Of a stretch of DNA of 64,000 nt, positions 1-64,000 are shown piece by piece. The stretch is from Shigella phage SHFML-26. Location of the stretch: the sequence record KX130862; one strand, 5' to 3'. A program made the translations under genes and the position numbers. How positions within the stretch are numbered: position 1 is the stretch's first letter; the number at the start of each line of letters is the position of its first letter. The notes beneath the pieces were generated by a model, which worked only from the letters and a program-made list of their open reading frames with translations, had not been told where the DNA came from and searched no databases.

Positions 1-71
1 CCAACTACTACCGCTGAAACCTGTGCAACCCACCACGCACAAGCAATAAGTACAGAATTCAAAATTTTCAT
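1..71 (-). CDS. partial CDS, N-terminal 23 codons only (gene continues past window start); hydrophobic N-terminus
   Basis: ATG at 69-71 (minus) preceded by GAGGT; ORF open to window edge. Confidence 0.3.
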   Translation of the reverse strand, partial: MKILNSVLIACAWWVAQVSAVVV

Positions 72-150
72 AATAACCTCATCACAAAAGTAAATGTTAA
101 ACAAATTAATGGAATACTAATTAACCAAACAAAACACCACCATAATGAAC

Positions 151-414
151 TCATAGTTCAATCTCAGCGATTTTCATTTCATTATTGTTAATAGCATTTT
201 TAAGACTATCCGAAAGAATTACATTCCAGTGGTCATTCATATGACCATTAACTAAGCGTGTAATTTCTTCGGGAGTTGAAAAATAAGGCGTATCAGACTC
301 CCAATGCGATAATCCTAAGCGAGTATAAATCATGCCTTCATCATCGCTAGAATATTCAACTGACACAAACTCATCAGTTATTTTATGTTTAGCGTAATAA
401 AATTTAAATTTCAT
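151..414 (-). CDS. hypothetical small protein (87 aa)
   Basis: ORF track 151..513; start moved to ATG at 412-414 (MKFKFYY) behind GGAG SD and early promoter. Confidence 0.45.
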   Translation of the reverse strand: MKFKFYYAKHKITDEFVSVEYSSDDEGMIYTRLGLSHWESDTPYFSTPEEITRLVNGHMNDHWNVILSDSLKNAINNNEMKIAEIEL

Positions 415-420
415 TTTACT

Positions 421-457
421 CTCCAAATCCGTATCAGTTGATAGTTGTATAGTACCA
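421..457 (-). repeat. conserved promoter-leader cassette CTCCAAATCCGTATCAGTTGATAGTTGTATAGTACCA (copy 1)
   Basis: Near-identical copies at 27018-27054 and 54181-54217; partial copies at 52752-52777, 57783-57803, 8420-8441. Confidence 0.6.
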
Positions 458-494
458 CGGTCCTTGTGGTATGTAAACCATTTTGTGAAATTTT

Positions 495-1052
495 TTAAAT
501 GGAAAGATACCATCCGCTGTAGTTGCTTTTTCTTACAACCTTACGAAGGTCTTCTCTATCACCGATGAACTTCGGAGTGTATTGGATGACACCTGGATGA
601 ATTTCTTTAGTGTTGAATATAATTATACAGTCAGCGACTTGATGATTTAGAATGGGCCCTAGATTTATTCCAGAACCATATGGATACTCTCCGCTGCATC
701 CTGTTGTCACCGAAATCCAACGTGAGTCAGTTTGATGTGTCTTAACTTCTACACGAAGCCCGCAGTATCTTGGATGCGCCAATACATCCCATGCATATGT
801 GTACGGATCATCGACATCTTCTTGACCTTTGTTAACATACCCGCTCATCCAATCTGCTACAAAAAACTCTGCGTACACAGCGATACGGCATCTTTCGATA
901 ACTTCTGCCTTATCCTGATTTGGGTTTTGTTTTAAAGAGTATCTTGCAGTATCAACAATTTTGACCTTCATTTCACTAGTCAAGTCACTGTTCGATAGGG
1001 TAAATGTCGGAATCTGAAATAGTCTCTGTAACCCCGGATTCGTTTTCTGCAT
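495..1052 (-). CDS. denB: putative endonuclease IV (DenB-like), 185 aa
   Basis: 185-aa ORF downstream of rIIB; assignment by size and position only. Confidence 0.4.
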   Translation of the reverse strand: MQKTNPGLQRLFQIPTFTLSNSDLTSEMKVKIVDTARYSLKQNPNQDKAEVIERCRIAVYAEFFVADWMSGYVNKGQEDVDDPYTYAWDVLAHPRYCGLRVEVKTHQTDSRWISVTTGCSGEYPYGSGINLGPILNHQVADCIIIFNTKEIHPGVIQYTPKFIGDREDLRKVVRKSNYSGWYLSI

Positions 1053-1314
1053 TTAAACTTTCCTTTTTACCACTAAGATAAGCGTTATACACTTTAAGAG
1101 TACCATAGTAAATTCGATCATTTTCATCTAAAGAATTACGATCAAGTTCATCGAGATTCTTTTTGTCCATGACTATAACATCATTGCAGTAAAGAACTCC
1201 AAGTTTTTCATGCCCAAACTCGAATTTATTGCAGTACACAATATTAACGTAATGATTACCATGTAGAGAAATTTCTTTTATGTCGGTGTCACCGATATTC
1301 ATACAATAAATCAT
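985..1314 (-). CDS. hypothetical protein
   Basis: ORF track; overlaps start of 495..1052 ORF. Confidence 0.35.
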   Translation of the reverse strand: MIYCMNIGDTDIKEISLHGNHYVNIVYCNKFEFGHEKLGVLYCNDVIVMDKKNLDELDRNSLDENDRIYYGTLKVYNAYLSGKKESLNAENESGVTETISDSDIYPIEQ

Positions 1315-1321
1315 AATTTAC

Positions 1322-1345
1322 CTTAAAACAAAAGGGCCGAAGCCC
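1322..1345 (-). terminator. intrinsic terminator (GGGCUUCGGCCC hairpin + U-run)
   Basis: GC stem with UUCG tetraloop followed by TTTTGTTTT on minus strand. Confidence 0.55.
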
Positions 1346-1540
1346 TTATTTGAATTGTTCAATTCTTTTCTCTAAACAGTCAGCATAAGATTTCATTGAG
1401 ATAAACTGCGAAAGTAACAGTTCTTGCTCAACTGCACTAACTGTTAGAAACTTTGCGCTTTCTAAAAATTTGCTCAGTGCATTAATTTTGAGCATTAATT
1501 GATCGTATTCTTCTTTTACTCGTGCTTGATAACCTAACAT
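1346..1540 (-). CDS. hypothetical protein (64 aa), ends EQFK like rIIB
   Basis: ORF track; flanked by GGGCCGAAGCCC hairpins. Confidence 0.4.
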   Translation of the reverse strand: MLGYQARVKEEYDQLMLKINALSKFLESAKFLTVSAVEQELLLSQFISMKSYADCLEKRIEQFK

Positions 1541-1568
1541 AATTTTCCTTAGTTAAGGGCCGAAGCCC

Positions 1569-2507
1569 TTATTTAAATTGTTCAGTAACGTCTTCAACTA
1601 CTTCGTATTGGCAGGTACGCATTTTAGCATCGTTGTAATCAATCGGAATTGATACTACATCGCGAGGATGAACTTTAACTTTTACAACTCGGCTGGTTGA
1701 ACTACCAAAGTGACGAATATAAGATTTAGAACACACATGCAGACCGCGAGAACAAGTCTGTGTATCATCGTCATTCACACGAGTACGTGGCATTTTAACT
1801 ACTTTACCCGGACTGTTATCAAAGGTGTTTGAGTGACAGTCAAAGTAATTGCTGCGAACTACTTTCCAAGCATAGAAGTAGCCATCTTCTGTAATTTCAA
1901 TATCGTTTGCTACCAAGAAATCAAAGAGTCGAGATACCGCTTTTTGGCTTGGGTTTTCCAACAGATTTTCCAAGAACGGAAAATAAAATTCAAAGTTTTC
2001 GCCTTTTTCCATCGAGTCAAGAATACGATCAACCAAACCAGACCGCAATTCAATATTTTGATAGAACAAGCTTCCACCTTCAATTCGAACATCGCCGGAA
2101 ATATATTTTTCAACAGCGCGACGAACATTAATTTTTTGTGCAGCTTCTTCCAGCTTATCTGCTACAAGCAGATTAAGAATTTCCTGGAAGTTTGAATGAG
2201 TATTAGGAGTTGCGTTATAAGTTACACCGTCAACAGTAATTGAAATGAATTTTTTAGATGCATTCCAAATAATGTCAGATTTAGCAACTGGAGCAATAAC
2301 TGCATCGCTATTAACTTTAACTGTAATATCACCGCTAATAGTAACTTTAGGGCGTTTAGCTTCTTCAGCATTTTTCAAAACACGACGGATTGTGTCAACC
2401 GATACATCCTTCCAATAAGCCAATTCCTGTTGGGTGTAATTACCACTTGAATACAGTTTAACAATTTCAGCTTGTTCGTTTTTGGTCAGGCATTTAATAT
2501 TGTACAT
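1569..2507 (-). CDS. rIIB: rIIB protein (312 aa)
   Basis: 312-aa ORF directly downstream of rIIA; sequence recognised as T-even rIIB. Confidence 0.9.
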   Translation of the reverse strand: MYNIKCLTKNEQAEIVKLYSSGNYTQQELAYWKDVSVDTIRRVLKNAEEAKRPKVTISGDITVKVNSDAVIAPVAKSDIIWNASKKFISITVDGVTYNATPNTHSNFQEILNLLVADKLEEAAQKINVRRAVEKYISGDVRIEGGSLFYQNIELRSGLVDRILDSMEKGENFEFYFPFLENLLENPSQKAVSRLFDFLVANDIEITEDGYFYAWKVVRSNYFDCHSNTFDNSPGKVVKMPRTRVNDDDTQTCSRGLHVCSKSYIRHFGSSTSRVVKVKVHPRDVVSIPIDYNDAKMRTCQYEVVEDVTEQFK

Positions 2508-2518
2508 AATTTTCCTTA

Positions 2519-4696
2519 TTAGGCCGCAAGGGCCTTCATAGTTTTAGCGATTTGAGAAACTTCATCATCACTTAAAGAGTTGCGATAACCGATGAAGTCG
2601 GAAACAATACGGAATTTCTTGGTAAACTCAGCAACCATTTTATCGCTGTTTTTTGAAGCATTATTTGATAATACATCAAAAAGATTAGTTACTGTCCAGA
2701 TGTCATGACCGATGGTATCTTTTCCACCATTAAAATATACGCCCCGTAATGAACTAACCATATTAGCGAGTCGTGTATATTCTTCAGAAACTTCATCTAT
2801 ACTGAAGTACTTCATCATAAAATCTAACTCAGGATACTTGATAATTTTATCAATATATCGTTTAGCTGAACTTGAATAACCTACATACTTATCATAATCT
2901 ACATCATCAAAAGCATCTACATATAAATCACGCAAAGCTTCAAAAATACATTGGCACTGACCGAGTTCTTTTACCTTTTTCTGCAAAAGCGGACGAATAA
3001 CATAAAATTCATTAATGCCAATAAGATTAGCCATACGAATCAAAATATTCATAGATGGATGACAAAGAGATGTAGTACCATCCATAGAGAAAATATCAGA
3101 ACGATGCATATACGCTACATACCCAGTAATTTCATCTGCTTCTGATGTGAGCGTAAATAATTCCTCTTTTTCCCAGCGCCCGTCTTTAATTTCAAACTTA
3201 AATGCTGTAGCAGCTTTAGGACGAGGAGCTTTACTTTTAACTACCTTTGGAATATAACTTTTTACTAAAGCTTCAATTTCTGACAAATAATGAATGTTAA
3301 CTTCATCACTTTCAAACATCGCCATAATATCAGGGAGTAAATCAATCTGCGATTCTACTTCTGGATTAATAAACAGAAGACGTTCGTTATGATGAATATT
3401 CAAAGTGTTATTAAATTCACTATCATCTAACGCTCGTGCTAATCCACGAACAATATTAACACGATTTTTAATATTATCAATAACGATATTAATTTTTGTT
3501 GTATTAATACCAAACAGACGATAACTTGATGCAACGGCTGAAGTTTCATGACTTTGCTTAATGCGCTTCAGTCGAGGGTCAAGATTTACTTCATACACAA
3601 CTCCTGCATTGCATAACTTACTATCAGGTTCAAACATGCTTTGCATCTTCTTATATGACAGATTTTTAGTCGTAAATTTGACTGAATTACTAATCATATA
3701 ATCTCGAGCAGAATACCCCATCTTCATCAATTCACGATATGTGTGACGAGGAGATGTAGATTCTTTAAATCGTTTTACATCTTCATTAAATGCTTTCTCA
3801 CTGAGTTCTTTAACTCGTTCAATAATATTTTTACGAGTGCGATCATCCAGTGAAAGAGCCTCGCGAGATGGAGCAATATCAAGTGAACCCATTGGAAACT
3901 TAATGTAATTCACTTCATTGCGAATGCTTAGCCAGTTACGGTCTCTAATAACACCATCAATAGGATAAACAATACCGCCATAGATAGCATATAATCCACC
4001 ACGATCAGGCCAGTATCTTTCTGGATTTACACCATAATAATCATCAAAATCAGGAAAATAATCAATTTCGCGGTCAAGACCATTAATGATAGCCAAATCT
4101 TTGAACGGTCGCATGATATAAGAAACTTCATAAGCAAAGTTTCTAAAATCTTTTTCTTCAACTGGAACTACGATTTCAATACCAGTTTTATCATCTGGAC
4201 CCATTTCTTTTACGAATGTAGGTTTAATCTGTGGGCCATCACCATCCATGTAAGCTACATAACCACGAATTTCACCTTTATGATACGAAGTAATACTAAA
4301 CGTATCAGTATAACTAAACGGAGATTTAGAACCTAAACCAAATCCGCCAATAAAGTCATTAGATTCAGCTTTAGATGAACTGAAGTATGAATTATACAAC
4401 CCAGGAGAATTATCATCACCTTGAATATCAAAATCACTCATACCCGGACCAAAATCTCGACAAACAAATCGCGGATCTAAACGTCCAGGAACTTGTATAA
4501 TAAATTTTTCAGGATTTCCATTAAGTGCATGAGCATCAATCATGTTAGTAATCAATTCACGGACTACTGCGCGAATCTTGTTTGTATACAAATCAGATGA
4601 CAGAATTTTAAATACTTTAGGAGATGCTGTGATGCTAAATGCTTTTGATTTAGAACCATTACCAAGAATTGTTTCTTTTTCAGTAGTGATAATCAT
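2519..4696 (-). CDS. rIIA: rIIA protein (725 aa)
   Basis: 725-aa ORF, recognised rIIA sequence and length. Confidence 0.9.
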
Positions 4697-4706
4697 AATT
4701 TCCTCA

Positions 4707-4910
4707 TTAATTCATATTACGCTTAATAACTTCGGCAACTTCTAGTAGTTCATCTTTAGTTGCGGTGTCGGATTGAATTTTATCTCTAATATCCTTAAAG
4801 CGGTTTTTAAATTCTTCGGCTTCTCCCATATCGAAAAAGCGTTGAATGATTCTATATTCTCGATGAACTGCTTTATCAAAAAGTTCTAAATTTACTTTAT
4901 ATGATTTCAT
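4707..4910 (-). CDS. rIIA.1-like small protein
   Basis: 67-aa ORF between topoisomerase gene and rIIA, behind an early promoter. Confidence 0.55.
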
Positions 4911-4935
4911 TTCAATATCCTCATTTGCCCAATTA

Positions 4936-4965
4936 ATTATACCACATCCTTGTGGTAAAGTAAAC
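4936..4965 (-). promoter_or_regulatory. T4-type early promoter (GTTTAC -35, 18-nt spacer, TATAAT -10) for rIIA.1-rIIA-rIIB
   Basis: Minus strand reads GTTTACTTTACCACAAGGATGTGGTATAAT. Confidence 0.6.
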
Positions 4966-6782
4966 TACTGACTCATCCATTCTTTACGAAGGTCAGCATT
5001 ATCTCCCATGAGCATTTCAAAAAGCTCTTTCCAGTTCTCAGGAAGTTTAACAACATCATATACTGGGTTTTGAATCATCTCACGATATTCAGATTTTTCC
5101 AAAGAGCCAAGTCCCTTAATATAACGGATGCTATGTTTAGGTAGAGCATCTTTGGCACTCTCATATTCAGCGACTGTATAAAACCATTCTTGTTTTTTAC
5201 CGACCTGAGCGATGATTACAGGAGTTTTGACAAAACGAATTCGTCCTTGCTCAAACAATTCTGGCCAATTACTAAAAAATCCGAGCAGAGAAGGATAAAT
5301 GCTTCCTAGACCATCATGGTCAGCATCAGTCATAATAGCAATATTATGATAATTCAAGTTTTCAGCTTTTTCACCGAGAACTAATCCAGTGATTGCGCAA
5401 ATATCAAACAGTTCTTTGTTTTTAAGCATATCTGCATAAGACATACCCCAACTGTTGAGAACTTTACCGCGCAATGGATAACCACCGTGAAGTTCTTTAT
5501 CACGAACATCAATAAGATATCCGATAGCAGAATCACCCTCAGTCAAGAAAAGAGTAGTATCAGCATCTTTACCGCAAAGATTCGCTTTGATATGTTTATG
5601 AACCTTAGCTTTAGAAGCCTTTTTAGCTGCTTTAGTTTCTGCTGCTTTTTCTGCCGCCAATTTACGAGCCAAAGCAGCTTCAATAATCGGCATTAGAATT
5701 GCTTCATTATTTAGAATAGCACGTGAAATCTTTTTAGCATCAAGCTGAATATGACTACGGATTTCACCAAATGGAGAAGTCAAACGCTCTTTAGTTTGAG
5801 AATCAAATCGCATGTTTTTCATATCACGGACAAACATAACGATAGTCAAACATTCTTTAACGCGTGCTTTAGTCACATCAATTTTGAACTTACGTTTGAT
5901 TTGTGGAATAAGGTCTTCACAAATATCATCCATAACACAGTCAATGTGATGGCCACCATTCTTAGTGTGGATGTTATTCACATAAGTTAATTGACGAAAT
6001 CCATCCGGTGAACGACCAACTGCAATAGAACAATTTTCTTGTTCTTGAACAATAGCATGCTCATCATATTGGCGTGCATATTTCTTAAAATTGCCCTGAA
6101 CCTTTTTACCATTAAAGGTAAATTGAATATCAGGATAAACTACTGCAAGTGTCTGGAGACGATCTAATGTAATGTCAAGATAAACTTGGGACAGCTCATT
6201 AGTTTCAAATGACATAAAATCAGGAATGAAAGTAACACGAGTTCCTTTCCATTTTCCAGGAATATCTTCCCATGATTTATTTTCCATGCCATTTGAACAA
6301 CGAACTACAATATTATTTTGACCATCACCAGTTTCACCGACAAACATCACAGAAAAAATGTTAGTTAAACTAGAACCAACACCGTTCATACCACCGGTGA
6401 CACGTTCTTTATCATCACCGAAGTTACCACCTGCTTTTGGAATAGTCCATGCAGCAACAGGACCAGGAATTTCTTCACCGGTAGGTGTTTTAACCATCGC
6501 TTGTGGAATACCACGACCGTTATCTTCAACTGTTACTTGATTGTTTTTAATAGTAACATTAATTTTATTTGCGAATTTAAACTTAGTACGAATACCTTCA
6601 TCTACTGAGTTATCGATAATTTCATCAATAAGCTTAACAAGACCAGGTACATACTGAACACTTTCCCATTTACCAAACAGAAAGCGCTCATGCATTTCAT
6701 TAGCTGAAGAGCCAATGTACATGCCGCTACGCTTTTTGATATGTTCAATATCACTCAGAATTTTAATTTCATTCTTAATCAT
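4965..6782 (-). CDS. 39: DNA topoisomerase II large subunit (gene 39), single unsplit ORF of 605 aa
   Basis: GHKL ATPase and Toprim-like motifs (DNGRGIP, TEGDSA); ATG at 6780-6782 behind GAGGA; no gene-60 split or bypass gap. Confidence 0.9.
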   Translation of the reverse strand: MIKNEIKILSDIEHIKKRSGMYIGSSANEMHERFLFGKWESVQYVPGLVKLIDEIIDNSVDEGIRTKFKFANKINVTIKNNQVTVEDNGRGIPQAMVKTPTGEEIPGPVAAWTIPKAGGNFGDDKERVTGGMNGVGSSLTNIFSVMFVGETGDGQNNIVVRCSNGMENKSWEDIPGKWKGTRVTFIPDFMSFETNELSQVYLDITLDRLQTLAVVYPDIQFTFNGKKVQGNFKKYARQYDEHAIVQEQENCSIAVGRSPDGFRQLTYVNNIHTKNGGHHIDCVMDDICEDLIPQIKRKFKIDVTKARVKECLTIVMFVRDMKNMRFDSQTKERLTSPFGEIRSHIQLDAKKISRAILNNEAILMPIIEAALARKLAAEKAAETKAAKKASKAKVHKHIKANLCGKDADTTLFLTEGDSAIGYLIDVRDKELHGGYPLRGKVLNSWGMSYADMLKNKELFDICAITGLVLGEKAENLNYHNIAIMTDADHDGLGSIYPSLLGFFSNWPELFEQGRIRFVKTPVIIAQVGKKQEWFYTVAEYESAKDALPKHSIRYIKGLGSLEKSEYREMIQNPVYDVVKLPENWKELFEMLMGDNADLRKEWMSQ

Positions 6783-6834
6783 CACTTATCCTCGTTTGGT
6801 TTCGGGAATATTATACTCCGGTAATCATAAAGCT

Positions 6835-6853
6835 AAAGGCCCGAAGGCCTTTT
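6835..6853 (-). terminator. stem-loop (AAAGGCC-CGAA-GGCCTTT), possible bidirectional terminator
   Basis: 7-bp stem; weak U-run on minus strand. Confidence 0.35.
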
Positions 6854-7121
6854 ATTTAAAACGGATAGTCGAATCCTTAAAGAACAACCCAGAACATACG
6901 GTTCCTTCTACTTTTTGCCCAGTAGGTCCAATAGCACGAAATCCAGTATGCTGGAAATCATTTTCAGAGCAACCGAACCAGTTATATCCAGTGATTTCAA
7001 TATTAGTAAAACCACTTGAAGACAAAATTTTAGTTGCATTATCAGCATCAGTACATCCTACTAAAGACACTACTAGTACTAATGCCGCGATAGAACGATT
7101 AATATATTTCATAATTTTCAC
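6852..7121 (-). CDS. putative lipoprotein (signal peptide with LVGC lipobox)
   Basis: ORF track; N-terminal signal and lipobox. Confidence 0.5.
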   Translation of the reverse strand: MKIMKYINRSIAALVLVVSLVGCTDADNATKILSSSGFTNIEITGYNWFGCSENDFQHTGFRAIGPTGQKVEGTVCSGLFFKDSTIRFK

Positions 7122-7489
7122 TCAAATTTAATGGCTTGAAGGAGACTAATAATTCTCAAGCGACTTCCTTCATCTTTAACTGTAAAAGAAAGAGGGTCAC
7201 CAGACTTCATAGTGATAGTGCATTCAAAATCAAAATCTTCGGGAACTTCTTCGAAGAAGTCAAATTCTTCATCATAAATTAAAACTTCACTCCGAAGACT
7301 GTGAAGAATTTTTCCGTCATTTCCAGATGCTGTACTAATCATTGTAACATTATTACCTTTCATATCTTCAACGATAAATTCGCTTGTAGATATTACATTA
7401 CTAATAGAACCATTCCTATAAATAGCAGAAAATAGATATTTCTTTTCTTCACCTTCGCGAATGCGATATTTCTTACCAATTTTAAACAT
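7118..7489 (-). CDS. hypothetical protein
   Basis: ORF track; 4-nt overlap with upstream gene. Confidence 0.5.
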   Translation of the reverse strand: MFKIGKKYRIREGEEKKYLFSAIYRNGSISNVISTSEFIVEDMKGNNVTMISTASGNDGKILHSLRSEVLIYDEEFDFFEEVPEDFDFECTITMKSGDPLSFTVKDEGSRLRIISLLQAIKFE

Positions 7490-7492
7490 AAT

Positions 7493-7669
7493 TACCCTTT
7501 AAGTAAGTCGTAAAATCCACCATTCACATGCTTAGGGGCAGAGACTAACCGAATAGCAATCCGATGACAATCAGGACATACATCAGTATCTCTTTCAGAA
7601 ATTTTCTTGATTTTTTCGTATTCTTTTGCGCAGTCTTTTGATTGACATTTATAATCATAAAGCGGCATA
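7493..7669 (-). CDS. small zinc-ribbon protein (58 aa, CxxC...CxxC)
   Basis: Own translation of minus strand: MPLYDYKCQSKDCAKEYEKIKKISERDTDVCPDCHRIA...; below ORF-track cutoff. Confidence 0.4.
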
Positions 7670-7670
7670 A

Positions 7671-8084
7671 TTATTCCTTAAAGTGAGCTTTCAACATCTG
7701 ATACAAGGACCATGCCTGTTCATTATTTTCAATAGTAACTTTCATTACAGGGAATTTAGATTGATCAGTTATCGGTGCAGATTCTTCCTGCTCTTCAGCT
7801 GCCTGGTATGGATTTTCAACTTCATTAAAGAATTCAGCTTCATTCGATGAAAGCCAAATAAAATCTTCATCCAAAATATCTTTACCAGAAGATAGTACTA
7901 AATTTCCAGCAAATGACATAATTTTAATAGGACGCCCAAGAGCATCCACATCTAAAATTTTAAAAGGATGCATACCTAAACGGCGTGCATAGATTCCGTT
8001 ATCAGTATGGTCTTTAATAAAATTTTCTTGAGCTTGTTTATTTTTAAATTGATACCATTTATTAACTTCAAATCTAATAGCCAT
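7671..8084 (-). CDS. hypothetical protein
   Basis: ORF track. Confidence 0.5.
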
Positions 8085-8302
8085 TAATAAATTTCCTTCC
8101 AGTAAGTTGTGCCATCTTCAGTGATTTCACGGAATACACCATAAATTGGTTGTTTATCACCGACTTTCTCATATACATAAACCGAAGTCAAGTGAGTAAA
8201 CTTGATAGTGTGTTCCTTTTGAACTACTACCAAATCTGGATCGAATAATACATCTTCAAATTCATCATTAGTGCAATTCTGAACAATTTTACGTTTCATC
8301 AT
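8084..8302 (-). CDS. hypothetical protein
   Basis: ORF track. Confidence 0.45.
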
Positions 8303-8473
8303 AATTTCCTCATTAATTGAACATTGGAGCGATGCGTTTCAGAAGAGTATCAGCGCACCTTTAACGAATTATCCATTTTATTCTTCAAGTTGTTTTCTGT
8401 ATCAGTAGTTGATATTGATATAGTACCATAATCAACTACTGATGTATATAGTTTTATGAAAAAATTTTAAACT

Positions 8474-8965
8474 TTATGCATAGCGAGCTTTGCTGTAGTG
8501 TTTAATCCAACTTTCAGGAATGACTTTGTATGTTCCTAAAAATACCGCGTTGTATAACTTAACGCCATCTTCTACCCATTGATCAGTAATGTATGCACAC
8601 ATAGCGCGAGTACGCTGAGGAAGTGGTTGTCCACCTTCGGTAAATTCAAACTCATAAGGAGCAATGAACTTGATAGCTTGACCAAGTTTCCACTTAAAGT
8701 CTACACCTACATGCGAAGTATCAATCGTTTCAATTCCTTTAGCAGGAACAGCTTTCAAAAACGCAGGCTCAAGAAATTTCCATCGAACATAACCAAACTG
8801 GGGCTTAGACATTCCATCTTTAGCAATGATACGTACTTTTACTTCAGAATCTTCATCTTTAACACCGTGTTTAAGCTGAATGCTTACAACTTCGACCAAT
8901 TTTCCTGCTGCTTTAGAACGGGATTTATCAGATACACGAGCAATTTCACCGATATTAATATTCAT
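8474..8965 (-). CDS. hypothetical protein, apparent paralog of 9042..9584
   Basis: Shared C-terminal motif TDQW(V/I)EDGV.L.N.V. Confidence 0.5.
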   Translation of the reverse strand: MNINIGEIARVSDKSRSKAAGKLVEVVSIQLKHGVKDEDSEVKVRIIAKDGMSKPQFGYVRWKFLEPAFLKAVPAKGIETIDTSHVGVDFKWKLGQAIKFIAPYEFEFTEGGQPLPQRTRAMCAYITDQWVEDGVKLYNAVFLGTYKVIPESWIKHYSKARYA

Positions 8966-9009
8966 AATTATCTCTCACTTGTTAAAAAGATTTTATACTC
9001 CACAGGACC

Positions 9010-9039
9010 ATTATACTCTGGTCCCAAGAGTTTGTAAAC
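9010..9039 (-). promoter_or_regulatory. T4-type early promoter
   Basis: GTTTAC ... TATAAT on minus strand. Confidence 0.55.
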
Positions 9040-9041
9040 TA

Positions 9042-9584
9042 TTAATTCAAAATAGCTACCACTGCACTACGAGGTACTACGCTAAAATCACCTGCATGAA
9101 CAACGTTCAGGAGTTCAACACCATCTTCAATCCATTGGTCTGTTACCCAACCGCAGACGCAAATGAATGGAGTCTTGATAGCAACTGCACGAGTCAAAAG
9201 GTCAGTAGGATCAACTTCTTGGAAGAGGATAAGCTCTGCTTCAAAGACTATAGTTTTAATTACTTCATCATTATCTAAGCGATGTGCTCGAATCACATAA
9301 GCTTTATTCTTATCATGCCAATTACTTTTTGAAAAACTTTTAACCACAAACTCGCCTTCACCAAAAACACTAGTCAATGCTTTATAACCCAAATCTAGTT
9401 CAGTAGTTTTAATTTCAGTTTCAACCAGTTTGTAGGTTTTGCCAATTTCGATGGTCCGAGCAGTCATAAATGTTTCCTTAATTTCTAATGGTTTAATAAG
9501 AGTGCCGTACATGCTTGCTATATCCATATCAAACAGCTTATCTACAGGATTCGGTGTGTATTCAGGATTATAATTAAATTTCAT
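9042..9584 (-). CDS. hypothetical protein, apparent paralog of 8474..8965
   Basis: Shared C-terminal motif; early promoter upstream. Confidence 0.5.
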   Translation of the reverse strand: MKFNYNPEYTPNPVDKLFDMDIASMYGTLIKPLEIKETFMTARTIEIGKTYKLVETEIKTTELDLGYKALTSVFGEGEFVVKSFSKSNWHDKNKAYVIRAHRLDNDEVIKTIVFEAELILFQEVDPTDLLTRAVAIKTPFICVCGWVTDQWIEDGVELLNVVHAGDFSVVPRSAVVAILN

Positions 9585-9586
9585 AA

Positions 9587-10126
9587 TTATCTCATTTCAA
9601 TAAAATCTACAAGTTCAGCATGGGATTTACGGAACATTACTTGGTGTCCGCCAATAATAACTTGGTCATCTGGCACTTCGTATACAGCAAGATAAAATCC
9701 TTTAGAAGATAATTCTTCACGCTCTTCTCGTGTGAACCATCTCATCATATCATATTCGCTAGCGAAAGCAAAATGATAAAGAGCTACAAACCATCCGGGA
9801 ATATGATATTCTACTCCAACATAATCTTTCTTGAACTTAGTATTAATTACGATATTAGCATTTTTAACTAATAGTTTGTCTTCGTGCGGAAGAGGAATTC
9901 TTTTATTATCATTACTATGATGCATAAAATTAGGTCTGTCATAACCTACGTGTAATAACCACTCTTCACTCCATGAATCTATTATACTTCTATATGGCGT
10001 TATTTGAACACAAAGATTTCGACGTATTGTTATAGCATCTTCATAATTAAGAATACTAAAAGATGATTCAACACGATAAATTTTCATTTTATTATCCTCA
10101 GTAGCTATGGTGTTATAATACCACAA
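9587..10126 (-). CDS. hypothetical protein
   Basis: ORF track; early promoter at 10113-10144. Confidence 0.5.
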   Translation of the reverse strand: MWYYNTIATEDNKMKIYRVESSFSILNYEDAITIRRNLCVQITPYRSIIDSWSEEWLLHVGYDRPNFMHHSNDNKRIPLPHEDKLLVKNANIVINTKFKKDYVGVEYHIPGWFVALYHFAFASEYDMMRWFTREEREELSSKGFYLAVYEVPDDQVIIGGHQVMFRKSHAELVDFIEMR

Positions 10127-10144
10127 CTAACCGAGGAAGTAAAC
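10113..10144 (-). promoter_or_regulatory. T4-type early promoter
   Basis: GTTTAC ... TATTAT on minus strand. Confidence 0.5.
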
Positions 10145-10150
10145 AACTTT

Positions 10151-10834
10151 TTATCGTTTTGTTGGAAGAGACAGAGGATCGCATTCTTCCTCTGACGGAG
10201 CATCTTCAAGACCCATAGCATATCGCAAAGCATACTTCATCATCAGGATGTCTTTCGCACAGTCATGAATAGAATCATGCGCAACGAATCCATCTAAAGT
10301 TCCTTTTGGAAGAGGACATGTGGTCATATCACGAACAAGCAGAAGTGCTTCAATTCTGGTACGAATATCACGCTGATTCCAGAATTTACACGGTTCTAAC
10401 TTAAATGTATCAAGCTCATTCTCAGAAACGCCATTAAGACGTTGAATATCACGAATGAGATCGACTAAAATTGGAAAATCAAACGACATTCCACGGCACC
10501 AACCTTGAGATTTCCAAGGATCGATATTATGTGCATTGATGTAATCATTAAATTTTGCAATACCGTCGATAGTGCTTACATCTTCATCGGACGGTGCAAT
10601 ATTTTTTCGAGCTTCAGGGGATTGATTCTTCCACCATTCGATAGTGCTTTTAGTAAAAAGACGGTGTCCTTTTTGGCTTTTTAAATCAAATTTGATTTTA
10701 ATGCCACGTGAAACTAATTCATCGAATGTTTCAACGACTTCTGGATTAGGGTCAAAAGCAATTACAGCTAAATCAATAACAGCTGCCTTTTCGCCGCTTC
10801 CCATTGTTTCAAAATCTATAATAAAATCAAACAT
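10151..10834 (-). CDS. dexA: exonuclease A (DexA), DEDD-type 3'-5' exonuclease
   Basis: 227 aa; N-terminal DFETMG motif; recognised DexA sequence. Confidence 0.8.
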   Translation of the reverse strand: MFDFIIDFETMGSGEKAAVIDLAVIAFDPNPEVVETFDELVSRGIKIKFDLKSQKGHRLFTKSTIEWWKNQSPEARKNIAPSDEDVSTIDGIAKFNDYINAHNIDPWKSQGWCRGMSFDFPILVDLIRDIQRLNGVSENELDTFKLEPCKFWNQRDIRTRIEALLLVRDMTTCPLPKGTLDGFVAHDSIHDCAKDILMMKYALRYAMGLEDAPSEEECDPLSLPTKR

Positions 10835-11076
10835 TAAATTTTCCTTGCTAAATCGCGAATTTGACCTACAGTATAGTCTTGAATATAAACTTTATTAATA
10901 GGCTCATCAATAAATTTTGCCATAGATTCAATGTCTTTTTGTATCTCTTCAAGACTGTATACTATCTTTGAAGCTTTTTCGCGAATAGTAATATTTTCAG
11001 GACCCGGATTTTCTTCAATGACAGCTTTAACATTTGTCATAAGAGATTTAAACTGGTACCAACTCAATTCAATCAT
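10834..11076 (-). CDS. hypothetical protein
   Basis: ORF track. Confidence 0.45.
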   Translation of the reverse strand: MIELSWYQFKSLMTNVKAVIEENPGPENITIREKASKIVYSLEEIQKDIESMAKFIDEPINKVYIQDYTVGQIRDLARKI

Positions 11077-11329
11077 TAATAATCGCCTTATAAAGATAGC
11101 TAATTTCGCCTAAAATATAATCATTGATTGTAACAGTTTTCACTTCACCACAAAAGAATTCTAACGCAATTAAATCTCGTTCAATTTCTTCTAATTGAAG
11201 CCTCAACTTACTAGATTCTATTTTTACAGTTTCACGATTTTTGCTATAAGCAATTTCATAAATTTCGCTTACTTTATCTTGAAGAAGATAAAACTGATCT
11301 TTAGTTATTTCCACGAATAGCTTCCTCAA
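11069..11329 (-). CDS. hypothetical protein
   Basis: ORF track. Confidence 0.45.
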   Translation of the reverse strand: MRKLFVEITKDQFYLLQDKVSEIYEIAYSKNRETVKIESSKLRLQLEEIERDLIALEFFCGEVKTVTINDYILGEISYLYKAIIND

Positions 11330-11561
11330 ATTTAATCAGTAATTTACAAACACTTTCATCTAGTGTAATTACCGTATCTGTATTACTGTGATATGATTGT
11401 TTTTCAATTCGTTTAATTGCTAATATAGTATCACTTATAAGATAAAGCTTATGAAGGAGCTCAGCTCCTGTTACCATAACATTAAGATTATCTTGCTTAT
11501 TAGTATGCTTCCTTATACCATCTATTAGACGATTTAAATATTTTGAATTGATGTTAATCAT
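11301..11561 (-). CDS. hypothetical protein
   Basis: ORF track. Confidence 0.45.
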   Translation of the reverse strand: MININSKYLNRLIDGIRKHTNKQDNLNVMVTGAELLHKLYLISDTILAIKRIEKQSYHSNTDTVITLDESVCKLLIKFEEAIRGNN

Positions 11562-11567
11562 ATATCC

Positions 11568-12887
11568 TCACACATAAAATACATCATAACGACCACGAGT
11601 AACACCAACATAAAGAAGTTGTTGAGCCAATTCAGCATCTGCATAATGAATACAAGGCGTATAAATGAAAGCACGGTCTACAGACATGCCCTGTGCTTTA
11701 TGGAATGTTGATGCAGGAAGTGCTTTCACTTTACTAAACTGTGATTTAGCATCCCAAAAATCACTCCATGGAGCTTTTCCGCCTTTGTTCCAATTTTTAT
11801 AAGTTTCTGCCGTTTTACCTAAAAATAGATTAAACTTATATAGCTCTTCATCAGATGAAATTATTTTAATCTTTTCACGATAATATTCATCATCGCCGTA
11901 AGTTTCTACTGTTAAATCCCAATGACGAATTAAGTATTCTCCAGAAACACCACGAGCTTTAACAAAGGTTGATGTATACTCTGCTTCTATAATACGAACT
12001 AATTGTCCGTTGTTAAAAATAATTTCTGACACAGGCTTTCCATCAATTTTATATGTTTTAATTAATGGTTCCTGCATTACAATAATTTCACCGACAATAA
12101 AATCTTTATCAGTTTCAAAAATCTTTTTACGAATAATGCTATTTAACTTATCAACAGATTTATTCGTAAATGCCATTACGCGATTTTCAAACAAATCATC
12201 TAGAGATTTGACGATTGAAAAATAATTTACCATAAAATCGCGTAAAGCGGTATCACCAGTAAATCCACGTACTCCATGCCCGTCAACAACTTTATCATAA
12301 ATCCACTTACCGTTACGAACGTCAGTAGCTACATCAATAATAGGAGCATTACTGCGTTTAACTTCAGTGAGTTCACACTGATAAAAATCTTTATGTGTAA
12401 AGAATGGACTGATATAAGCAGTGTTTTCTCCTGGGTCAACAGGTCTAATCTGCTTATTATCACCTATTCCAATTATAGTACACCACGGCGGGATAGTTGA
12501 AAGCAGAATTTTAAATAGCTTTCTATCATACATTGACACTTCATCGCAGATTAATACCCTGCATTTAGCTAAATCTGGTACTTCCTTCTGCTCAAAGAGG
12601 ACATTTTCTTCATATGTTACAGGGTTAATTTTAAGAATACTGTGAATAGTACTCGCTTCTTTCCCTGATAGTTTTGAAAGAATCTTTTTAGCTGCATGAG
12701 TAGGAGCTGCTAAAATAATACCAGTTTCACCCGTAGATATTAAAGCTTCAATGATGAACTTAGTAAGAGTAGTCTTACCGGTACCGGCAGGTCCATTAAT
12801 AGTTACATGATGTTTCTTTTCTTTAATAGCCTTCATAACAATGTTAAAGGCATTTTTCTGGCCTTCGGTCAAATCATCAAATGTCAT
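11568..12887 (-). CDS. dda: Dda DNA helicase (SF1B), 439 aa
   Basis: Walker A GPAGTGKT, Walker B CDEVSM; recognised Dda sequence and length. Confidence 0.9.
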   Translation of the reverse strand: MTFDDLTEGQKNAFNIVMKAIKEKKHHVTINGPAGTGKTTLTKFIIEALISTGETGIILAAPTHAAKKILSKLSGKEASTIHSILKINPVTYEENVLFEQKEVPDLAKCRVLICDEVSMYDRKLFKILLSTIPPWCTIIGIGDNKQIRPVDPGENTAYISPFFTHKDFYQCELTEVKRSNAPIIDVATDVRNGKWIYDKVVDGHGVRGFTGDTALRDFMVNYFSIVKSLDDLFENRVMAFTNKSVDKLNSIIRKKIFETDKDFIVGEIIVMQEPLIKTYKIDGKPVSEIIFNNGQLVRIIEAEYTSTFVKARGVSGEYLIRHWDLTVETYGDDEYYREKIKIISSDEELYKFNLFLGKTAETYKNWNKGGKAPWSDFWDAKSQFSKVKALPASTFHKAQGMSVDRAFIYTPCIHYADAELAQQLLYVGVTRGRYDVFYV

Positions 12888-13195
12888 CGTAAATTCCCTG
12901 CAATTGGTATACTAACAATACGCCCAGTATCTAAAATTCGCTGATATAATCTTTGTGTGTCTACGTCAGGCTTAACATGTTTAACTTCTATTTTATTAAA
13001 CCAAAATTTACGTGGAGTCTCAACTAATCTTGGAATTCCCTTACCTAAAGCTAGTCGATACTGCTCTTTAAGAGTAGTAAATACTTTATCAGCAATCTTC
13101 CATTCAAAAAATACAGCAGGACGATGTTCATCAAGAGGAACAGGCACTGCAAATCCATCTTTGTCTCTATAAACTATCGCATATACATAAAACAT
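12884..13195 (-). CDS. hypothetical protein (dda.1 position)
   Basis: ORF track; ATGA overlap with dda. Confidence 0.5.
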   Translation of the reverse strand: MFYVYAIVYRDKDGFAVPVPLDEHRPAVFFEWKIADKVFTTLKEQYRLALGKGIPRLVETPRKFWFNKIEVKHVKPDVDTQRLYQRILDTGRIVSIPIAGNLR

Positions 13196-13196
13196 A

Positions 13197-13943
13197 TTAT
13201 CCTCGGATAAGTTTAAAAATTGAACAATTTAGCGGGTATCCTCTTTTCAGTTTAAGTTTATCAATAAAAGACAAATTTTGATACCGCTCTACACCTTGAA
13301 TAATTTTATCACACATATCATATTGCATTTCTGCTTCTGACAACTTTTTCACAGTTTTCCAATCCGAGCCTTTAAGAAGAACGTTCAATTTAACAACTTC
13401 AGCGCCTTCTGCTATACGAGAACCATCAATACGAGCTTTGAGTGCTACAATCGTTAGCTTAATGTCTGAGGTTTGTTTTGATTTAGAAAGCTGAGAAATG
13501 TGTTCAATTCGGTTTTCACGTTTTTTCTGTATAGCTTTAATTTGATTATAAGTCTTTTTGATTTTAGCCCATTTCTTTTCATCTAAATTTAGTTTATAAA
13601 CTTTTTTCGCAGATGAACGACCAATTCGCAAAGCAAATAAATCACGCTTTTCAATCAACTCTTCTAAAGTATAATCAGAACGAAATGTATTGTACTTTTT
13701 CTTTACTGCAATAACATTCCCTTTAATGTATCCAACGTTATTATCAAAACGTTCTAATGATAATTTCTCTCCTTCAATACGATTATCAAAAGGTTCTCCT
13801 GAGTAAGCACAAACTTTTTGATCTAAAATGTTCTTAATGTAATTGAAGTCTAAGTTAAAATCTTTAGAACGTCTTTTTGCAGATGCCTGAGTATGCTCTA
13901 GACGACGTTTAATTTTACGAATTTGATTATTAGACAGCTTCAT
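13197..13943 (-). CDS. hypothetical protein in the srd position (Srd-like by position only)
   Basis: 248-aa ORF between dda.1 and modA; early promoter upstream. Confidence 0.4.
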   Translation of the reverse strand: MKLSNNQIRKIKRRLEHTQASAKRRSKDFNLDFNYIKNILDQKVCAYSGEPFDNRIEGEKLSLERFDNNVGYIKGNVIAVKKKYNTFRSDYTLEELIEKRDLFALRIGRSSAKKVYKLNLDEKKWAKIKKTYNQIKAIQKKRENRIEHISQLSKSKQTSDIKLTIVALKARIDGSRIAEGAEVVKLNVLLKGSDWKTVKKLSEAEMQYDMCDKIIQGVERYQNLSFIDKLKLKRGYPLNCSIFKLIRG

Positions 13944-13978
13944 ATTTTTCTCACATCTTACGGACGGTTAACTACTTA

Positions 13979-14009
13979 TACTATAACATTTTTACTTTAA
14001 CTTGTAAAC
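13979..14009 (-). promoter_or_regulatory. T4-type early promoter upstream of srd-position gene
   Basis: GTTTACA ... TATAGT. Confidence 0.5.
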
Positions 14010-14066
14010 AACTTTATGTAAAAATGCTTTAAAACTTTCATGGTATAATGAATCTAAGTCCTTCCA

Positions 14067-14669
14067 TTATAGATTAAATCCTTCAAAATCAAGAGTATAG
14101 ATAGTGTATGTTGAACACTTTTTGTACTCATATCTATCTGCAATTCTAAATACACTTCCAGCTGGTATCATTACTTCTTGTTCATCTGAAACTAATTCCA
14201 TATTACGATAACGATGACTATCCGGAAACTTAAAGTTTGGATTGTATTCTTTACAACGTAAAGCTTTTATAGCATACTCCTGGAAATTAAACACCATAGG
14301 AGCTTTGAATTCAAAAATAACTTGTGTGTTGTATTCTAATCCAGAAGCAAAATGTAGAGCTATATTTTTATCATATGAAGCTGATACTACTTTATCAAAT
14401 GTAATAATATCAATTCCTTGATTTAACACCTGTTTAATCTCAACTGGAACACCTCTCCAAAGAGGTTTATCGTTTGGAACCAAACGAGATTTGACTATTT
14501 CATTTAACCAAGAATGATCGTCTGGTTTATTAGTAATACAATGAATTAAAAGTTCAATTTCAGATAAATTAAATCCTTCGGAAAGTAATTCTTCACGAAT
14601 AGAAGCACGCACCGATGCATCCATTGATTTGATTTTAAAATCTTTTAATTGCATTGCTGAATATTTCAT
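14067..14669 (-). CDS. modA: ADP-ribosyltransferase ModA-like (200 aa)
   Basis: R-S-E-type ART motifs (WRG, SASYD, EQEVMIP); size and position. Confidence 0.6.
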   Translation of the reverse strand: MKYSAMQLKDFKIKSMDASVRASIREELLSEGFNLSEIELLIHCITNKPDDHSWLNEIVKSRLVPNDKPLWRGVPVEIKQVLNQGIDIITFDKVVSASYDKNIALHFASGLEYNTQVIFEFKAPMVFNFQEYAIKALRCKEYNPNFKFPDSHRYRNMELVSDEQEVMIPAGSVFRIADRYEYKKCSTYTIYTLDFEGFNL

Positions 14670-15289
14670 TCAACTACCTCAATATCATAAACTTTAAATG
14701 TTCCAAATGAATCGTGTAATTTTTCTTTTGAAATAGAAGTTATTTTATACTTTCCAATTGGAATCATCCATTCTTGTTCACGCACAATCATCATTAAGTT
14801 ATCAGTACGCTCTGAATCTAATCCATCAGTATCTTCATATGTATACTTAAACTCAGTATTAGGAGAAGAAAGTATAATATCGCTGATATGGTCAGAATAA
14901 TTAAAAGCTTTATCAGTTTTTAAGCGAAATATTATTTCAGTGAAATACTCAACATAAGAAAAACCACATGCTGTGTGCAAACTAGTAGTAAATGAATCTA
15001 CTCTGTTCGTTGAAAACACTTCTCCGACTTGTAAATCTTTAATGAGTTCTTTTGTCGATTTTGATATACCACGATATAACTGATATGGTGATTTAGTTAA
15101 ATGCTTTTTAATGATTTTATTCAACTGCTGATGAAGAGCTTCATTCTTTTTAGCTTCCATACATTGCCAAAGAATTGACTGTTCAAAGTCAGTAAATTTT
15201 TCACAGACCTTTTTATACATATCATATTGAAAATCAACGCTTTCAGCTTTTATAGATAACTGTTCAACATCTGCAAGATTAATAATCAT
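14666..15289 (-). CDS. modB: ADP-ribosyltransferase ModB-like (207 aa)
   Basis: ART motifs (YRG, FSTNR, EQEWMIP); ATGA overlap with modA. Confidence 0.6.
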   Translation of the reverse strand: MIINLADVEQLSIKAESVDFQYDMYKKVCEKFTDFEQSILWQCMEAKKNEALHQQLNKIIKKHLTKSPYQLYRGISKSTKELIKDLQVGEVFSTNRVDSFTTSLHTACGFSYVEYFTEIIFRLKTDKAFNYSDHISDIILSSPNTEFKYTYEDTDGLDSERTDNLMMIVREQEWMIPIGKYKITSISKEKLHDSFGTFKVYDIEVVE

Positions 15290-15315
15290 GATAGCCTCCG
15301 TATACTTCAGAAGCT

Positions 15316-15345
15316 ATCATATCATTGTTAGAAAGGAAAGTAAAC
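15316..15345 (-). promoter_or_regulatory. T4-type early promoter upstream of modB
   Basis: GTTTAC ... TATGAT. Confidence 0.5.
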
Positions 15346-15356
15346 AACTTTTTGAA

Positions 15357-15539
15357 TTATTTTGCCCAAGGAGCCCAAGGCGGAGGGTCAAGATGGTATG
15401 AAGCTAGTTCTTCTAGAAGAGCATCTGGGGCTTCAATTCCATAATTCTGTAATACTATACGGTACTCTTTCTTATAATCACTAGAATCATTCTGGATATT
15501 CGTAGAATGATTATCTTCTAACATCTCAAATAAATCCAT
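15357..15539 (-). CDS. hypothetical protein
   Basis: ORF track. Confidence 0.4.
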   Translation of the reverse strand: MDLFEMLEDNHSTNIQNDSSDYKKEYRIVLQNYGIEAPDALLEELASYHLDPPPWAPWAK

Positions 15540-15547
15540 ACTAATTC

Positions 15548-16030
15548 CTAGCGATAAAAACCAAAATAACGATTAGCTTCAATAATCTTTCTTTCTTCTT
15601 CAGACATTCTCCAGCGTAGTCCAACATCAAAATGAGCCCAGACCATCTTAACAAATGCATTTATATCTTTAATATCTTCAATAATGAATGTTTTACTTTT
15701 AGAAGGTTGACCTGCTAAATTAAGTGCTAATTTAACTTTATCGTCTTCAAACAGGGCAAAAAGACCATATTCATGAGCTCTTTTATAGCCTTTAATAGTT
15801 AAAGCTTCAGAAGAAGAAAACGGTGAATCAGTATTCTGTAAAATATCTTCAGTATGCTTTATAATTAGAATAACATTTTCTGGATATTTTCTTTCTTTTA
15901 TATCTTTAATTAAAAGATCCGGATTTTCTGCTAAAGGAATAATTAATGAGCATTTTTTATCAAGTGCATTTACTGATTTACCTTCTTTAGACATAAATTC
16001 TATTGAATAATGTTTTGCTACTTCAATCAT
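15548..16030 (-). CDS. hypothetical protein
   Basis: ORF track. Confidence 0.5.
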
Positions 16031-16183
16031 GCGATTTCCTCTTGCCTACTAATGGACCATCAGGAATTTTGTTTTCCTGGATATATTTCTCATTTTCTTC
16101 CATCATTTTACTGCCAATTTTAAGAAGCAAATCCATTGCTTCATTTGCTTTAGCTTTAGCCTCTTCTAATATCATATCTCTGT

Positions 16184-16387
16184 TCACGATTTATCCCCAT
16201 AGATGTCTCTCATTAATTTAAGCGCTGAGCGTTCTAATTTCTTTTCTTTCTCAGCACTAATCATTGATTTCATCCATTCTTCCGATTCGTTCTGCATTTC
16301 TTTATTTACTTGTTCAACCCAACCATCATCAATGTACATTGAGTTTGGTCTATTGAACCATTCAAACATTTTCTTCAGAACTTTCAT
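16184..16387 (-). CDS. hypothetical protein
   Basis: ORF track. Confidence 0.4.
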
Positions 16388-16859
16388 TTGTTTTACCTAA
16401 AACAACAGTAGGAGCATCATCAAATTCATGAATTTTTAGCAAATTTGGATGTAAACTATTCCATACAGAAGAAATAAAGTATGATAAAGCGTCTTCACTC
16501 GCAATTATAAATTTATTTCCTTTATCTATTTTCCAACTATATACTGAATCATACGAATAAAATGATAAAGGTTTATTATTATAATGTTCTGTGCTAACGT
16601 TAATGTATTCTGATTTAGTAAATGCTTCAATTGCTCTAAACGGAATATTTGGCACAGTTTCAATAATACCAATCTTTTTAAGTTTTATTTCAGCATCTTC
16701 TGGAACTGGCATTGAAACGAAATTTTCTACGAGATACATTGGGTCACAATAACCCTTATCAATCATTACTGCTACAGTAATTGGAACATCTTTAGCAAAC
16801 GACATGCTATTACTGCTAATATACATTTCAAACAAAATCGCTTCCATAATTTTCCTCAA
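16362..16859 (-). CDS. hypothetical protein
   Basis: ORF track. Confidence 0.5.
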
Positions 16860-17194
16860 TCACAAGATGTAGATGAACAACTAGAATCACAAGAACTTCC
16901 ACATGAATCGCCCGTCCATACATGAACAGGAACATTAGTGTCATATGAATCAGAACTAGACTGTGTATTCTGCGTATTAGATGATGTAGGTGTTGACCAG
17001 CGCCAAGGATTTTTATAATATTCTTGGGCTTCTTCATAAGTCATAGTAACTGCTTCTACTGTTCCATCTCCCATATAAACATATTCAACTACAGTTAAAG
17101 GAAGGTAGTCATTTGAAATAGGAACTACACCTTCTCCGGGAGTTGTAGAGAAAAAATCCGTAAAGAAACTTTTAAACCAATTAAAGATAAACAT
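16856..17194 (-). CDS. hypothetical protein with Cys/Ser-rich C-terminal tail
   Basis: ORF track; C-terminus [15 protein letters not shown]. Confidence 0.45.
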
Positions 17195-17400
17195 TACAAA
17201 AAGCCTCTTTTGAATTCAACTTGCTTCTCGCCATAATCATATCGAATCTCTGCATTAAATTCAACAGAACCATCTGCGTACATCATAAATGAATGCACAA
17301 CAACTTCTGTAGACCATGGCTGTAGTTCATATTTCTTCATTACATGCCGTGAAATGATAATATCTAAATCTTCATTTGGTTTAATCCAGCGATTTAACAT
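17194..17400 (-). CDS. hypothetical protein
   Basis: ORF track; early promoter at 17427-17456. Confidence 0.45.
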   Translation of the reverse strand: MLNRWIKPNEDLDIIISRHVMKKYELQPWSTEVVVHSFMMYADGSVEFNAEIRYDYGEKQVEFKRGFL

Positions 17401-17426
17401 AGTGCTCTCCTCTATAAGATAATTCT

Positions 17427-17456
17427 ATTATACCATACTCATTTTGGAAAGTAAAC
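17427..17456 (-). promoter_or_regulatory. T4-type early promoter directly after soc terminator
   Basis: GTTTAC ... TATAAT. Confidence 0.55.
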
Positions 17457-17460
17457 CGGT

Positions 17461-17490
17461 AAAATGAAAAAAGGACTCCCGAAGGAGTCC
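17461..17490 (-). terminator. intrinsic terminator after soc
   Basis: GGACUCC-UUCG-GGAGUCC then UUUUUUCAUUUU. Confidence 0.65.
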
Positions 17491-17498
17491 TTGAATTA

Positions 17499-17735
17499 TT
17501 AACCACCTATTTCTGTAGGCGTAAACATTGCAGCATTCTTAGTTTTCCAAGTTGCTGCATCGGAAACTACATCAGAATAAGCTGCTTTTTCTGAAGGAAA
17601 GATTTGATAATGAGAATCTGCAATACGGTGTTCATTTGAATATACATCAAATGCTACAGAAACTTCCATACCTTTAACTTCTTTGCCTTCACCCGCTGGA
17701 TGAGTAAAGGTCTTGATGTTAACGAAACCACCCAT
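17499..17735 (-). CDS. soc: small outer capsid protein Soc
   Basis: 78-aa ORF recognised as Soc; late promoter TATAAATA upstream; terminator downstream. Confidence 0.8.
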   Translation of the reverse strand: MGGFVNIKTFTHPAGEGKEVKGMEVSVAFDVYSNEHRIADSHYQIFPSEKAAYSDVVSDAATWKTKNAAMFTPTEIGG

Positions 17736-17766
17736 AATAAACTCCTTTATTGTTTAATTACAGGTG

Positions 17767-17774
17767 TATTTATA
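17767..17774 (-). promoter_or_regulatory. T4 late promoter TATAAATA upstream of soc
   Basis: Exact TATAAATA on minus strand ~30 nt before soc start. Confidence 0.6.
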
Positions 17775-17944
17775 TCAGTCTTCAATGAAAACTTGTGCCA
17801 GGAATTCGTGTTCATCTTGAATTTGTTTATATAAAGCCATTACAGCATTTATATTAGAGCTATCTACTTTAAGTTGATAGGCATACCACTCGTATAAATT
17901 AATTAAAGCTTTTTGTCGTCTAATAAATTCTTCTTTGGATATTT

Positions 17945-18145
17945 TCATTTTGAATGCTCTATAATTAATTTTAAGGCTTCTTTACTGACAAAAATTTCAT
18001 CAAGACCTTCTTCTACACCCCAATCAACTACACGAAGCTGATTAGATAAGAGCTCGTATGTGAGCTCCTTGTCATAATTTTTAAATAGCTGGTCAATACG
18101 TTTCTTGTGGGCTTTCTTAAGCTGGCGTTTATTTAAACGAGCCAT
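17945..18145 (-). CDS. hypothetical protein
   Basis: ORF track. Confidence 0.4.
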   Translation of the reverse strand: MARLNKRQLKKAHKKRIDQLFKNYDKELTYELLSNQLRVVDWGVEEGLDEIFVSKEALKLIIEHSK

Positions 18146-18663
18146 TAATAACCTCGGTCTTGACGAGCGAAGTTTTCAGCATTTTTCAGATAATAAAGTT
18201 TAAAGATTTCTTCAGCCGTAAGACCGAGGCCTTGGAACATGTTCAGAACGAAATGAAGAATATCAATCATTTCGAATTTAATTTCCAACTGGTCTTGTGG
18301 AGACAAATCAGTAATCAGAGTTTCACGTCGTTCACCATGTTGAGCTTTCCAAGGCTTCCATACAGCAGATGCATCTTTTTCACCATTGCTCATACCACCA
18401 AGAGAAGTCAATAGTTCGCGGAATTCATCATCAATATAATCTTTCTGATTACGCAGCCAATCAACAACTTCACCCGCAGTAGCCAAATCATCAGGATGAC
18501 GGTTATATTCAGGTTTATCTTTAGCTAAACGAACCTGCAGAGATTTCTGCATATCAAGCATAACTTGCAACGGGTCTTTTTCATCACCGAGAATATCCCA
18601 GTATTCATTTTGAGCTTTATCAGCGCCTTCAATCAGTTGTGAACATTCATTAAAGTATGCCAT
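18145..18663 (-). CDS. 56: dCTP pyrophosphatase (gene 56, MazG-like)
   Basis: Start moved to ATG at 18661-18663 (MAYFNECSQL) behind AAGGAAA; 172 aa. Confidence 0.8.
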   Translation of the reverse strand: MAYFNECSQLIEGADKAQNEYWDILGDEKDPLQVMLDMQKSLQVRLAKDKPEYNRHPDDLATAGEVVDWLRNQKDYIDDEFRELLTSLGGMSNGEKDASAVWKPWKAQHGERRETLITDLSPQDQLEIKFEMIDILHFVLNMFQGLGLTAEEIFKLYYLKNAENFARQDRGY

Positions 18664-18734
18664 TATTTTTCCTTTCAATTCATGGGTTAGTAGATTAATT
18701 ATACAATAAATATATAAAGCAATAAGGAGGATAT

Positions 18735-18935
18735 ATGGTACAAAAATTAATGGCACTTGTTAATGCCATAAAAGGTAATAAAAAACGTATAGCTTTTACT
18801 ATTTCTGCTATGGTAGGAATTTTACTCTGGAATTTTGTTTTATCACCAATTGCTATTGCTCATGGTGTTAATATTCCAGTAATTACTCTTGATACATTCG
18901 TAGATTTAGCATTTGCTTTAGTTGGGTTAATTTAA
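18735..18935 (+). CDS. small hydrophobic membrane protein (66 aa)
   Basis: Only convincing plus-strand ORF; AGGAGG SD 6 nt upstream of ATG; lies between genes 56 and 61. Confidence 0.4.
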   Translation: MVQKLMALVNAIKGNKKRIAFTISAMVGILLWNFVLSPIAIAHGVNIPVITLDTFVDLAFALVGLI

Positions 18936-19960
18936 ATCTTAGCGTATTTAGATAGCCGCATTTTAGCCATCAACCCTTGGGCAATATTATTTTTCATATA
19001 TTCCATAATTTGTTTAGGGGTTGCACCTTCCTTTCTAATCATATCATTAACATCTTTTGATTTCCAGGGAGATTTATCCCAAAACATAACCCTTTCTCCT
19101 GCATCAACTAATTTAGTCATTCGTTTAATAGTGTCAGGGTGACGAGGTTCATTATCTAAAACCCATACACGTCTATCTTTAAATGGAACAATTTCTAGGT
19201 CTAATTGACCACCCGTAATAGCTATACCATTTTCAATAAAAAGTGAATCTATAGGTCCTTCTAGAACATATACATCACCATCTTTGACTCGTTCGACTCC
19301 ATAAATTTTTGTTGCCTCAGGATAAGCTTTGATGGTGATATATTTTTGAGGAGCATCTTTCTTTAATGCACGTCCTTGAAAAGACTCAGCTTTTCCGTTA
19401 GCATTATAAATTGGAATAACAAGACGAGGCTCAGGTATTTCCTTTTTATATGTTCCTGGCGCTATACTATTAACTAATTTAGGCCATTCGGTTGTAAACC
19501 AAAGATATTTCCATTTATCCTTTGGAATACAACGAGCTTTTACATATTTTATAATTGGATGGTCTTCCGCCAGTTTATCTAATCTAATGCATGACGGAAG
19601 AGATTTAATTATTTTCTTCTCAGGTTGTTTAGGAAGTTCTTTAGGTTTTTCTACTGGACGACTTTTACCTTTTTCCTTTCTTATTTCAAAGATATACTCA
19701 CGATATAAATCAGGTTCAAACTCCTTTAAATATATTCCGATTGGTGCATGATAGTTACAGTTATAACAATGAATATTTCCTTCATTATTATCGCCATAAT
19801 ACCATCCACGGGCTTTATTTTGGTCGGTTTTTGAATCTCCACAAACAGGACATCTAAACCGTAATTTAAAAGTTGAACTATTATTTACTTGTGTGAATTT
19901 AGGTAAATGAGCTAATGCACGGTATGCAAACTCATTATCAATCCAAGGTATTGATGACAT
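18932..19960 (-). CDS. 61: DNA primase (gene 61)
   Basis: 342 aa; N-terminal zinc ribbon CPVCGDS...CYNC; Toprim-like core. Confidence 0.85.
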   Translation of the reverse strand: MSSIPWIDNEFAYRALAHLPKFTQVNNSSTFKLRFRCPVCGDSKTDQNKARGWYYGDNNEGNIHCYNCNYHAPIGIYLKEFEPDLYREYIFEIRKEKGKSRPVEKPKELPKQPEKKIIKSLPSCIRLDKLAEDHPIIKYVKARCIPKDKWKYLWFTTEWPKLVNSIAPGTYKKEIPEPRLVIPIYNANGKAESFQGRALKKDAPQKYITIKAYPEATKIYGVERVKDGDVYVLEGPIDSLFIENGIAITGGQLDLEIVPFKDRRVWVLDNEPRHPDTIKRMTKLVDAGERVMFWDKSPWKSKDVNDMIRKEGATPKQIMEYMKNNIAQGLMAKMRLSKYAKI

Positions 19961-19962
19961 TT

Positions 19963-20127
19963 TTACTCTTCTTTTTCTTTAGATTCCTCTTTTTTCTTTT
20001 TAGGAATCTGTTCAGGACCTTTATTTACTACAGCGCCTGACGTTGTTCCAGTGGAGATATTTTCAGGATTACCACCTGAATCTCCAGCTACCATATCTTC
20101 TTTAATAAATTCTTTATATGTTTTCAT
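19963..20127 (-). CDS. small acidic/basic protein (54 aa)
   Basis: Own translation (MKTYKEFIKEDMVAGDSGGNPEN...); GAGGT SD. Confidence 0.35.
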   Translation of the reverse strand: MKTYKEFIKEDMVAGDSGGNPENISTGTTSGAVVNKGPEQIPKKKKEESKEKEE

Positions 20128-20128
20128 A

Positions 20129-20755
20129 TTAACCTCTATTCATAAAAGCATTAAAAATTTGGTCATCAATAGAAACATCTACTTTAGACTGTTTTTCTGA
20201 TGGTAATTCATATCCACATATTACAATTTTGTGATCAATATCAAAATACACAGAAGCAATATGATTAATGATGTTTTCAGTAAAGTCTAAATCAACATCA
20301 ATATCTTTTTGACCACAGCCCAAAGGATAAATAATGCGAGTAATTCGATTATCTTTAACAAAGATTCCACCGACATACTCTGTGCTGTGTTTAAAGTCTA
20401 CACGCCGACGAAATGAAAAATATTCAGGCTCTTTATGAGCTCTGCTCATAGGACACAACGAGTAACTAGAATAAGAGATGTCAAATCCTACGCCTTCGAT
20501 ATGAGCCAAAGTGTCATGATTAAACCAATTATAATCGTACGCCAAATCCATTAGATTATAATATGTAAAAGGCACCGGATTAACATCATTAGTCACAAGC
20601 ATATAATTAGCAACTGCTATAATTTCATTGTTTTTAACGAATACAAACCGTGATTGATGTGAATGACCCGGACCCGCGTTTTCACGATTAATGATATAAC
20701 ACTGGGCACCTTTATATTTGTATGTATCTTTACACTTGTGCATTTGATAGAGCAT
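20129..20755 (-). CDS. hypothetical protein (61.2 position; possible AdfA-like by position)
   Basis: 208-aa ORF between primase and sp. Confidence 0.45.
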   Translation of the reverse strand: MLYQMHKCKDTYKYKGAQCYIINRENAGPGHSHQSRFVFVKNNEIIAVANYMLVTNDVNPVPFTYYNLMDLAYDYNWFNHDTLAHIEGVGFDISYSSYSLCPMSRAHKEPEYFSFRRRVDFKHSTEYVGGIFVKDNRITRIIYPLGCGQKDIDVDLDFTENIINHIASVYFDIDHKIVICGYELPSEKQSKVDVSIDDQIFNAFMNRG

Positions 20756-21048
20756 TATTCACCTACTACTTCAGCAATGATATTTTTATTATTAAAGTTT
20801 TTATCGCAATACAGAACATAATTATACTGCATTACACCACCAGACTTAAGCTGTTTTTGTACTTCAGCTTTCATTTCAGGACGATCACGCTCAACGATAT
20901 TCATAATATCTGCTTCAATTTGAGTTTCAACCTCAGTCTGATCTGCAGTCATAGACCATTCGCACAAATCTTTGTCATAACCCGCCATAGCAGGCTGAGC
21001 AGCGCAAGAAGATAAAGCAAAAATTGCAGCAAAGATAAATTTTTTCAT
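20755..21048 (-). CDS. sp: Spackle (Sp) periplasmic protein
   Basis: 97 aa with signal peptide, recognised Sp sequence; late promoter upstream. Confidence 0.75.
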   Translation of the reverse strand: MKKFIFAAIFALSSCAAQPAMAGYDKDLCEWSMTADQTEVETQIEADIMNIVERDRPEMKAEVQKQLKSGGVMQYNYVLYCDKNFNNKNIIAEVVGE

Positions 21049-21069
21049 GATAATCTCCTCAGTAGTTTA

Positions 21070-21077
21070 TATTTATA
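21070..21077 (-). promoter_or_regulatory. T4 late promoter TATAAATA upstream of sp
   Basis: Exact TATAAATA on minus strand. Confidence 0.5.
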
Positions 21078-21111
21078 GTATCTCAATTTCCAATAAAAGT
21101 AAACAGTTATT

Positions 21112-21363
21112 TTAAAACTTCTGCAAATCACATGTTACAAACTGTTTCTCTAACTTGGCGATTTTACGAAAGTATCTTTTGCATTGACGAATCTGTCGCT
21201 TTGTAGGGCGCACAACAAACTTAATAAATTCCACTCGACCAAATGGAGGGCTTTCTTCTGCCGGAATATCTAATACTAATTCCCACGTATCTGCAATAAG
21301 TGCTTTGAATTGAGTATTTTTCCTGACGTTATACGGAGTAGGTTTAAATAAAACAATATGCAT
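21112..21363 (-). CDS. basic small protein (61.4 position; possible TifA-like)
   Basis: ORF track 21112..21405; start moved to M15 to abut dmd; K/R-rich. Confidence 0.4.
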   Translation of the reverse strand: MHIVLFKPTPYNVRKNTQFKALIADTWELVLDIPAEESPPFGRVEFIKFVVRPTKRQIRQCKRYFRKIAKLEKQFVTCDLQKF

Positions 21364-21364
21364 A

Positions 21365-21547
21365 TTATCCTCGGCAATCCACTTCACATACTTTCTTGTC
21401 ATCAATGAAAGCTTTAACTAATGCTTTATTAACTTCAGCATATTGAGTAGTAGCCCATTGAACGTCATCTTTCATCATTGTGATCTCTTTAGTAAACATG
21501 CTTTCGTTCTTAAACCACCCCATAAAAACTACCTTTACCAATTCCAT
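21365..21547 (-). CDS. dmd: Dmd antitoxin (inhibitor of RnlA/LsoA)
   Basis: 60-aa ORF recognised as Dmd; directly upstream of gene 41 region. Confidence 0.75.
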   Translation of the reverse strand: MELVKVVFMGWFKNESMFTKEITMMKDDVQWATTQYAEVNKALVKAFIDDKKVCEVDCRG

Positions 21548-21576
21548 AACAATCTCCTCATTTAACCAACAAGACT

Positions 21577-21606
21577 ACTATACCATAGTCTTGTCAGCTT
21601 GTAAAC
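21577..21606 (-). promoter_or_regulatory. T4-type early promoter upstream of dmd
   Basis: GTTTAC ... TATAGT. Confidence 0.5.
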
Positions 21607-23033
21607 TAAAATTTTAATTCATTTGCCAAAGCATCTAACTGAGCTCGAGCGGATTCGTTTCTTTGATAGCGATTCTGTTCAGCCTGAATCTGCTGTGAAC
21701 CTGCTACTTCGTTCACTTCAGTTGGAGTAGAATCTTGTTCAATTTCTACCCATTTCTGATTTCCTTTTTGAACACCCATCAAAAACTTATTCCATTTATT
21801 CTTATCACCGTATCGTGATTTGATTTGCTTAATAAGTTGTTGTTCAGCAGCTGCTAGCTCCTCGGTTTCAATGACCGCAAGCATAAAATCGGCTGTTGCT
21901 GGAAGGCCGGCAGATTCTGCAATATCGCTCATGTTAACATCAGAAGAGTCCCAAGCTTGTTTACCAACCTGTGCTGCGGTCCAAAGAACAGTTTCGGTTT
22001 CAACAGCCAGAGCACGCAATTCCTCTGCGATAGCTTTAACAGTTGTGTAACTATTTTCTGAATAAACTCTGATGCGGCAAGATTTACAAATACCCAGATA
22101 GTCAACAATAATGATTGTTGGAACAAAATTCTTCTTGAGCTTCAATTCATTCAAGAGAGACCTGAATGTATTAGCGTCTGCTCCACCAGTAGGATACTGT
22201 TTAACGATTAAACGTCCAAGAGTAGATTTCTCACGCCATTTTTCCATTTTTCCTTTATACTCAGCGTAAGAAATATGCCCATCATCAATGTCATCAAGAG
22301 AAACATCAAGCATATTAGCATCAATACGCTTAGCACAGACTTCTTCTGCCATTTCCATGGAAATGTAAAGAACATTATGTCCGAGCTGCAAATAATCTGC
22401 TGCCAATGAACACAGACCTAATGACTTACCGACGTTAACACCAGCCATTAAAACGTTCAGTGTTCCAGTTTCAGCTCCACCTTTAGTAATTTTATTTAGA
22501 ATTTTGAGTCTAAATGGAACCTTACGAGCTTTATTCATATAAGATAGCCAACGTGCTTCGTAGTCATCCATCCAATCATGACCAACGTAACTATCAAATG
22601 AAATTGATAATGCTTGGCGCATGATGTCAGGAATAGCACCTACATCTGGCATTTTCTTATTTCGTTTTTCCGGAGGAAGCTCAGCATTAGTTTGAATTTC
22701 AATTATTTTAGACGTAGCATTAAACATCGCCCTTTGCTGAACATATTTTTCTGTTTCTTTTACTAACCAGCTATGGTCTTCTGGAGAATCGGCTAGTTTC
22801 GAAATAAGTGTTTTTACACCAGAATATTCTGTTTCAGTAAATGAACTATTTTCTAATGCAACATTTAACGCATTAATAGATGGAACGCTATGGTACTCAT
22901 TAACATGAGATTTAATTAATTTGAATGTATTTTTAGCTGGACCACTTTCAAAATATTCTGAATCCATATATGGCCAAACTTTTGAAAAATAAGCTTGATC
23001 AAATATGAGATGAGAAAGAATAATTTCTACCAC
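21606..23033 (-). CDS. 41: replicative DNA helicase (gene 41, DnaB-like)
   Basis: 475 aa; Walker A GVNVGKS; recognised gp41 sequence. Confidence 0.9.
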   Translation of the reverse strand: MVEIILSHLIFDQAYFSKVWPYMDSEYFESGPAKNTFKLIKSHVNEYHSVPSINALNVALENSSFTETEYSGVKTLISKLADSPEDHSWLVKETEKYVQQRAMFNATSKIIEIQTNAELPPEKRNKKMPDVGAIPDIMRQALSISFDSYVGHDWMDDYEARWLSYMNKARKVPFRLKILNKITKGGAETGTLNVLMAGVNVGKSLGLCSLAADYLQLGHNVLYISMEMAEEVCAKRIDANMLDVSLDDIDDGHISYAEYKGKMEKWREKSTLGRLIVKQYPTGGADANTFRSLLNELKLKKNFVPTIIIVDYLGICKSCRIRVYSENSYTTVKAIAEELRALAVETETVLWTAAQVGKQAWDSSDVNMSDIAESAGLPATADFMLAVIETEELAAAEQQLIKQIKSRYGDKNKWNKFLMGVQKGNQKWVEIEQDSTPTEVNEVAGSQQIQAEQNRYQRNESARAQLDALANELKF

Positions 23034-23042
23034 ACTTACTCC

Positions 23043-23405
23043 TTAAAAGAATTTAAATTTTTTCTTTGACCTTTTATTAAATGCATCTTGTAGTTGCATT
23101 GTAATACATTTTTCTACATGAGGAGCTAACTCAGCTTTTCTTTCTTGGTCAAGAACAGCAAAGTCCATTACGACTTTTCCATCAACCCAATCTAATTTTG
23201 TCACATACACAATGTGTGTAGAACCGTCTTCTAGTTTAATGACAATCTCCTGGATAACATTTTCCATAGCGGATTTAATTATCTTAAGAGACTCATTAAA
23301 AAGACGTTCTTTTCTTTCTTCTTCCCCCTCCGAAGAGGGGGATTCATCGATAATTTCTAGATCTAAATCTAAATCATCTTTATTCATTAAATTCTTCCAT
23401 ATCAC
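23043..23405 (-). CDS. 40: gene 40-like protein (120 aa)
   Basis: Position between 41 and uvsX; size. Confidence 0.5.
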   Translation of the reverse strand: MIWKNLMNKDDLDLDLEIIDESPSSEGEEERKERLFNESLKIIKSAMENVIQEIVIKLEDGSTHIVYVTKLDWVDGKVVMDFAVLDQERKAELAPHVEKCITMQLQDAFNKRSKKKFKFF

Positions 23406-24561
23406 TTAACTGCTCGAGGTCAGTTTCTAAATCAGCAGCTGATTTACTTTTACTTTCTGGAGATTTAAATTTTTCAACCTTTGAGTTAATCAATTCATCA
23501 ACTTCAGCTTCAACAATTTCATTACTATCAATAGCACCTAACTGATAAGCACGTTTAATAGCATCTCGGAATGGTTGATGCTTAAATAAAGGACCCCAGA
23601 ATGTAGTGCAGTTGGTATCTTTTGCACGCCAAGATTTTTCTTCGCGAATCATCTCACCGGTTTCTTCATCAAGAAATTCACGAGCATACCAGCCATTTTT
23701 AGGTTTTACCACGAATCCTAATTCTAGAGCCATATCTAACAATCCAGAATAAGGATCGATACCACCGTCAAATTTAACATCAATAAAGAATTTACTTTTT
23801 TCTTTAACGGTACGAGATTTTTCTACATTTAGAACAAATTGATACCCCTGAAGATCGGAACCATCTTTAATCTGGCGCTTACCGATAATGAATACAGTAT
23901 CAGCCGAATACATTACGCCTGTACCACCTGTCATCACGGTTTTACTAAACATTTCGATTGTTTCAATTGTATGGTTAACCGCAACACATGGAATATTTTT
24001 AATGCTAAAATAAGGAGTAACAATACGGAATAATGACTTCAGTGATTTAGCACGAGTCATATCTGCCACAGATTTTTCATTCAAGGCATCTTCCGTTTCT
24101 TTCTTAGAAGCCATATTACCAATTGAGTCGATGAATACAATAACTTTTTCACCACGCTCAATAGCTTCAAGCTGATTCACCATATCAATTTTCAGCTGTT
24201 CAACTGACTGGATTGGTGTGTGAATTACTCGTTCCGGGTCAACTCCCATGGATCGCAAATAAGCTGGAGTAATACCAAATTCGCTATCATAGAATAGACA
24301 AACCGCGTCAGGATATTTGTTCAAATACGCCGCAACCATAGTCAAAGACATATTTGATTTAAAGTGTTTAGAAGGACCTGCAAAAATGGTTAAACCAGAC
24401 TGCATACCACCGTCAATCGCACCTGAAATAGCGATATTAAGCATTGGGATTTTTGTACGGATTACATCCTTTTCATTAAAGAATTTAGATGTAGTCAGTT
24501 CAGCAGTCATTTTAGAAGTGGAAGCTTTAATCAAACGGGATTTTAAATCTGCAATAGACAT
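23380..24561 (-). CDS. uvsX: UvsX recombinase (RecA-like)
   Basis: Walker A GPSKHFKS; recognised UvsX sequence. Confidence 0.9.
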   Translation of the reverse strand: MSIADLKSRLIKASTSKMTAELTTSKFFNEKDVIRTKIPMLNIAISGAIDGGMQSGLTIFAGPSKHFKSNMSLTMVAAYLNKYPDAVCLFYDSEFGITPAYLRSMGVDPERVIHTPIQSVEQLKIDMVNQLEAIERGEKVIVFIDSIGNMASKKETEDALNEKSVADMTRAKSLKSLFRIVTPYFSIKNIPCVAVNHTIETIEMFSKTVMTGGTGVMYSADTVFIIGKRQIKDGSDLQGYQFVLNVEKSRTVKEKSKFFIDVKFDGGIDPYSGLLDMALELGFVVKPKNGWYAREFLDEETGEMIREEKSWRAKDTNCTTFWGPLFKHQPFRDAIKRAYQLGAIDSNEIVEAEVDELINSKVEKFKSPESKSKSAADLETDLEQLSDMEEFNE

Positions 24562-24638
24562 TCATTTTTTCCATAGGCATCATTATATTTTCCTCACTGG
24601 TTAAAGATAGAGTAATTATAACACAATAAATTTAGGCA

Positions 24639-25481
24639 TTAATCAACTGCTATTGGATGAATAGCATTAAACTTATGAAACGCTTCTGATTTTTCTTTGC
24701 GCGAAACACACATGCGAAGAACCTTTAATGGCTCGTCTTCTTCACCTAATGATTTTCGTTTTTCAATATTAGAAGTTTTCCAACGAGCTTGCTCTGGAAA
24801 CTCTCTATTGATTTGCTCAAGCGCTCTATTATGTTTAGAATTACTACGAATTGAGCTACATCCGCCTGGAGCTTGCGCTTTTCCAGATACAACCAGATAT
24901 TTGAACAAGGCCAAATGCGGATAACCTTGATTAATTAAATTGAGAAATGCATACATATCTTCGCATAAATCAATTTTTCCATACCCAATTTGTTCTGTTG
25001 TAAGTTTTCCAAGGTCATACCAAGTATTCGTGAATCCATATGAATTTTCACGATAATTACCCCAAGATGAAGTAATTTTAAAAATTGGTAAACGAGCATG
25101 ACCATGATAATACCCGCAATCCATGGCATCTTCAACGTATTGAATCAATTCATAGAACTGTTCACGAGTTAGCTGATTAATTTTATCTACGCAGCGACGA
25201 TCATCTTTCTTTCGCATTGAACTCATACGAATAGTAGTATCATCATCAATCATCCAAATTCGTTGACCTGCATACATATCAGTAATTGCTTTACGAGTAC
25301 CAGCAATTCCGTTAACATCATCAGGAATAGTTATAATTTTAGCTCTAGACCCGTAAGCGTCATAATAAGCTTTTTCTTCGTGTTCACGCACTACAATATG
25401 AGGTTCATAATCAGTCGGAAACATATCAAGGGCAGAAACTGCCCCTACGCGTTGATAGCTTGGAATTACGAATTGAATCAT
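24639..25481 (-). CDS. glycosyltransferase (GT-A-like with DxD motif) in the DNA glucosyltransferase position
   Basis: MIDDD motif; ATG at 25479-25481 forms ATGA overlap with gene 42 stop. Confidence 0.6.
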   Translation of the reverse strand: MIQFVIPSYQRVGAVSALDMFPTDYEPHIVVREHEEKAYYDAYGSRAKIITIPDDVNGIAGTRKAITDMYAGQRIWMIDDDTTIRMSSMRKKDDRRCVDKINQLTREQFYELIQYVEDAMDCGYYHGHARLPIFKITSSWGNYRENSYGFTNTWYDLGKLTTEQIGYGKIDLCEDMYAFLNLINQGYPHLALFKYLVVSGKAQAPGGCSSIRSNSKHNRALEQINREFPEQARWKTSNIEKRKSLGEEDEPLKVLRMCVSRKEKSEAFHKFNAIHPIAVD

Positions 25482-26218
25482 TTCCACTCACCGTTATAAT
25501 CTTTTTTCGCAATATGAGTTTCGCCAGTTTTCCACCAATGGTCAACCAAATAAAAATGACGGGAATACACATGAAGGCTCCCGACATTCCATATAATGGA
25601 ACCTGCTTTATACTGACGAGTTGAATCACCTGCATTCAAATCAGATACTAATTTATCTAGTACGTATTTTTGCCATGCATAATCATTACGGAATCCGAAA
25701 ACCACGTCATTTGAACGCATGCTTACTACTGCATTGACTTTCTTGTCACGAATCAGATACTGTACGGTATTCGTACACATGAAATCTGACATACCATCTT
25801 TATTGTAGTCAAACTGCATAGATGGACGAGTATAAATCATGATACCACGTCGAGAATCAGGATTTTGACCAAGTTCAGCTAGACACATATCATATTGAGC
25901 ATAGTTATCTTCTGACCAGATAGCCCAACCATAATTCGAGTTAATTTCACCTTTAGAAGATGCTACCTGCTGCCAAATCTTTGGTGTTTCACCTGGAATA
26001 TCTTTAACAAACAAGCTCTTAGATTTATACCATTCAAGTTCACGCTGGATGTATTCATCATTAAGAGCGCCAAAAATAAACGGTTCATCTGCTACAAATG
26101 ATGCGCCAATAATTTCAATAGTTTTAACGCCAGTTTTATCAACTACGAAATCTTTTTCTTTTAATGCAAGCCCCAAATGAAGACGGATTTCTTCAACTGT
26201 CATAGAGTCACTAATCAT
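25478..26218 (-). CDS. 42: dCMP hydroxymethylase (gene 42)
   Basis: 246 aa; thymidylate-synthase-like fold; recognised sequence. Confidence 0.9.
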   Translation of the reverse strand: MISDSMTVEEIRLHLGLALKEKDFVVDKTGVKTIEIIGASFVADEPFIFGALNDEYIQRELEWYKSKSLFVKDIPGETPKIWQQVASSKGEINSNYGWAIWSEDNYAQYDMCLAELGQNPDSRRGIMIYTRPSMQFDYNKDGMSDFMCTNTVQYLIRDKKVNAVVSMRSNDVVFGFRNDYAWQKYVLDKLVSDLNAGDSTRQYKAGSIIWNVGSLHVYSRHFYLVDHWWKTGETHIAKKDYNGEWK

Positions 26219-26225
26219 TTAAACC

Positions 26226-26375
26226 TCAATTGATACATTCATATTTAACTTGTAACAGTAATAAACCCCAACCTAAAATAATAGTTGGAATCATAAGAGG
26301 AACCGTTACACTATAGTATATACTTATTATAATCATCAAGATTAAAAGCAATACTGCTAAAATTTTGCTTTTCAT
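26226..26375 (-). CDS. small membrane protein (49 aa)
   Basis: Own translation MKSKILAVLLLILMIIISIYY...; ATGA overlap with imm stop. Confidence 0.35.
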   Translation of the reverse strand: MKSKILAVLLLILMIIISIYYSVTVPLMIPTIILGWGLLLLQVKYECIN

Positions 26376-26623
26376 TCCTTCTCTCTGATGATAATTACCT
26401 GATTTGGCTGTGCAGACTTTTTGGTTTCACCCGCAATTGACCAAATAAAGGTAATAAACCAACCAATAATTGACCAGTTAAACAGTAAAGATGTAAAAAA
26501 GATTCCTACTGTCGATTTTGACCCACGCATCAAGGCGATGAACCATGGAAGCATGTATATAATAATAGCCAACACGCCTGAAACTAAAACCATAAAAATT
26601 GAACCTGCTACTAAAGTTTCCAT
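26372..26623 (-). CDS. imm: immunity protein Imm (membrane)
   Basis: 83-aa two-TM protein, recognised Imm. Confidence 0.75.
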   Translation of the reverse strand: METLVAGSIFMVLVSGVLAIIIYMLPWFIALMRGSKSTVGIFFTSLLFNWSIIGWFITFIWSIAGETKKSAQPNQVIIIREKE

Positions 26624-26630
26624 GTTTTCC

Positions 26631-27011
26631 TCACTTAGTCAAATTTTTTACGCATGAATTATAAGAATTCACTACATACTCCATCGGAGCATTTTTACCA
26701 GTACGCCATTGGTAATTATTAGCCCAATTAGCCCAAAGTTCGGCACAGTAGTTTTCAATTTTTTCTTCGCGTGTAATTACATCTGAATTACGATACGCTT
26801 GAGCAGATTCATCTGGACGAATAGCTTCGTCAAAATTCGCCTGCATTTGTTCTACTGTCTGTTTTGGAGCCTCTTTATAACACTTAACATTAGGATTATA
26901 AAATTTGCTTGAACAATTTACAATTTTTCCTACATCAGACTGATTTACTACCGGTCCTTGAGCTACACAACCAGTAAGACCTAATGCAATAACCAAAATA
27001 GCGATTTTCAT
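26631..27011 (-). CDS. lipoprotein (imm.1 position)
   Basis: Start moved to MKIAILVIALGLTGC; lipobox; early promoter and GGAG SD. Confidence 0.5.
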   Translation of the reverse strand: MKIAILVIALGLTGCVAQGPVVNQSDVGKIVNCSSKFYNPNVKCYKEAPKQTVEQMQANFDEAIRPDESAQAYRNSDVITREEKIENYCAELWANWANNYQWRTGKNAPMEYVVNSYNSCVKNLTK

Positions 27012-27017
27012 TTTACT

Positions 27018-27054
27018 CTCCAAATCCGTATCAGTTGATAGTTGTATAGTACCA
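27018..27054 (-). repeat. conserved promoter-leader cassette (copy 2)
   Basis: Identical 37-mer to 421-457. Confidence 0.6.
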
Positions 27055-27075
27055 TGGAAGAACAGGGATGTAAAC
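27046..27075 (-). promoter_or_regulatory. T4-type early promoter upstream of imm.1-position lipoprotein gene
   Basis: GTTTACA ... TACTAT. Confidence 0.5.
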
Positions 27076-27161
27076 CGTTTTAGTTGAAAAATTTTTAAAT
27101 TGAATCCAAAGGGTCCAGAATCATCTGTTTTTCATAAGTATAGATTTATATTACTTGTATG

Positions 27162-27186
27162 AAAAAGGGACCCGGAGGTCCCTAGA
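27162..27186 (-). terminator. intrinsic terminator after gene 43
   Basis: GGGACC-UCCG-GGUCCC then UUUUUCAU. Confidence 0.6.
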
Positions 27187-27195
27187 TTTATTCTA

Positions 27196-29895
27196 TCAGC
27201 CAAACAGGAAGTCTAACGAAGCTTTTTCTTCATAGTCCATACCTGCCGATTCACACATACCTGCAAGCGGCTTAACAAACGATTTTTGGAACAAAGTTGA
27301 GTAGTCAATCCAAGATAGTACGTCAGAACGAATTTCTTTTGGAAGTTCTGTACCTGATGGCCAAGCAATGCACTTGTCACCAAATGGATTTCCTTCACGT
27401 AATGGAAGAACCATTACTTTATTTCCATCCAAAATTGGAGCTACACCTAAACCACTAACAGCTCGACGATAAGTTAGCACACCACGAATATGGAATGGGC
27501 ATTTAAATCCTGGCCAACCTTTATCATCATATTTCGCTATATCGTTCGCAGTTTTTACTTCAGCAATAACTTTATAGTCAAGTTGACGATATTCTTTCTC
27601 GAAGTTCTTGTAGTATTCTTGGACAGACTCTTCACCTTCCTGAAGAATACGACGAATACTTTCTTCGAGAGCTTCTTGCACCGCTTTTGGTGTTGAACTC
27701 TGCTGAGTTTCCATACCCATGATTTTTAGATGCGGTTCGGCAAATCGCTTATCTTCCATATCATAAACGTTCAGAGCATAACGTTTTTTCGCTTTCCAAA
27801 ATCCACCAACACCCTTTGAACCAAGCGGAGGGCAAGAAATAGCTTCACGGTCCATATGCATCAGATGCTCGCGGTTATTCATATAATCACATAACTCACG
27901 ATATGCAACATCAATCATAGGTTCCATCTTTTTCTTACCAAACTGATTCATGAATTCAACTAAATCATTTTGTTCTTTAAAGCGGTCAAGACCTACTTTT
28001 TCAATTACTTTATCTACACAAACATATACCGAATCAGTATCACCTGCTGCGATGAAATCTTCACCATTAGTTCCACATACTTTATTCAGATATTCATTAA
28101 TTTTGCGAGCAATCCATTGAATACCGACTTGACCGAAAATTGTGATAGCAGTAGCATTTCGCAAATCATAGTAGCGGAAATGAATATTACCAAGAGCACC
28201 ATAAAGACTGTTAATAAGAATTTTACGGTTCAACTGATTTGTGTTAGCAAGTGTAGCAGCTTTTTCACATTCTTCAATCAGACTGTTAAGAACAGATTCG
28301 GTGTAATTCGATAATTCGTTTAAGAAATCATCATTGAACTTAACATATCGTTCAACTTCCGGTTTAGTTGAACAGGACCCTGCGCCTTTCATAATAATCT
28401 TTTTAATAGCTTCGGCATTCATTTCTTCAGCGAACATTTTCTTTTTCCAATCTTTACGCTGGAAAAATACTTTAGCGATTTCCTTTGGAATGATACCTTC
28501 TTGATGCTTATCATACATCCATCCATTCGGAGAACAAGAATATTCATCACTCGGTTTAGGAGCTGTTCCTGCGATATATTCATGAATTGGATGAACTTTA
28601 AACTGCCCACGAATAGTCTCAGGACTAATGTTAACCTGACGAATAATGCTCGGATACAGAGACGTCAAGTCAAAACTCATAATATATCGACGAGCAATTG
28701 GTTTAGGTTCAAATACAAATGCACCCGGAAAACTCTGTTTAACGTGCGAACCTTGTTGAGGAATAACCTTATGTTCACCTTTCAATGAGTTAAAAATAAT
28801 AGCATCCCAAGTTTTAATAGGACTCATTACACCAGAAAAAGGCATTTTAGCATAATAAGACATACTTAAAACTAGATCGATAAACCCGCGAATTTTATCA
28901 ATTGCTTGAACTGATTCTACGTCAATGATGTTATAACTAATGTATCGTTGATGATTAGTCTCACGAAGTTTATTAATAGGACCGTCGTATGGTAATTTAC
29001 CTTTTTTGGTTTCATGTTGAGCAACTGATTCCAAAGAGAATGACGGCAAATTAGTAAATGCGAATTTCTTATACAAATCTAAATAATCAAGAATAGATAC
29101 GCCATCAATAGAATAAATTTCTTTGCTACCGTACATATTTTGAATTAGTTTAGATTTTACCCGACCGATTGGAGAGAAACGTTTCATACTGCGTTCACCT
29201 AGAATCATTTTAACGCGATTCATAATATATGGAACGTCAAACCCCTCAATATTCCAACCAGTAAAAATAGCAGGTCGTTTCTGTTCCCAGAGATTGATAT
29301 ATTCCATGAGCATATCACGCTCATTATCGAATGGCATATAAATTACTCGGTCAAGAATTTCTTGAGGAACTTCATCACCACCTTCACAGTCAAGCTTAGC
29401 AGCTAACTTTGCATCCCATTTTGATACTGAACCGTACATTGAATTCAAAAGGTCGAAAACATAAAAACGATCATCAATTGAATCGTAATGAGTGATAGCA
29501 TCAATTTCATATTCAGCTTTCATTGGGTCAGGAAATTTATCACCAGTAACCTCAATGTCACAGTTAGCTACACGAACAAATTTTCGGTCATAAACAATTT
29601 CTGAACCATACGTATCACTGATATAAGCGAGTTTAAAATCGTTCATACCGAGAGCTTCGAGACCGATGTCTTCCATTCGTTTCATCCAATCTCGAGCATA
29701 TTTCATTGATGGTAAATTTTTGAGGTAGCGCTAGTTTTTACCATAGATGTCTTTGTACTTTGACTCTTCCTTACAATGCCTAAACATAGTTGGAAGATAT
29801 TCTACTTCACGAGTACGTTCCTTTCCGTTTTCATCAATATAACGTTCAACAATGTTATTTCCGACTGTTTCAATAGAGATATAAAATTCTTTCAT
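27196..29895 (-). CDS. 43: DNA polymerase (gene 43, family B), interrupted by in-frame TAG at 29731..29733 (codon 55); longest ORF 27196..29706
   Basis: ATG at 29893-29895 ([14 protein letters not shown]...); exo and pol motifs (FDIE, YGDTDS); translational operator hairpin upstream. Confidence 0.85.
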
Positions 29896-29945
29896 AGATA
29901 TTCCTTAGTTTATAGCCCGAGTTATTAGGCTCTTGATATATTATA
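29896..29945 (-). promoter_or_regulatory. gene 43 leader: translational operator hairpin (GAGCCUAAUAACUCGGGCU) plus SD, with upstream TATAAT -10 element
   Basis: Hairpin read directly at 29914-29932; matches known gp43 autoregulatory operator. Confidence 0.6.
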
Positions 29946-29947
29946 CT

Positions 29948-29969
29948 CCAAATAAGGGGCCGAAGCCCC
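29948..29969 (-). terminator. stem-loop/terminator upstream of gene 43 leader
   Basis: GGGGCUUCGGCCCC then UUAUUUGG. Confidence 0.5.
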
Positions 29970-29973
29970 TTGC

Positions 29974-30195
29974 TTAAATTAGTACTATTTGTCGGTGAAA
30001 AATTGTCATTCCATCTGCATTAATTGACTTAACGACCGCAGTAAAGTGTTTTTGTTCTGGGTGAATTAATTTTTGAAATTCTACCTGAAATTTTAGTTGA
30101 AGGTTTTCTGGTAAATCGAAAAGTGTTTCTGTTGCAGAAAGATTATATTTTTCTTTAAGAGACGCCATGTATTCTTGTGGAGTTATAGCAGTCAT
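29974..30195 (-). CDS. hypothetical protein (73 aa) between regA remnant and gene 43
   Basis: ATG at 30193-30195, 1 nt after upstream TAA; ends just before terminator hairpin. Confidence 0.45.
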   Translation of the reverse strand: MTAITPQEYMASLKEKYNLSATETLFDLPENLQLKFQVEFQKLIHPEQKHFTAVVKSINADGMTIFHRQIVLI

Positions 30196-30196
30196 A

Positions 30197-30976
30197 TTAA
30201 TTACCAATCGTATATTTAGGAACGAGTTTCCATTCATGCTTTTGTTTAAAAGAAATAACTCGGAAGTTATTAGTTAAATCTTTCATAAAAGTTCTTTGAC
30301 CAGGAACGATTTCAATCAGTCCCCAATCTTCTAATAGCCATGCAATCGAATCACGACGAACTTCATCTTCTTCTGTCATTTCAACTTGGCGACCATCCAT
30401 ACGAAGCATTTCTTTAAAATGAACGATATAGTGCTTGCAGATTTCAGTCAATCGACGAATCATCTGCTTCATCATTTCAATTTTATCTTCATCGGTCGGT
30501 TGACCGAACGTAATAACTCGGCAGCGTGACTGAAGTGGTTTAATAATACCATCAATATTATTAGCAGTAATAATAATACTGCAGTTTGAACTATAAGCTT
30601 CCATAAAGGAACGAAGATGTCGCTGAGACTCTGCTAACCCTGAGCGGTCAAATTCATCAATAACGATTACTTTTTGACGACCATCAAATGAAGCTGCACT
30701 AGCAAAATTAGTCAAAGGACCACGAACGAAATCAATTTTACAGTCTGATCCATTCACAAACATCATATCAGCATTTACATCATGACACAATGCTTTTGCT
30801 ACAGTTGTTTTACCTGTTCCTGGAGAAGGAGAATGAAGAATAATATGTGGAATTTTACCTTTACTTGTAATAGATTTAAAGGTTTCTTTATCAAAGGCGG
30901 GAAGAATACATTCATCGATAGTAGATGGACGATATTTCTGTTCAAGAATGTGTTCTTTTTCATTTACAGTAATCAT
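30197..30976 (-). CDS. 44: clamp-loader gp44 N-terminal 182 aa fused in frame to RegA C-terminal 77 aa (gene 62 absent)
   Basis: ATG at 30974-30976 behind GAGGA; Walker A GTGKTT, Walker B VIVIDEFD, SRC motif; tail YIVHFKEM...KYTIGN matches RegA C-terminus. Confidence 0.7.
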   Translation of the reverse strand: MITVNEKEHILEQKYRPSTIDECILPAFDKETFKSITSKGKIPHIILHSPSPGTGKTTVAKALCHDVNADMMFVNGSDCKIDFVRGPLTNFASAASFDGRQKVIVIDEFDRSGLAESQRHLRSFMEAYSSNCSIIITANNIDGIIKPLQSRCRVITFGQPTDEDKIEMMKQMIRRLTEICKHYIVHFKEMLRMDGRQVEMTEEDEVRRDSIAWLLEDWGLIEIVPGQRTFMKDLTNNFRVISFKQKHEWKLVPKYTIGN

Positions 30977-31002
30977 AATTTCCTCATTCAAGTTTTAGTG
31001 TA

Positions 31003-31026
31003 AATTATAAAGGGCCGAAGCCCTTT
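31003..31026 (-). terminator. intrinsic terminator after gene 45
   Basis: AAAGGGCUUCGGCCCUUU then UAUAAUUU. Confidence 0.55.
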
Positions 31027-31027
31027 A

Positions 31028-31714
31028 TTAAAAATCGTGGGTAGAATCAGCTTCAAGAGCTACTACATAATTCGCATGTTCACCTTCAAATTTAGCAGCA
31101 CCTTGTTTACCTTTTGCCCAGAGCAGAAGTTTATAATTTCCTGGTTGCATTTTCATATTTGCCATGTTGATAATGAAATTAAATGTATTTTCACCATCAT
31201 AATCACCAAGAGTCAAAGAATATTTAACACGGGTCAAAGCAGAATCTTCTACTTTATTAAAACCGTTAATTACGATTTTACCTTCTTTTACTGTGATAGC
31301 AATTGTATCAATCTGCAGACCACGAGATACACGCAACAGCTGTTGAAGGTCTTCAGCTTTAATTTCAGTAACAACAGATGCTACCGGGAATGGAATTGGT
31401 TTATTAGGAGCAACTACTGTGCTCGGATCAGCTGCTGGCCAAAAAATTGTTGAACGAGCATCAGCAATTTTAATATTTCCATCTTCTGACTGGGAAATTT
31501 CTGCATCGTCATTAACTAGGGACAGAATACCGAGAAAACCGTTCAAATCGTAAATTGCTACATCAAAATCAATAGTGTCAGAAATATTTGCTTCCGCATA
31601 AGTTGTACCATTAACTGCGCGAGTCATAATAAATTGACCAGATTTAAGCATAATGCCAGAGTTAATAGTAGCGAAATTTTTAAGCAGAGCAGTAGTATCT
31701 TTAGACAGTTTCAT
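31028..31714 (-). CDS. 45: sliding clamp (gene 45)
   Basis: 228 aa, recognised gp45 sequence. Confidence 0.9.
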   Translation of the reverse strand: MKLSKDTTALLKNFATINSGIMLKSGQFIMTRAVNGTTYAEANISDTIDFDVAIYDLNGFLGILSLVNDDAEISQSEDGNIKIADARSTIFWPAADPSTVVAPNKPIPFPVASVVTEIKAEDLQQLLRVSRGLQIDTIAITVKEGKIVINGFNKVEDSALTRVKYSLTLGDYDGENTFNFIINMANMKMQPGNYKLLLWAKGKQGAAKFEGEHANYVVALEADSTHDF

Positions 31715-31769
31715 GTAATTTCCTTCAATTCAAATGAGATTTAATTTTATAACTAATTTAATAAAGCAA

Positions 31770-32159
31770 TTAACGATTAAAATCGGCAGCAATTGTTTCC
31801 GCAACAATTTGAGCAGCAACAATTAGACGTTCATCTGCATTACCACAATAATCATCTTCAAGACGTTCACCACATGAAGTCATAATAAATTTAGCACCAG
31901 CATTTAGAGATTCTGTAGTATGTTTGCGCATTAGTTCAATCCATTTATTACTTACTTCACGATCGATAGCTTCATAATACGCATGACGAGCAGGTGCAGA
32001 TTTAATTTTGTTCTGAATAACTTCCATTGCGTTATCAGAAAGAGACAAAACCCATGCTCGACGAATTTTATTTTGGTTTTGTGGATTTGATTCAGAACGC
32101 ACGTGTTTTGGCTGAATATCTTTTACATCAACAGTATAATTCACAGTAATTTTAGTCAT
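31770..32159 (-). CDS. rpbA: RNA polymerase-binding protein RpbA
   Basis: 129 aa, position between 45 and 46. Confidence 0.7.
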
Positions 32160-32168
32160 AATACACCT

Positions 32169-32357
32169 TTAGTCATAATAATCAGTAACAGTCCAAGCTT
32201 CATTTCTATTGGACATTATTTTTGTATATTCTGCTTTAAATGCATTCTTAAGCATAGATTCAGTAACTATATGCTCTTCATTAGAAAAATTATTTCTCAG
32301 AATATATCGTTTTATTTCAGGAATAGTTAATAGATGCTGTCCAGTTGAATATTCCAT
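32169..32357 (-). CDS. hypothetical protein (45.2 position)
   Basis: ORF track. Confidence 0.5.
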   Translation of the reverse strand: MEYSTGQHLLTIPEIKRYILRNNFSNEEHIVTESMLKNAFKAEYTKIMSNRNEAWTVTDYYD

Positions 32358-32412
32358 GTTTTTCCTCCATAGAGATTATACTCTAATAAATTAAAGCATA
32401 ATCTCTTATAAA

Positions 32413-34095
32413 TTAAACCATTACAGTAAATCGACCAACTTTCTTCATTTGAAGATGCTGACCATATGCTTGCGGGTCGTGGTCTCTATGTGAAATAACA
32501 AAAACATTAGTATTTTTTAAACTATCTAAAATAGTTGAAATAGCTTTTACACCTTCAACATCGGTTGCTGAATCAAAAACTTCGTCAAGAATTAACGTGT
32601 TTATTTTAACACCTGAAACTTTTTCAGCAATATCACGCCAAGTAAATAAAAGAGCAATATCAATTCGTGCTTTTTCGCCTTGACTGAATGAAGCATAACT
32701 AAAATCTTCACGACCGCGGGATTTAATTGTCTCATTAAATTCTTCATCTAATGTAAACACATAATCCGCTTCCATTATTTTAAGATAATGGTTAATCTGC
32801 TTATTAAATAATGGAATGTACTTTTTAATAATAGCACCTTTAATACCAGAATCTTTGAGCATATCAGTCAAAATTCCTCGGTGGTATTTTTCCATTACTA
32901 AATTAGTTTTTGTCTTAACAATTTTATCAAGTTCTTCTTGAAGCAGTGCTATTTCATCAGCATGGTCAATAAACTCGGATGATGCTTTTTCTATAGCTGC
33001 TTTAACTTTTTTAGCTTTATCTACAGTCGTGATTAGAGATTGCTTTTTATTGCGAATATCATTCGCCAACGTCTGCTGAGTTTTAATATTATCTCGGTAT
33101 TCATCAACAAGAACTTTTAAATTATCACGATGTGTTGAAAGCTGTTCAAACGAATGCGTACATTCAGAAACTTTATCTTTAATTTTAGAAACAACTTTAT
33201 CACCGGAACTCAATTGTGACAAACAGGTTGGACATAATCCACCTTCGTGATACATATTAATGACTTTATTATACGAGTCAATTTTTGATTTAATTAAAAC
33301 TGCTTCTTGACCGATTTTATTAAATGCATCAGTCGGGTCTTCATCTAAAACAATATTAACTAATCTTTCATTAGCTTTTTCTATTTCCGATTTTAGCGTT
33401 CTAGCTTCTTTTGCCAAATCATCATACATATTTTGCAGACGAGTAAGATTGTCACCCGTTAATTTTTTCTGGCGTTCAACGTTATCATTATATATTTTAA
33501 TTTGTTGGATAATACTATCTTTTTTAACGTCAAGCACTTGGTTTTGTGAATTTAATTCACGTATTAGTGCTTTATTAAGCTTATCCATTTCAGCTAATGT
33601 TCCTACCTCAAGCAGGTCTTCCACAAGCTTTCTTCGCGCAGGGGTCGACAAACCCATGAAAGGGGTATACCCTGCTGTACCAAGGACAACAATCTGCTTG
33701 AAACTGGCATATGACATTCCGATAAGCTGTTCAAATTCTGCTTGGAAATCTTTACTGCTGGCAGATTCATTAAGACGTGTACCGTTAACGGTGATTTCAA
33801 AAACGTTCGGTTTTTGTCCTCTTTTGATATAGTACTTTTTCTCATCATATTCCATCCACAGTTCAACTAAAAGTTCTTTCTTATTTGTGCTGTTTATTAA
33901 TTGGCCTTTCTTTACATCACGAAATGGCTTGCCAAAAAGCCCAAATGTGATGGCTTCTAACATAGTAGACTTACCACCGCCATTTCGTCCAGTAATAAGA
34001 GTTTTTTGAACCTTATCTAATTGAATGTCAACTCCATTTTGACCAACTGACATTATATTTTTATATTTTACTCTATTAAGTTTAAATGATTTCAT
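32413..34095 (-). CDS. 46: recombination endonuclease subunit gp46 (SbcC/Rad50-like ATPase)
   Basis: 560 aa; Walker A GRNGGGKST, coiled-coil middle, CPTC zinc hook, signature and D-loop at C-terminus. Confidence 0.9.
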   Translation of the reverse strand: MKSFKLNRVKYKNIMSVGQNGVDIQLDKVQKTLITGRNGGGKSTMLEAITFGLFGKPFRDVKKGQLINSTNKKELLVELWMEYDEKKYYIKRGQKPNVFEITVNGTRLNESASSKDFQAEFEQLIGMSYASFKQIVVLGTAGYTPFMGLSTPARRKLVEDLLEVGTLAEMDKLNKALIRELNSQNQVLDVKKDSIIQQIKIYNDNVERQKKLTGDNLTRLQNMYDDLAKEARTLKSEIEKANERLVNIVLDEDPTDAFNKIGQEAVLIKSKIDSYNKVINMYHEGGLCPTCLSQLSSGDKVVSKIKDKVSECTHSFEQLSTHRDNLKVLVDEYRDNIKTQQTLANDIRNKKQSLITTVDKAKKVKAAIEKASSEFIDHADEIALLQEELDKIVKTKTNLVMEKYHRGILTDMLKDSGIKGAIIKKYIPLFNKQINHYLKIMEADYVFTLDEEFNETIKSRGREDFSYASFSQGEKARIDIALLFTWRDIAEKVSGVKINTLILDEVFDSATDVEGVKAISTILDSLKNTNVFVISHRDHDPQAYGQHLQMKKVGRFTVMV

Positions 34096-34110
34096 TTTGT
34101 ATCCAATTGT

Positions 34111-34965
34111 TCACAATGAAGAAAATTCTTTAACTAAAGCCTGTAATGAAGCCTCTATTGGATATCCATTCTTAACTAACATTTTCCTAAACATCACATG
34201 TTTAGGACGATTATATGATATCCACAATTCATACAATTTATCTTTATTATCCCAATGATAGCCTTTTCGTCGAGATGCTATATGAGCTTTTCTAATCTCC
34301 GGATTTTTCCAACTAGCAGCTACTGAATTTGATATAGCTATTTTATATTCAGGTTTTGATAAAGCAGCACGAACAGCCTTTTGGTGTTTAATTTTATTTT
34401 CTTCGTTATTAAACCATTCCCTTGAAGCCATTGAAATTTTTTGTTTTGTTTTAAAATTATTTAATCTTTCTTTGTTATCTTTCCTATTTTTTGCTACTGA
34501 AAAATATTTTAATGCCCTTTCTCTAGCAGCATTTCTATTTTGCGGATTTGAATAATATTGTTGAAGCCTTTTTGATATTGTGTCACTTACATCTTGTTTT
34601 ATAAAACTATATTCAGCAGCTATTAAATCAACTTCGGCTAAAGATAAATTTTTATATGTTTTTCCTGACATCATTCTATTTAAAGCATTTAGCATTTTTC
34701 CATTTTTACCTTTTGCTAATAAGAAATGTGCTTTAAAATGATTAAAATGACTTAAATTAACTAAATTCCATGTAGATTTTAAATATTCAGGAAATATTGA
34801 TTTAGGAAGCACGTGATGTGCTTCCGTTTTACCTGGAGTTTTAACAGTTGAATTCATAGAAATAAAATTAATGTAAGACTTGGCGTCTTCTTCACTCAAC
34901 GCTAATTTTTCAACTAATTCCTTTATTAAAAATTCATCATTAATGTCAAGTTTAAAATTCTTCAC
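34111..34965 (-). CDS. free-standing HNH homing endonuclease
   Basis: HNH-like motif (EAHHVLP...NLVNLSHFNHF); GTG start at 34963-34965 behind AAGGAA; inserted between 46 and 47. Confidence 0.65.
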   Translation of the reverse strand: MKNFKLDINDEFLIKELVEKLALSEEDAKSYINFISMNSTVKTPGKTEAHHVLPKSIFPEYLKSTWNLVNLSHFNHFKAHFLLAKGKNGKMLNALNRMMSGKTYKNLSLAEVDLIAAEYSFIKQDVSDTISKRLQQYYSNPQNRNAARERALKYFSVAKNRKDNKERLNNFKTKQKISMASREWFNNEENKIKHQKAVRAALSKPEYKIAISNSVAASWKNPEIRKAHIASRRKGYHWDNKDKLYELWISYNRPKHVMFRKMLVKNGYPIEASLQALVKEFSSL

Positions 34966-35165
34966 AAAAGATTCCTTTTAATGTATCTTTTAGACCATTC
35001 TATCATATCATCATAATCTAAAAAGTATTCATCAAATTCAGCCATGCAAACAACGCCTTGTGCTGTTTTTGATGTAATATAAATTATTCCAACATATCTA
35101 GAATCTTCTTCGGTATAATCAATATTTGCTATGAATTCATCATTAATGTCAAATGTCGAAAACTT
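34962..35165 (-). CDS. hypothetical protein (46.1 position)
   Basis: Start placed at GTG 35163-35165 behind AGGA; N-terminus KFSTFDINDEF repeats the HNH gene start. Confidence 0.4.
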   Translation of the reverse strand, partial: KFSTFDINDEFIANIDYTEEDSRYVGIIYITSKTAQGVVCMAEFDEYFLDYDDMIEWSKRYIKRNLL

Positions 35166-35412
35166 CACAATACGCATCCTTAATACAAGATACAGCCATA
35201 TCTCGTAATGATTTAAGTGTGTCATTATCTAAAATGTTGAAGTTAAAAGATACAGCCCAATCTGTACAGACCGTAACCTTTTTAATACAATTATCTTCAA
35301 CCTCTAACGGTTCAAACCAATATTCAATAATTTCTTTATGACCAATATCATCTTTTACTTCGCATTCAAAATGCTGACTCATCATAACATTTTTAAATTC
35401 ATCAAAAGTCAT
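35149..35412 (-). CDS. hypothetical protein (46.2 position)
   Basis: ORF track; ATGA overlap with gene 47. Confidence 0.45.
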   Translation of the reverse strand: MTFDEFKNVMMSQHFECEVKDDIGHKEIIEYWFEPLEVEDNCIKKVTVCTDWAVSFNFNILDNDTLKSLRDMAVSCIKDAYCEVFDI

Positions 35413-36428
35413 TGTGTTGCCTCTACATATAGCTGATTTGCATATTGAATAAGTGCTTCACGGTCAGAATCAGTGATGTCTGGAATTGCATTAATGTATT
35501 CTTCCATCAATGTCTGAAGCGATTGAACTTCAACTTCTTCACTGTCATCTGACTCGACAGAGTTATCAATCTTTGACACAACTCGTAATGAATGCACAAC
35601 TTTTTCTAGTTCAGATTCGAACTTCGTTAGATTTTTGTCTACTTCAGTTACTATAACACGTACTGATAGATTTGTAAAATCTTTATAGTCAATTTTTCCT
35701 TTAAATGGATAATGAATTCTACGATGCCAGGTAGTATTGTTTGGAATAAATTCCATTCGTTCTGTTTCTGTATCAAACATCCAGAACCCACGAGGGTCAT
35801 TCTCGTCACCTGCAGTTAGTGTCCATGGTGTCCCAATATATCTAACGTTAGCAGCCTCAGAGATAGTATGGAAGTGACCAGACCACACTTCTTTATAAGT
35901 CTTAAGGAAATCAGGTTCAAGACCGTGAGATTTCATTCCTTTATAAAAATAAAATCCATTCAGTTCCCAGTGACCAACACAAAAAGAAGCAGATGAAGTT
36001 TTGATGTGCTCAAGAATTTCACCAGTATTTTCTTCGCACATCCAAGGAATTAAATCAATTAAACATCCGTCAAAATCTACTGTAGTAGGCTTATCATATA
36101 CTTTAACATTAGGATATTTAGCCAAAAGCTCAGTAGAAGCATTTGGATGCATTACATTTTTGTAGTGGAGATCGTGATTTCCTACAATAGTATGTAATGT
36201 GATTCCAGCACCATCAAGCATTTGAACTATTTCACGGGCAAACTCCATAGTTTTATGCGTGATCGCTTTTCGTACATCAAAAATATCACCGTATTGAATC
36301 CATACCGTAATTCCATTTTTCTTAGAATATTCTATCGCTTGCTTAATTCCATCAATTTGAATACCGCGAATCCACTCATCATCAGCTTTAACGCCTAAAT
36401 GCCAATCACCCAAGTTTAGTATTTTCAT
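35409..36428 (-). CDS. 47: recombination endonuclease subunit gp47 (SbcD/Mre11-like)
   Basis: 339 aa; phosphoesterase motifs (GDWHLG, GNHD, GHWE). Confidence 0.9.
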   Translation of the reverse strand: MKILNLGDWHLGVKADDEWIRGIQIDGIKQAIEYSKKNGITVWIQYGDIFDVRKAITHKTMEFAREIVQMLDGAGITLHTIVGNHDLHYKNVMHPNASTELLAKYPNVKVYDKPTTVDFDGCLIDLIPWMCEENTGEILEHIKTSSASFCVGHWELNGFYFYKGMKSHGLEPDFLKTYKEVWSGHFHTISEAANVRYIGTPWTLTAGDENDPRGFWMFDTETERMEFIPNNTTWHRRIHYPFKGKIDYKDFTNLSVRVIVTEVDKNLTKFESELEKVVHSLRVVSKIDNSVESDDSEEVEVQSLQTLMEEYINAIPDITDSDREALIQYANQLYVEATQ

Positions 36429-36565
36429 ATATCAAGAACCGTCATTGAAATGCAAAATAAAATTATTGAAATAAATCCATCTGGAGTGCTAAAGAACCCA
36501 ATCCAACATGCTCTAGTGAATAGATAAAATGCGAGAAAAAGTATCACATATCCAAGAAATATCAT
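36425..36565 (-). CDS. small membrane protein (46 aa)
   Basis: Own translation MIFLGYVILFLAFYLF...; ATGA overlap with gene 47 start. Confidence 0.3.
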   Translation of the reverse strand: MIFLGYVILFLAFYLFTRACWIGFFSTPDGFISIILFCISMTVLDI

Positions 36566-36579
36566 TATATCAAACTCCG

Positions 36580-36606
36580 TATAAAGCTAAAGGGCCGAAG
36601 CCCTTT
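36580..36606 (-). terminator. stem-loop/terminator after a-gt
   Basis: AAAGGGCUUCGGCCCUUU overlapping a-gt stop. Confidence 0.45.
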
Positions 36607-37807
36607 ATTTTGTAATAATGTCAAACTGTTCTTTAAAGCAGAAGCTTGAATCTTGATGCTGATACAAAAATTCATAAGCTTTTTCTCGCTCACGGTCATA
36701 AAGAGCTCGGTCAGATGACAGTTCTTTAATACGTTCAAATGTTGATTCCATGTCATTTTCATCAAACCAAATGATACCGCTATCATGCGAGGTCAAAGGA
36801 GTATTATCAACACGGAATTTTAAATTTTCGCCAGTAGATTTCCAAAATACCGGAATTGTTCCACATGCACCAAGCTCGAGATGAGTATATTCTAAAGAAC
36901 GTTGTAGATATTTTTTGTCCAACTTACTCAACTGATAACCAAATCCGGATTTACTCATGCGTTCAAGCATTTCGCTATTTACATAACGGTCAAGAATTTG
37001 CGTTGGCAAATTAGGAGCAATTTTAATTTGGTCTACTTGATGAAGACGATAATACTCATATGGAATTCCTTTTTCTTTAATAGGAATGAACGCTGGAGAA
37101 CGTTCCAGACCTTCCATAATAGTACTTAGCCCAGCAGGTTTAAGATGTTTTTCGTGAAAATCAAACATCTGATAAAAACCTTTCCATGTAGTCGTACGAC
37201 CAATCCAGCGGTTGACATTCATGTTAATTTCAGAAACATCTTTCCAGTAGGTTGATCGAACCTTCGCAATATCCATAGGAGGCTGAAAGTTGTATACAGT
37301 CGGTGCTTCTTCAATATCATCAAACAAAGAAACAGTTTCTGGATACCATTCTTTCATCAGAACTTTATTAAAATCACCATTATCAGAATGACTAAAAATA
37401 ACATCAGCTCGACGAACAGTTTCTTCTAATCCCAAATTTCGGCGCAAAGAAAGAGAAGAATGGTCATGTTGATAAACTACAACACGAACTGAAGGTTTAA
37501 TGTTATCAATAATTTTTTTATAGTTATTAATAGTGTCTTCTTCGACTGAAGTAGCAGGAACTGAATTGATAATTAGAATATCACAATCATTTACCAGCTT
37601 AAGTGTTTTATCGTATTCTTTTGCCAATAAAACCGGAATTGAAAATGATTTATAATCATGTGCACAGTTACGAGTAAATGATTTATCTTTAGCATAAACC
37701 AAAGTTACTTCATGACCATTTTTAATAAACCAATCACGTTGCTCAAGAGAAAATTTAGTTACACCGCAACCTTCAAGACCTCGAGCCATAAAAATACATA
37801 CTTTCAT
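36605..37807 (-). CDS. agt: DNA alpha-glucosyltransferase (a-gt)
   Basis: 400 aa, GT-B-like; position after gene 47. Confidence 0.8.
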   Translation of the reverse strand: MKVCIFMARGLEGCGVTKFSLEQRDWFIKNGHEVTLVYAKDKSFTRNCAHDYKSFSIPVLLAKEYDKTLKLVNDCDILIINSVPATSVEEDTINNYKKIIDNIKPSVRVVVYQHDHSSLSLRRNLGLEETVRRADVIFSHSDNGDFNKVLMKEWYPETVSLFDDIEEAPTVYNFQPPMDIAKVRSTYWKDVSEINMNVNRWIGRTTTWKGFYQMFDFHEKHLKPAGLSTIMEGLERSPAFIPIKEKGIPYEYYRLHQVDQIKIAPNLPTQILDRYVNSEMLERMSKSGFGYQLSKLDKKYLQRSLEYTHLELGACGTIPVFWKSTGENLKFRVDNTPLTSHDSGIIWFDENDMESTFERIKELSSDRALYDREREKAYEFLYQHQDSSFCFKEQFDIITK

Positions 37808-37844
37808 TTAATATCCTCTTTGTTTTGGTTTATTTTACCAAAAA

Positions 37845-37874
37845 TTTATAAAGCAATATAGGAGCCGAAGCTCC
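37845..37874 (-). terminator. intrinsic terminator
   Basis: GGAGCUUCGGCUCC then U-rich tract. Confidence 0.5.
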
Positions 37875-38047
37875 TATCCACATAATACGCCATACAGAGG
37901 CTCGTTAGAACTTTTAAATTTTATGCGCTTATATTTTATAGTTCCTTCTGCTTTAGCTTTATCATGAGACTCTTTAAAGCGTCTCATCATTTCCTCTTTA
38001 GAGAAACGAATTTTATTATAATCTATTTCAGAAGTCTGGGTGTTCAT
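37874..38047 (-). CDS. small basic protein (57 aa)
   Basis: Own translation MNTQTSEIDYNKIRFSKEEMMRRF...; terminator hairpin at stop. Confidence 0.35.
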   Translation of the reverse strand: MNTQTSEIDYNKIRFSKEEMMRRFKESHDKAKAEGTIKYKRIKFKSSNEPLYGVLCG

Positions 38048-38050
38048 CTT

Positions 38051-38257
38051 TCATAACTGCCACCATTTTTTGACTTGATAAGAATCAACCCACACTTTCA
38101 TATTAGGGTCTGCTCTTACAATAGGAGGATTAACTTCTTTAATTGAACTATCATGGTATTCTTTTTCAGAAATTTTCACACAAAGATGACCATTCAAAGA
38201 TTCAGTAAATCCTGCATTAATTTTAAGACGCTTGAATTTTACGTGTGTAAGCATCAA
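38051..38257 (-). CDS. hypothetical protein
   Basis: ORF track. Confidence 0.45.
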   Translation of the reverse strand: MMLTHVKFKRLKINAGFTESLNGHLCVKISEKEYHDSSIKEVNPPIVRADPNMKVWVDSYQVKKWWQL

Positions 38258-38540
38258 TCATATCCTCAATTTGCGATCTAGTAGTCTTCCAAAGAATACT
38301 GATGAGTTCATCGTTATATGGCTGTTTTAGAATATCCCGACTTTTCTTGATAGCATATTCGTATTGAGCAAAATTATTATTTTCAGCTGCAATCTGAGCG
38401 TGCTTATAAAGACGATTCAGTTCGCGTTTGTTTTTAGACAATAACTTATTTGCTTTTCTTTCTGCTTCAAGACGGTTCTTTTCTTCAATAGAAGAAATAA
38501 GCTTTTCCACTTCATTATTAATTTCGGGTTTATCAGTCAT
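38223..38540 (-). CDS. hypothetical protein
   Basis: ORF track. Confidence 0.45.
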   Translation of the reverse strand: MTDKPEINNEVEKLISSIEEKNRLEAERKANKLLSKNKRELNRLYKHAQIAAENNNFAQYEYAIKKSRDILKQPYNDELISILWKTTRSQIEDMIDAYTRKIQAS

Positions 38541-38541
38541 A

Positions 38542-38760
38542 TTATTTCTCTAATATAAAATAAAAATCATCATCTGTTAAATGATACCGATAGTTTAATT
38601 CTACACCATTAGATTTAAAAGCGGTATCATACGGATTTTCTGGATCAATATCAATGTCAAGAGCTAAAACTTCCCTGAGATACATTTTAAGTAAATAGGG
38701 AATAGCTTCAACTTCAGGTATTTCTTCCAAGAATCCGGAGAGGTTAATCGTTAGCCTCAT
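38542..38760 (-). CDS. hypothetical protein
   Basis: ORF track. Confidence 0.45.
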
Positions 38761-39301
38761 ATAAAAAATCCAAACTAGGAGAATCGTCTACAACACTTTT
38801 CTTTTCAGCCCCCGGTGTTCTATAGGTTGATTCTTCGTAATGCGTCATTTTATCGTAGATGTCTTGAATAAAAGTTTCATCTACTAACGCAACCATATCG
38901 TCGTCACGACTGTCATAGACATTGTGAACGAAGTAACTGTATTTCTTTGCAACTTCCTTACGTTCTTTTTTAATACGTTGGACGAATGCATTAAAACAAG
39001 CTTGAGTTATATACGCATGTGGGTTTTTATATTTCGTTTCATCAAAATTATGAAGCCCCTTAATAGAAGCTTCTATACCATCTGCAATCATTTCTTGTTT
39101 CCAAGACTGGGTGTATCCTGAAAAGTTGAAACGTTTAGATAAGCCTTCTGCAATAAGCATAATGGCTAATCCGATAGTATCATTCTGACGAACTACTTTA
39201 TTTGGGTCTTTATTATTTGCTAATTCTGTTTTCCAATCAATAATAGCTTGTAAAAGCTCTTTATTGTTTACGTAATTATATTTAGGCTTAGTTTCTGACA
39301 T
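38744..39301 (-). CDS. 55: late sigma factor gp55
   Basis: Recognised gp55 sequence ([20 protein letters not shown]...); 185 aa. Confidence 0.85.
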
Positions 39302-39379
39302 TTTCACCTCTTAGCTCAATTCATAGATCTATTATATCATAATATTTGAAGATCTATCTTAAAGCATAGAGGATATCAG

Positions 39380-39649
39380 TTATCTAAGTAAACAATATGC
39401 TTGGAACACTTTCTCCATCATCTTTTTAAATTCATGAATATCTATATAATGACTAGTTAAATCAGCATGATATAAAAAGTCTAAAAACTTTTCATGTGTG
39501 CTAACATATTCACTTTCATTTAATTCAGAAACATGACTTTCCCAATATCCAACACCAGTCTTATTTGGGAAAAATGAAATTTTCATGTATTGGTCAACAT
39601 AGAAAATGCCATAATTTTCAATAGTAATAGAAATATTAATAAATTTCAT
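39380..39649 (-). CDS. hypothetical protein
   Basis: ORF track. Confidence 0.45.
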   Translation of the reverse strand: MKFINISITIENYGIFYVDQYMKISFFPNKTGVGYWESHVSELNESEYVSTHEKFLDFLYHADLTSHYIDIHEFKKMMEKVFQAYCLLR

Positions 39650-39861
39650 ACATTCATCAACTTAGCCGCTTCAAGAGCTGCATCTAGTGAATCAAATTGG
39701 TCAACATATTCAATCAATTCGCCGTAATTGGCATATAACCACCATTGGCTAAATTCATACTCAAGGATGAATCCGTTTCCTTCAATTTGAGTTAAACCAA
39801 TGCCATTTGTATTTACTTCATATCCAGCAAGACGCAAATCGTTAATAAGAGCTTCGTTCAT
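39646..39861 (-). CDS. hypothetical protein
   Basis: ORF track. Confidence 0.45.
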   Translation of the reverse strand: MNEALINDLRLAGYEVNTNGIGLTQIEGNGFILEYEFSQWWLYANYGELIEYVDQFDSLDAALEAAKLMNV

Positions 39862-39863
39862 AA

Positions 39864-40190
39864 TTATACCTTAGTAATTTTCAGGTCTGCAAATTTTTTC
39901 TTACGTTGATTTTTCATGCGACGAATAGTTTTATCGGAAATTTCATGCTTTTGATAAGCTTTAGATTCTACACCAAAAGCTTTAACATCAAATTCTGACA
40001 AGATATATTGAACCAACAATTCACGGACAGTATTGCGTCCAATCTTCTGATCATTCTGTTTCATCGTCTGATGAAGCTCTTTTTCCCATTTATCCAAAAT
40101 TTGAGGAGTTACAATATCGCCTTTTTCTAGCAAAGAAACTACTTTATCATATGCGTAAGAATTGATGGCGTTTTTAATTTGAATAGTCAT
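39864..40190 (-). CDS. hypothetical protein
   Basis: ORF track. Confidence 0.5.
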   Translation of the reverse strand: MTIQIKNAINSYAYDKVVSLLEKGDIVTPQILDKWEKELHQTMKQNDQKIGRNTVRELLVQYILSEFDVKAFGVESKAYQKHEISDKTIRRMKNQRKKKFADLKITKV

Positions 40191-40221
40191 ACATTATCCT
40201 CAATTACGTTAAAATTTTATT

Positions 40222-40242
40222 ATCCAAAAAGGGCCGAAGCCC
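40222..40242 (-). terminator. intrinsic terminator
   Basis: GGGCUUCGGCCC then UUUUUGG. Confidence 0.55.
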
Positions 40243-40443
40243 TTAGCTAAACTTTTTGGCACCCTTCCAGCCTTCGTACATCATTGCGACTGACAATGAC
40301 AAAGCTCCTTCACATGCTGCATACTTATTATTCCAGAACCAATTTAGAAAAACTTCATCCTCAATACCATTGTGTTTCATGTTCTGGAAAAATTTGGCGC
40401 GTTCTTCAGCAATTCGCTGCGATAATTTAGATTCAGGATTCAT
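40243..40443 (-). CDS. hypothetical protein
   Basis: ORF track; terminator hairpin at 3' end. Confidence 0.45.
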   Translation of the reverse strand: MNPESKLSQRIAEERAKFFQNMKHNGIEDEVFLNWFWNNKYAACEGALSLSVAMMYEGWKGAKKFS

Positions 40444-40575
40444 TTAAATTTCCCAATTACCATTTTCATCAATAAATTTAATCCAGTCATTTACTGACCA
40501 CTTAGTTGTATCACCTTTTGGAGTAACATTTAAAATATATAGCCCTTGCTTAAAAAGCATTCGTTTGATATTCAT
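40444..40575 (-). CDS. hypothetical small protein
   Basis: ORF track 40444..40659 trimmed to internal Met to avoid overlap. Confidence 0.3.
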   Translation of the reverse strand: MNIKRMLFKQGLYILNVTPKGDTTKWSVNDWIKFIDENGNWEI

Positions 40576-40582
40576 ATTTTCC

Positions 40583-40876
40583 TCAGCTGTAACGATAGCG
40601 CTCGTTTGATTTACGTTTAGCAACTCGTTGAGAAATATTATAATCAAAATCATCGTCAATGTAAACTGATTTTTTCAACTTTCTTACTTCACCACGTAAT
40701 TGACGATTCAATTCATTCTTAACCTCTGAATCAACACCTCGCATACGTCGCCATTTATCTGAGCGAAAAATGTTTTCAACCATATCTTTATGACTTACAC
40801 CATCAGGAGCTTTACGCTTTCCGAAATAGTCATAATCACGCACTTTTAAGTCTTTACGACGATACGTTTTACCCAT
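40583..40876 (-). CDS. hypothetical basic protein
   Basis: ORF track 40583..40921 trimmed to internal Met. Confidence 0.4.
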   Translation of the reverse strand: MGKTYRRKDLKVRDYDYFGKRKAPDGVSHKDMVENIFRSDKWRRMRGVDSEVKNELNRQLRGEVRKLKKSVYIDDDFDYNISQRVAKRKSNERYRYS

Positions 40877-41051
40877 GGAGTTTAATTTCCTTAGCAACTG
40901 AACTAAATACAGCACGGTCACAAATCATGTGTTTATGTAACTTAAGTATAAGATAATAAACATCATAACCATTTACGTAAGTAACGCGAACAGCATTACC
41001 ATTAATAAGATAATACTGTCCCTTTTTAATTTCTTTATCAATCATAACCAT
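40869..41051 (-). CDS. hypothetical protein
   Basis: ORF track; early promoter at 41082-41110. Confidence 0.4.
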   Translation of the reverse strand: MVMIDKEIKKGQYYLINGNAVRVTYVNGYDVYYLILKLHKHMICDRAVFSSVAKEIKLHG

Positions 41052-41177
41052 ATCAATTCCTCAAAGGCAATTCATGTGTTAATAATACCACAGTTTGAGC
41101 TCGTTGTAAACAACTTTGTGAAAATTATTTTAGGGAATGATAAGAAAGGAACGATAGCTTAGAATGGTAATATACAG

Positions 41178-41206
41178 AATGTGAGAAAGAAAGGCCCAGA
41201 GGGCCC
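41178..41206 (-). terminator. intrinsic terminator after nrdH
   Basis: GGGCCCUCUGGGCC then UUUCUUUCU. Confidence 0.5.
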
Positions 41207-41209
41207 GTC

Positions 41210-41533
41210 TTAATCTTCTATGATATCTCTATCATATCCAAGTGAAATGAGAGTTTCTTTGAAGTGTTTAATGTTCTTTTGTCTAGAATCATTAATGAAA
41301 ATGACTGGATAACGAATGTTAAGAGATGTGAATCCAGCGCGTTTAGCAAGAGATACAATCAGCGGACGATCATACTCAATCTTACCGTTATTTGTAAGAA
41401 CTTTATAGAAAGTAAAAGGAGCATTGAGCTCCTTTAGAAGTTTTGTAACTGATTGACATCCAGGACAACGACCTACTTCTTCGGGGATGCCATAGATTTC
41501 AATCTTATTCTTTAAGTTCGAGTTTTGTTCCAC
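41210..41533 (-). CDS. nrdH: glutaredoxin-like protein NrdH (CPGC active site)
   Basis: CPGC motif; start placed at GTG 41531-41533 behind AAGGAA because upstream ORF overlaps first 52 codons. Confidence 0.55.
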   Translation of the reverse strand: MEQNSNLKNKIEIYGIPEEVGRCPGCQSVTKLLKELNAPFTFYKVLTNNGKIEYDRPLIVSLAKRAGFTSLNIRYPVIFINDSRQKNIKHFKETLISLGYDRDIIED

Positions 41534-41816
41534 GAGAAATAATTCCTTGATAAGCCCAGTATGGCGGGTTAACAGAATCCTCACCAGAGTTTTCTTCAGG
41601 AAAATAAACCTGGATAACGAAGCCGGATTCATCAAAGGTGAAATAAGTAGTAGGCAGTTCACCTAACAAATCGGCACGAGCGTTGATTTCTTCGAGGTCT
41701 TGTTCACGTCCAGCCCAGAAGCTTGGGTTCAGACTACATTCATAGAAATAATAGTCATTACCGAACATATCAAAACCATTCCAACTCTCTACTACATACC
41801 GCTCAAAACTAATCAT
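41505..41816 (-). CDS. hypothetical protein
   Basis: ORF track. Confidence 0.45.
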   Translation of the reverse strand: MISFERYVVESWNGFDMFGNDYYFYECSLNPSFWAGREQDLEEINARADLLGELPTTYFTFDESGFVIQVYFPEENSGEDSVNPPYWAYQGIISRGTKLELKE

Positions 41817-41818
41817 AA

Positions 41819-42034
41819 TTAAGCCTTTTTATCAAGAACAGCATTCAGCTTGTTAGTAATTTTATCCAGACGCTCATTAAACTCACTAGAAGATAAGCCC
41901 TTTTCTGGAGAAATTAAACTAATCACGAAAAATATAGCAATAAAAGGAATAAGGAAAATAGCTCCAACTGCCATAAACAGAAAGAATGTTACAGTTGTAA
42001 GAAAATCAGCTAAACCTTTACGAAATTTATACAT
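41819..42034 (-). CDS. small membrane protein
   Basis: ORF track; one hydrophobic segment. Confidence 0.45.
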   Translation of the reverse strand: MYKFRKGLADFLTTVTFFLFMAVGAIFLIPFIAIFFVISLISPEKGLSSSEFNERLDKITNKLNAVLDKKA

Positions 42035-42149
42035 ATTTTACCCTTAATTAATTAACCAAGCATTGATAAGCACTAAACTATATTGGGAATAAAATTCTGG
42101 ACCAAAATGAAAAATCATATCATTTATAGTATCCATAATGTAATTCAGT

Positions 42150-42620
42150 TTAATCATGTTTCCACACCCCATCGGTATTTGACCAAAGTCGCTGATTATC
42201 TGATCCTCGCCACAGCTTTTTAGTCGGAAGATTTTTCTCATACTTCCCATCAATAATAACATCAACATATTTAAGCATTTCTAGCTGTTTAATATCTTCA
42301 AACTTATATCCTGTCCACAACCAAATGCTTTTATTGGGATAAAGATTTTTAATAGTTTGAACCACAGAGTGAATCACGTCTCTGTTATCAGGATAAAGAG
42401 GGTCTCCTCCAGTTATAGTTAATCCTTCTATATAATCATTATTCAAACATTCAATCAATTGTTCTAGTGTTTCACCGGTGAATGGAATACCATTTCTAGC
42501 ATTCCATGTTGATTTATTATAACACCCTTCACATTTATGCAAACAACCTGTAACGAAAAGAACAGTTCTGCAACCAGGGCCATTCACAAAGCAGCACGGG
42601 TATATTCTGTCATAATTCAT
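42150..42620 (-). CDS. nrdG: anaerobic ribonucleotide reductase activating protein NrdG (radical SAM)
   Basis: Cys-rich radical-SAM-like cluster; start moved to MNYDRIY (ATGA overlap with upstream gene). Confidence 0.8.
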   Translation of the reverse strand: MNYDRIYPCCFVNGPGCRTVLFVTGCLHKCEGCYNKSTWNARNGIPFTGETLEQLIECLNNDYIEGLTITGGDPLYPDNRDVIHSVVQTIKNLYPNKSIWLWTGYKFEDIKQLEMLKYVDVIIDGKYEKNLPTKKLWRGSDNQRLWSNTDGVWKHD

Positions 42621-43447
42621 AATAATATCCAATTTTTCCAAGCTTCATCAGTAGAATTACAGCGTTTTAGTATAAGATGTCTAGAAACTTTTATGGCATT
42701 TGAGCACTTTTTAATTGAATCATATTTAATACCGTCAACTGAAACGGTTTTGCTAGTTGGAGAAATTTTTCCATACATTGGATTTTTTGAACCAACTTGA
42801 AGTCCTTTTAAAGCTTTTGAAAGCTTTTGTCTAGATTCCAATGACATGGGAGAATTCTTTTTACCTTCAATAATTCGCTTGCGATGAAGTTCGCGTTCTT
42901 CTTCACTCAAAGAATTGTAATATTTTTTAACACCGTTTGATATAGATAATTTATCTTTCTCAGACCGCTCTCCAGCTAATTTACTTCTAACATCTTTTCG
43001 CTTCATAGCTATGCTTACGGCTTTATTTAAATTTGCTTGATGCTCTGGCGTACGTTTATATTTCTTTAAAGCACGTGAAATAGCTATTTTAGTTTCTTCT
43101 GTTCTCTTTTTACCTTTATTTGCTAAACTATTTTTGTGGCGATGTTCAAGTGTCTGTTCATAGGCAGTTCCACCTTTTCCACCAGGTTTAATATTATATG
43201 TATTTTCTTTTAGACAATACTCTTCAGTTACAAGTTCAGCTTCTTTATCATACATTTGCTTTTCATTATCAAAAACATATAAAATTTCTTTATAAAAATT
43301 TTTTCTACCATATTTTAATAAAGCAGCACGAATCAATGTTCCTGATCCCATATAACCGTCATTTATATTATCGGTGCTATGCGCACCGATATATTCCTTT
43401 GAATTAATTATATTTGTTATTTTATAAATTATATAATACCTATGCAT
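42617..43447 (-). CDS. free-standing GIY-YIG homing endonuclease
   Basis: N-terminal GIY-YIG motifs (YYIIYKITN...EYIGAHS...YMGSG); overlaps nrdG start and nrdD end. Confidence 0.7.
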   Translation of the reverse strand: MHRYYIIYKITNIINSKEYIGAHSTDNINDGYMGSGTLIRAALLKYGRKNFYKEILYVFDNEKQMYDKEAELVTEEYCLKENTYNIKPGGKGGTAYEQTLEHRHKNSLANKGKKRTEETKIAISRALKKYKRTPEHQANLNKAVSIAMKRKDVRSKLAGERSEKDKLSISNGVKKYYNSLSEEERELHRKRIIEGKKNSPMSLESRQKLSKALKGLQVGSKNPMYGKISPTSKTVSVDGIKYDSIKKCSNAIKVSRHLILKRCNSTDEAWKNWILL

Positions 43448-45257
43448 GTTTTACTCGTTTTACCATTTCTTTCATTTTACCTAAATTCCATGGAACAACG
43501 CTAGGAGTTCCAAGATATCCGCATGTTCTTCTTATTGTATTCATCTTTTTAGGATCAGTTTCTCCACAAATAGAACAAACAAATCCGTTTTCAGTAGGAG
43601 TCATTTCATGGGTACTTCCGCATGTAAAACACTTATCTACTGGCATGTTAACACCAAAATAATCTAAATGTTGTACAGCATAATCCCATACAGCCTCAAG
43701 ACCTTTTAGGTTATTTTTCATATCAGGAAGTTCAACATAAGAAATGTGACCACCTGTCGCAATGAAATGATATGGCGCTTCACGAGAAATTTTTTCAAAC
43801 GGAGTAATATTTTCTTCTACTGAAACGTGGAAACTATTAGTGTACCAGCCTTTATCGGTAACATCTTTTACACTTCCATATTTTTCTGTATCAAGTTTAC
43901 AGAAGCGATAACAAAGGTTTTCAGCAGGAGTCGAATATAAACTAAAAGCAAATCCAGTTCTTTCAGTCCACTGTTTAAGATGAGCATTCATTTTAGTTAA
44001 AATTTCTTGTCCAATATCACGACCGACAAGAATATTCAATTCGTGAATACCAATGTATCCTAGGGACACTGAACTTCTACCATTTTTAAATAACTCAATT
44101 ATATCGTCATCAGGTTTAAGACGAACCCCGAATGCACCTTCTTGGTAAAGAATAGGAGCAACAGTCGCTTTAACTCCTTTTAAGGAACTAATTCTACACA
44201 TCAAAGCTTCAAAACATAAATCCATTCGTTCATTGAATAATTCAACAAATTTCTGTTCATTGAACTGTGTTCCAATATAAGAATCTAACGCGATGCGAGG
44301 AAGATTCAGTGTTACAACACCAAGATTATTACGTCCATCAAGAATTTCATTACCAGTCGAATCTTTCCATACGCTCAAGAAACTACGGCAACCCATTGGA
44401 GAAACAGGAATAGATGAACCAGTGATAGCTTTATTGTTCTTAGCTGAAATAATATCAGGATACATTCTTTTGCTTGCACACTCTAGAGCAAGCTGCTTAA
44501 TATCATAGTTCGGATCGTCTTTATAAAGATTAACACCTTCTTCAACAAACATAACAAGCTTAGGGAAAATAGGAGTTATCCCATCACGACCAAGACCTTT
44601 AATACGATTTTTCAGAATTGCTTTCTGAATCATTCGTTCAGTCCAGTCAGTTCCTGTACCAAATGTAATTGTTACAAAAGGAGTCTGTCCGTTTGAACTA
44701 AAGAGAGTATTTACTTCATATTCATAAGCTTGGAATGCATCGTATACGTCTTTTTCTGTTTTAGATTGAGCATAATTTAACGCATCAGCGATTTGCCATT
44801 TTTCTGCATCCTCAATATGTTTTGCATAGGTGCGTTTAACATAAGGAGAAAGTACTTTATCTACATTAGCAAAAGTCGTTCCGCCGTATTGGTGAGAAGC
44901 AACCTGTGCAGTAATTTGTGCCATAATTGCAGTAGCAACGCCAATTGATTTAGGAGTTTCAATCTGCGCATTACCTAGCTTAAATCCGTTCTCAAGCATT
45001 CCTTTTAAATCTACTAAACAGCAATTAGTAAATGGAAGAGCAGGGGAATAATCAATATCGTGGAAATGAATAATTCCGCTTTCATGCGCTTTCATAATAA
45101 AAGACGGGACCATATTTTTGGCAATGTGTTTAGACACAATACCAGCCATAAGGTCCCGTTGAGTTGGAAAAACACGAGAATCTTTATTAGCATTCTCGTT
45201 TAAAAGGTCTTTATTAGTTTTATGAATCAATCCTTCAATTTCTTTTTCAATTGTCAT
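43440..45257 (-). CDS. nrdD: anaerobic ribonucleoside-triphosphate reductase NrdD (intronless)
   Basis: 605 aa; C-terminal glycyl-radical region and Cys-rich zinc site; continuous ORF. Confidence 0.9.
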   Translation of the reverse strand: MTIEKEIEGLIHKTNKDLLNENANKDSRVFPTQRDLMAGIVSKHIAKNMVPSFIMKAHESGIIHFHDIDYSPALPFTNCCLVDLKGMLENGFKLGNAQIETPKSIGVATAIMAQITAQVASHQYGGTTFANVDKVLSPYVKRTYAKHIEDAEKWQIADALNYAQSKTEKDVYDAFQAYEYEVNTLFSSNGQTPFVTITFGTGTDWTERMIQKAILKNRIKGLGRDGITPIFPKLVMFVEEGVNLYKDDPNYDIKQLALECASKRMYPDIISAKNNKAITGSSIPVSPMGCRSFLSVWKDSTGNEILDGRNNLGVVTLNLPRIALDSYIGTQFNEQKFVELFNERMDLCFEALMCRISSLKGVKATVAPILYQEGAFGVRLKPDDDIIELFKNGRSSVSLGYIGIHELNILVGRDIGQEILTKMNAHLKQWTERTGFAFSLYSTPAENLCYRFCKLDTEKYGSVKDVTDKGWYTNSFHVSVEENITPFEKISREAPYHFIATGGHISYVELPDMKNNLKGLEAVWDYAVQHLDYFGVNMPVDKCFTCGSTHEMTPTENGFVCSICGETDPKKMNTIRRTCGYLGTPSVVPWNLGKMKEMVKRVKHA

Positions 45258-45727
45258 TTTAAACTCTTTCTAAGCTGCTTCTTAAATGAAGCTATTAACT
45301 GTGTTTTGGTGTCAGATTCATTATATTCAAATCCTCTTTGAAGCATCTCGGCCATCATTTCCTCTTTTCCTAAACGAGAAAATTCCTTTGATTTATCTCC
45401 AACAAAGTTAGGGTGAATATTATTTTGGGTGTAATCGGATTTTAAATAAGTAAGTAAATTTTCTAACCATTCAAGATAATCAACACCTTGACCCTTTAAG
45501 CCAGAACGATTAAATTTGTGCTTCATTTGACCTTCTGCAGCATTGCAGAGATTACAAAGCAATCCACGTACCTTTCCTGCTTTTGGTCCATTTAATTCAT
45601 GGTCATGATCGAGGTGATTAGATTGAACATCAGGATTTAATTCTCGTTGGCAAATTAAGCATTTACCGTTTTGTGCATCATAAAATTTCTGTTTTTCTTC
45701 TTTGTATAATTTGCCAGTCAATAACAT
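45254..45727 (-). CDS. 49: endonuclease VII (gene 49), Holliday junction resolvase
   Basis: 157 aa; CxxC...H-N-H-like zinc motif; recognised sequence. Confidence 0.85.
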   Translation of the reverse strand: MLLTGKLYKEEKQKFYDAQNGKCLICQRELNPDVQSNHLDHDHELNGPKAGKVRGLLCNLCNAAEGQMKHKFNRSGLKGQGVDYLEWLENLLTYLKSDYTQNNIHPNFVGDKSKEFSRLGKEEMMAEMLQRGFEYNESDTKTQLIASFKKQLRKSLK

Positions 45728-45767
45728 AATAAAACCCTTACCTTAAATAGATAAGGGTATTTATTAT

Positions 45768-45944
45768 TTAAGTATTGTAAAACATTCGATGCAATCGTTT
45801 ATACTGTCGAATCATCTTTTTAGTAGGACGAGAATAGGTTCCTACGCAAGTGGTCATATGAGGGTCCGTAGAATGTCCTTTAATAAAAAGTTTCCAAACC
45901 TTACCGCCATTTAACTTTTCAGTATAAACCAATTCGGTTTTCAT
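45768..45944 (-). CDS. small protein (58 aa) sharing C-terminus MIRQYKRLH.MFYNT with next gene
   Basis: Own translation; below ORF-track cutoff. Confidence 0.3.
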   Translation of the reverse strand: MKTELVYTEKLNGGKVWKLFIKGHSTDPHMTTCVGTYSRPTKKMIRQYKRLHRMFYNT

Positions 45945-45980
45945 TAAAATGCCTTGTCAGAAAAAGAATTTTGAGTTTTT

Positions 45981-46484
45981 TCAAGTATTATAAAACATTT
46001 GATGCAATCGCTTATATTGCCGAATCATTTGGTCAGAAAAAGAATTTTGTGTTTCAAGCCATTCAATGTACTCTGCGGCAGCTTGCATTAAATTTCCTTC
46101 ATAACCATCAATATCTTTTTTCAATGCCACTTTAGCTAATGCATATGAAATACGTTCACCTTGAAAAGCGGCTTTAGGCTTCTGAGCATCTTGGCTAGTT
46201 CTCTCTACAACTTCTTCAATTTCGCCATTTTCAACGGATTCAGTATTCCACAAGCACCAATACGTAATTGGCTTATCATAGATGTTAATAATCTTTCCGT
46301 CGGAAAGTTCAATTTCAATAATTCCAGTATCAGGCTCTATATCATCTTCACATTCTTTTGTAAGTTCACGAACTTTAAAGACAGTACCTGCACTAAGTTC
46401 CGGCCAGTAATTACATAGCCCTGTATCAACACGATTAATTCTAAACCACTTATCTACTGTAATCATGTCCCATCTCCATATCAA
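45981..46484 (-). CDS. hypothetical protein (pin position)
   Basis: 167-aa ORF after gene 49; assignment by position only. Confidence 0.4.
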   Translation of the reverse strand: MIWRWDMITVDKWFRINRVDTGLCNYWPELSAGTVFKVRELTKECEDDIEPDTGIIEIELSDGKIINIYDKPITYWCLWNTESVENGEIEEVVERTSQDAQKPKAAFQGERISYALAKVALKKDIDGYEGNLMQAAAEYIEWLETQNSFSDQMIRQYKRLHQMFYNT

Positions 46485-46588
46485 TTAAGTCATTTATCGT
46501 TGGTTCATTATATACTGTTTCTTCATCAGTGTAAACCGGTTCTTCCGGCTCTGGCTCTACAGTTTCCCATCTAGCCGCCCACCAGGGT

Positions 46589-46798
46589 TTAACCCCGAAG
46601 CTTATTAAGTTCTTCATAATCAATCCAGGATTCTAGTCCTGATGGCAAATCAGATTCAATTTCCCAAAGAAGCTCTTCAATTTTCTGAAGACGATCTAGT
46701 TCTTCAGCTGGAATAGTAACCATTGATGGAGTTCTTGATACACTAATATCGTAAATCATATTTACCCCAGTTTGACCATGCAATCGCCGTATTTCCAC
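46589..46798 (-). CDS. hypothetical protein
   Basis: ORF track. Confidence 0.4.
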   Translation of the reverse strand: MEIRRLHGQTGVNMIYDISVSRTPSMVTIPAEELDRLQKIEELLWEIESDLPSGLESWIDYEELNKLRG

Positions 46799-46977
46799 TT
46801 AGAAATAGACTTTTCGCCATTAGAATAATAAACTTCGAGTTTAGCACGGTTATTTTTAATTTGAATAACCTTGGCTGTCATTAAAGTTCCATACCCATAG
46901 TAAACTGCAACTTCATCACCTACATATACCGCGCTTCCGCGGTAATCATGGATATAATCAGTTCCTTCGAGCATCAT
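46762..46977 (-). CDS. hypothetical protein
   Basis: ORF track. Confidence 0.4.
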   Translation of the reverse strand: MMLEGTDYIHDYRGSAVYVGDEVAVYYGYGTLMTAKVIQIKNNRAKLEVYYSNGEKSISKWKYGDCMVKLG

Positions 46978-47237
46978 TTAAAGTATTCCCGCAATTGGTC
47001 AAATCCACCAATATGACTTCCATCAGGAGCAAATACCTGAGGCATTGTTAAGCCGATTTGAGTATCACGACCTAGTTTAGTCAGAAGCTCAGCGATTTTC
47101 TCATCATCAAAAACACCTTTTTCCGGCATAATGTTGATAAATTCAAACGGCTGTTTCTTCACGGTCAAAAGACGTTTTGCATTATCGCAATACACGCATT
47201 TGTGGATGTTGCTATCATAACCATATACTTTAAACAT
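46974..47237 (-). CDS. nrdC: glutaredoxin/thioredoxin NrdC (CVYC)
   Basis: 87 aa, CVYC active site. Confidence 0.8.
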   Translation of the reverse strand: MFKVYGYDSNIHKCVYCDNAKRLLTVKKQPFEFINIMPEKGVFDDEKIAELLTKLGRDTQIGLTMPQVFAPDGSHIGGFDQLREYFK

Positions 47238-47238
47238 A

Positions 47239-47481
47239 TTATTCCTTAATTCCTAATACTTGTTTAAAAGTCTCGTCGTAATCAAGACTTTGGCCTGTTT
47301 GTTCTTTATGTTTGTATATAATATCACTTACTTCTGATAGCATATTTTTATATGAACGAGTTAAAGCAGATTTAAGCACGCTGTATCTATCAGGAAATTT
47401 ACCGTGTTCATTATAATAAGCTATTGCTAATTCACGGACTGCCTTTTCAGCAGCCTCCATATATTCTTTACGCTTTGTCAT
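47239..47481 (-). CDS. hypothetical protein
   Basis: ORF track 47239..47622 trimmed to internal Met ([13 protein letters not shown]). Confidence 0.4.
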
Positions 47482-47782
47482 TTTCTTCTCGGTCAAATCG
47501 GTGTTTACAATGGCGACATTTATAACGAAGATTACTAGTCTGCCAATGGACCAATTGCACCTGTTCAGTTCCACATTCAGGGCAATTAGGAACGTTTTTA
47601 GAAGCACGTTCGCGGCGTTCAACCATGACCATTACAGAATCCCAATTAATAGGGCTGCTATAATCATCACAACCATGAATCTTTCCACGCATTTCCAAAT
47701 CGTCTTCTTCACCGGCCATAATAATTTTAATTAAACTGGAATTACTTGAAGCTGCAATGTCTTCTAATAGACGCTTTTTCAT
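47468..47782 (-). CDS. zinc-ribbon protein
   Basis: CPECG...CRHCKH motif. Confidence 0.5.
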
Positions 47783-48708
47783 TTCAATACCTCAATAGCA
47801 TTACGTAAACCATTTGCTTTTGCATTAAGAGCTTTTAACAATTTGGTGTGTTCTGCAATTTGGGCTTCAACTTCAATCAAACGAGCATTGAGATATTCGC
47901 GTTCTTCACTCAGATTATCAGCCTTTTCTGCTTTAGGTTCTTTTACAACTTGCTTATATGTATTAGGGTTCTTCAGTTTAATTAGAATGCGTGAACTGTA
48001 CAGCATTGAACCATTATCTTCGGTTTCGTCATACATTTCCACTACGTCCATCATCTCCACCATCGTGCAGAGTTTATAAGACAACGAACGAATAATTTTG
48101 TTGTGCTTATTAATTTCTCTAGCTGTCATGGTGCCGAGATTACGTGAGTAATAATAAGGAACCTGGATATTAATTAATACTGATGAACCACCTGGCTTGT
48201 GTGTTACTTCATCAGCAATAACCCAATCCTTAACATGAACTGTATTTGTACGGTCATCGCCCGCGGTAAATAGTTTACGAGCATGCTTAAAAAGCATATT
48301 CACTTGGTCATTGAATTGACAAGCGAATTTATCAGCAAATTTAGTTTCGGGAATGGTAGATAACCAATCAGCCAAATGGGTCCTTTTAACATCGTTAACA
48401 ATAGTAAATTCAACCAAATCGGTTATAGATGTCTCAGATTTAATGAAGCTCGGCTTCATAAAGTTTTTAATGTTATCACTAGCTACAGTAGAAGATAACA
48501 GACGAGAACGTTTAAACCATTGAAGCAAATTGCCTAACGAATGAGAATAAGCGTTCTGAGTATCTTTACAGATATGATTTTCCTGGCCAACATATTGAAG
48601 GAAATCACGAAGAATATTATTGATTACTGCCCTGTGTCCTATCTGATAATTACGATGTTTAGTAATAAGACTGTCAAAATAATCAATATAATGTTTACGA
48701 GTTTTCAT
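47779..48708 (-). CDS. hypothetical protein with C-terminal coiled coil (array member 1 of 4)
   Basis: ORF track; heptad-like tail. Confidence 0.55.
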   Translation of the reverse strand: MKTRKHYIDYFDSLITKHRNYQIGHRAVINNILRDFLQYVGQENHICKDTQNAYSHSLGNLLQWFKRSRLLSSTVASDNIKNFMKPSFIKSETSITDLVEFTIVNDVKRTHLADWLSTIPETKFADKFACQFNDQVNMLFKHARKLFTAGDDRTNTVHVKDWVIADEVTHKPGGSSVLINIQVPYYYSRNLGTMTAREINKHNKIIRSLSYKLCTMVEMMDVVEMYDETEDNGSMLYSSRILIKLKNPNTYKQVVKEPKAEKADNLSEEREYLNARLIEVEAQIAEHTKLLKALNAKANGLRNAIEVLK

Positions 48709-48760
48709 GTTCTTCTCACTTTGTTAATGGTTTATACTCCGAGCCATCCTTGGCTTTAAA

Positions 48761-49762
48761 TTACTTAATTAACTGTAAAGCTTGTTCAAGACGATCCAGG
48801 CGATTAACAGATTCTTCCCAAATCCTTTTAGCCTGCTCATATTCTTTCTGTGCTTTATTAGAAATTTCTAGAACTTCTTTATAAGCTTTTTCTAGTGCAA
48901 TAACTTCTGGACGAATTTCTATCGGTTCAGGTGAATCGTCAAGACATTCCATTAGTTCCTCAAGGGTAGTTTCTTCTTTAGGAGTATTCACAATTTCATC
49001 ACATTTTTGTTGGTAAATTTCTTTATCAGTCGGTGAGTACGCGCACTTTACTTCACGAAGACTAACTACAATTTTATATCCTTCCCAACCACCCATATTT
49101 TTGAAAGGATATGTATGAATACTTTTTACAGTTTCCATACAATCCAAAGCCGTCTCTAATTGATGAGTTATAGTGCTAGCAATTGAGAAAAATTTATTAA
49201 TATTCTTTTGGTTAGCTTCTGGTGTAAAAAATTCGTAATTCACAAAAATAGCTACTTTATTTTTATCAAGCTCATATTCTTTTACGATAATCATATCAGA
49301 AGCCAAAGGATGAATTTGACGATAATCGCCATAACATAATTTAGAAGCTGATTTTAGAATTTGTCCTTTAAAAAGTCTGAAATTACTAATCCAACGACGA
49401 GTAAAAATATTCTTAGGGTCTTCTTTGATATTAAGATGATAAGAATTAACATCACCGAACCAATTGTATCCTATTACACCTTTAGTTCGTTTAATTTCTT
49501 TCCCAAAATTATCAAGAATATCCCGATTAACCAAATATGAAAGAAGACGAGACCCTTTAAAGGTTTTCTTGATAACATCTTTATCTACACGGCTAGAAAT
49601 TTTACGAATTTCATGAATAAATTTAGTAGAAGAAACAATACTTGCATCAATACTACTGAGCCATTGATTGATAATAGAAAGAACAGCGTTCTGACTAGAC
49701 ATGGGTTTAACTTTATCATCAATAACCCTATTGAATGATTTGATATATTCGTTACGAGTCAT
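48761..49762 (-). CDS. hypothetical protein with C-terminal coiled coil (array member 2 of 4)
   Basis: Start moved to MTRNEYIKS behind GAGGAG because early promoter -10 overlaps track start. Confidence 0.55.
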   Translation of the reverse strand: MTRNEYIKSFNRVIDDKVKPMSSQNAVLSIINQWLSSIDASIVSSTKFIHEIRKISSRVDKDVIKKTFKGSRLLSYLVNRDILDNFGKEIKRTKGVIGYNWFGDVNSYHLNIKEDPKNIFTRRWISNFRLFKGQILKSASKLCYGDYRQIHPLASDMIIVKEYELDKNKVAIFVNYEFFTPEANQKNINKFFSIASTITHQLETALDCMETVKSIHTYPFKNMGGWEGYKIVVSLREVKCAYSPTDKEIYQQKCDEIVNTPKEETTLEELMECLDDSPEPIEIRPEVIALEKAYKEVLEISNKAQKEYEQAKRIWEESVNRLDRLEQALQLIK

Positions 49763-49790
49763 ATTAATCTCCTCAGTAGAAAGTAAGAAC

Positions 49791-49820
49791 ATTATACCAC
49801 ATCCTTGTGGAAAAGTAAAC
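49791..49820 (-). promoter_or_regulatory. T4-type early promoter inside coiled-coil gene array
   Basis: GTTTAC ... TATAAT. Confidence 0.55.
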
Positions 49821-50842
49821 TAGTTCAGTGCATTTAGTGCATTGTTCAGTTTAGAACGTTGCTTCGTAAGATTTTTGACTTTTTCTTGAGCTTTTTCCAG
49901 CATCTTTTCAGCTTCTAACACTTCATTAGTTGCTTTAACAAGTTCATCATCTACTGCCTTGATAGACTTCTCAATCGCATCCGCGTGCCATTTTTCAACA
50001 GGTTTAAGACTCGGATTTTCAACAGGAAGAAAATTCACTTTATTAAATTTCCATGCGTCTTTATTACCTGAGCTATACATCCAAAATTTAGGATCGTTTG
50101 ATGAGCAATTAGATAAATTTAAGTTATCTTGCACTTCCTGCTTTTTCTCTTGCGGGACTTCGTCCTTTCTCAAAAAATCGTATTTAAATGAAACGATCAT
50201 ATCAAGTTCATATGTTGTTGTATGTTCCCAATTTCGCTCAAAACGAGGTAAAATCTTAGATTGAACAGCAGCAACAACATCCATATACTTAAATGCTTCT
50301 GTCAGCTGTGATTTAAGACATTCACAAATTGAAAGAGAATTTTTAGTATTAGGCTTAAAGCTAATTCGTGCAGTTCTATTATTTTCTTTTAATGGTCTTA
50401 CTTCCATCTGAAGAGTATAACCATCAAATTTCAGATTCTTTAAGTTAATATCAGAGCCTTTTAATCGACTAGCAGTAGACAAAATTTGCTTTAATTGTCT
50501 ACGGAACAGAGCAATAAATCTCCATTCAATACGATAATGATTTGGATTGAAAAATCCAGATGATAAATCGACCTTACTTTGACCAACGCCTTGAACAATC
50601 AAAGGATTTTTATAATCAATAGTTTTACAGAAATCGGTGAGCTGTTCACGAGCAGTCATTTGCGTAATATACCCTGCTTTACTAAAATTACGCACCCATT
50701 CGCTGCTATTCAGATATTTAAAGTGATGAATAGCACGATTAACTTTATCAGGGTCTAAATTATTTTCACACAAAAATGTCATAACATCACGAGTATAGCT
50801 GGCATTACGAACCATATCTTCAATTTGAGAACGAGTTTTCAT
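49820..50842 (-). CDS. hypothetical protein with C-terminal coiled coil (array member 3 of 4)
   Basis: ORF track. Confidence 0.55.
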   Translation of the reverse strand: MKTRSQIEDMVRNASYTRDVMTFLCENNLDPDKVNRAIHHFKYLNSSEWVRNFSKAGYITQMTAREQLTDFCKTIDYKNPLIVQGVGQSKVDLSSGFFNPNHYRIEWRFIALFRRQLKQILSTASRLKGSDINLKNLKFDGYTLQMEVRPLKENNRTARISFKPNTKNSLSICECLKSQLTEAFKYMDVVAAVQSKILPRFERNWEHTTTYELDMIVSFKYDFLRKDEVPQEKKQEVQDNLNLSNCSSNDPKFWMYSSGNKDAWKFNKVNFLPVENPSLKPVEKWHADAIEKSIKAVDDELVKATNEVLEAEKMLEKAQEKVKNLTKQRSKLNNALNALN

Positions 50843-50850
50843 AGTGTTCC

Positions 50851-51756
50851 TTAAGATTTAAGTAAATCGACAATTTTAATTAACTTTTCACGCTCAGATT
50901 TAGCTTTACTACTCAGTCCAGATAGTCTGAAAATTTCATCATCATATTGTTGAATAGAAATATTTAGCTCTTCAATCTGCTTATTAAAATAAGCAATTTG
51001 TTCAGAATGTTTTTCATTACTACGAACTGGTACAGGTTTTGTAGGCAATTTAGTTGAACTGGATTCATCTGGGCGATAAATTAAAATACAACTTGAACCA
51101 ATCGGACATTTAGCACCAGACACATATTCTAATGTTCCGGCTTCTTTTAAAACTTCAAAAGCTAAACAGAGATGATGCCCCATATTAACATAATCAGTAG
51201 AGCGAGCTCTGATGTAATAATCATCTCCGCGAATACTAAATTTAAAGCATTTAAGGTCTTCTGTATTATTGGTCTTAAAAATCATTTGTTTATCTAGACC
51301 TTTAGCTAATCGAGCGCCTAATGCTAATAATCGTCGTTGATTTTCCCACAAATCCGCAATCATTTGATCGAATGACAATTTCGGCATTAGTCTACCATAA
51401 AGGTCATATCCTTTATTATAATTGCGAAGAATTTCACTCGCGTTAATACGAGACAACGCTCCAATTTTATTAAGGGCTTTCATGATGCGATTAGATAAAC
51501 TCATTCCAGACCCGTTTGTTCGCTGTAAATGTTTTTCTAATCCAAATCCAATATCAACTTTAAATTTATCTAAAATTTTGGCATGAACATCTCTGTCAAT
51601 AACATTCAAATCCAAAGTTGGGTTAAATCTATGAAAAAATTTATCTGGCTCTCCACGACGAAGTACAGTCCATTCATTCATCATTTTTTTATTAACTAAA
51701 GATTTAATTACTGCATTGACATTATTAATTACTACTGACATATTTTCCTCACTCAA
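50851..51756 (-). CDS. hypothetical protein with C-terminal coiled coil (array member 4 of 4)
   Basis: ORF track. Confidence 0.55.
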   Translation of the reverse strand: MSEENMSVVINNVNAVIKSLVNKKMMNEWTVLRRGEPDKFFHRFNPTLDLNVIDRDVHAKILDKFKVDIGFGLEKHLQRTNGSGMSLSNRIMKALNKIGALSRINASEILRNYNKGYDLYGRLMPKLSFDQMIADLWENQRRLLALGARLAKGLDKQMIFKTNNTEDLKCFKFSIRGDDYYIRARSTDYVNMGHHLCLAFEVLKEAGTLEYVSGAKCPIGSSCILIYRPDESSSTKLPTKPVPVRSNEKHSEQIAYFNKQIEELNISIQQYDDEIFRLSGLSSKAKSEREKLIKIVDLLKS

Positions 51757-52157
51757 TTTTCAATTTTACTAAATACACAGAATATGATGGAAAAGACTAT
51801 ATAAGCACCGCACACAGATTGAACTAATACCATTCCAAAGAACCAAATAATATTATCAAACAGTGTCTGTTTTACGTCGAAAGGACGTAAACTTACAGTA
51901 ATATTATCACCTTTTTCTATTGAAGAATACATCTCTGGGGAAATATATTCACTAAATCTATAACCGTCTTTGAGTTCATATACAGCAATAAACGATAAAC
52001 TAGACCCCTTTCCTTGAGTTCCTGTAAGGGTATTAACTACAGTAACATCATAATCTTTATAATGCATATAATCATTAATTGCGTAATAACCATATGCAAC
52101 TACTACACATAAACAACATATCAATAAATTCAATCTTTTAATTATCAACTGTTTCAT
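51753..52157 (-). CDS. membrane protein (two TM segments)
   Basis: ORF track; ATGA overlap with downstream gene. Confidence 0.5.
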   Translation of the reverse strand: MKQLIIKRLNLLICCLCVVVAYGYYAINDYMHYKDYDVTVVNTLTGTQGKGSSLSFIAVYELKDGYRFSEYISPEMYSSIEKGDNITVSLRPFDVKQTLFDNIIWFFGMVLVQSVCGAYIVFSIIFCVFSKIEN

Positions 52158-52212
52158 AATAATCTCAATTAAAAGGGCTTAGAACCATTATACCATCCTT
52201 GGTATAAAGCGG

Positions 52213-52740
52213 TTATGCGAGTACCGTCTTTAACCGTTCTTCAAACTTCCGAAGAGTATTCTGGCGTTCAGCTCTTTGCTTTTTGTAAGTTTCAATACGC
52301 TCTGAAATGAGAGTGTATCGTTCATTTACTGATTCTTTCATAAAATCAGGAATTTCACGAGAAGCTTTAATCTCATCAAATTTATCAATAACAGCTTGCT
52401 CTTCAGCAATTAAGTTATCATACATCAAAATATCTTTCTTGATGAACTCAATATCTTCTTGAGTTACACGAGATAATTTAGATGCTTTATCCTTTTTGTA
52501 TTGTTCGTTAGTATCACGAGACCAGTGTAATGTACGATTTTTATTCGTATTCTTGTAAATTTCTACAATACCAATCTCATCAATAATAACGATCCAATTC
52601 CAACGGGATTTGTAAATTTGTCCTCCATCAACTGTAATTTCACCTCCGATTGAGATGTCATTAAAGAACTTGCTTTGTGCTTCAGATTTAAATTTACCAT
52701 CGTTGTAATTTACCAGGTTGAAAATATCTTTAGCGTTCAT
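52213..52740 (-). CDS. hypothetical protein
   Basis: Start moved to MNAKDIF behind GGAGG and early promoter. Confidence 0.5.
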   Translation of the reverse strand: MNAKDIFNLVNYNDGKFKSEAQSKFFNDISIGGEITVDGGQIYKSRWNWIVIIDEIGIVEIYKNTNKNRTLHWSRDTNEQYKKDKASKLSRVTQEDIEFIKKDILMYDNLIAEEQAVIDKFDEIKASREIPDFMKESVNERYTLISERIETYKKQRAERQNTLRKFEERLKTVLA

Positions 52741-52800
52741 TTTGTGTTCCTCCGTAGTTGATAGTTGTATAGTACCACAGAGGAACGGTCTTGTAAACAA

Positions 52801-53115
52801 CTAAAAGAAACTTCTTTCACAATTTTTTCCACTGAACCAAGCGCTCACTGCTTTCTTAGTCTCAGGAGCGGTGTTATCCATAAACCATTCAAAGGCAGCC
52901 TTTTTATGATTCTGGAGGGCTTCTCGGGCTTTAATCTGCTCACGGTCTATTAACACTAACATATGAGCCTTTCTTGTCACCATGGGCTTCTTATGATTTT
53001 TTGAATACTCCCAATCATTTGTCCATCGCATTGTCGTTGCGAACTGAAATACTGCTTCTTTAATTTTAGTTTCGTAAATTTCACGAGCCTTTGAGTATAA
53101 CATCATTACCTCCAT
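52801..53115 (-). CDS. hypothetical protein
   Basis: ORF track. Confidence 0.45.
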   Translation of the reverse strand: MEVMMLYSKAREIYETKIKEAVFQFATTMRWTNDWEYSKNHKKPMVTRKAHMLVLIDREQIKAREALQNHKKAAFEWFMDNTAPETKKAVSAWFSGKNCERSFF

Positions 53116-53205
53116 TTACCAGTTTAATTCTAGTCATCTTTTTAATGGCAGTCCATATAATCTATTTCTGAACTGCCTTTTTGTCTTAGAAGTCCTCTTA
53201 TGAAT

Positions 53206-54174
53206 TTATTTCAGAAGAGTAACCTCAGCGATTTCTTCCCAACCGTTTTTGTCGGTCATAATAAAGTCAGCAAGATAAAGAGCAGTACGCAGTGAAACAT
53301 TACGTAAACGGTTAACATTGACTTTCATCCATGATAATGCTTTATAAGTTTCTTCATCAGAAAGACCGCGCTTTTGCATCATGTCGGTTGAAAGAATAAC
53401 ATCTTCAACCCTGACCATAATTTCTTCATTAGTGTGAACACCCAAATCTAAATAAACTGAGCGGGACACTAATGCTTGTAAATGTGGAGCAAGTTTAGTA
53501 CCACGGTCTAATTCGCGGTCAATATCAACGTTTGTGATAAAAACAATTGTTCCTTTAAATTCAAACTCACGGTCAATGCCTTTTTCTTCTAAGTAAGAAG
53601 ATGCAGTGCTCCAGCAGACTTTACGGGTCTCTCCAGTGTCCAGAGCAGCTTTCAGAAGATTAAGAATGTCCATATCAGAGAAAACATCCACATCATCAAT
53701 CAAAAGGACAGAATTCTCTTCACGATTATTCCAAAGCTGCTCATAAAGACCAATACCAGAGATTTTACCATTAATGCTTTTATATTCAATGTATCCAATA
53801 TCATTTGCTTTATTCAAAGCTTTATCTAAAGAATACGTTTTACCAATACCCGCCGCACCAGAGATAATTAATGAACGAATGTTTCCGTTAATAATACCAT
53901 TCGTCATCATTCCCATAACATTAAATCTTTTATTAATGCGGGTTTTCATATCTTCATACGATTCTTTAACTTCTTCAACTTTTACACCATCATATGAAAT
54001 GTCTGATTTGTAAACCCAAACACCGCGACGCTTACCGTCAATTTCAACAAAAACTTTACCATCTCCTTGTGCATCTACCGGAGCATTATCTGGGAACCAT
54101 TCGCCTAAGAGCTCAAAAGTTCCAGAGATTTCTTTACCGAAGTAGATACCCTTATTGATAGTTACAGTTTTCAT
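53206..54174 (-). CDS. P-loop NTPase (Walker A GAAGIGKT, Walker B VLLIDDVD)
   Basis: Motifs read in translation; start moved to MKTVTINKG behind GGAG. Confidence 0.6.
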   Translation of the reverse strand: MKTVTINKGIYFGKEISGTFELLGEWFPDNAPVDAQGDGKVFVEIDGKRRGVWVYKSDISYDGVKVEEVKESYEDMKTRINKRFNVMGMMTNGIINGNIRSLIISGAAGIGKTYSLDKALNKANDIGYIEYKSINGKISGIGLYEQLWNNREENSVLLIDDVDVFSDMDILNLLKAALDTGETRKVCWSTASSYLEEKGIDREFEFKGTIVFITNVDIDRELDRGTKLAPHLQALVSRSVYLDLGVHTNEEIMVRVEDVILSTDMMQKRGLSDEETYKALSWMKVNVNRLRNVSLRTALYLADFIMTDKNGWEEIAEVTLLK

Positions 54175-54180
54175 TTTATT

Positions 54181-54217
54181 CTCCAAATCCGTATTAGTTG
54201 ATAGTTGTATAGTACCA
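54181..54217 (-). repeat. conserved promoter-leader cassette (copy 3, one mismatch)
   Basis: 37-mer with single substitution. Confidence 0.6.
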
Positions 54218-54238
54218 TAAAGCTTTATGCTTGTAAAC
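54209..54238 (-). promoter_or_regulatory. T4-type early promoter upstream of P-loop NTPase gene
   Basis: GTTTACA ... TACTAT. Confidence 0.5.
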
Positions 54239-54254
54239 CGTTTTGTGAAAAATT

Positions 54255-54287
54255 TTTGAAATAAAAAAGGGAGCCCGAAGGCTCCCT
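54255..54287 (-). terminator. intrinsic terminator after nucleotidyltransferase gene
   Basis: GGGAGCCUUCGGGCUCCC then UUUUUUAUUU. Confidence 0.65.
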
Positions 54288-54288
54288 A

Positions 54289-55302
54289 TCATTTATAATA
54301 ACTTCGGTGGTTTTCAAGATAGACCTTCTCAAGGAAGTCATCCCAGAAACCCATGTCTACTTTTTGCTGCATACCGTTCTTAGAAGCTTCAGTAGATGCT
54401 GCTTCTACTTGATCGACCACATCTTCCAAAAACTCTTGAACCGTTTTAAATGGATGTTTACCCAACTTCACGTCGAGAATAAATGGAGCGTCTTGAAGTG
54501 GATAAATCAAGTCGCCAGTTTTGTAAATTTCCAATAGTTGGAGTCCACCACGACAAGCATGGCTCAGAGCTTTCCAGTCAATACCTTCATTGGCTTCAGC
54601 CTTACGAGCGCGTTCACCATATTCAGCATCTAATTTGTTCAGTGACTGCTTAAGCTCAATAAGAGAAAGAGTTGTCTGATATTTACGACCCAACACTGTG
54701 TAAAACGTCTGTGGGCCTGTTTTCTCATGATTATGGAACACCCATTCACAGAATTCGTTTTCTGGAAGACGATGCTTAATATCTTCAACTTTAGTGCGAC
54801 GCTGCTTAATAGAACCATCTTCTTGATAATCAATCCATTGCTCAGGGATTTGATTAACTACTTTCAATACATCACGTAATGCAGCCAAACGAGAACCCTT
54901 GACACCGTATTTAGAAGCTTGCTTACGGACATATCCTAAATAGGATTTCATGTTAGTCGTATAAAAACGAGAACGGTTGTCTTGAATAAACTTCCATACA
55001 TCAGGCAAATCGGATTTAACCACTAGTTCAGGTGGAGTGTGAAGCATATCCAACGCTACAGTTTCACCATCTGCTGCTAATTTAAAGAAATACTTAAGAC
55101 TGTATAGTTCATGGTCAATATCATCTTTAGTGTTTTTAGATGATGTGTTGTTAGTGTTTTTACTCATATGCTCTTTAACATTTCCGATAAGAATATCGCG
55201 AGCAGGAGGAACAAAGATTTCTTTAAAATCTACATCAGATTCTGGGGTAGAAGTTCCATAAAGATGACTACCAAAATAGCTTTTCATTACTGTTTTCATC
55301 AT
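54289..55302 (-). CDS. Pol-beta-superfamily nucleotidyltransferase-like protein
   Basis: N-terminal GS...D.D signature (GSHLYGTSTPESDVDF). Confidence 0.55.
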   Translation of the reverse strand: MMKTVMKSYFGSHLYGTSTPESDVDFKEIFVPPARDILIGNVKEHMSKNTNNTSSKNTKDDIDHELYSLKYFFKLAADGETVALDMLHTPPELVVKSDLPDVWKFIQDNRSRFYTTNMKSYLGYVRKQASKYGVKGSRLAALRDVLKVVNQIPEQWIDYQEDGSIKQRRTKVEDIKHRLPENEFCEWVFHNHEKTGPQTFYTVLGRKYQTTLSLIELKQSLNKLDAEYGERARKAEANEGIDWKALSHACRGGLQLLEIYKTGDLIYPLQDAPFILDVKLGKHPFKTVQEFLEDVVDQVEAASTEASKNGMQQKVDMGFWDDFLEKVYLENHRSYYK

Positions 55303-55760
55303 TCAGCCTTATATTCAATAACAGGACATACTTTAGCTTTACGAGCTTTTAAAAATTCAACGATAATCGATTTCTTGGGTTGAATAGGAGGTAAACCTTT
55401 ATACGCCCTATCAATATTTTCTACGTGTAAAGCATAATCCTTTTTCCATTTATAATCTTTATATTTTTCACGCAAATGTGCAGGAATAACAAATGAACCG
55501 ATAATAAGTAAAACAACCAAAAGCGCAAGTATAAATGCCGATGGAAGAAGAGTCCATAAACTACCGAAAATAAGCCAACGTTGTAGGCTTTCTGCACAAA
55601 TAATTGTTAGCCCTACGAGTATAGCACATCCAAAAATAGAAACGAAAAATGTAGGAATGGCAATAGACCAAAAATATGCGCATAGTGTCTTAGGTCGTTG
55701 CCATTCATCGTTAAATAGTTTAAATAATTTATAGTGCCAAGAGTTTTCATTAATAATCAT
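55299..55760 (-). CDS. membrane protein (multiple TM segments)
   Basis: ORF track; ATGA overlap with nucleotidyltransferase gene. Confidence 0.5.
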   Translation of the reverse strand: MIINENSWHYKLFKLFNDEWQRPKTLCAYFWSIAIPTFFVSIFGCAILVGLTIICAESLQRWLIFGSLWTLLPSAFILALLVVLLIIGSFVIPAHLREKYKDYKWKKDYALHVENIDRAYKGLPPIQPKKSIIVEFLKARKAKVCPVIEYKAE

Positions 55761-55762
55761 AA

Positions 55763-56284
55763 TTATCCTTTCATTGAAGGCGTAACAGTTGTTAAATACT
55801 TAATCATAGCCTCAGCTTCTGATTTTGATAATGAAATTTCTCCATTGTTTTGACGAATAGAAATAAAATCCGGATGACGGTCACCACCAGCTTTTAAAAC
55901 ACACATATAAGTATCAGTTTCATCTTCAATATTTGAAATGATTGAAGCAGTTCCACATGAATGCGGTTTTTGATAAATCAATACAGCTTTTCTTCCGCCA
56001 TTTGACTGTTCATAAACTTTTAATACATCAAACAAATCACTTCTTTTATCAATAGCTAAAATGTTATTTTCATCTTCAATGTTAAATCCTTCGGATACTT
56101 CATAAAGTGTCACCCATAAATCGCCAATATCAATAACAGCGTTCACTTTTCCATGACTTTCAAGAGCATGACAAATTTTCTTGATTTCGTCATAACTCAT
56201 TTTAATAATATCATCTCCTTGAATAAGAAAGATGTCATTTTTAAATTCAACACGAATTAAACCACTTCCACTTGAAATAAACAT
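55763..56284 (-). CDS. hypothetical protein, paralog of 56291..56848
   Basis: Similar architecture and C-terminal motif (KYLTTVTPSM vs KTYLDSVIPTM). Confidence 0.5.
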   Translation of the reverse strand: MFISSGSGLIRVEFKNDIFLIQGDDIIKMSYDEIKKICHALESHGKVNAVIDIGDLWVTLYEVSEGFNIEDENNILAIDKRSDLFDVLKVYEQSNGGRKAVLIYQKPHSCGTASIISNIEDETDTYMCVLKAGGDRHPDFISIRQNNGEISLSKSEAEAMIKYLTTVTPSMKG

Positions 56285-56290
56285 ATTTCC

Positions 56291-56848
56291 TCACTTTGAA
56301 ATCATAGTTGGAATGACAGAATCAAGATAAGTCTTTAGTGCAATAGCTTCGTCTTTGGTAAATGTGACAATATGTGATCGAAAATCGTCGATTTGGCGAA
56401 TAGTTAAGACATCTCCCTCTTCATAACATTTTGATACATTTAAAAGAGTTTCATCATTCTGATTGCAAGCGTTAGTAATAATAGCATTGCAATTTTTGAG
56501 CCATTTTAAACTATGTTTTCTTTCATTAGAATAATAAAAATATTTAATCTTAGCTATAAAACTATCCCAATGGATAACTGATAAACACATTGACTCACTT
56601 TTAATATTAAATCCTGGGCATGAAGAATAAAAATGAATTTTGTGCTCATCATTGATACTTACTATTTTATCAGTATAAGGATATTCAATTTGGGTTAAAT
56701 GAATGATTTCACTAGGCGTAAAATATAGCATATCGTCTTCTTGCGTCAAACGATACATGTTATTTACTTTTTCTATAGCCAATTCACCAAAAAGCGGACT
56801 AACTTCTAATACTAATCGTTTCATATTGATTCTCTTCGACTCACTCAC
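56291..56848 (-). CDS. hypothetical protein, paralog of 55763..56284
   Basis: ORF track; early promoter upstream. Confidence 0.5.
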   Translation of the reverse strand: MSESKRINMKRLVLEVSPLFGELAIEKVNNMYRLTQEDDMLYFTPSEIIHLTQIEYPYTDKIVSINDEHKIHFYSSCPGFNIKSESMCLSVIHWDSFIAKIKYFYYSNERKHSLKWLKNCNAIITNACNQNDETLLNVSKCYEEGDVLTIRQIDDFRSHIVTFTKDEAIALKTYLDSVIPTMISK

Positions 56849-57015
56849 AATTACATACTCCTTTGAATAATATCAATAATGTTGTTCATCAGATTATAAG
56901 TAAACATTGGGTAATTATATTGAATCATTACATACACAACAAACAAAACTTTCATTCTCTTCTCCTTGACAGTTGACAAGATTACTATACCATAACCTTG
57001 CCAACTTGTAAACCG

Positions 57016-57189
57016 TTAAATGTTGTTTTCAATAAAATTCTGAAGCTTTGTGTGAGCATCAACCATGATTTTCATTTCTTCCTTTGCGAAAGCTGTACCT
57101 CTTTCCCGAGCAGAATACTCATAGTCAGAAACTGCATTAGCATATTCTTCAATTAGCTTCATTAAAAACATCTGCTTTTCAGTTTTCAT
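57016..57189 (-). CDS. small protein (57 aa) starting MKTEKQ
   Basis: Own translation; shares N-terminus with 57376..57579. Confidence 0.35.
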   Translation of the reverse strand: MKTEKQMFLMKLIEEYANAVSDYEYSARERGTAFAKEEMKIMVDAHTKLQNFIENNI

Positions 57190-57373
57190 TATTCCACCTA
57201 ATCATTTCAAGATATTGGACTAACTTAGCTTTAGATTTATCCAAATCCCTTTTAGCTGATTCTATACCATCGTATGAATATCCTTCACAATGCTCAACTG
57301 CTAATTGATATGAATCTATTTCAACATCACGTGCTAATTTAATGATTTTTTCAAACTGTTCGTGCGTTAGCAT
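57179..57373 (-). CDS. hypothetical small protein
   Basis: ORF track. Confidence 0.4.
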   Translation of the reverse strand: MLTHEQFEKIIKLARDVEIDSYQLAVEHCEGYSYDGIESAKRDLDKSKAKLVQYLEMIRWNNEN

Positions 57374-57375
57374 AC

Positions 57376-57579
57376 TTAAACTCTCGTATTATGATCGATA
57401 ATTTCATCAAGAAACATATCTAACGCTTCTAAAGCATTATCGACTTTAGTTTCAAAGTCTTTAATGCCTTTATTCGAAATACCCGATGAATACCAAGCAA
57501 AGTCAATCAGCTCTTCATCTGCTTTACGAATTGAAGCCACTAATTCCTTAATTTTATCCGCTTGCTTTTCAGTTTTCAT
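57376..57579 (-). CDS. small protein (67 aa) starting MKTEKQ
   Basis: ORF track 57376..57615 trimmed to MKTEKQ. Confidence 0.4.
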   Translation of the reverse strand: MKTEKQADKIKELVASIRKADEELIDFAWYSSGISNKGIKDFETKVDNALEALDMFLDEIIDHNTRV

Positions 57580-57767
57580 TATTCCACCACATATGACAGA
57601 GAGAATATTGCACACGCCATATGAGTTGCAGCTTCATCACACATATCATAACGTTTCTTAAGAAGTTCTACAAGTTCTTCACTAGTAACTTCATCCATGT
57701 CGACGAAAAAATCACCATTAATGATGACGTAGATATTTCCTTCTTGATTAAGTGCTTCAATTTTCAT
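57579..57767 (-). CDS. hypothetical small protein
   Basis: Start moved to ATG 57765-57767 behind GAGGAG and early promoter. Confidence 0.4.
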
Positions 57768-57830
57768 GATGTTCTCCTCTTTATCCGATAGTTGTATAGT
57801 ATCACAGTTCAAATGGAAAGTAAACCGGTA

Positions 57831-57857
57831 AAATGAAAAAAGTCTCCCGAAGGAGAC
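57831..57857 (-). terminator. intrinsic terminator
   Basis: GUCUCCUUCGGGAGAC then UUUUUUCAUUUU. Confidence 0.6.
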
Positions 57858-57862
57858 TAATG

Positions 57863-58249
57863 TTATTCGAGGGAAAGAAGATATTTACTCTGGTAAAACA
57901 TCCCAGTAATATCATCTATCGTGCTTTGAATGGCTGGAGGCATTTCTTTATAAATGCTGTTAGATTGGTCTAGTATGCGATCAATCATTTTAATTGTGTC
58001 GGTAGGAAGTTTACTGGCATCTGGAATAGAAGGCGTGTATTTTCTACCAGAATACCCCAAATATTGCTCACCAAATTTATCAATCAAATCTGGCAACTCA
58101 GAGAAAATAAAATCGTATGCTTTGTGTCTAGCATAACTTTTAGTTTCAAAATGCGCAGAATGAAAATAAGCTTGTGCAGCCATTAATAAACCTAAGTATT
58201 CATCTGCCTTTGAAGGTTTTCCACTTTGTGAAAAGTCGCTGAATTTCAT
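57863..58249 (-). CDS. hypothetical protein (rI.1 position)
   Basis: ORF track; ATGA overlap with rI. Confidence 0.5.
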
Positions 58250-58539
58250 TCAGTCTCCAATTTAATGTTCATAATTCTAGCGTATGATTGTGCCATCTCC
58301 GCGCCTCGCTCTATACATTCAAAATCAGAAGAGCACGGGTCATTTTTATAAGTCGTTCGCATAAAACTATAGAACTGTTCAGATGATTCTACGCTTTTAT
58401 TTTCAAAAAGCATATAAACGTGTCTAATACCAGATTCCATAAATTTATCAAAATGAGGATCGACATTCGCTTCAATTGGTGGAGATAAAGCAAACGCTAA
58501 TCCTAGCATGGCAAATAGTGCCGTTGCTTTTAAGGCCAT
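58246..58539 (-). CDS. rI: lysis inhibition regulator RI (signal-anchored)
   Basis: 97 aa with N-terminal signal; recognised RI sequence. Confidence 0.7.
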   Translation of the reverse strand: MALKATALFAMLGLAFALSPPIEANVDPHFDKFMESGIRHVYMLFENKSVESSEQFYSFMRTTYKNDPCSSDFECIERGAEMAQSYARIMNIKLETE

Positions 58540-58551
58540 AAAGGCCTCCTA

Positions 58552-58764
58552 TCATTTTTGTCCTGTATTTACTTTATGCCGATGCACGGCCTTAACTTTA
58601 TCAAGGTATTTTTCAAAATTTCGCAATCTAGTATAGTCTGCCGGAGATTGGTTGAGTGATACTTCTCGACGCAAAGCTGAAATGATATTTCCAACTTCCC
58701 TACGAATTTCATCTAATTGAAGAACAGTAAGATTGCGAAGTTGCTTTTCAGTTAATTGTAGCAT
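58552..58764 (-). CDS. hypothetical protein
   Basis: ORF track; late promoter upstream. Confidence 0.45.
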
Positions 58765-58789
58765 ATATACCCCTTTAGTTAGATAAACC

Positions 58790-58797
58790 TATTTATA
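58790..58797 (-). promoter_or_regulatory. T4 late promoter TATAAATA upstream of 58552..58764 gene
   Basis: Exact TATAAATA on minus strand. Confidence 0.5.
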
Positions 58798-58806
58798 ACT
58801 TTTGCA

Positions 58807-59388
58807 CTAACCGAGCTTTTTAGTTAATTCGTTCCAATGTTTTCTACACAAAGAAACATAAATTTCATCACCAATACAGATTTGATTACCTTCTTTAACT
58901 GGTGTTCCATCTTCCATTAATCGAGCTGTCATAATAGCTTTTTTACCACAATGACAAACTGCCTTTAGTTCAATAAGTTTATCTGCAATCGCCAAAAGTT
59001 CTTTAGAACCTTCAAATAATTTTCCAGCGAAATCAGTCCTTAGCCCATAAGCCATAACAGGAACATTATATGTATCAACAATTCGACTTAATTGATGCAC
59101 CTGTTCGGTTTTTAAAAACTGAGCTTCATCTACAAATACACAATGAATATCTTTTTGTGCTTCAGCCCATTTATAGAACTCAAAAATATCCATATCATCC
59201 GTAATAATATTCGCTTCCTGCTTAATTCCAATGCGAGAAACGACTTCACAGACAGAATCACGAGTATCAATAGCAGGCTTAAGAACTAATACACCCATTC
59301 CGCGTTCTTTATAATTATGTGCAGCAGTCAAAAGAGAAGCAGATTTTCCAGCATTCATTGCTGCGTAAGTAAAAATTAAACTCGCCAT
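58807..59388 (-). CDS. tk: thymidine kinase
   Basis: 193 aa; P-loop AAMNAGKS; C-terminal zinc Cys pairs. Confidence 0.9.
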   Translation of the reverse strand: MASLIFTYAAMNAGKSASLLTAAHNYKERGMGVLVLKPAIDTRDSVCEVVSRIGIKQEANIITDDMDIFEFYKWAEAQKDIHCVFVDEAQFLKTEQVHQLSRIVDTYNVPVMAYGLRTDFAGKLFEGSKELLAIADKLIELKAVCHCGKKAIMTARLMEDGTPVKEGNQICIGDEIYVSLCRKHWNELTKKLG

Positions 59389-59397
59389 ATCACCTTC

Positions 59398-59583
59398 TTA
59401 AAGCGTATTCACATAAGCTATTAATTCGTTTTCTTTCTTATCAAACCGATCAGCAAATTCTTCTTGCTGATCGGGAGATAGCGGGCCGTATTCATCATAA
59501 AAGGTGTTTGCTTCTGTATGCTCATCTAGAAGTTCATGGATAAGCTCAAACAATTTATCTTTTTGTTCTTTACTCAGACTCAT
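59398..59583 (-). CDS. hypothetical acidic small protein
   Basis: ORF track. Confidence 0.4.
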   Translation of the reverse strand: MSLSKEQKDKLFELIHELLDEHTEANTFYDEYGPLSPDQQEEFADRFDKKENELIAYVNTL

Positions 59584-59753
59584 ATATTAATTTCCAGGAG
59601 TTTTAAAATAATTCGCTTTTGCTTAAATATTTCCATAGTTAAATGACCAGTATCTTTTTGACCGATTCCAATGGCAAAACCTTTATTGACAGCGAGTTCA
59701 ATTAAATTATCAAGCTCACGTAACACTTCATATTGTAACTCAAAACTATTCAT
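59580..59753 (-). CDS. small protein (57 aa)
   Basis: Own translation MNSFELQYEVLRELDNLIELAVNKGF...; ATGA overlaps at both ends. Confidence 0.35.
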   Translation of the reverse strand: MNSFELQYEVLRELDNLIELAVNKGFAIGIGQKDTGHLTMEIFKQKRIILKLLEINI

Positions 59754-59962
59754 TTTGGTTTACCTTCTTTAACGAAATCAGGATAAGGATAAAATCCTGA
59801 ATAAAATCCTTCACCTTTATGATTGATGCATCCTTTATTAGAACAATAGCACCAATAATCGAAATCACAAGCCATTTCATCATTACATAAAGCAAAAACA
59901 ATCGGCCATTCACACTTTTCGCAGTGGGCATTTTTAAGAATACTAGTTTGGCTCATAACCAT
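59750..59962 (-). CDS. Cys-rich small protein (putative zinc-binding)
   Basis: ORF track 59750..59977 trimmed to internal Met; many Cys. Confidence 0.4.
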   Translation of the reverse strand: MVMSQTSILKNAHCEKCEWPIVFALCNDEMACDFDYWCYCSNKGCINHKGEGFYSGFYPYPDFVKEGKPK

Positions 59963-60165
59963 GTAACCTTTAAACAATATTCTTCTACATGTTGTTTACG
60001 ACCTTTCCTATCAATAAAGGTATATTCAACGAATGTTCCAATATAGTCTTTATCTACATCATGTGGACTATTAATTGGGCATTTAGTACGGCAAATGCGT
60101 TCCCATTGACGAATAATTTCCACTTTGTTTTTAGGATCAAACGGATGCGGGTAATGTACTTTCAT
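59953..60165 (-). CDS. hypothetical protein
   Basis: ORF track. Confidence 0.4.
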   Translation of the reverse strand: MKVHYPHPFDPKNKVEIIRQWERICRTKCPINSPHDVDKDYIGTFVEYTFIDRKGRKQHVEEYCLKVTWL

Positions 60166-60616
60166 AATCCACCACTATTAAATCAATATCAGGAGTAAAC
60201 ATGTCGATTAATTTAGAAACCTTATCCCAATCGCCGCCAGCAATACCGCAACCTATGCGTGGAATGTAAATTACTGGTTTAAACAAAAGGGTTTCTGCCT
60301 GTAGATTTAATTCTATCATGCAGTTTACTAAAGCACCATAATCAAGATTAGGACCCGGTTCGTATTGTGTATACAGGTTATAGCATATACCAAATCCCGT
60401 AGGACTATGTTTAAAAACAATAGACATATCGCCTAATTTATCACGAGAACCGTACTCGGTAGTGGTTTTATCTATTTCTAAAATTTTGGGATAGGCTCTT
60501 GCTAATTGACCTGCTACGCCAGAGCCCATTGTGTGGAAGCAATTGCACCCGTGCGCAATAATATTACCTTGAAGAAATAGGGCGACAATATCGCCCTTGA
60601 TATATTTTACAATCAT
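60137..60616 (-). CDS. macro-domain (ADP-ribose-binding/processing) protein
   Basis: Motif HGCNCFHTMGSGVAGQ resembles macro-domain NAAN + G-rich loop. Confidence 0.5.
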   Translation of the reverse strand: MIVKYIKGDIVALFLQGNIIAHGCNCFHTMGSGVAGQLARAYPKILEIDKTTTEYGSRDKLGDMSIVFKHSPTGFGICYNLYTQYEPGPNLDYGALVNCMIELNLQAETLLFKPVIYIPRIGCGIAGGDWDKVSKLIDMFTPDIDLIVVDYESTLPASV

Positions 60617-60954
60617 CTAGTACTCAATCCTCGATTATAAGAATCTACTAAACGGTCAACCATTGAATGACAAGCGGCTTTATCTTTCTCCTCCGCAACT
60701 GAACATTCTAAGGTATTCCACTTTTTAGCATATCGTTTTAACAATGTATCATTTTTGTATCTGCTTGATTTATCTCTTTCTCCGTCTTTATATGCATATA
60801 TTAATTTCTGCGCAAATTCAGCTTGGCATGCTTTATTTTTCCCGCAATAATCCGCTGCAGTACGGTTTACATACTCTCTAATTTCAGTATATGATGTATC
60901 TGCTAACGCAGAAAATGAAATTAATCCTATACATAAAACCAAAATTTTAGTCAT
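60613..60954 (-). CDS. secreted protein (signal peptide)
   Basis: ORF track; N-terminal signal sequence. Confidence 0.45.
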   Translation of the reverse strand: MTKILVLCIGLISFSALADTSYTEIREYVNRTAADYCGKNKACQAEFAQKLIYAYKDGERDKSSRYKNDTLLKRYAKKWNTLECSVAEEKDKAACHSMVDRLVDSYNRGLSTR

Positions 60955-61321
60955 TTACTATTTCCAAAAGTTTATTATTTTTAAGGTAATTAGCCTTTTC
61001 TAGGACTTCAGAAGCATATTTAGAACCTGCTTTAACATTCCATCCCGAATTATAAGAGGATATTGCTTTTCTTATATCGCCCTTATGTATATTTAACCAA
61101 TAAGAAAGTTCAATGTACGCCCAGGAAGCTGAATTGGACCGTTTATTCAACATTCTTTTTATTTCAGCATCGGTCATATTATAACCAAGTTCCTTGACTC
61201 TCGCTCGCATAGTAGGCAAATAATTTTGGAACATTCCATAGGCATGATGCTTTGGTTTAGATTTTAAATTAACTCCGGCAGAGCTTTCTTGCCACAAAAT
61301 AGCAGCCATTATATGACCCAA
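60947..61321 (-). CDS. lytic-transglycosylase-like (SLT domain) protein
   Basis: ES...AYGMFQ-type SLT motif. Confidence 0.5.
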   Translation of the reverse strand: MGHIMAAILWQESSAGVNLKSKPKHHAYGMFQNYLPTMRARVKELGYNMTDAEIKRMLNKRSNSASWAYIELSYWLNIHKGDIRKAISSYNSGWNVKAGSKYASEVLEKANYLKNNKLLEIVND

Positions 61322-61491
61322 TCCGCTCTTATGGATGTTTTTGTGTGTTTTATATTTTCCATCCTTAGAAAATTGTTCCCGAATTGATACGCGTAACGCA
61401 TGTTATCGAGTTGGACATTACTGAAAGTATGCTCGGAGCTATGTGCCATCATTGAAATGGCCAATAGACCAGCGAGTAGTGCTTTTCTCAT
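61309..61491 (-). CDS. small secreted protein
   Basis: ORF track; signal-like N-terminus. Confidence 0.35.
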   Translation of the reverse strand: MRKALLAGLLAISMMAHSSEHTFSNVQLDNMRYAYQFGNNFLRMENIKHTKTSIRADWVI

Positions 61492-61498
61492 GCTTACC

Positions 61499-61960
61499 TC
61501 ATTGAGTTTTAATTACTGCTTTAGAAGCCTTTCCTGGTAAACGACGACTGTTGATAATTGCCATCCTGCATTGAAGTGACGGGTTTTTGAACTTCTCATT
61601 AGGCTTACAAACCGTAAATCCAAGCCAAAGATTTCCATCTGTGATTTCTAAACGTCCAGGACGATATTCAACCCCATCAATAAAATCCTCGTCAATGTCA
61701 GGACGCGGAGGCATACTCAGGAATTCATTAACTTCTAAAACATGGTCTTTTATTTTATGGAATAATTCAAAAACATATGTCTCATCAATCTCCCGTTGAA
61801 TTGCACGATCAAGAAGATGTTGAGAATATTTTAGATGAAACGATGAGACTCCTGCTGCTTTTGATGCCTCACGAATCTCATTGTTAATTTGACGAAACTC
61901 CGACTCAAAATGACGACGAAGCTTATTTCGACGGATAAAAACTTCTGTATTGATAGTCAT
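61499..61960 (-). CDS. regB: RegB endoribonuclease
   Basis: 153 aa; recognised RegB sequence; early promoter upstream. Confidence 0.8.
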   Translation of the reverse strand: MTINTEVFIRRNKLRRHFESEFRQINNEIREASKAAGVSSFHLKYSQHLLDRAIQREIDETYVFELFHKIKDHVLEVNEFLSMPPRPDIDEDFIDGVEYRPGRLEITDGNLWLGFTVCKPNEKFKNPSLQCRMAIINSRRLPGKASKAVIKTQ

Positions 61961-61987
61961 GTTGTTCTCCTCTTAACTGATAGAAAA

Positions 61988-62017
61988 ATTATACCACAGT
62001 CAAGAGGAAAAGTAAAC
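61988..62017 (-). promoter_or_regulatory. T4-type early promoter upstream of regB
   Basis: GTTTAC ... TATAAT. Confidence 0.55.
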
Positions 62018-62019
62018 AG

Positions 62020-62340
62020 TTATTCTTTAAATCTAATCAATTTATTCATAGACTTTGAAACTTCTGCACGAACCTCATGTAGATTTTTGAGCTGTTCAAG
62101 ACGCTGCGTATAGTAAGCAATTTCATCTTCTTCGAGACAGTCCTGTGAATCTTCTTTAAGATAACGTGCATAGTCCTGGAAAGCGTTACGGACTACTTCC
62201 TGGAAATCATCAAGACTTTGAATTTTCTTAGGAGCAACAGATACACGACGAGGGGCAGTATAATACTCATAACCAAACCCTGCGCTTAATTGAGCCATTA
62301 GTATTTTTCCTCTGGTTGGAACACTGCACGACAAGCCCAC
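62020..62340 (-). CDS. hypothetical protein (vs.3 position)
   Basis: ORF track. Confidence 0.45.
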
Positions 62341-62564
62341 ATACTGGATTCTTTGAGTTTCGTTTTAGCAATAGTTAACTGATCGAGGCTTTCGGCGTAA
62401 TTCTTCGCGAGTTCATCATCTTCACAGCTATCAAATGCTTCCCAAAATTCATCGTATAAAGCATCAAAGATAAGTCCTAAACGAACTTCAGCGTCTTTAA
62501 TAGCATTTACTTTACCGATTTTTTCGTCGGTATGTGGCTTATAACCTTTAATATCTTCAATCAT
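62298..62564 (-). CDS. hypothetical protein (vs.4 position; possible Acb2-like cyclic-nucleotide sponge)
   Basis: ORF track trimmed to MIEDIKGY; assignment by position only. Confidence 0.35.
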
Positions 62565-62778
62565 ATTTGACTTCCTCACCAGTACATAAATCGTATTCAA
62601 CTAAACGAATAGGTTCATGAATGCCATATCCCTGAACAGAAATTTCTGTAGTAGGATAAATTCCATTAATATCACCCATGTTCCATGCTTCGTTAAATTG
62701 CTGTTCGCCTGAATTACTAAACCATTCGGCGAAAGCATTTAGCACATCTTCAGAACCTTCAATAATTATCTTTGCCAT
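62557..62778 (-). CDS. hypothetical protein
   Basis: ORF track. Confidence 0.4.
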   Translation of the reverse strand: MAKIIIEGSEDVLNAFAEWFSNSGEQQFNEAWNMGDINGIYPTTEISVQGYGIHEPIRLVEYDLCTGEEVKYD

Positions 62779-63140
62779 TACAAACTCTCGGTAAAGGTAC
62801 GAGCGATAACATCGCGCTGCTGTTCCGGAGTCAGAGAGTTAAAGCGAACTGCATAACCGGATACACGGATGGTCAGCTGCGGATATTTTTCCGGATGCTT
62901 AACTGCATCTTCCAGAGTTTCACGACGCAGAACGTTAACGTTCAGGTGTTGACCACCTTCAATTTTAACTGTAGGCTGTTGCTCAATTTCAATTTCACGG
63001 GCATGCAAACCGTAGAAAATTTCTGGGTCTACAAAAGAGTCCTCTTTAAAGGTTTTAGAGACAATAATTCGTGCTTGAATACCATCTTCAAAATAAATAG
63101 TACCTTTATGTGTGCCTTCAAGAATTTGATATGCTTTCAT
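62778..63140 (-). CDS. autonomous glycyl-radical cofactor-like protein (GrcA/YfiD-like)
   Basis: C-terminal glycyl-radical motif [11 protein letters not shown]. Confidence 0.6.
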
Positions 63141-63147
63141 ATAAACC

Positions 63148-63528
63148 TCAATTAGAAAATAAATTTATCCAAGATTGTTCTTTAATTAAAAACGGCTCAG
63201 AATCATATGCCATTAAACTTTGCGTAATTAATCCTTTAAAAGGTCCATCAATAAATTCCATGGTAAAATATGGAATTTTATTCATTAGCCGTGCATTAGG
63301 AGCAGTGCACAAAACTCTGCATCCTTTGAATACGCCTTTTTGTAATTTGTATTGCTTAGGATAAAATTCGCTTAAAATGTTATTTTTTGCCAAAATTTCA
63401 AAATGATTCACCAATTTATTTTTAATAGTTTTTGGCGAAAAATAAAGATATTCGAAAAGCTGAGTGTCTGTCATCATTGCATTCCGATTACGAAAAACTG
63501 CGGACGAGTAATACCACCAATGCAACAT
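63148..63528 (-). CDS. hypothetical protein
   Basis: ORF track. Confidence 0.4.
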
Positions 63529-63977
63529 TTACTATTACAGCAGTGTTGCACAGTTTCAATATGAATATCGTAAATTTTATCCATATCAGGAGATTTAACA
63601 GGCTCATCGATTATATACAAAATTCGCGAAAGAGATAAACCTCTGAACTTGCTTCCTTTATTACCGATAAAACTACGGACAGAATCAGTAAATAAGCGGA
63701 ATCGAATATCATCACTAGAATAACGAGAAAATTCTTTTTTAATGTGGCCTGCAGAAATTTTAGCGTAAGCTGAAGTATTAGAAAGAACAATAACTGTTCC
63801 ACCGTCATACAGCCAATTAGCAGCAAAGTTAGTCACAGCAGTTGATTTACCAGATTGGCGTCCACCATCTAGTCGAAGTGTACAATATTGTTTAAGCAAG
63901 TCTTCAAATGGTGGGGTATAATCGTTTTTACAAATTTCTTCTACTCTAGCATCAGAATGGTGTGTAAAAGCATTCAT
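63474..63977 (-). CDS. P-loop-containing hypothetical protein
   Basis: Walker A-like GGRQSGKST. Confidence 0.45.
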   Translation of the reverse strand: MNAFTHHSDARVEEICKNDYTPPFEDLLKQYCTLRLDGGRQSGKSTAVTNFAANWLYDGGTVIVLSNTSAYAKISAGHIKKEFSRYSSDDIRFRLFTDSVRSFIGNKGSKFRGLSLSRILYIIDEPVKSPDMDKIYDIHIETVQHCCNSKCCIGGITRPQFFVIGMQ

Positions 63978-64000
63978 CAGGGATAGATAAGGACCAGTTA

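Follow-up and report, generated by a model that had tools for sequence, protein, structure and literature searches.

The 64,000 nucleotides analysed here, which we call the window, come from Shigella phage SHFML-26 (record KX130862), a T4-like phage of the genus Tequatrovirus. Over the first 3 kb, with denB, rIIB and rIIA, the window shares 97% identity with many genomes of this kind; its remainder runs collinear to T4, from rIIA to about regB. At positions 421–457 lies a 37-mer, CTCCAAATCCGTATCAGTTGATAGTTGTATAGTACCA, that returns without a mismatch at 27018–27054 and with one mismatch at 54181–54217. These positions and mismatches are those listed in an initial annotation of this DNA, and 100 dinucleotide-preserving shuffles gave a mean of 0.00 matches. 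The genes in the cassette regions are all encoded on the minus strand, so that the repeat has to be read as its reverse complement: every copy is a minus-strand element, its CTCC reads GGAG, and the genes downstream of the three copies start at 414, 27011 and 54174. With a repeat finder, the identity of the first two copies extends over 49 nt (409–457 and 27006–27054, including the minus-strand ATGAAA), a span in which the third copy has two mismatches. The full unit of 88 nt is only 78–83% identical among the copies, because the spacer of about 17 nt between the -35 and -10 elements differs from copy to copy. The partial copies that had been placed near 52752, 57783 and 8420 are real too, though shorter. 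Those at 52756–52798 and 57783–57825 have the -10 element and the first transcribed bases in common (TGgTAcTATACAACTATC), while the one at 8407–8449 is a diverged relative. The flanks of the different copies are unrelated within the genome.

Read in reverse complement, the unit consists of an A/T-rich UP tract, TTTACA, the copy-specific spacer of 17 nt, TGgTACTAT, a leader of about 28 nt, GGAG and ATGAAA; after TACTAT the repeat continues with ACAACTATCAACTGATACGGATTTGGAGAGTAAAATGAAA. Judged from the spacing, transcription probably starts about 7 nt past the -10 element. The cassettes, named c1 to c6, and the features around them are the following.

151–414, minus strand: ORF87 (87 aa, no Pfam family), the gene behind c1; its stop codon overlaps the start of ndd.6 (ATGA).
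409–500, minus strand: cassette c1, right after the denB stop codon (495–497) and at the same place in T4 and 544 phage records. UP-like A/T tract about 479–500; -35 TTTACA 477–472; copy-specific spacer 471–455, ending in TGG; -10 TACTAT 454–449; probable start near 442; leader 442–415; GGAG 424–421; ATG 414–412.
8374–8448, minus strand: cassette c6, a degenerate relative of leader A, in the motB–cef intergenic region. TATACA (-35-like) 8448–8443; -10 8425–8420; GAAGAATAAAA 8386–8376 (GGAG lost, now GAAG); ATG 8376–8374.
26631–27011, minus strand: imm.1 (DUF5481, lipoprotein-like), the gene behind c2.
27006–27105, minus strand: cassette c2, between gene 43 and imm.1. -35 27074–27069; spacer 27068–27052; -10 27051–27046; probable start near 27039; GGAG 27021–27018; ATG 27011–27009.
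27166–27183, minus strand: terminator-like hairpin after gene 43, about 90 nt upstream of the c2 -35.
52738–52797, minus strand: cassette c4, with leader type B, before the nrdC.8 homologue. -35 52797–52792; -10 52774–52769; TGGTACTATACAACTATCAACTA, common to c1–c3, then ACGGAGGAACACAAAATG; ATG 52740–52738.
53206–54174, minus strand: nrdC.10 homologue (weak AAA/STAND-type matches), the gene behind c3.
54169–54262, minus strand: cassette c3, between nrdC.11 and nrdC.10. -35 54237–54232; palindromic spacer; -10 54214–54209; probable start near 54202; GGAGAATAAAA 54184–54174; ATG 54174–54172.
54268–54287, minus strand: terminator hairpin (AGGGAGCCTTCGGGCTCCCT, then a T-run) directly upstream of c3.
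57765–57858, minus strand: cassette c5, with leader type C, before the mobD.5 homologue. -35 57824–57819; -10 57801–57796; ACAACTATCGG...; GGAG 57777–57774; ATG 57767–57765.
57858–57841, minus strand: terminator hairpin directly upstream of c5.

Elements of this make-up have been described as PeSLs (promoter-early stem-loop). They were defined in the phages RB49 and phi1; in RB49, mini-circles had crossovers that mapped to the stretch from the -10 element to the Shine-Dalgarno/ATG (Arbiol, Comeau, Kutateladze, Adamia and Krisch 2010, PMC2839356), and were then extended to T4 and PST as TTTACW-N17-TAYWAT with a Shine-Dalgarno sequence and an ATG at the 3' end (Comeau, Arbiol and Krisch 2014, PMC4122927). 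In the window, c1–c5 all read TTTAC(A/T)-N17-TACTAT with a TG two bases ahead of the -10, which is the sigma-70-like early promoter of a PeSL. A/T tracts of the type AAAAATTTTTCACAAAAC precede the -35 element. GGAG stands 7 nt before the ATG in c1–c3 and is present in c4 and c5 as well. The stem-loop part of a PeSL is provided at c3 by the hairpin directly upstream. Upstream of c1, which abuts the denB stop codon, and of c4, which abuts that of nrdC.9, the hairpin scan found no stem-loop. As direct repeats, c3 and c4 have 23 bp in common at a distance of 1,440 bp, with nrdC.10 and nrdC.9 between them. The proposal that every copy carries a -10, a start site, a leader and a GGAG Shine-Dalgarno sequence for a downstream gene is supported for c1–c5 on the minus strand; it does not hold for the copy at 8420, in which GGAG has become GAAG and the ATG opens only a remnant ORF of eight codons. 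A separate Shine-Dalgarno sequence serves the cef homologue, which starts at 8302. The mini-ORF of c6 (window 8350–8386, minus strand) reads MDNSLKVR. Its T4 counterpart has a perfect GGAGAATAAAATG and 11 codons, and in some relatives a longer reading frame, beginning with MDN, seems to follow the c6 leader.

A scan of the window returned about 19–20 T4-type early promoters on the minus strand. Of these, the form TACTAT plus ACAACTATC is limited to c1–c5, with c6 and one promoter at 21103 as loose matches; the other early promoters, roughly 12 of the 19 scanned, have a TATAAT-like -10 and unrelated leaders. We also considered a general enrichment of inverted repeats in the spacers or across the -10 and rejected it, the mean best arm over 19 early promoters being 4.84 against 4.51 in shuffled sequence. 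Individual cases do stand out, at the promoters at 21605, 4964 and 54237. Inverted repeats of 6–9 bp, either in the spacer or spanning the -10, lie on the minus strand at 21577–21605, 56984–57012, 9010–9038, 4936–4964 and 49791–49819; the one at 21605 reads ACAAGACTA-TGGTATAG-TAGTCTTGT. Two further kinds of repeat were noticed. A GC-rich hairpin, AAGGGCC-GAAG-GCCCTT, of the TTCG/CGAAG tetraloop type and with arms that read nearly the same on both strands, recurs between genes at 1332–1347, 1555–1570, 6827–6857, 29952–29983, 31007–31038, 36581–36611 and 40226–40258, and is terminator-like where it was scanned (1332–1347 and 1554–1571). In the gene 49/pin region, a 52-nt direct repeat with 87% identity occupies 45764–45815 and 45977–46028, 213 bp apart.

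Duplication of the genes themselves was examined as a source of the repeat and rejected: a pairwise blastp comparison of the five downstream proteins gave no convincing match, the lowest E-value being 0.024 (MobD.5 versus NrdC.10). The downstream proteins are unrelated, and therefore only the regulatory DNA is repeated. Gene 43, which precedes c2, shows a peculiarity of its own. Its ORF is listed as 27196–29706, and an in-frame TAG stands at codon 55 (window 29730–29760, minus strand), where T4 reads GKNCAPQKFPSM. As we read its alignment to T4, the cause is a set of three single-A insertions, separate from each other but all within about 25 nt, which shift and then restore the frame. Queried with 101 nt of this region, the best of 640 matching phage records gave 96% over 98 nt and none exceeded 99%. 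An intact gp43 is essential, and the TAG seems to reflect an error in sequencing or assembly, or else a mutant.

The leader had been described as structured, and here the folding calculations speak against the initial annotation. Folded singly, six leaders gave minimum free energies of -2.4 to -3.0 kcal/mol with z-scores from +0.13 to -0.69, no better than shuffles. RNAalifold returned 0 consensus pairs for eight leader-A sequences (window, T4, NBG2, RB68 and Shfl2; the sample is given both as these five named sources and as four genomes). Rfam had nothing at gathering score anywhere in the window, and a permissive search around c1 yielded only a chance miRNA match with E=0.31. The leader is not a structured cis-regulatory RNA. 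By eye, we noticed no likeness of it to the A/U-rich RegA sites of PMC3014915.

The end of the leader resembles a RegB target. Strong intergenic RegB/S1 sites follow the consensus GG*AGRAYARAA and are located in early leaders free of structure, for the most part at Shine-Dalgarno sequences, according to the review of T4 post-transcriptional control by Uzan and Miller (2010, PMC3014915). In c3, GGAGAATAAAA (54184–54174) agrees with this consensus at 11 of 11 positions and is the sole perfect match in the 64 kb, where 0.4 would be expected by chance; GGAGAGTAAAA of c1 and c2 agrees at 10 of 11. At the level of sequence, an unpaired intergenic GGAG plus RAYARAA in an early transcript is thus present. 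The leader 3' end is likely a combined ribosome-binding and shut-off site, which would explain why the last 11 nt of the leader are conserved. Of the shared regulatory RNA element that had been suggested for the repeat, what stands is this fit of the last 11 nt to the RegB/S1 consensus; what falls is the special RNA element, the motif being a linear one that is common to T4 early mRNAs.

We then compared the cassettes with those of other phages. Exact-pattern scans of IMG/VR and a DenB protein query produced mostly chance 15-mer matches and about eight T4-like loci, so annotated GenBank phage records were used instead. The c1 cassette is found in 544 phage records, at two to five places each among the records listed. 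Cassettes were extracted from eight genomes (window, T4, T2, RB68, Shfl2, NBG2, fPS-2 and Lutter), and PST was added for c2. In T4 the same cassettes occupy matching loci: one follows denB, and the others precede imm.1, nrdC.10 and nrdC.8. Across the eight genomes each locus retains its own spacer, while the sequence past the -10 varies. The combinations at the first two loci are as follows.

c1, leader A with ORF87: window, RB68, Shfl2.
c1, leader B (AGCTACGGAGGAGTAAAAATG) with ORF87: NBG2, fPS-2, Lutter.
c1, leader A with a different gene, RB32ORF266c: T2.
c1, leader A with an ACT insertion and an eight-codon remnant of ORF87: T4.
c2, leader A or leader A with ACT, with imm.1: window, T4, NBG2, fPS-2, PST.
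c2, leader A with an extra gene: Shfl2.
c2, leader B with RB51ORF048: T2, RB68.

As is typical of PeSLs, the neighbours of the cassettes are inserted, deleted or replaced: the gene at c1 varies, an extra gene stands at c2 in T2, RB68 and Shfl2, and T2 carries an extra module, composed of a terminator, a promoter and a gene, inserted upstream of c3. At c1 of T2, the substitute gene lies between two copies of the leader, of which one is intact and the other has decayed (CGGATTATTGAGTAAAATG). In Shfl2 (NC_015457), the nrdC.10 promoter, i.e. c3, at about 4170–4260 of the locus on the minus strand, contains a tandem duplication of the -10 and leader (…GATACGGATTTGGA/TGGTACTATACAACTATCAACTGATACGGATTTGG…, the stroke marking the junction), which looks like the product of unequal crossover or slippage inside the cassette. 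In T4, ORF87, which the window and many relatives possess, is deleted and only eight codons are kept, as the unannotated ORF MKIAEIEL (AF158101, about 167018–166992, minus strand; window 151–180), the stop codon of which overlaps the ndd.6 start (ATGA). Here AAATGAAA at the start codon has been joined to an identical octamer near the 3' end of the ORF. As read from the T4 sequence, this loss is explained by the 8-nt microhomology AAATGAAA, and two full cassettes would not be needed for it.

A further trace of exchange comes from c2. With 91 nt of c2 as query (spacer, leader and start of imm.1), none of 540 records was identical, and the best full-length matches reached 97.8%, an identity to the window c2 that is shared by T6 and seven other records, PST among the best matches. 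The differences were read in the alignment with PST: 2 of the 91 bases differ, PST having GGAGAaTgAA and the window GGAGAgTaAA, and at both positions the window c2 has the base that its own c1 has. The c1 form of the window is at least 99% identical in 54 records. By a rough estimate, the chance that two changes hit the only two positions by which c2 had differed from c1 is about 3 in 100,000. Because both c2 changes match the genome's own c1 and chance is very unlikely, we read them as a short c1-to-c2 conversion tract. Independently of this, an ACT insertion occurs in c1 and c2 of T4 and in c2 of fPS-2 and is missing from both window copies. Two nucleotide positions and one indel, followed in detail in eight genomes, suggest conversion. 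The recent recombination between cassettes that the repeat had been proposed to reflect gains support from these two bases, from the ACT in c1 and c2 of T4, and from the occurrence of the same promoter with different leaders and genes.

The divergence between orthologous loci points in the same direction. At c2, compared between the window and PST, T4, NBG2 and fPS-2, the end of gene 43 and the imm.1 coding sequence differ by 2–4%, the UP tract by 19–28% and the leader by 5–11%. Had the copies diverged as much as their flanks, this would have spoken against the initial annotation; the opposite was found, since the flanks are unrelated within the genome and the cassette diverges more than its flanks between genomes. 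The best explanation appears to be that paralogues are kept alike by exchange and that orthologues drift or get replaced. In these alignments orthologues drift and paralogues are alike; under strong constraint, an RNA element would show the reverse.

This bears directly on the idea that the identity is kept mainly by purifying selection on a cis-regulatory RNA or operator of a small regulon (ORF87/ndd.6, imm.1 and nrdC.10), for example on a protein-binding site in the leader core AUCAACUGAUACGGAUUU. Such selection would agree with the presence of leader A at the same three loci in T4, T2, RB68, Shfl2, NBG2, fPS-2 and PST and with its terminal fit to the RegB/S1 consensus, and the roughly 18 nt of AUCAACUGAUACGGAUUU, which have no assigned function, leave a small chance that it acts there on an unrecognised signal. 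The leader also holds a short palindrome, TATCA-N2-TGATA, which we tried as an operator or hairpin and rejected: it is not conserved, being broken in the window c3 (ACTAATAC) and having its loop enlarged by ACT in T4. The leader moreover lacks RNA structure and covariation, variation among orthologous leaders exceeds that of the coding DNA beside them, and in NBG2, fPS-2 and Lutter it is leader B, a quite different one, that precedes ORF87. These three belong to a class of 80–90% c1 identity that makes up about 259 of the 544 records. We therefore hold selection of this kind to be unlikely as the main cause. A narrower form of the idea concerns the 18-nt core AUCAACUGAUACGGAUUU alone, of which copies stand at three or four loci across the whole of Tequatrovirus. 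As a specific recognition element, the core could co-regulate a few early genes, namely imm.1, nrdC.10 and the gene after denB, which we regard as quite improbable; possible roles for the core would be that of a translational enhancer or of a determinant for RegB/S1 or another RNA-binding protein. If it were such an element, the shared sequence would bring about the conversion between copies, and conversion would not be the cause of the identity.

Common descent of old duplicates that have simply not yet diverged, with no ongoing exchange, would fit the conserved loci of the copies throughout the genus. It is nevertheless very improbable in our view, because paralogues within one genome share derived states that their orthologues lack (c1 and c2 of the window GGAGAGTAAA, c1 and c2 of T4 the ACT) and the c2 version of the window was in no other record of the 540 searched. 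Spacers and flanks are unrelated between the copies, and loci as old as the genus would be expected to show a comparable decay of the leader. Least credible, and hardly worth entertaining, is a small autonomous mobile element, MITE-like or associated with homing, inserted at several sites. There are indeed multiple copies near variable genes, in some relatives close to homing endonuclease genes (segE beside nrdC.10 in RB68), but terminal inverted repeats, target-site duplications and coding capacity are absent, every copy is oriented and placed as a functional promoter and ribosome-binding site ahead of a gene, and the copies sit at orthologous positions across the genus.

We consider it very probable, then, that the copies are cassettes of a T4-type early promoter and a translation-initiation region, forming a subfamily of the published PeSLs, and that their excess identity stems from recombination and conversion among the cassettes. 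According to sequence and T4 literature, host sigma-70 RNA polymerase would start at UP/TTTACA/TGn/TACTAT immediately after infection. The resulting mRNA would carry a short, unstructured leader of about 28 nt, and its GGAG 7 nt before the AUG should allow efficient translation. By the comparative evidence, the 45–50 bp that the copies have in common between the -10 and the start codon serve as a substrate of phage homologous recombination. Copies convert each other, as c1 appears to have converted c2 in SHFML-26, and genes are inserted, deleted or swapped at the cassette joints. Such exchange holds paralogous copies more alike than promoter function alone demands.

For annotation, the cassettes should serve as markers of genuine early transcription units and of ribosome-binding sites that are likely under RegB control. 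At these joints T-even phages swap accessory genes, which is of help in interpreting mosaic breakpoints when a new Tequatrovirus genome is analysed. The conversion of two bases at the imm.1 promoter shows, on a small scale and in a clean form, how phage regulatory DNA evolves in concert; the PeSL model as published gains no new principle from it, and the finding has little import beyond annotation. In kind, the element is known already, and in T4 itself also in place.

Compared with the PeSLs, our cassettes share the A/T tract, an early promoter that matches the T4/PST consensus, the Shine-Dalgarno sequence and the start codon, and at c3 and c5 also the upstream terminator stem-loop. They are likewise repeated in variable regions, beside insertions, deletions and replacements among close relatives; an exchange in the ndd region beside denB is the example given for PeSLs in 2014 (PMC4122927). 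As with PeSLs, the exchanges fall between the -10 and the ATG, here in the form of comparative traces only (conversion, leader swaps and the Shfl2 duplication). They differ in that the full layout is confined to c3 and c5, whereas c1 and c4 are without an adjacent stem-loop and the hairpin of c2 is 90 nt off. Mini-circles were mapped in RB49, while the SHFML-26 cassettes are known from sequence alone. The near-identical leader from -10 to ATG in a subfamily of three copies and the paralogue-directed conversion are not analysed in what we read of PMC2839356 and PMC4122927. With the RegB/S1 sites there is agreement insofar as GGAGAATAAAA of c3, and of c1 and c3 in T4, fits all 11 consensus positions and the cassette leader is intergenic, early and unstructured, as cleavage requires; the match is to a short, degenerate motif and is likewise a matter of sequence. 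Finally, T4 early promoters (Pe) form the UP/-35/TGn/-10 class (Hinton 2010, PMC2988021), and the cassettes have this same architecture at the same positions as in T4, downstream of denB and upstream of imm.1, nrdC.10 and nrdC.8. The general early-promoter consensus stops before the leader, whereas here the likeness between the copies runs through it.

Follow-up and report, generated by a model that had tools for sequence, protein, structure and literature searches.

The direct repeat beside rIIB in Shigella phage SHFML-26 is a routine gene-end signal of T-even phages, of a kind that is largely known and already annotated. Quite probably, it represents two copies of the ordinary T4-type UUCG gene-end RNA hairpin, one behind rIIB and one behind denB.1, and this view includes local copying or gene conversion as the origin of the second copy. 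The copying history is the sole mildly new point. Beyond a tidy annotation, the repeat is of little significance, as the 30 nt next to rIIB are an ordinary T4 UUCG hairpin used twice. Terminator features are confined to the second hairpin, and the rIIB-denB interval contains two old genes, denB.1 and the DUF7418 open reading frame (ORF) behind it, each dispensable on its own.

The repeat covers the ends of rIIB and denB.1

We analyzed a window of 64,000 nucleotides from this phage (accession KX130862), in whose first 5 kb every gene lies on the minus strand (Table 1). A repeat search identified two segments of 30 nt that are 223 nt apart and 97% identical (29/30), the longest direct repeat within the first 4 kb of the window. 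The minus-strand sequence of either copy is GAACAATT(C/T)AAA TAA GGGCTTCGGCCC TT, which corresponds to E-Q-F-K and a stop codon, followed by the hairpin. This bears out the preliminary description, which had claimed a direct repeat of about 30 bp and had noted that rIIB and the adjacent 64-aa ORF both end in EQFK-stop and then in the same hairpin. The 18-mer that it quoted is also present, at 1334-1351 and 1557-1574, the earlier end positions having been one base too long.

The similarity of the two copies is beyond chance. The 12-mer core of the hairpin occurs six times in the window, with 0.01 occurrences expected, and the 15 nt upstream of the hairpin are identical at 14 positions in the rIIB/denB.1 pair, compared to 4 to 10 of 15 in all other pairs of the six copies. 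The empirical probability that two 12-mers in front of a TAA match at 11 or more positions was about 1.5e-5. When an indel of 3 nt is allowed, the similarity runs on into the next ribosome-binding site, where TAAGGAAAATTATGT behind the first copy corresponds to TAAGGTAAATTATGA behind the second.

As AAAAUUAUGU, the published RegA repressor site of rIIB (PMC3014915), is contained in the 15-nt initiation region TAAGGAAAATTATGT that is common to rIIB and denB.1, denB.1 may be under RegA control as well. The last rIIA codons contain another, different hairpin (GGCCC-UUG-CGGCC or similar; 2521-2535, minus strand), just before the ribosome-binding site of rIIB. At the other end of the interval, the DUF7418 ORF and the 185-aa denB frame overlap by 68 nt (985-1052, minus strand). 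Several GenBank records with an intact DUF7418 place the denB start at a later ATG (158 aa), so that denB may begin there in phages whose DUF7418 is intact.

Table 1. Positions of genes, repeat copies, hairpins and initiation regions in the window.
Feature	Position	Strand	Description or basis
rIIA	2519-4696	-	identity from annotations of related records
rIIB	1569-2507	-	312 aa, ends VTEQFK; ORF list and annotations of related records
Repeat copy B	1555-1584	-	last four rIIB codons (EQFK), TAA stop, hairpin 1
Hairpin 1	1554-1571	-	UAAGGGC-UUCG-GCCCUUA, 7 bp, -10.9 kcal/mol; stop codon within the stem
denB.1 translation-initiation region	1537-1551	-	TAAGGAAAATTATGT; identical to the rIIB region 2504-2518
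denB.1	1346-1540	-	64 aa, ends RIEQFK; T4 annotation; Pfam PF21825 (crAss001_48-related), E 3.9e-19
Repeat copy A	1332-1361	-	last four denB.1 codons (EQFK), TAA stop, hairpin 2
Hairpin 2	1332-1347	-	AAGGGC-UUCG-GCCCUU, 6 bp; folding and terminator-pattern scan
U-rich tail of hairpin 2	1325-1331	-	full tract UUUUGUUUU from 1333 to 1325
DUF7418 ORF translation-initiation region	1311-1325	-	TAAGGTAAATTATGA; 13/15 match to the rIIB and denB.1 versions
DUF7418 ORF	985-1314	-	109 aa, full-length DUF7418 (PF24193), downstream of hairpin 2; ORF list, Pfam
denB	495-1052	-	185-aa frame; annotations of related records
Further exact GGGCTTCGGCCC copy	29957-29968	-	0-5 nt after a stop
Further exact GGGCTTCGGCCC copy	31012-31023	-	0-5 nt after a stop
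Further exact GGGCTTCGGCCC copy	36592-36603	-	0-5 nt after a stop
Further exact GGGCTTCGGCCC copy	40231-40242	-	0-5 nt after a stop

Only the second hairpin resembles a terminator

The predicted minimum-free-energy or centroid structures were the two hairpins (-9.3 to -10.9 kcal/mol), with modest folding z-scores of the 56-nt contexts (-1.1 to -1.45). Each stem-loop is G+C-rich, with four G-C pairs and two to three A-U pairs, the UUCG loop is closed by a C-G pair in both copies (GGGC-UUCG-GCCC on the coding strand), and each hairpin directly precedes a Shine-Dalgarno sequence and an ATG. Rfam gave no match in the whole window at the gathering score, nor in the segment 1200-1700 at E values up to 1.

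Hairpin 1 is followed by ACUAAGG (UUAACUAAGG), has no U-tract and is not terminator-like on the minus strand. Hairpin 2 was the sole terminator-like minus-strand site that a pattern scan found within 1-5200. Its UUUUGUUUU tract overlaps the last two stem bases and is continued by AAGG, with which the DUF7418 ORF has its Shine-Dalgarno sequence. GenBank records of DalCa, G8 and fPS-65 carry terminator annotations of these hairpins, and in DalCa and fPS-65 the element so annotated is hairpin 2.

Intrinsic terminators and 3' hairpins are well known in general, and the following functional readings build on that knowledge. Both hairpins would act in the mRNA, each adjoining the ochre stop codon with which an early gene of the minus strand ends. 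As it lacks a U-tract, hairpin 1 is probably a stabilizer rather than an efficient terminator, and most likely it is a 3' stabilizer and insulator of the rIIB cistron, i.e., a putative stable 3' structure that would close this cistron, block 3'-to-5' exonucleases and insulate the cistron. Hairpin 2 is most likely a rho-independent terminator or attenuator of rIIA-rIIB-denB.1 transcripts. The stems of 4-6 bp are short for a terminator, which speaks against such a role, and a scan of the minus strand from 1792 to 835 found no sigma-70-type promoter-like site. With no such promoter between hairpin 2 and the DUF7418 and denB genes, these genes would have to be reached by read-through, and hairpin 2 could therefore be at most an attenuator. 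In the literature, we found nothing specific on denB.1 or rIIB terminators.

The hairpin sequence recurs at gene ends on one strand only

T4 mRNA is where the UUCG tetraloop, a loop of exceptional stability, was discovered (PMC4371310). In the window, all six copies of the GGGC-UUCG-GCCC 12-mer are on the minus strand, 0 to 5 nt after the stops of minus-strand ORFs. The genes that end at the four further copies include a gp45-like gene (228 aa) and an alpha-glucosyltransferase-like gene (400 aa), and the genome holds multiple copies of GGGCUUCGGCCC. The hexamer CTTCGG is about three-fold enriched (33 observed, 12 expected), and 15 of 17 CTTCGG stem-loops are carried by the transcribed strand. 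The stem of the repeat hairpin is used by 6 of the approximately 13 UUCG hairpins of the window that have at least six stem pairs, and UUCG-loop hairpins with other stems were found at further gene ends. The strict strand bias of the copies thus points to a role in RNA and not in DNA.

A hairpin after rIIB is conserved among T4-like phages

A strong hairpin was found no further than 60 nt behind the rIIB stop in 53 of 67 distinct T4-like loci, compared to 9 of 268 control windows inside rIIB, and the loop is UUCG in 33 of these 53. Alignment of 20 distinct hairpins gave 95% paired cells, a value that is partly due to construction, as the best hairpin was picked for each locus; six of the seven pairs had changed on both sides, and the closing C-G pair was invariant. 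Stems vary by genus (GGGC, GGGGC, GGAGGC, GGGGAC, GGAGAC, GGAGCC, GCCCTC and others) and yet stay paired. The position downstream of rIIB is hence conserved together with compensatory changes, with the best hairpin taken from each locus. In T6 (L021) and L036, the loop of the rIIB hairpin is UCCG, and in G8-like phages (L023/L027) it is UUUG, with the loop of hairpin 2 remaining UUCG.

The post-rIIB hairpin is an old conserved structure, which is present also where there is no second copy. Dhakavirus, Kanagawavirus and Marfavirus have a hairpin before denB.1 only; the loci L054-56, where rIIB and denB.1 overlap as TAATG, have one after denB.1 only; and Tequatrovirus, Winklervirus and L043 have hairpins on both sides of denB.1. 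As the placement varies and the two hairpins are identical in sequence only in Tequatrovirus, the conserved item is a hairpin and not a direct repeat. What is maintained is a hairpin between rIIB and the DUF7418/denB genes.

denB.1 is an old gene that is missing in some genera

The 64-aa ORF that the preliminary description had placed next to rIIB is denB.1, whose match to PF21825 spans residues 4-61 and which gave tblastn matches in 651 phage records. The order rIIB, denB.1, an ORF of about 100 aa and denB recurs in Dhakavirus (JS98, Bp7), Kanagawavirus (PEi20, Kosakonia 305), Marfavirus (VAC36) and Winklervirus (X20). This order was also seen in IMG/VR loci, and rIIB-denB.1-DUF7418-denB is kept in at least six genera.

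Within Tequatrovirus, denB.1 DNA was present in 495 records, compared to 496 with a match of at least 90% identity to the rIIB 3' end. Going by these matches, all but at most one or two of the approximately 496 Tequatrovirus records appear to retain denB.1. Matches to the rIIB 3' end without matches to denB.1 DNA were obtained for two records, one labelled "Salmonella" and one "Tequatrovirus", which may be partial records or true losses. A synthetic junction query for a precise denB.1 deletion returned two-piece matches that still contained denB.1 in all of its best 30 hits.

Among genera, denB.1 and DUF7418 are each variably present. Lineages without denB.1 include the sister genus Mosigvirus (161 records) and the L044-L050 groups, among others. 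In a single-gene neighbor-joining tree of rIIB, groups without denB.1 adjoin sisters that have it, which implies at least three losses. In the lineages without denB.1, one hairpin, a U-tract, a Shine-Dalgarno sequence and DUF7418 come after rIIB, and the 3' flank of this hairpin resembles that of the Tequatrovirus hairpin 2. In Mosigvirus, the rIIB stop is followed by one UUCG hairpin and then by UUUUUCUUUAGGGGUAAUUAUGAUU, which continues into DUF7418. This arrangement would be compatible with the product of a hairpin-to-hairpin deletion, and a hairpin-bounded loss of denB.1 over evolutionary time is plausible. The comparison of Marfavirus with L044 shows that a locus with a single hairpin can lose denB.1 as well.

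The shared coding ends most likely result from local copying

Outside Tequatrovirus, denB.1 ends in RI-x-x-F-stop, mostly abutting the next ATG without a hairpin. In Tequatrovirus, it ends in RI(A/E)QFK-TAA-hairpin, and the ending QFK-TAA-hairpin is unique to this genus. The rIIB end carries the ancestral motif TE-x-F(K). The identity of the coding ends, which reaches 15 nt beyond the hairpin into both genes, is peculiar to Tequatrovirus. Most likely, local copying or gene conversion of the rIIB stop-hairpin module gave rise to it: the CAATTY-AAA-TAA-hairpin module of rIIB would have been copied onto the denB.1 end in the Tequatrovirus ancestor, so that denB.1 would have gained its final Lys codon, its stop and its hairpin, and thereafter both copies would have drifted and been partly re-homogenized.

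The denB.1 end is polymorphic among the 16 Tequatrovirus genomes that we compared (the window and 15 others). Codon 61 encodes Ala (GCA) or Glu (GAA), Phe is encoded by TTC or TTT, and hairpin 2 follows the denB.1 stop after an (A)ATAA microsatellite-like spacer of 0, 4, 5, 6 or 12 nt (loci L001-L022). In REP2, this spacer consists of three ATAA units. The window has Glu and no spacer (stop/hairpin boundary at 1345/1346), which results in the 29/30 match. Sf23 equals rIIB at all three variable sites and reaches 30/30, so that the exact repeat is 30 nt long in Sf23, compared to 19 nt in T4. About 40 of the 243 records that matched a 61-nt query were at least 95% identical to the window-type end. 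This allele pattern suggests occasional re-homogenization by gene conversion, the alternative being independent mutation. Two points stand against the copying. The Q-F of denB.1 is possibly ancestral (RI-x-x-F), in which case an explanation would be needed for no more than the Lys codon, the stop and the hairpin, and a single conversion tract from the phage's own rIIB should have changed TTC to TTT, a change that is absent in the window.

A wider generalization would be that T-even gene-end hairpins spread and stay alike by short-patch ectopic gene conversion and later provide the homology for precise losses of small genes. The rIIB stop-hairpin module would then have been copied onto denB.1, rewriting its last codons, and a loss as in Mosigvirus could follow; such a process would be a promoter-less analogue of PeSL-mediated (promoter-early stem-loop) shuffling in the rII-denB interval. 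We regard this generalization as tentative and rather doubtful.

Pure convergence would mean that both gene ends independently took up the preferred hairpin sequence at a TAA and that the EQFK match is a coincidence, helped by ancestral residues. The occurrence of six identical 12-mers at unrelated gene ends fits this explanation, as do the ancestral F of denB.1 and TE-x-F(K) ending of rIIB and the A/U-rich flanks that are expected around terminators. It is nevertheless unlikely, as the upstream match of the rIIB/denB.1 pair is far above that of the other copy pairs and has the low empirical probability given above, even the T4 allele matches at 10 of 12 positions (counted by eye), and Sf23 agrees with rIIB at every polymorphic site.

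The repeat is not an insertion scar, and no deletion found in Tequatrovirus maps to it

The preliminary description had also suggested that the repeat could be a recombination scar or a deletion endpoint, which a comparison of the rIIB-denB interval across T-even genomes should reveal. In Tequatrovirus, this comparison revealed no pair of empty and filled sites with endpoints in the repeat, and the indels of the interval are in DUF7418; only the between-genus comparison with Mosigvirus is compatible with such an event. Of the two suggestions, the scar holds insofar as the identity of the coding ends is best explained by ectopic copying or gene conversion; an insertion scar is contradicted by the synteny in at least six genera and by PF21825. 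The deletion endpoint holds insofar as the one-hairpin locus of Mosigvirus is what a deletion would be expected to leave; within Tequatrovirus, with 495 compared to 496 records, no deletion maps here.

The length difference between T4 and the window in the rIIB-denB interval is due to an internal deletion of the DUF7418 ORF in T4 and is not located at the hairpins. We therefore rejected it as a hairpin-mediated deletion. By our reading of the alignment, the T4 deletion looks in-frame, and its junction lies at a short TTTC(C)TTTT microhomology. DUF7418 is intact in the window, and differing internal deletions are present in T4, fPS-65, ESh34 and about half of the Tequatrovirus records. The laboratory deletion NB5060 of T4 GT7 (L103, KJ477686, 4150-4661) was likewise rejected as a hairpin-ended deletion, as its endpoints are in gene 52.1 and inside rIIB: it joins gene 52.1 to a point approximately 396 nt from the start of rIIB, and the two sides of the junction overlap by 11 nt.

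These results bear on the possibility that direct repeats delimit denB.1 as a cassette, which was either inserted, the hairpin being duplicated in the process, or is poised for excision by recombination between the hairpins. The direct repeats flank exactly one small ORF, this ORF is absent from the groups named above, with their resembling 3' flank, and the rIIB tree implies repeated losses. There is also a precedent in the PeSL-mediated excision and the mini-circles of RB49/phi1 (PMC2839356), and Mosig (1998), as cited there, is given as the source for GGGC/GCCC motifs at T4 deletion endpoints. Even so, we consider a cassette improbable. denB.1 as an insert was rejected because of its synteny in JS98, Bp7, PEi20, Kosakonia 305, VAC36 and X20 and its membership in a Pfam family. 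Moreover, hairpin 1 exists in genera without hairpin 2, nearly every record with the rIIB end has denB.1, none of the best 30 junction hits was in a single piece, a loss was possible with one hairpin in the Marfavirus/L044 comparison, and the real indels of the interval are in DUF7418, with NB5060 ending elsewhere. Finally, the hairpins have no promoter on the minus strand between 1792 and 835 and therefore were rejected as PeSLs.

That the palindrome is instead a DNA-level signal, at which a protein binds or a cruciform forms in the course of recombination, replication or packaging, is highly improbable: Mosig (1998), in the form in which PMC2839356 cites that work, suggested a sequence-specific protein at GGGC/GCCC motifs, but a cruciform would be indifferent to orientation, whereas the transcribed strand carries the six copies and nearly all CTTCGG stem-loops, it is UUCG and not its complement that is conserved in the loop, and the stem varies freely between genera, with compensation. 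The preferred reading, two ordinary gene-end hairpins related by copying, would, if gene conversion is true, provide a small example of how a regulatory hairpin propagates in T-even genomes and thereby gives homology for gene loss.

Comparison with known systems

Tuerk et al. (1988) reportedly described C(UUCG)G tetraloop hairpins in T4 mRNA. The hairpins analyzed here have the same loop, the same C-G closing pair and a short G+C-rich stem, and they are likewise intercistronic in early mRNAs. There is no substantive difference, except that the preceding four codons are common to the two copies here.

Rho-independent terminators are found at conserved positions in T4-like genomes (Nolan et al., 2006; PMC1524935). 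Hairpin 2 resembles these in its G+C stem and U-tract, and the position after rIIB is conserved across genera. Unlike such terminators, hairpin 1 of Tequatrovirus has no U-tract, and hairpin 2, in view of the presumed read-through, could not be more than an attenuator.

PeSL cassettes (Arbiol et al., 2010, PMC2839356; Comeau et al., 2014, PMC4122927) are similar in that repeated intergenic stem-loops flank a small non-essential ORF of variable presence, which recombination could excise. As to the differential presence of an ORF between related phages, which is characteristic of PeSLs, denB.1 is missing in Mosigvirus and other groups and present in essentially all Tequatrovirus records. In contrast to PeSL cassettes, there is no sigma-70 promoter, the repeat comprises 30-50 nt where PeSLs have about 100 bp, the UUCG loop sits on a GGGC/GCCC stem, denB.1 is not an ORFan but widely conserved, and no excision product was seen in approximately 495 genomes.

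Follow-up and report, generated by a model that had tools for sequence, protein, structure and literature searches.

Among phages related to T4, the large subunit of the type II topoisomerase is encoded either by one continuous gene or by two. Here we ask which arrangement is present in a 64-kb stretch of the Shigella phage SHFML-26 genome (KX130862; the whole stretch is referred to below as the window), and what that arrangement says about the phage. In T4 (NC_000866), the annotated order is rIIA, rIIA.1, gene 60, 60.1, a mobA pseudogene, and gene 39, and gene 60 is a joined CDS with the 50-nt bypass region annotated at 2803–2852. The starting premise of the original prediction, that T4 divides the protein between genes 39 and 60 with an insertion and a 50-nt bypass, therefore agrees with the T4 annotation, in which mobA and 60.1 lie between the two genes. 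For the window, we are close to certain that gene 39 lies at 4965–6782 on the minus strand in the uninterrupted form usual among Tequatroviruses. It is predicted to encode the ATPase/Toprim subunit of a two-subunit topoisomerase by plain translation, and its site for the MobA/bypass cassette is empty. No sequence evidence against this assignment was found.

The open reading frame itself is straightforward. In the ORF listing its longest form spans 4965–6785 on the minus strand and encodes 606 aa from a GTG; an ATG lies one codon 3′ of this GTG, at 6782, and yields 605 aa. The spacing of a Shine-Dalgarno-like GAGGA favors the ATG at 6782 over the GTG at 6785 as the start, and the annotated gene 39 starts in T4, T2, and T6 match this ATG (MIKNEIK). 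Translation from 6782 to 4965 encounters zero internal stops, so the single 605-aa ORF that had been claimed is present, stop-free, and without a frame break. We also looked within 4965–5500 for the gap or frame break that the original prediction had named as the observation that would overturn it. Neither was found, since codons 491 and 492 are contiguous and in frame, the 50-nt gap sequence is absent, and the colinearity with T4 is gapless. Gene 39 is read straight through from its ATG at 6782 to the TAG at 4965–4967, without recoding. The features of the gene and its surroundings are collected in Table 1.

Table 1. Features of gene 39 and of other loci discussed in the text, with positions in the window.
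Feature	Position	Strand	Remarks
rIIA	2519-4696		Downstream of rIIA.1 and gene 39
rIIA.1	4707..4910	minus	Downstream neighbor of gene 39; PF24210, E 1.4e-33
Gene 39, uninterrupted, 605 codons plus TAG stop	4965..6782	minus	Topoisomerase II large (GyrB-like) subunit
TOPRIM_C domain, aa 519-604	4971..5228	minus	Pfam PF16898, E 4.2e-07; matches C-terminal part of T4 gp60
"Parental" segment of 64 nt (codons 474-494 region), empty homing site	5301..5364	minus	T4 has the 1117-nt MobA element there (T4 2794-3910)
Codons 491-492, GGT CTA, contiguous and in frame	5307..5312	minus	T4 there: take-off GGA (Gly46), UAG and 50-nt gap ending in landing GGA, then TTA
Toprim acidic motif DADHDG, aa 486-491	5310..5327	minus	T4 counterpart on gp60
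Toprim motif TEGDSA, aa 414-419	5526..5543	minus	T4 counterpart on gp39
Transducer domain DNA_gyraseB, aa 250-384	5631..6035	minus	Pfam PF00204, E 1.4e-13
GHKL ATPase domain, aa 47-149	6336..6644	minus	Pfam HATPase_c PF02518, E 2e-09
Shine-Dalgarno-like GAGGA	6789..6793	minus	6 nt upstream of the ATG at 6782; sequence read directly
39.1 homologue	6852-7121		Upstream of gene 39
ggt, 282-aa beta-glucosyl-HMC-alpha-glucosyltransferase	24639-25487		phrog_842, E 1.9e-89

The GHKL ATPase, the transducer, and a complete Toprim (E-G-D-S-A and DxDxD) are all carried on one polypeptide. A motif scan placed the N-box DNSVDE at aa 57, DNGRGIP at aa 87, and GGMNGVGSS at aa 130, and the QTK loop of the transducer is at aa 329. 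The stretch that includes the acidic Toprim motif, MTDADHDGLGSIYPSLL, corresponds to aa 484–500 of the 605-aa gp39. Manning & Atkins (2022) describe the T4 split as parting the metal-binding site; since DADHDG is on gp60 and TEGDSA on gp39 in T4, both halves of that site are here on one chain.

Outside the element, T4 genes 39 and 60 encode the same protein as the window, and the flanking DNA is 96–99% identical. Window residues 1–473 align without gaps to residues 1–473 of T4 gp39 (98.5% identity), and residues 472–605 align without gaps to residues 27–160 of T4 gp60 (95.5%). At the DNA level, window 7114–5365 aligns to T4 5661–3911 (96.2%) and window 5300–4607 to T4 2793–2100 (99.1%), placing the breakpoints at window 5365 and T4 3911 on one side and at window 5300 and T4 2793 on the other. 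Between these breakpoints T4 has 1117 nt, made up of the gene 39 tail, mobA, 60.1, the gene 60 head, and the 50-nt gap, and in the window their place is taken by 64 nt of parental sequence, matching T2 at every position (64 of 64). Compared with T4, the window lacks the 43-aa gp39 tail, mobA and 60.1, the 30-aa gp60 head, and the divergent homR copy; homR, the internal homologous copy in T4, is identical to the window at only 37 of 54 positions. The window is also without the GGA/UAG take-off, the 50-nt gap, and the take-off hairpin. A codon-by-codon table shows that the codons around 491–492 differ from those of T4 at many synonymous positions.

These boundaries can be compared with those already in print. 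Manning & Atkins (bioRxiv 10.1101/2022.08.31.505936) give a length of 1097–1106 nt for the MobA element, longer in laboratory T4. In their account the element deletes a 64-nt stretch of the “parental” gene, adds a tail of ~43 aa to gp39, and supplies gp60 with a head of ~46 aa and the bypass cassette; in phages of the T4 clade (clade 1) it reaches 9 nt beyond the gap. The breakpoints between the window and T4 agree exactly with the published boundaries, both in the 64 nt deleted and in the 9 nt that follow the gap. The same preprint reports that each clade of element carriers has close relatives without the insertion. The element of ~1.1 kb, found in T4 and a minority of its relatives, replaces these 64 nt, splits the Toprim between gp39 and gp60, and brings the 50-nt coding gap with it.

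Traces of the element were sought across the whole window. Even with up to three mismatches allowed, the 50-nt gap sequence of T4 is absent from the 64 kb. In tblastn searches of the same 64 kb, intact MobA (from HY01), the gp39 tail (CTE), and the gp60 head (NTE) gave no significant match other than an HNH paralogue, which was the sole match to MobA and lies at another locus (34285–34881, 29% identity). The ORF that contains it (34111–34965) was considered as a relocated MobA and rejected: the 29% identity extends over the N-terminal HNH region only, and T6 has an ORF of the same size at that position. Nor was a take-off hairpin seen. The 90 nt of window RNA around the site fold no better than shuffled sequences (z = −0.08), and the equivalent 90 nt of T4 fold at z = −2.05 with the GGAUAGCCUUCGGGCUAUCU take-off hairpin. 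The original prediction that there is no gene 60 split and no bypass signal is therefore borne out, with 64 nt in place of 1117 nt, GGT CTA at the position of the take-off, and the gap sequence absent.

Continuity of the gene could still have come about in ways other than simple absence of the element. The site may once have held MobA and later been restored by gene conversion with the empty allele of a co-infecting phage, in which case the continuity would be secondary. Several observations fit such a history. Gene 39 is a mosaic in which the nearest relative shifts every few hundred nucleotides, and its tree mixes phages that carry the cassette with phages that do not. In the account of Manning & Atkins (2022), the element has been gained repeatedly and lost progressively. 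However, the same authors report that split genes that have lost the endonuclease retain the CTE and NTE tails, and the window contains no remnant of either; the 64-nt segment matches T2 throughout, and its flanks are clean parental sequence. A perfectly healed site would be indistinguishable from one that had never been occupied, with no bearing on function, and no feature of the window sequence favors a healed site over a never-invaded one. We consider restoration unlikely, though it is the least improbable of the alternatives; a healed allele, if that is what this is, would illustrate the part of the homing cycle in which the element is lost.

An error of assembly or consensus that collapsed a T4-type split locus into one ORF is far less probable still, and we give it hardly any weight. 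The window does have a junction seen nowhere else, the fusion of gene 44 to regA described below, and errors or rearrangements in the source are therefore conceivable. But deleting the element from a T4-type genome cannot yield the 64-nt parental segment, which is lacking there; homR is identical to it at only 37 of 54 positions. The same reasoning led us to reject an event like the 44–regA deletion as the origin of gp39 continuity. In addition, the query is matched over 80% or more of its length by about 520 phage records, and the 10 non-T4 loci checked by annotation, like the eight assemblies listed, have the same uninterrupted arrangement. Finally, the full-length protein might still need recoding of another kind, such as a frameshift or a hop elsewhere in the gene. 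We found no support for this in gene 39; the 605 codons have no internal stop and are gaplessly colinear with the T2 and T6 proteins and with a solved 611-aa chain, which leaves the idea with a negligible probability, the smallest of the three. The uninterrupted gene 39 with an empty site thus remains the reading that we adopt.

Whether an uninterrupted gene 39 identifies the lineage of the phage is a separate matter. The original prediction placed the window in a T2/T6-like lineage rather than in T4. The second half of that statement holds, as the window is not T4 itself. The mean DNA identity to T4 is ~95% over 33 kb, no counterpart was found in the window for T4 mobA, segF, dam, segA, b-gt, mobB, or the nrdD intron/I-TevII, and the positions of mobC and mobD in T4 are occupied by different sequence. 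The first half does not hold as an assignment to a T2/T6 clade, because an unsplit gene 39 is the majority state and T2 and T6 are not sisters. Of 564 phage records that match the gene 39 region, 499 do so at 90% identity or more, and the cassette was found in 43, a number that includes many T4 isolates and duplicate entries. Exact searches of IMG/VR gave three contigs with the empty-site 27-mer and none with the 28-mer of the T4 take-off and gap.

To place gene 39 among its relatives, identities and a tree were calculated from the first 1416 nt, aligned for 12 phages. ACG-C40 and HP3 (both 97.9% identical to the window) and T6 (97.7%) are without the cassette; RB55 (97.0%) and T4 (96.6%) carry it; and T2, also without it, has the lowest identity of all comparators (95.3%). 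Cassette carriers are polyphyletic and fall in three places in the tree, namely T4 with RB55; HY01 with JEP6 and ELT1; and e11/2 beside T2. T2 thus groups with a cassette carrier and is not the sister of T6, and no grouping of the window with both T2 and T6 to the exclusion of cassette phages was recovered in the 12-phage tree. The nearest relative of the window changes from block to block along gene 39. An unsplit gene 39 defines no clade, since it is the majority state and the carriers are scattered in the tree, and T2 and T6 form none in gene 39. A similar picture is given by ggt, an independent marker of the T2/T6 type, which sits where T4 has segA and b-gt and is colinear with the ggt locus of T6; it too is the majority state, with 473 records compared with 29 for T4 b-gt. 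The closest relatives at the DNA level are the Tequatroviruses SHFML-11, ACG-C40, and HP3. No record in the phage collection is identical to the window; the best reach ~96–97% in stretches of 25 kb and 98.0% in the gene 39 region. Together these data support generic Tequatrovirus as the fair label for this genome, and the T4 species label is unsuitable.

At the protein level the relationships are much closer. The gp39 of the window is identical to that of T2 at 604 of 605 residues and to that of T6 at 603 of 605, both without gaps, and it shares its length, domain order, and synteny with the T2 and T6 genes. The DNA divergence from those genes, which for T2 amounts to 96.0% identity over the whole gene, is put as synonymous only, beside the one (T2) and two (T6) residue differences of the proteins. 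An index of public assemblies has an identical 605-aa protein in 619 blocks, and in all eight places listed of these 619 it is encoded by one gene in the same neighborhood. Residues 1–605 also match chain C (611 aa) of PDB 8ylu with 1385 bits. Structures of the T6 and T4 topoisomerases II have been solved (Nat Commun 2024, PMC11461880). According to that work, the T2/T6 enzyme consists of two subunits, gp39 and gp52, and the T4 enzyme of three; the T6 protein was assayed as well as solved. By homology to the solved T6 enzyme, the gp39 described here would pair with gp52 to form a two-subunit type IIA topoisomerase. From the ~99.5% identity to the T6 protein we infer an ATP-dependent relaxation activity, and near-identity to the T2 and T6 proteins predicts that the gp39–gp52 enzyme would use ATP to relax and decatenate phage DNA.

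The architecture of GHKL ATPase, transducer, and Toprim is common to gp39, bacterial GyrB and ParE, and the N-terminal half of eukaryotic Topo II. PDB matches of gp39 include human Topo II alpha and beta, yeast Topo II, ParE, and GyrB, with E values from 1e-36 to 1e-59. Compared with these proteins, however, the phage gp39 is much shorter, is distant in sequence, and pairs with the phage gp52; the phage enzyme is without the C-terminal domains of gyrase and topo IV (PMC11461880).

The surroundings of gene 39 are conserved. The synteny rIIA–rIIA.1–39–39.1 is kept in the window, with the same order in T4, T6, and eight assemblies. The gene for gp52, the GyrA-like partner, was not found within the 64-kb window. 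In the eight assembly places listed, a 442-aa gp52 (PF00521) is encoded ~6.6 kb downstream of an identical gp39, so the gp52 gene of SHFML-26 would lie a short way outside the window, past its left end (position 1).

The identity of the 64-nt segment to T2 also bears on how this allele might behave in the presence of a homing phage. Intact MobA nicks T2 gene 39 in the area of the 64-nt region, the element homes into T2, and the 50-nt insert shields carriers from self-cleavage (Bonocora et al. 2011, as cited in bioRxiv 10.1101/2022.08.31.505936). Since the corresponding segment of T2 is the published MobA target, the window allele is predicted to be a MobA-sensitive empty site, which would be nicked and converted in a mixed infection with a MobA-positive phage. 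It represents a textbook case of an empty site for the MobA/bypass cassette, and homing experiments could use it as a recipient control. For annotation, gene 39 should be called as one 605-aa CDS, without a ribosomal-bypass join. An uninterrupted gene 39 is a correct and useful call for annotation, yet unsurprising, as published work already covers the unsplit gene of T2 and T6, the split and bypass in T4, the boundaries of the element, the relatives with empty sites, and the structures. With the form, distribution, and structure of the two-subunit enzyme already in print, the finding is of little importance beyond annotation.

Elsewhere in the window, a 264-aa ORF at 30197–30991 fuses residues 1–181 of gp44 in frame to residues 46–122 of RegA. 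At window position 30432, exactly 1114 nt that are present in T4 (30208–31321) and T6 (27702–28815) are missing, and the breakpoint shows 1 nt of microhomology. Nowhere in the 64 kb is there a copy of gene 62 or of the lost parts of gene 44 (C-terminal) and regA (N-terminal). Of 509 matching phage records, not one runs across the junction without a break, no exact-protein record of the fusion was found, and an exact scan of IMG/VR and the JGI metagenomes did not recover the junction 32-mer. The 44/62 clamp loader is essential in T4, and the loss of gene 62 therefore points to a defective variant, to a deletion that was engineered or arose spontaneously, or to an error of assembly. As the deletion is apparently lethal, the source sequence may be that of a defective variant or an imperfect assembly. 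The deletion has no effect on gene 39 itself; the 44–regA fusion is the only truly unusual item in the window and is unrelated to gene 39.

Exactly 1114 nt (T4 30208-31321; T6 27702-28815) is missing from the window at position 30432, and what remains of gene 44 is joined to what remains of regA as a single fusion ORF. Lost with this deletion are the whole of gene 62, the 3' portion of gene 44 and the 5' portion of regA, and no copy of any of the three was found elsewhere in the 64-kb window. The gene 62 product is a clamp-loader subunit that is essential in T4. Of 509 phage records that match, none runs across the junction without a break; the junction 32-mer does not occur in IMG/VR or the JGI metagenomes, and a protein look-up returned no existing record of the fusion protein. 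The deletion could mark the phage as a defective variant or as a deletion mutant, or it could stem from an error in assembly. At its 3' end the fusion ORF is overlapped by the 5' end of an 87-aa ORF; this small ORF has no counterpart in either T4 or T6.

Features located in the window, with their coordinates and details
Feature	Position	Strand	Details
Sigma-70-like promoter match, strong	4936-4964	(-)	TTTACT, 17 nt, TG-TATAAT; 10/12
ORF, 123 aa	7118-7489	(-)	phrog_622; between 39.1 and 39.2; weak similarity to goF-type proteins
ggt, beta-glucosyl-HMC-alpha-glucosyltransferase, 282 aa	24639-25487	(-)	phrog_842, E 1.9e-89
ORF, 87 aa	29974-30237	(-)	phrog_3826, unknown function; within 219 nt inserted between gene 43 and regA
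44-RegA fusion ORF, 264 aa	30197-30991	(-)	gp44 aa 1-181 joined in frame to RegA aa 46-122; junction at 30432
HNH (Mob-type) homing-endonuclease-like ORF, 284 aa	34111-34965	(-)	inserted between genes 46 and 46.1
GIY-YIG endonuclease-like ORF, 276 aa	42617-43447	(-)	48% identical to the SegA N-terminus

The window also differs from T4 in its complement of DNA modification genes. In the interval from uvsX to gene 42, which holds segA and b-gt in T4, the window has ggt in a locus colinear with that of T6, and b-gt was found nowhere in the 64 kb. This is the majority state, with ggt present in 473 phage records as against 29 with the T4 b-gt. A tblastn search with T4 Dam likewise gave no match to a DNA adenine methyltransferase gene (dam) in the 64 kb, and at 18703-18724 the window has 20 nt in place of 899 nt in T4 (16826-17724). 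The dam-less arrangement is shared by other phages; for example, Paracelsus spans window positions 1-24998 as a single piece. Two proteins are unusually diverged, with amino acid identity to T4 of 74% for gp56 (18145-18756) and 57% for Soc (17499-17735).

Several sites occupied by mobile genes in T4 have other contents here. The segF region is replaced by an unrelated short ORF of 66 aa (17681-18181), and the mobD region by unrelated short ORFs of 153 and 173 aa (55299-56284). Between nrdG and nrdD, the GIY-YIG-like ORF takes the place of the T4 HNH gene mobC, and at 44719-44722 nrdD is without the 1035-nt group I intron with I-TevII found in T4. The site of T4 mobB (861 nt), at window 37798/37823, lacks that gene. 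Conversely, the HNH-type ORF occupies a site that is empty in T4 but holds an ORF of the same size in T6 (T6ORF054); over the HNH region, its identity is 29% to MobA and 32% to MobB.

Closer to gene 39, the 123-aa ORF has no equivalent in T4 but is found in T6, SHFML-11, ACG-C40, HP3 and e11/2, the last of which bears the MobA cassette, the mobA insertion that splits gene 39 in T4. The ORF is a further marker that does not track the cassette. The sigma-70-like match comes directly behind the stop codon of gene 39 and precedes rIIA.1. Upstream of gene 39, a GC-rich hairpin (AAAGGCCTTCGGGCCTTT, about 6852-6835) is followed by TATAAT (6815-6810). Within the gene itself, codons 326-328 read LIR (TTGATTCGT) in the T4 reference NC_000866 and FDS (TTTGATTCT) in the window, T2, T6, RB55 and all other phages compared. 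The two readings differ by a pair of single-base shifts that compensate each other, immediately ahead of the QTK loop, and the LIR reading probably goes back to an old error in sequencing, or to a lab-strain change, in that reference.

Follow-up and report, generated by a model that had tools for sequence, protein, structure and literature searches.

The lone plus-strand reading frame between genes 56 and 61 of a T4-like phage: a probable ortholog of T4 dam.1 predicted to encode a late inner-membrane protein

Why does one small open reading frame (ORF) run against the direction of all the other genes of a T4-like early region, and is it a gene at all? The question is raised by an ORF of 66 codons found at 18735..18935 on the plus strand of the window, by which we mean the whole stretch of 64,000 nucleotides that was analysed (Shigella phage SHFML-26, sequence record KX130862). 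The phage has a Tequatrovirus genome, and region 18100-19400 is 97–99% identical to hundreds of such phages. The ORF starts with ATG and stops with TAA, and it lies between two genes of the minus strand, gene 56 (dCTPase/dUTPase, 172 aa, 18145..18663) on the left and gene 61 (DNA primase, 342 aa, 18932..19960) on the right. The start of gene 56 was taken as the homologous ATG at 18663 (the ORF listing ran on to an upstream GTG). With this start the gap between the two genes measures 268 nt, against the roughly 270 bp given by an earlier sequence-only reading of the window, and only 71 nt separate gene 56 from the ORF. At the other end, the stop codon of the ORF and the stop codon of gene 61 overlap convergently by 4 nt (TTAA, 18932..18935, both strands). 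The ATG is the first possible start, because an in-frame TAA stands just 5' of it (18723-25), and 4 nt before it there is a Shine-Dalgarno (SD) sequence, AAGGAGG (18724..18730, plus strand), containing the AGGAGG that the earlier reading had pointed out. That reading had also called the ORF the only convincing plus-strand gene in 64 kb, and two observations agree with it. A gap analysis of the 64-kb window gave no second plus-strand ORF of at least 40 aa lying mostly outside minus-strand ORFs, and the RefSeq annotation of PhiZZ6, a close relative, lists 127 CDS over the first 63.5 kb and puts a single one of them, the dam.1-type gene, on the plus strand. The product is, as had been stated, a hydrophobic protein of 66 aa (GRAVY +1.25), and the transmembrane check that had been proposed for it showed a single clear hydrophobic stretch covering about residues 19-42. 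The description of the ORF in the sequence-only reading is correct in every particular.

The ORF is an already catalogued hypothetical gene and is ordinary for the genus. In the independently sequenced T4T record (HM137666) it is gene dam.1, with the product “hypothetical protein Dam.1” (ADJ39749.1), and in RB32-type records the same ORF is named RB32ORF030w. Its residues 2-66 match the phrog_2024 profile over positions 1-65 of 65 (E 5.4e-31). The 66-codon ORF is also intact in T4 (17738..17938) and in T2, inside the gap between dam and gene 61, which the RefSeq records of both phages leave unannotated (NC_000866 17626-17934 and NC_054931 16552-16838, respectively). Because both annotations omit the ORF, omics studies that build on the T4 or T2 RefSeq annotation are blind to the gene. 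One of the most intensively studied genomes thus has a small blind spot, and it is the only plus-strand gene in an early region of about 64 kb. Our literature search found no paper dealing with dam.1, RB32ORF030w or phrog_2024, and nothing on transcripts, ribosome profiling, proteomics or genetics of dam.1; a dam.1-type gene goes unmentioned in the T4 reviews and in the paper on fPS-2.

The distribution of the ORF was followed by tblastn, which located it in 691 phage records, near full length and intact in 685 of them. About 500 of these records had identities of at least 90% (Tequatrovirus) and about 190 were near 50% (Mosigvirus and others). A scan of IMG/VR added 7 further loci only, all from close relatives, and with the family HMM neither the window nor the LF73P3 genome yielded a paralog. 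In several genera, i.e., in Dhakavirus (WG01), Marfavirus, Kanagawavirus (Q7622, PEi26) and Gaprivervirus, the very same slot is taken by a second and more divergent type of the protein (MGTxFYQIWKL...LWNLLVVPxAAxQG...), and all types of the small ORF match phrog_2024. In the Gaprivervirus VR25 the two types stand in tandem with 8 nt between them (2995..3192 and 3201..3401 of the extracted locus, L004). VR7 has a truncated second copy and VR20 a split one, suggesting redundancy where both types are present. The position tail-to-tail with gene 61 is found again in T4, T2, ST0, VR25, WG01, Marfa, Q7622 and PEi26, and the convergent overlap of the stop codons has been kept in all the genera examined (4 nt in most of them, 24 nt in Q7622). 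At the corresponding locus of RB49 (Krischvirus), genes 56 and 61 are 14 nt apart and there is no such ORF. The gene is therefore not universal among T4-like phages, and because of its absence from the RB49 locus we regard it as specific to the T4-like family (Tevenvirinae plus Marfavirus).

The pattern of substitutions is that of a coding sequence. By the Nei-Gojobori method dN/dS was 0.19–0.30 in Tequatrovirus and 0.13 in Mosigvirus, and between genera it ranged from 0.17 to 0.43 where dS could still be estimated. In most pairs from different genera the synonymous sites were saturated (pS 0.65–0.93) and the protein could be aligned end to end. Among ten diverse members M1, W32, N33, P38, G44 and P48 were invariant, and A40, V50 and G64 nearly so. 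The proteins of the family (61–69 aa) share the core motif W-N-x4-P-x-A-x3-G-x3-P, to which the protein of the window conforms. These data bear directly on the reading that there is no gene here, and that the stretch has been conserved merely as the 3' untranslated region or terminator of gene 61 together with the promoter region of gene 56 or dam. The ORF does contain a terminator-like hairpin of the minus strand downstream of gene 61 (18740..18769), with an 8-bp stem at 18769..18750 (-8.4 kcal/mol) followed by a T-run at 18749..18740, the hairpin being embedded in codons 2-12; the fPS-2 record has a minus-strand terminator annotated at the homologous place. The lack of annotation of the ORF in the T4 and T2 RefSeq records points the same way. 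However, we looked for this terminator across genera and had to reject its general conservation, the hairpin being confined to Tequatrovirus members, whereas the frame is open in 685/691 records and in seven genera that are 17–54% identical, dN/dS stays below 0.45, and the SD and the late-promoter box described below are conserved. A noncoding role for the whole stretch is thus extremely improbable; as far as sequence comparison can tell, noncoding conservation cannot explain the combination of dN/dS values and invariant residues. The synteny comparison with relatives that had been suggested as a check came out in favor of a gene: by these comparisons, the dam.1-type ORF is a conserved gene under purifying selection. 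We consider it highly probable that the ORF and T4 dam.1 are orthologs, and that the T4-like phages have here, tail-to-tail with the primase gene, a small accessory gene whose product would be an inner-membrane protein made late in infection.

The assignment to the late class comes from the region just upstream. A late-promoter-like box, AATAAATA, is located at 18705..18712 on the plus strand and ends 22 nt before the ATG of the ORF. Late promoters of T4 have the consensus TATAAATA, which spans -13 to -6. Of the 50 T4 late sites listed in PMC2988020, 32 are perfect and 9 carry A at -13, and A or T is usual at this position in other T4-like phages (PMC1524935). The A at -13, which is the commonest variant of TATAAATA, is the sole deviation of the box in the window. 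From this spacing transcription would start near 18718, giving a leader of 17 nt. The ATAAATA core is found 14–23 nt 5' of the ATG of the first gene in all orthologs, over seven genera with unrelated flanks. The box reads GATAAATA in T4 and T2, AATAAATA in ST0 and WG01, CATAAATA in VR25 and PEi26, and the perfect TATAAATA in Marfa and Q7622, and every ortholog has an SD-like GGAG or GGAGG element. No box precedes the second gene of the VR25 tandem, which is evidently co-transcribed with its partner. What the sequence-only reading had termed a near-late promoter is, therefore, a common variant whose core has been kept in all seven genera.

The distribution of the heptamer within the window adds to this. 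Each strand of the 64 kb has just 4 copies of ATAAATA, a strong depletion, and all 4 minus-strand copies (17773, 21076, 45764 and 58796) are just 5' of an SD-ATG combination. Three of them belong to soc, sp (21076) and the endonuclease VII gene 49, the names being taken from the PhiZZ6 annotation, and the fourth to a 70-aa ORF that by its position is just upstream of rI. The probability that an ATAAATA would fall by chance within 30 nt of the ATG of the ORF is about 0.002. In the early region of the window the heptamer alone comes close to being a detector of late genes. Elsewhere, an exact TATAAATA was seen at 7417-7424 (plus strand). It is internal to an early gene of the minus strand and is followed by neither an SD nor an ATG, and it may be a late promoter making only antisense RNA.

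The box has to be seen together with the elements of the opposite strand. The consensus of T4 middle promoters, with its MotA box, is well established, and a MotA-type middle promoter of gene 56 could be recognized on the minus strand at 18698..18722 (TTGCTTTA-11 nt-TATAAT, read as the reverse complement). Its T4 homolog is TTGCTTAC-12-TATAAT, the fPS-2 record has the homologous 23 nt annotated as “predicted middle promoter”, and in the T4 record oriA, with its primer transcript, is assigned to the gene 56 promoter region. In the window the late box is nested in the spacer of this middle promoter. Part of its sequence could be explained by the middle promoter, because the box is inside the AT-rich spacer. 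The arrangement differs among phages: the box is just outside the gene 56 promoter in ST0, overlaps the MotA box in VR25, and in T4 and T2 is separated from this promoter by the dam insert, at a distance of more than 900 bp. Since the box has been kept in each of these arrangements, it can be argued that late transcription of the plus strand has been selected. Where the two overlap, a competition between the late box and the gene 56 middle promoter late in infection is possible.

On its far side the ORF is followed by no intergenic space on the plus strand, and no terminator-like site was found on this strand before 23120, so that the predicted late transcript would have to run antisense into the primase gene. 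The main job of the locus could then be done by RNA: a late promoter firing against the early/middle transcription unit would make a transcript antisense to the gene 61 message and, placed as it is in this phage inside the gene 56/oriA middle promoter, would help to turn off primase synthesis or origin priming late, with the peptide as a secondary product. This reading would account for the convergent overlap of the ORF and gene 61 stop codons in every genus, for the open run of the plus strand as far as 23120 and for the location of the window box in the spacer of a minus-strand middle promoter, and several T4 sites are transcribed from both strands at different times (PMC2988020). However, an antisense role alone needs neither purifying selection on the amino acids nor residues that stay invariant when synonymous sites are saturated, the strong SD is conserved as well, and the nesting of the two promoters is not general, given the distance of more than 900 bp in T4 and T2. 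Because of this constraint at the protein level an RNA-level role cannot be the whole story, and as the main function we find it distinctly unlikely. A broader version joins the two products in a dual switch, where a late RNA antisense to primase, firing in dam-less phages inside the gene 56/oriA promoter, would be combined with an inner-membrane factor that has gone unrecognized. We regard this combination as unlikely too; if true, it would mean that the late RNA helps to bring origin-dependent priming to an end late in infection and that the peptide acts, for example, in lysis inhibition or exclusion and has been missed by classical genetics.

The varying distance between the late box and gene 56 leads to the matter of dam, which the sequence-only reading placed in this neighborhood in T4 and T2 and, on that premise, took to be absent here. 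The maps of T4 and T2 bear out this placement. In both phages dam sits between gene 56 and dam.1, T2 having in addition an ORF of 181 aa, and in T4 the dam stop codon lies directly against the MotA box that belongs to the gene 56 promoter. The absence from the window also holds, given the 71 nt available between gene 56 and the ORF and a tblastn search of the 64-kb window with T4 Dam that returned a best E of 0.8. As to a homolog elsewhere in the genome, for which a search had been recommended, we found no Dam in the complete genome of LF73P3, a relative 92–98% identical over the window, either with T4 Dam (best E 1.0) or with an E. coli Dam sequence (best E 0.11). Five segments of the window, at 10837-11066, 17505-18036, 34086-34949, 42620-43504 and 48702-49743, had no megablast match in LF73P3; presumably they are variable accessory genes or slots of mobile endonucleases.

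The dam-less layout is the commoner one. T4-type dam was found in 184 records, essentially once in each (185 places), and the contiguous arrangement gene 56-ORF-gene 61, as in the window, in 436 of 733 records. Other genera are likewise without dam at the 56-61 locus, often with other inserts in the slot, and the dam-less state is probably both common and ancestral. The slot is empty in the window (18664-18734), ST0, VR25 and WG01; it contains dam in T4, dam plus the 181-aa ORF in T2, a homing endonuclease in fPS-2, a 252-aa LprI-like ORF plus a 93-aa ORF in Marfa, a 75-aa ORF in Q7622 and a 97-aa ORF in PEi26. The Marfa insert had been considered as a candidate for a Dam-like ORF and was rejected, as it is not Dam. 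By this comparison of maps, the slot that separates gene 56 from the small ORF is a hot spot of insertion, and dam is better seen as an optional insert at a recombination-prone slot than as a fixed feature of the T-even phages. The additional T2 ORF (T2_032, 2365..2910 on the minus strand of the T2 locus L002, 181 aa) has a weak, sub-threshold Pfam match to the GATC-specific restriction endonuclease DpnII (E 0.0096, 15.7 bits vs. a cutoff of 23), and a PDB search with it found nothing. The weak DpnII match hints that the T-even dam may have arrived within a restriction-modification cassette.

We return to the protein itself. Across the family the net charge is +2 to +6 in the first 20 residues and 0 to -2 after residue 42. 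For the span at about residues 19-42 the estimated insertion energy was -1.8 to +1.8 kcal/mol, marginal to favorable on a simple scale. On the same scale the C-terminal 17–23 residues gave +4 to +9 kcal/mol, and this segment is for that reason not counted as a second transmembrane helix. The last 24 residues are hydrophobic, with a net charge of -2 and no basic residue. An AlphaFold2 model has helices at residues 2-14, 16-42 and 52-63, with moderate confidence (pLDDT 72.6). We infer from these simple scales a single-pass inner-membrane protein with the N-terminus in and the C-terminus out, its transmembrane segment being marginally hydrophobic. The invariant mid-helix Trp32-Asn33 and Pro38, together with the small-xxx-small pair Ala40...Gly44, point to helix-helix association, with itself or with a membrane partner, and a buried Asp of the second paralog type can be counted among the same features.

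The same segment can be read as a signal peptide. Residues 1-42 would then be cut after Ala40-Ile-Ala42, before His43, to release a periplasmic peptide of 24 residues. The basic n-region and the hydrophobic core would suit such a precursor, and so would the residues around the putative site, a motif that we read by eye: Pro38 at -5 is invariant, Ala40 at -3 is nearly so, residue 42 at -1 is small (A/S/T), and there is conservation of Gly44 and Pro48, which follow closely on the site. However, a core of about 20–24 residues exceeds those of typical cleaved signal peptides and resembles a signal anchor, and the Mosigvirus members have Leu at -3. A secreted peptide seems quite improbable.

With the segment taken as a membrane anchor, the course of events that we propose is as follows. 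Late in infection gp55-RNA polymerase would start transcription at ~18718, and the mRNA with its 17-nt leader would be translated into the 66-aa protein. Once this is inserted in the inner membrane, its basic N-terminus (net +5) would face the cytoplasm, a single transmembrane helix would take up about residues 19-42, and a tail of 24 residues, mildly acidic and hydrophobic, would be on the outside. The helix would act by packing on itself or on a partner membrane protein.

For the function, searches by similarity returned the family itself. A profile search over 1.8 billion representative proteins gave six matches, all of them family members or fragments; Pfam, NCBIfam and PADLOC contained no match to the dam.1-type protein; a sequence search of the PDB gave noise only (E 0.2 or worse); and Foldseek against viral models retrieved family members only, one of them with the submitter label “Holin”. 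That label, attached in UniProt to the OE5505 homolog, raises the idea of a holin or pinholin, i.e., a small membrane protein forming the holes that trigger lysis, and the small size, the late promoter and a transmembrane helix with a polar Asn and a small-xxx-small pattern are compatible with it. However, no holin family of Pfam or NCBIfam was matched at any E up to 10, and in place of the charged hydrophilic tail typical of holins the protein has a hydrophobic, acidic C-terminus; nor is the ORF beside an endolysin gene. T4 lysis requires the holin T, and t mutants fail to lyse, which counts against a second holin. The label fails two defining tests (family match and charged C-terminal tail); a holin function is very unlikely. 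The classical screens for rapid-lysis mutants of T4 are not known to have mapped a gene at the 56-61 locus, and for this reason a strong lysis phenotype can be argued against. The protein might instead modulate a late event at the envelope (lysis timing, lysis inhibition or exclusion), in an accessory and not an essential capacity, the likeliest role among those considered but one that we put forward tentatively, as possible but somewhat doubtful.

Comparison with known systems helps to place the protein. The antiholin RI, a signal-anchor-release protein, is likewise a small T4 membrane protein with a weakly hydrophobic segment rich in Ala, Gly and Ser followed by Pro, and it ranked first among the non-self matches that the family HMM gave within the genome (E 0.62). 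The pentapeptide FVLSP is common to the dam.1-type protein and the RI sequence P0037, the window's own RI having FALSP. The dam.1-type protein differs in having no globular periplasmic domain, and a relationship to RI (PF24205) was rejected (BLASTP E 0.33, hhalign probability 0.05%). Phage holins and pinholins resemble it in size, in the late expression signal and in a transmembrane helix with polar and small residues, and differ in their family match, in their charged C-terminal tail and in their position in a lysis cassette. The type I toxins (Hok, TisB, Ldr-like) share the short hydrophobic single helix and an mRNA that overlaps a transcript of the opposite strand, whereas the dam.1-type gene has no dedicated antisense small RNA and PADLOC gave no match to it. 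T4 Imm and Sp (sp is gene 61.3) are also small accessory proteins targeted to the envelope and encoded in the same genome region, and sp too has a late box (21076); in contrast to the ORF, both are on the minus strand and transcribed with the early genes, and their sequences are not similar to it. Closest is T4 dam.1. It is likewise 66 aa long and ~94% identical to the window copy, with 4 conservative differences, and as in the window it is a plus-strand gene whose stop codon overlaps that of gene 61. The two differ in the late box (GATAAATA in T4 vs. AATAAATA here) and in their surroundings, since dam stands between the T4 copy and gene 56, whereas the window copy abuts the gene 56 middle promoter. 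At the level of the family, phrog_2024 is matched by the window protein, by the second paralog type and by members from Mosigvirus and Kanagawavirus, with no difference noted.

Follow-up and report, generated by a model that had tools for sequence, protein, structure and literature searches.

The interval between the helicase gene 41 and the primase gene 61 is best described in phage T4, where an anti-TA island has been proposed for the region (Srikant et al. 2022, PMC9391042). Its dmd gene encodes a protein antitoxin mimic that inhibits the endoribonuclease toxins RnlA and LsoA (PMC9391042). The adjacent gene 61.4, renamed tifA by Srikant et al., encodes a protein that inhibits the type III toxin ToxN; it is co-transcribed with dmd, the two genes sharing an early T4 promoter that lies ahead of dmd (PMC9391042). 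Guegler et al. found that TifA binds ToxN as well as RNA and requires a basic C-terminal helix (capped by P53-T54 and including K55, R56 and R59), that residue 41 tunes its potency, with F being weak and S and H strong, and that a given TifA homologue acts only on certain ToxN proteins (PMC10853763). Gene 61.2 is adfA, an inhibitor of DarT toxins that PMC9391042 credits to LeRoux et al. 2022. AdfA of phage RB69 carries a non-neutralising Arg164 and was defined there by an R164H escape mutant; this substitution lets the protein bind DarT1, as detected by two-hybrid analysis, and neutralise it, and T4 AdfA carries the active His-type allele (PMC11257639). The distribution of adfA is incomplete, as only 13 of the 17 tested Tevenvirinae have it (PMC11257639). 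Gene 61.3, known as sp or spackle, encodes a protein of the periplasm that inhibits the tail lysozyme gp5 of superinfecting phages and thereby acts in superinfection exclusion (PMC7650644, PMC7677548). The Sp protein has a cleaved signal peptide of 22 residues and the cysteines Cys29 and Cys81, and its complex with gp5 has been described (PMC7650644).

Our analyses place the window, which is the entire 64-kb stretch of DNA that was analysed, within Tequatrovirus (T4-like phages). A megablast search with positions 19900..21650 as the query matched 538 of 50,697 phage records, almost all of them from Tequatrovirus-type T4-like phages with Escherichia, Shigella or Yersinia as hosts. The best record was that of phage e11/2 (vB_EcoM_112, NC_024125), with 98.4% nucleotide identity across the entire query of 1751 nt. 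From the homology of its genes, we consider the locus very probably the T4 anti-TA island in another Tequatrovirus, with functions assigned from published studies of the orthologous T4 and RB69 genes. It comprises the following genes.

21606..23033, minus strand: gene 41, helicase
21365..21547, minus strand: dmd (61.5), 60 aa
21112..21363, minus strand: tifA (61.4), 83 aa when counted from the ATG
20755..21048, minus strand: sp (61.3, spackle), 97 aa
20129..20755, minus strand: adfA (61.2), 208 aa
19963..20127, minus strand: 61.1, 54 aa, the final gene of the block ahead of primase gene 61
18932..19960, minus strand: gene 61, primase

All four ORFs that the first-pass annotation had placed between primase and helicase are present at the coordinates given there, on the minus strand and flanked by genes 61 and 41; the small fifth gene 61.1 lies in the same interval and was absent from that annotation. 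A mechanical ORF list stretches the tifA ORF to a TTG at 21405, where it overlaps dmd. The minus-strand block is densely packed and runs from an early promoter through dmd, tifA, sp, adfA and 61.1 to primase gene 61. Stop and start codons at its junctions (TAATATG, TAATG, TAATATG and TAAAAATG) lie 1-2 nt apart or overlap by 1 nt, which fits co-transcription and translational coupling. The gene order is the same as in the annotated T4 and e11/2 records. In T4, the locus dmd(61.5)-tifA(61.4)-sp(61.3)-adfA(61.2)-61.1 (NC_000866, 18966..20553) has the same gene set, order, strand and spacing as in the window, and the amino acid identities between the two are 100% for Dmd, 97% for TifA, 97% for Sp, 96% for AdfA and 96% for gp61.1. 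The gene content of e11/2 across the query is identical to that of the window, and the AdfA proteins of the two phages are 99% identical; however, e11/2 has a standard TifA of 85 aa and a TATAAACA box upstream of sp. Its interval between genes 56 and 61 additionally contains dam and an ORF of 186 aa, while a search of the 64-kb window DNA with T4 dam gave no match. The more distant phage RB69 (AY303349) has orthologues of dmd, 61.4, sp, 61.2 and 61.1 between genes 41 and 61, but these are interspersed with six extra genes, namely imm, imm.1 and four ORFs. The position of adfA, adjoining sp between genes 41 and 61, is conserved in the window, T4, e11/2 and RB69.

The five small minus-strand ORFs are real genes under purifying selection. 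Their BLASTP E-values against the T4 proteins range from 1e-36 to 3e-154 and their dN/dS values relative to T4 are 0-0.12 (Nei-Gojobori), which argues that they are not chance ORFs. Several plus-strand ORFs of 30-97 aa do overlap the region, as would be expected if the minus-strand ORFs were chance frames in AT-rich DNA or if the real genes were located on the plus strand. Nevertheless, T4 orthologues with 96-100% identity exist for each of the minus-strand ORFs (lowest E-value 3e-154), and there are matches to curated families in addition to the strong purifying selection, while an Rfam scan of both strands of the region matched no RNA family. The probability that we assign to chance frames or plus-strand genes is practically nil, and this reading is refuted by the T4 orthologues, the Pfam matches and the dN/dS results. 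None of the PADLOC models matched the five small proteins, as expected for anti-defence genes, and a terminator scan of the region called no terminator.

If the proteins act as their published orthologues do, Dmd would bind and inhibit the RnlA and LsoA RNase toxins. The basic C-terminal helix of TifA would bind RNA and the protein would bind ToxN, by which the endoribonuclease would become trapped in an inactive ribonucleoprotein complex. AdfA would bind the DarT1 ADP-ribosyltransferase, so that phage DNA would not be ADP-ribosylated, and Sp would be exported to the periplasm and there inhibit the gp5 lysozyme of a superinfecting phage.

The dmd gene, already recognised as such from its sequence, encodes a protein identical to T4 Dmd in 60 of 60 residues. 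It matches Pfam family PF17587 at 156.9 bits and the solved structure 5hy3_B in the PDB ('Antitoxin Dmd', E = 1.8e-37). Two features were found in its upstream region.

21577..21605, minus strand: early promoter of the sigma-70 type for the dmd-tifA operon, called by a promoter scan, with TTTACA, a spacer of 17 nt and TATAGT, and a TG before the -10 hexamer
21564..21599, minus strand: 15-bp hairpin between gene 41 and dmd that overlaps the early promoter in its spacer and -10 hexamer

Within a 76-nt region around the promoter, a single base differs from T4, and it lies downstream of the -10 hexamer. The hairpin has a predicted RNA folding energy of -18.9 kcal/mol (z = -4.1 relative to shuffled sequences) and is conserved in T4 and e11/2. 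It exists only in transcripts that are read through from gene 41, and it has no T-run after it and was not called by the terminator scan.

The 83-aa ORF had been linked to 61.4 by its position alone, and this assignment is now borne out by homology. BLASTP aligned it with T4 gp61.4 over residues 1-79 with 77 of 79 residues identical (97%, E = 1e-58), and it matches Pfam DUF7279 (PF23945) at 73.5 bits, well above the cut-off of 24.5, as well as phrog_2375 (E = 1.8e-37). A search of the PDB with the TifA sequence gave no match. The protein is basic, as had been noted earlier, with 17 lysine and arginine residues among its 83 (20.5%) and a pI of 10.0. Basic residues (K or R) make up 11 of the 33 positions at the C-terminus. 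The tifA gene directly follows dmd in one early operon, and the sequence from the dmd stop codon into the tifA start codon is TAATATG. Three features of tifA bear on its activity.

21241..21243, minus strand: codon for TifA F41, the weak T4-type allele
about 21154..21207, minus strand: P53-T54 cap and basic helix of TifA
about 21124..21126, minus strand: 1-nt deletion in codon 80 of tifA, changing the tail from YAE(I/V)LK to LQKF

Residues P53, T54, K55, R56 and R59 are invariant in an alignment of TifA from the window, T4, e11/2 and RB69. T4 TifA is 85 aa long, ends in YAEILK and shares F41 with the window protein, which differs from it by A50V and V69A as well. The frameshift shortens TifA by two residues (83 aa versus 85), and with LQKF in place of the YAEILK of T4 the C-terminal extension is not intact as it is in T2, T4 and T6. 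RB69 TifA, with only 70 aa, lacks the extension and is nonetheless a more potent inhibitor, while its basic helix, PTKRQIRQ, is identical to that of the window protein. The C-terminal extension is therefore not a family-defining element of TifA. Because RB69 TifA is more potent without it, we expect no functional consequence from the altered tail, and the four recoded residues are probably harmless.

Among 632 phage records that gave a match to TifA, none has the LQKF tail, and a 121-nt piece had no 100% match among the 50,697 phage records, the best being 97.5%. An exact-match search of IMG/VR found neither the tifA frameshift nor the TATAAATA variant upstream of sp discussed below nor the gene 43 insertions. 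IMG/VR is a weak test, as a pattern for the common tifA allele, used as a control, was found in only 3 contigs, and the collection of 50,697 records is better suited. The tblastn matches over TifA residues 1-82 had suggested that the tail is common to HY03-type phages, but this was rejected since the alignment shows YAKVLK. Isolated indels that are specific to the window may be genuine or may reflect sequencing or assembly errors. Such indels also occur as a third cluster, of single-base insertions, in gene 43 (codons 55-61).

The positional assignment of the 208-aa ORF to 61.2 was likewise confirmed, and BLASTP against the T4 61.2 and 61.4 products found homology for both proteins. AdfA of the window is identical to T4 gp61.2 in 200 of 208 residues (96%) over its full length (E = 3e-154), and it matches the Pfam family PF23813, 'Anti-DarT factor A', at 448.9 bits (cut-off 27) over all profile positions (1-211 of 211). 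The links of 61.4 to ToxIN and of 61.2 to DarTG that the first-pass annotation had named are also found in the literature, where the genes are named tifA (PMC9391042, PMC10853763) and adfA (PMC9391042, PMC11257639). The residue that corresponds to the RB69 escape mutation is the following.

20261..20263, minus strand: codon for AdfA His165, which aligns with RB69 R164 (NIINHIASV versus NNINRIASV)

Among 12 representatives of the AdfA family, the residue aligned with RB69 position 164 is H, N or R. T4 AdfA has the same His allele as the window protein and differs from it by 8 substitutions, whereas RB69 gp61.2 is 70% identical and has the arginine. By this residue, AdfA of the window would be a DarT1-neutralising His allele and could neutralise DarT1 when expressed.

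Its predicted structure is of moderate quality (AlphaFold2 with a 12-sequence alignment; pLDDT 68.1, pTM 0.53). A Foldseek search of the PDB with this model returned nothing at E <= 0.001, with best TM-scores of about 0.2, and a sequence search of the PDB with AdfA gave no match. This fits the published remark that AdfA lacks homology to known families. The family is narrow: a search of 5.8 billion proteins yielded only 16 clusters, each with at least 68% identity and each assigned to PF23813, and no distant relatives were found among the proteins searched.

T4 ΔadfA has no DarTG1 phenotype, even when adfN is also absent, and this silence has been ascribed to the additional action of gp30.3 (AdfN) and to T4 AdfA perhaps being tuned to another DarT (PMC11257639). 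As a result, the native target and the importance of AdfA are uncertain, and the target may be a different DarT. This observation, together with the 1-nt deletion that produced a TifA tail found in no other phage record, the ToxN specificity of TifA homologues and the weakness of the F41 allele (PMC10853763), would be accommodated if the genes were true orthologues of which one or both alleles were inactive against ToxIN or DarTG1, through the frameshift in tifA or through tuning of AdfA to another DarT. We regard such inactivity as quite unlikely. The tail appears dispensable given that RB69 TifA is the stronger inhibitor without a C-terminal extension, the key residues are intact in both proteins (P53, T54, K55, R56 and R59 in TifA; His165 in AdfA), dN/dS is about 0.05-0.08, and ectopically expressed T4 AdfA restores the growth of RB69 on DarTG1 cells (PMC11257639). 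We infer T4-like behaviour towards ToxIN and DarT1 from these allele states, that is, from AdfA His165 and from TifA F41 combined with intact P53, T54, K55, R56 and R59.

The sp gene had been recognised as encoding a signal-peptide protein, and it does: Sp of the window is identical to T4 Sp in 94 of 97 residues (97%) in a gapless alignment, and it starts with the 22-residue signal peptide MKKFIFAAIFALSSCAAQPAMA (20983..21048), followed by GYDKD. Both cysteines (Cys29 and Cys81) and the AMA-G cleavage site are retained. The protein matches Pfam PF25676 (T4_Spackle) at 153.3 bits and the solved structures 6x6o (E = 1.1e-60) and 7cn6, 'Protein spackle', in the PDB. The view of the cluster as one of anti-toxin and anti-defence genes thus holds for dmd, tifA and adfA but not for sp; Sp is a superinfection-exclusion factor and belongs to neither the anti-toxins nor the anti-defence proteins. 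The first-pass annotation had also put sp behind a late promoter, and a corresponding box is present.

21070..21077, minus strand: TATAAATA box, located 21 nt ahead of the sp ATG and in full agreement with the consensus for T4 late promoters

The 64-kb window contains only 4 matches to TATAAATA, whereas 10.4 would be expected by chance; besides the sp box, one of them lies a short way upstream of soc, a late gene. At the site of the sp box, T4, e11/2, HY03 and Sfk20 have TATAAACA; the TATAAATA sequence arises from a C-to-T change that was found only in the window among the records examined. A 2-nt deletion beside the box is common to the window and Sfk20 and differs from T4. Since the relatives have TATAAACA, and PMC7677548 describes the T4 Spackle protein as an early gene product, the putative late promoter upstream of sp is a sequence match and not an established feature. 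There is a smaller possibility that the perfect TATAAATA box would give extra late expression of sp-adfA-61.1.

The last gene of the block, 61.1, encodes a small conserved protein with an acidic/basic tail that is identical to T4 gp61.1 in 52 of 54 residues (96%), with a dN/dS of 0.12. It matches phrog_1823, which is annotated as being of unknown function, and gave no match in Pfam or with PADLOC. The neighbouring adfA slot is variable: in HY03 it is occupied by a 118-aa protein whose similarity to AdfA is confined to the C-terminal third and the SIDDQIFNAFMNRG motif at the end, and in Sfk20 adfA is absent. The authors of the anti-TA island concept have already suggested that there are further inhibitors among the neighbouring genes (PMC9391042). 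That gp61.1, or alternative proteins of the adfA slot such as the 118-aa protein of HY03, represents such an additional inhibitor of toxin-antitoxin or other defence systems seems to us unlikely.

This variability raises the question of whether the cluster is a hypervariable accessory slot between replication genes that is filled by recombination, in which the co-location of anti-toxin genes would have no mechanistic meaning. The replacement of adfA in HY03, its absence from Sfk20 and the insertion of imm, imm.1 and four ORFs in RB69 would all fit such a slot, as would the function of Sp, which is unrelated to toxins. We consider it doubtful. Three of the four characterised genes target toxins of toxin-antitoxin systems, dmd and tifA form one operon, and the anti-TA island was proposed by the very group that characterised these genes (PMC9391042). 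An accessory slot is moreover compatible with the preferred reading as an anti-TA island, since an anti-defence island is itself a hypervariable accessory slot.

The anti-TA island of T4 is also known for its amplification. When toxIN is plasmid-borne, T4 escapes it by amplifying the dmd-tifA segment, a process mediated by flanking microhomologies of 6-10 bp (PMC9391042). In the window, dmd and tifA are bracketed by a 19-nt direct repeat, whose copies lie 499 nt apart and have a 10-nt exact core, AATCTCCTCA on the plus strand.

21043..21061: copy 1 of the 19-nt direct repeat, at the ribosome-binding site and start codon of sp
21542..21560: copy 2 of the 19-nt direct repeat, at the ribosome-binding site of dmd

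By analogy, this repeat would be the kind of microhomology behind the T4 amplification, and this pair of copies may be used in the same way. Given its alleles, the phage should overcome ToxIN at the chromosomal level and would be restricted by ToxIN at the plasmid level unless dmd-tifA were amplified.

The island concept, the mechanisms of TifA and AdfA and the escape by segmental amplification have all been published before. The value of our findings lies mainly in annotation, as most deposited records of related phages label the orthologues of 61.2 and 61.4 as 'hypothetical protein' despite their published functions. The allele calls amount to testable phenotype predictions for this phage: its AdfA, with histidine, would neutralise DarT1, and its TifA, with F41, would be a weak inhibitor that leaves the phage sensitive to high-copy ToxIN.

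The adfA (61.2) slot, between sp (61.3, Spackle) and 61.1, is polymorphic among relatives of SHFML-26. Phage HY03 (L005 2126..2482) encodes a 118-aa protein there with 37% identity to the C-terminal part of AdfA, the anti-DarT factor, and the two proteins have the terminal motif SIDDQIFNAFMNRG in common, whereas phage Sfk20 (L009 1612..1625) is without adfA, so that 61.1 comes straight after sp. The product of 61.1 in SHFML-26 is listed below.

19963..20127, minus strand: gp61.1, 54 aa, 96% identical to T4

This protein is conserved (dN/dS 0.12), with a middle part rich in Gly, Ser and Thr and the tail KKKKEESKEKEE. No Pfam family was matched. A further match, over residues 8-53, is to the C-terminal end of the longer PHROG family phrog_2086 (156 positions).

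Two features of the neighbouring genes set the window apart from the other phages compared. A 1-nt deletion at 21124..21126 (minus strand) gives the ToxN inhibitor TifA the final residues LQKF instead of YAEILK; this deletion is carried by none of the 632 phage records that matched TifA and was not found in IMG/VR. Upstream of sp, a sequence match places a perfect late-promoter box, TATAAATA, at 21070..21077 on the minus strand, while T4, e11/2, HY03 and Sfk20 all carry TATAAACA at this site, making the TATAAATA form specific to the window. The box occurs four times in the 64 kb (10.4 expected), and another of these copies lies just upstream of soc (17767..17774).

With T4 positions 17000-25000 as the blastn query, no DNA match to dam, segA or the T4-type beta-glucosyltransferase was detected across the whole window. 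The regions concerned are 18757..18931 and 24562..25487. Gene 56 (18145..18756) directly adjoins gene 61, and the following ORFs are located in these regions.

18735..18935, plus strand: hydrophobic 66-aa ORF, the sole ORF between genes 56 and 61, also annotated in e11/2
24639..25487: 282-aa ORF from the ORF list, next after uvsX

In e11/2, a beta-glucosyl-HMC-alpha-glucosyltransferase is annotated at the place of the 282-aa ORF.

In the 29706..29895 stretch of the gene 43 DNA polymerase (minus strand), codon 55 is an in-frame TAG. Compared with RB14, the gene has three single-A insertions inside approximately 25 nt, as well as one G-to-T change, and the segment measures 401 nt in the window versus 398 nt in all 501 of 501 related records. 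The local peptide is altered where the reference reads NCAPQKFPSMKDA, and the reading frame is regained further downstream. Owing to these changes, the ORF list splits the gene into two pieces.

29731..29895, minus strand: N-terminal piece of gene 43, 54 aa
27196..29706, minus strand: 836-aa piece of gene 43, with a start Met equivalent to T4 M63

This state of gene 43 may reflect an assembly error, an amber mutant or a genuine variant.

Between gene 41 and dmd, a conserved 15-bp hairpin without a T-tail (21564..21599, minus strand; −18.9 kcal/mol, z = −4.1) overlaps the early promoter of dmd at its spacer and −10 hexamer. A direct repeat of 19 nt, 10 nt of which form an exact core, has one copy at the sp ribosome-binding site (copy at 21043..21061) and the other at that of dmd (copy at 21542..21560). 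The two, spaced 499 nt apart, flank dmd-tifA, and by analogy with T4, where this gene pair is amplified via flanking microhomologies of 6-10 bp under ToxIN selection (PMC9391042), the repeat is a candidate microhomology through which segmental amplification may proceed.
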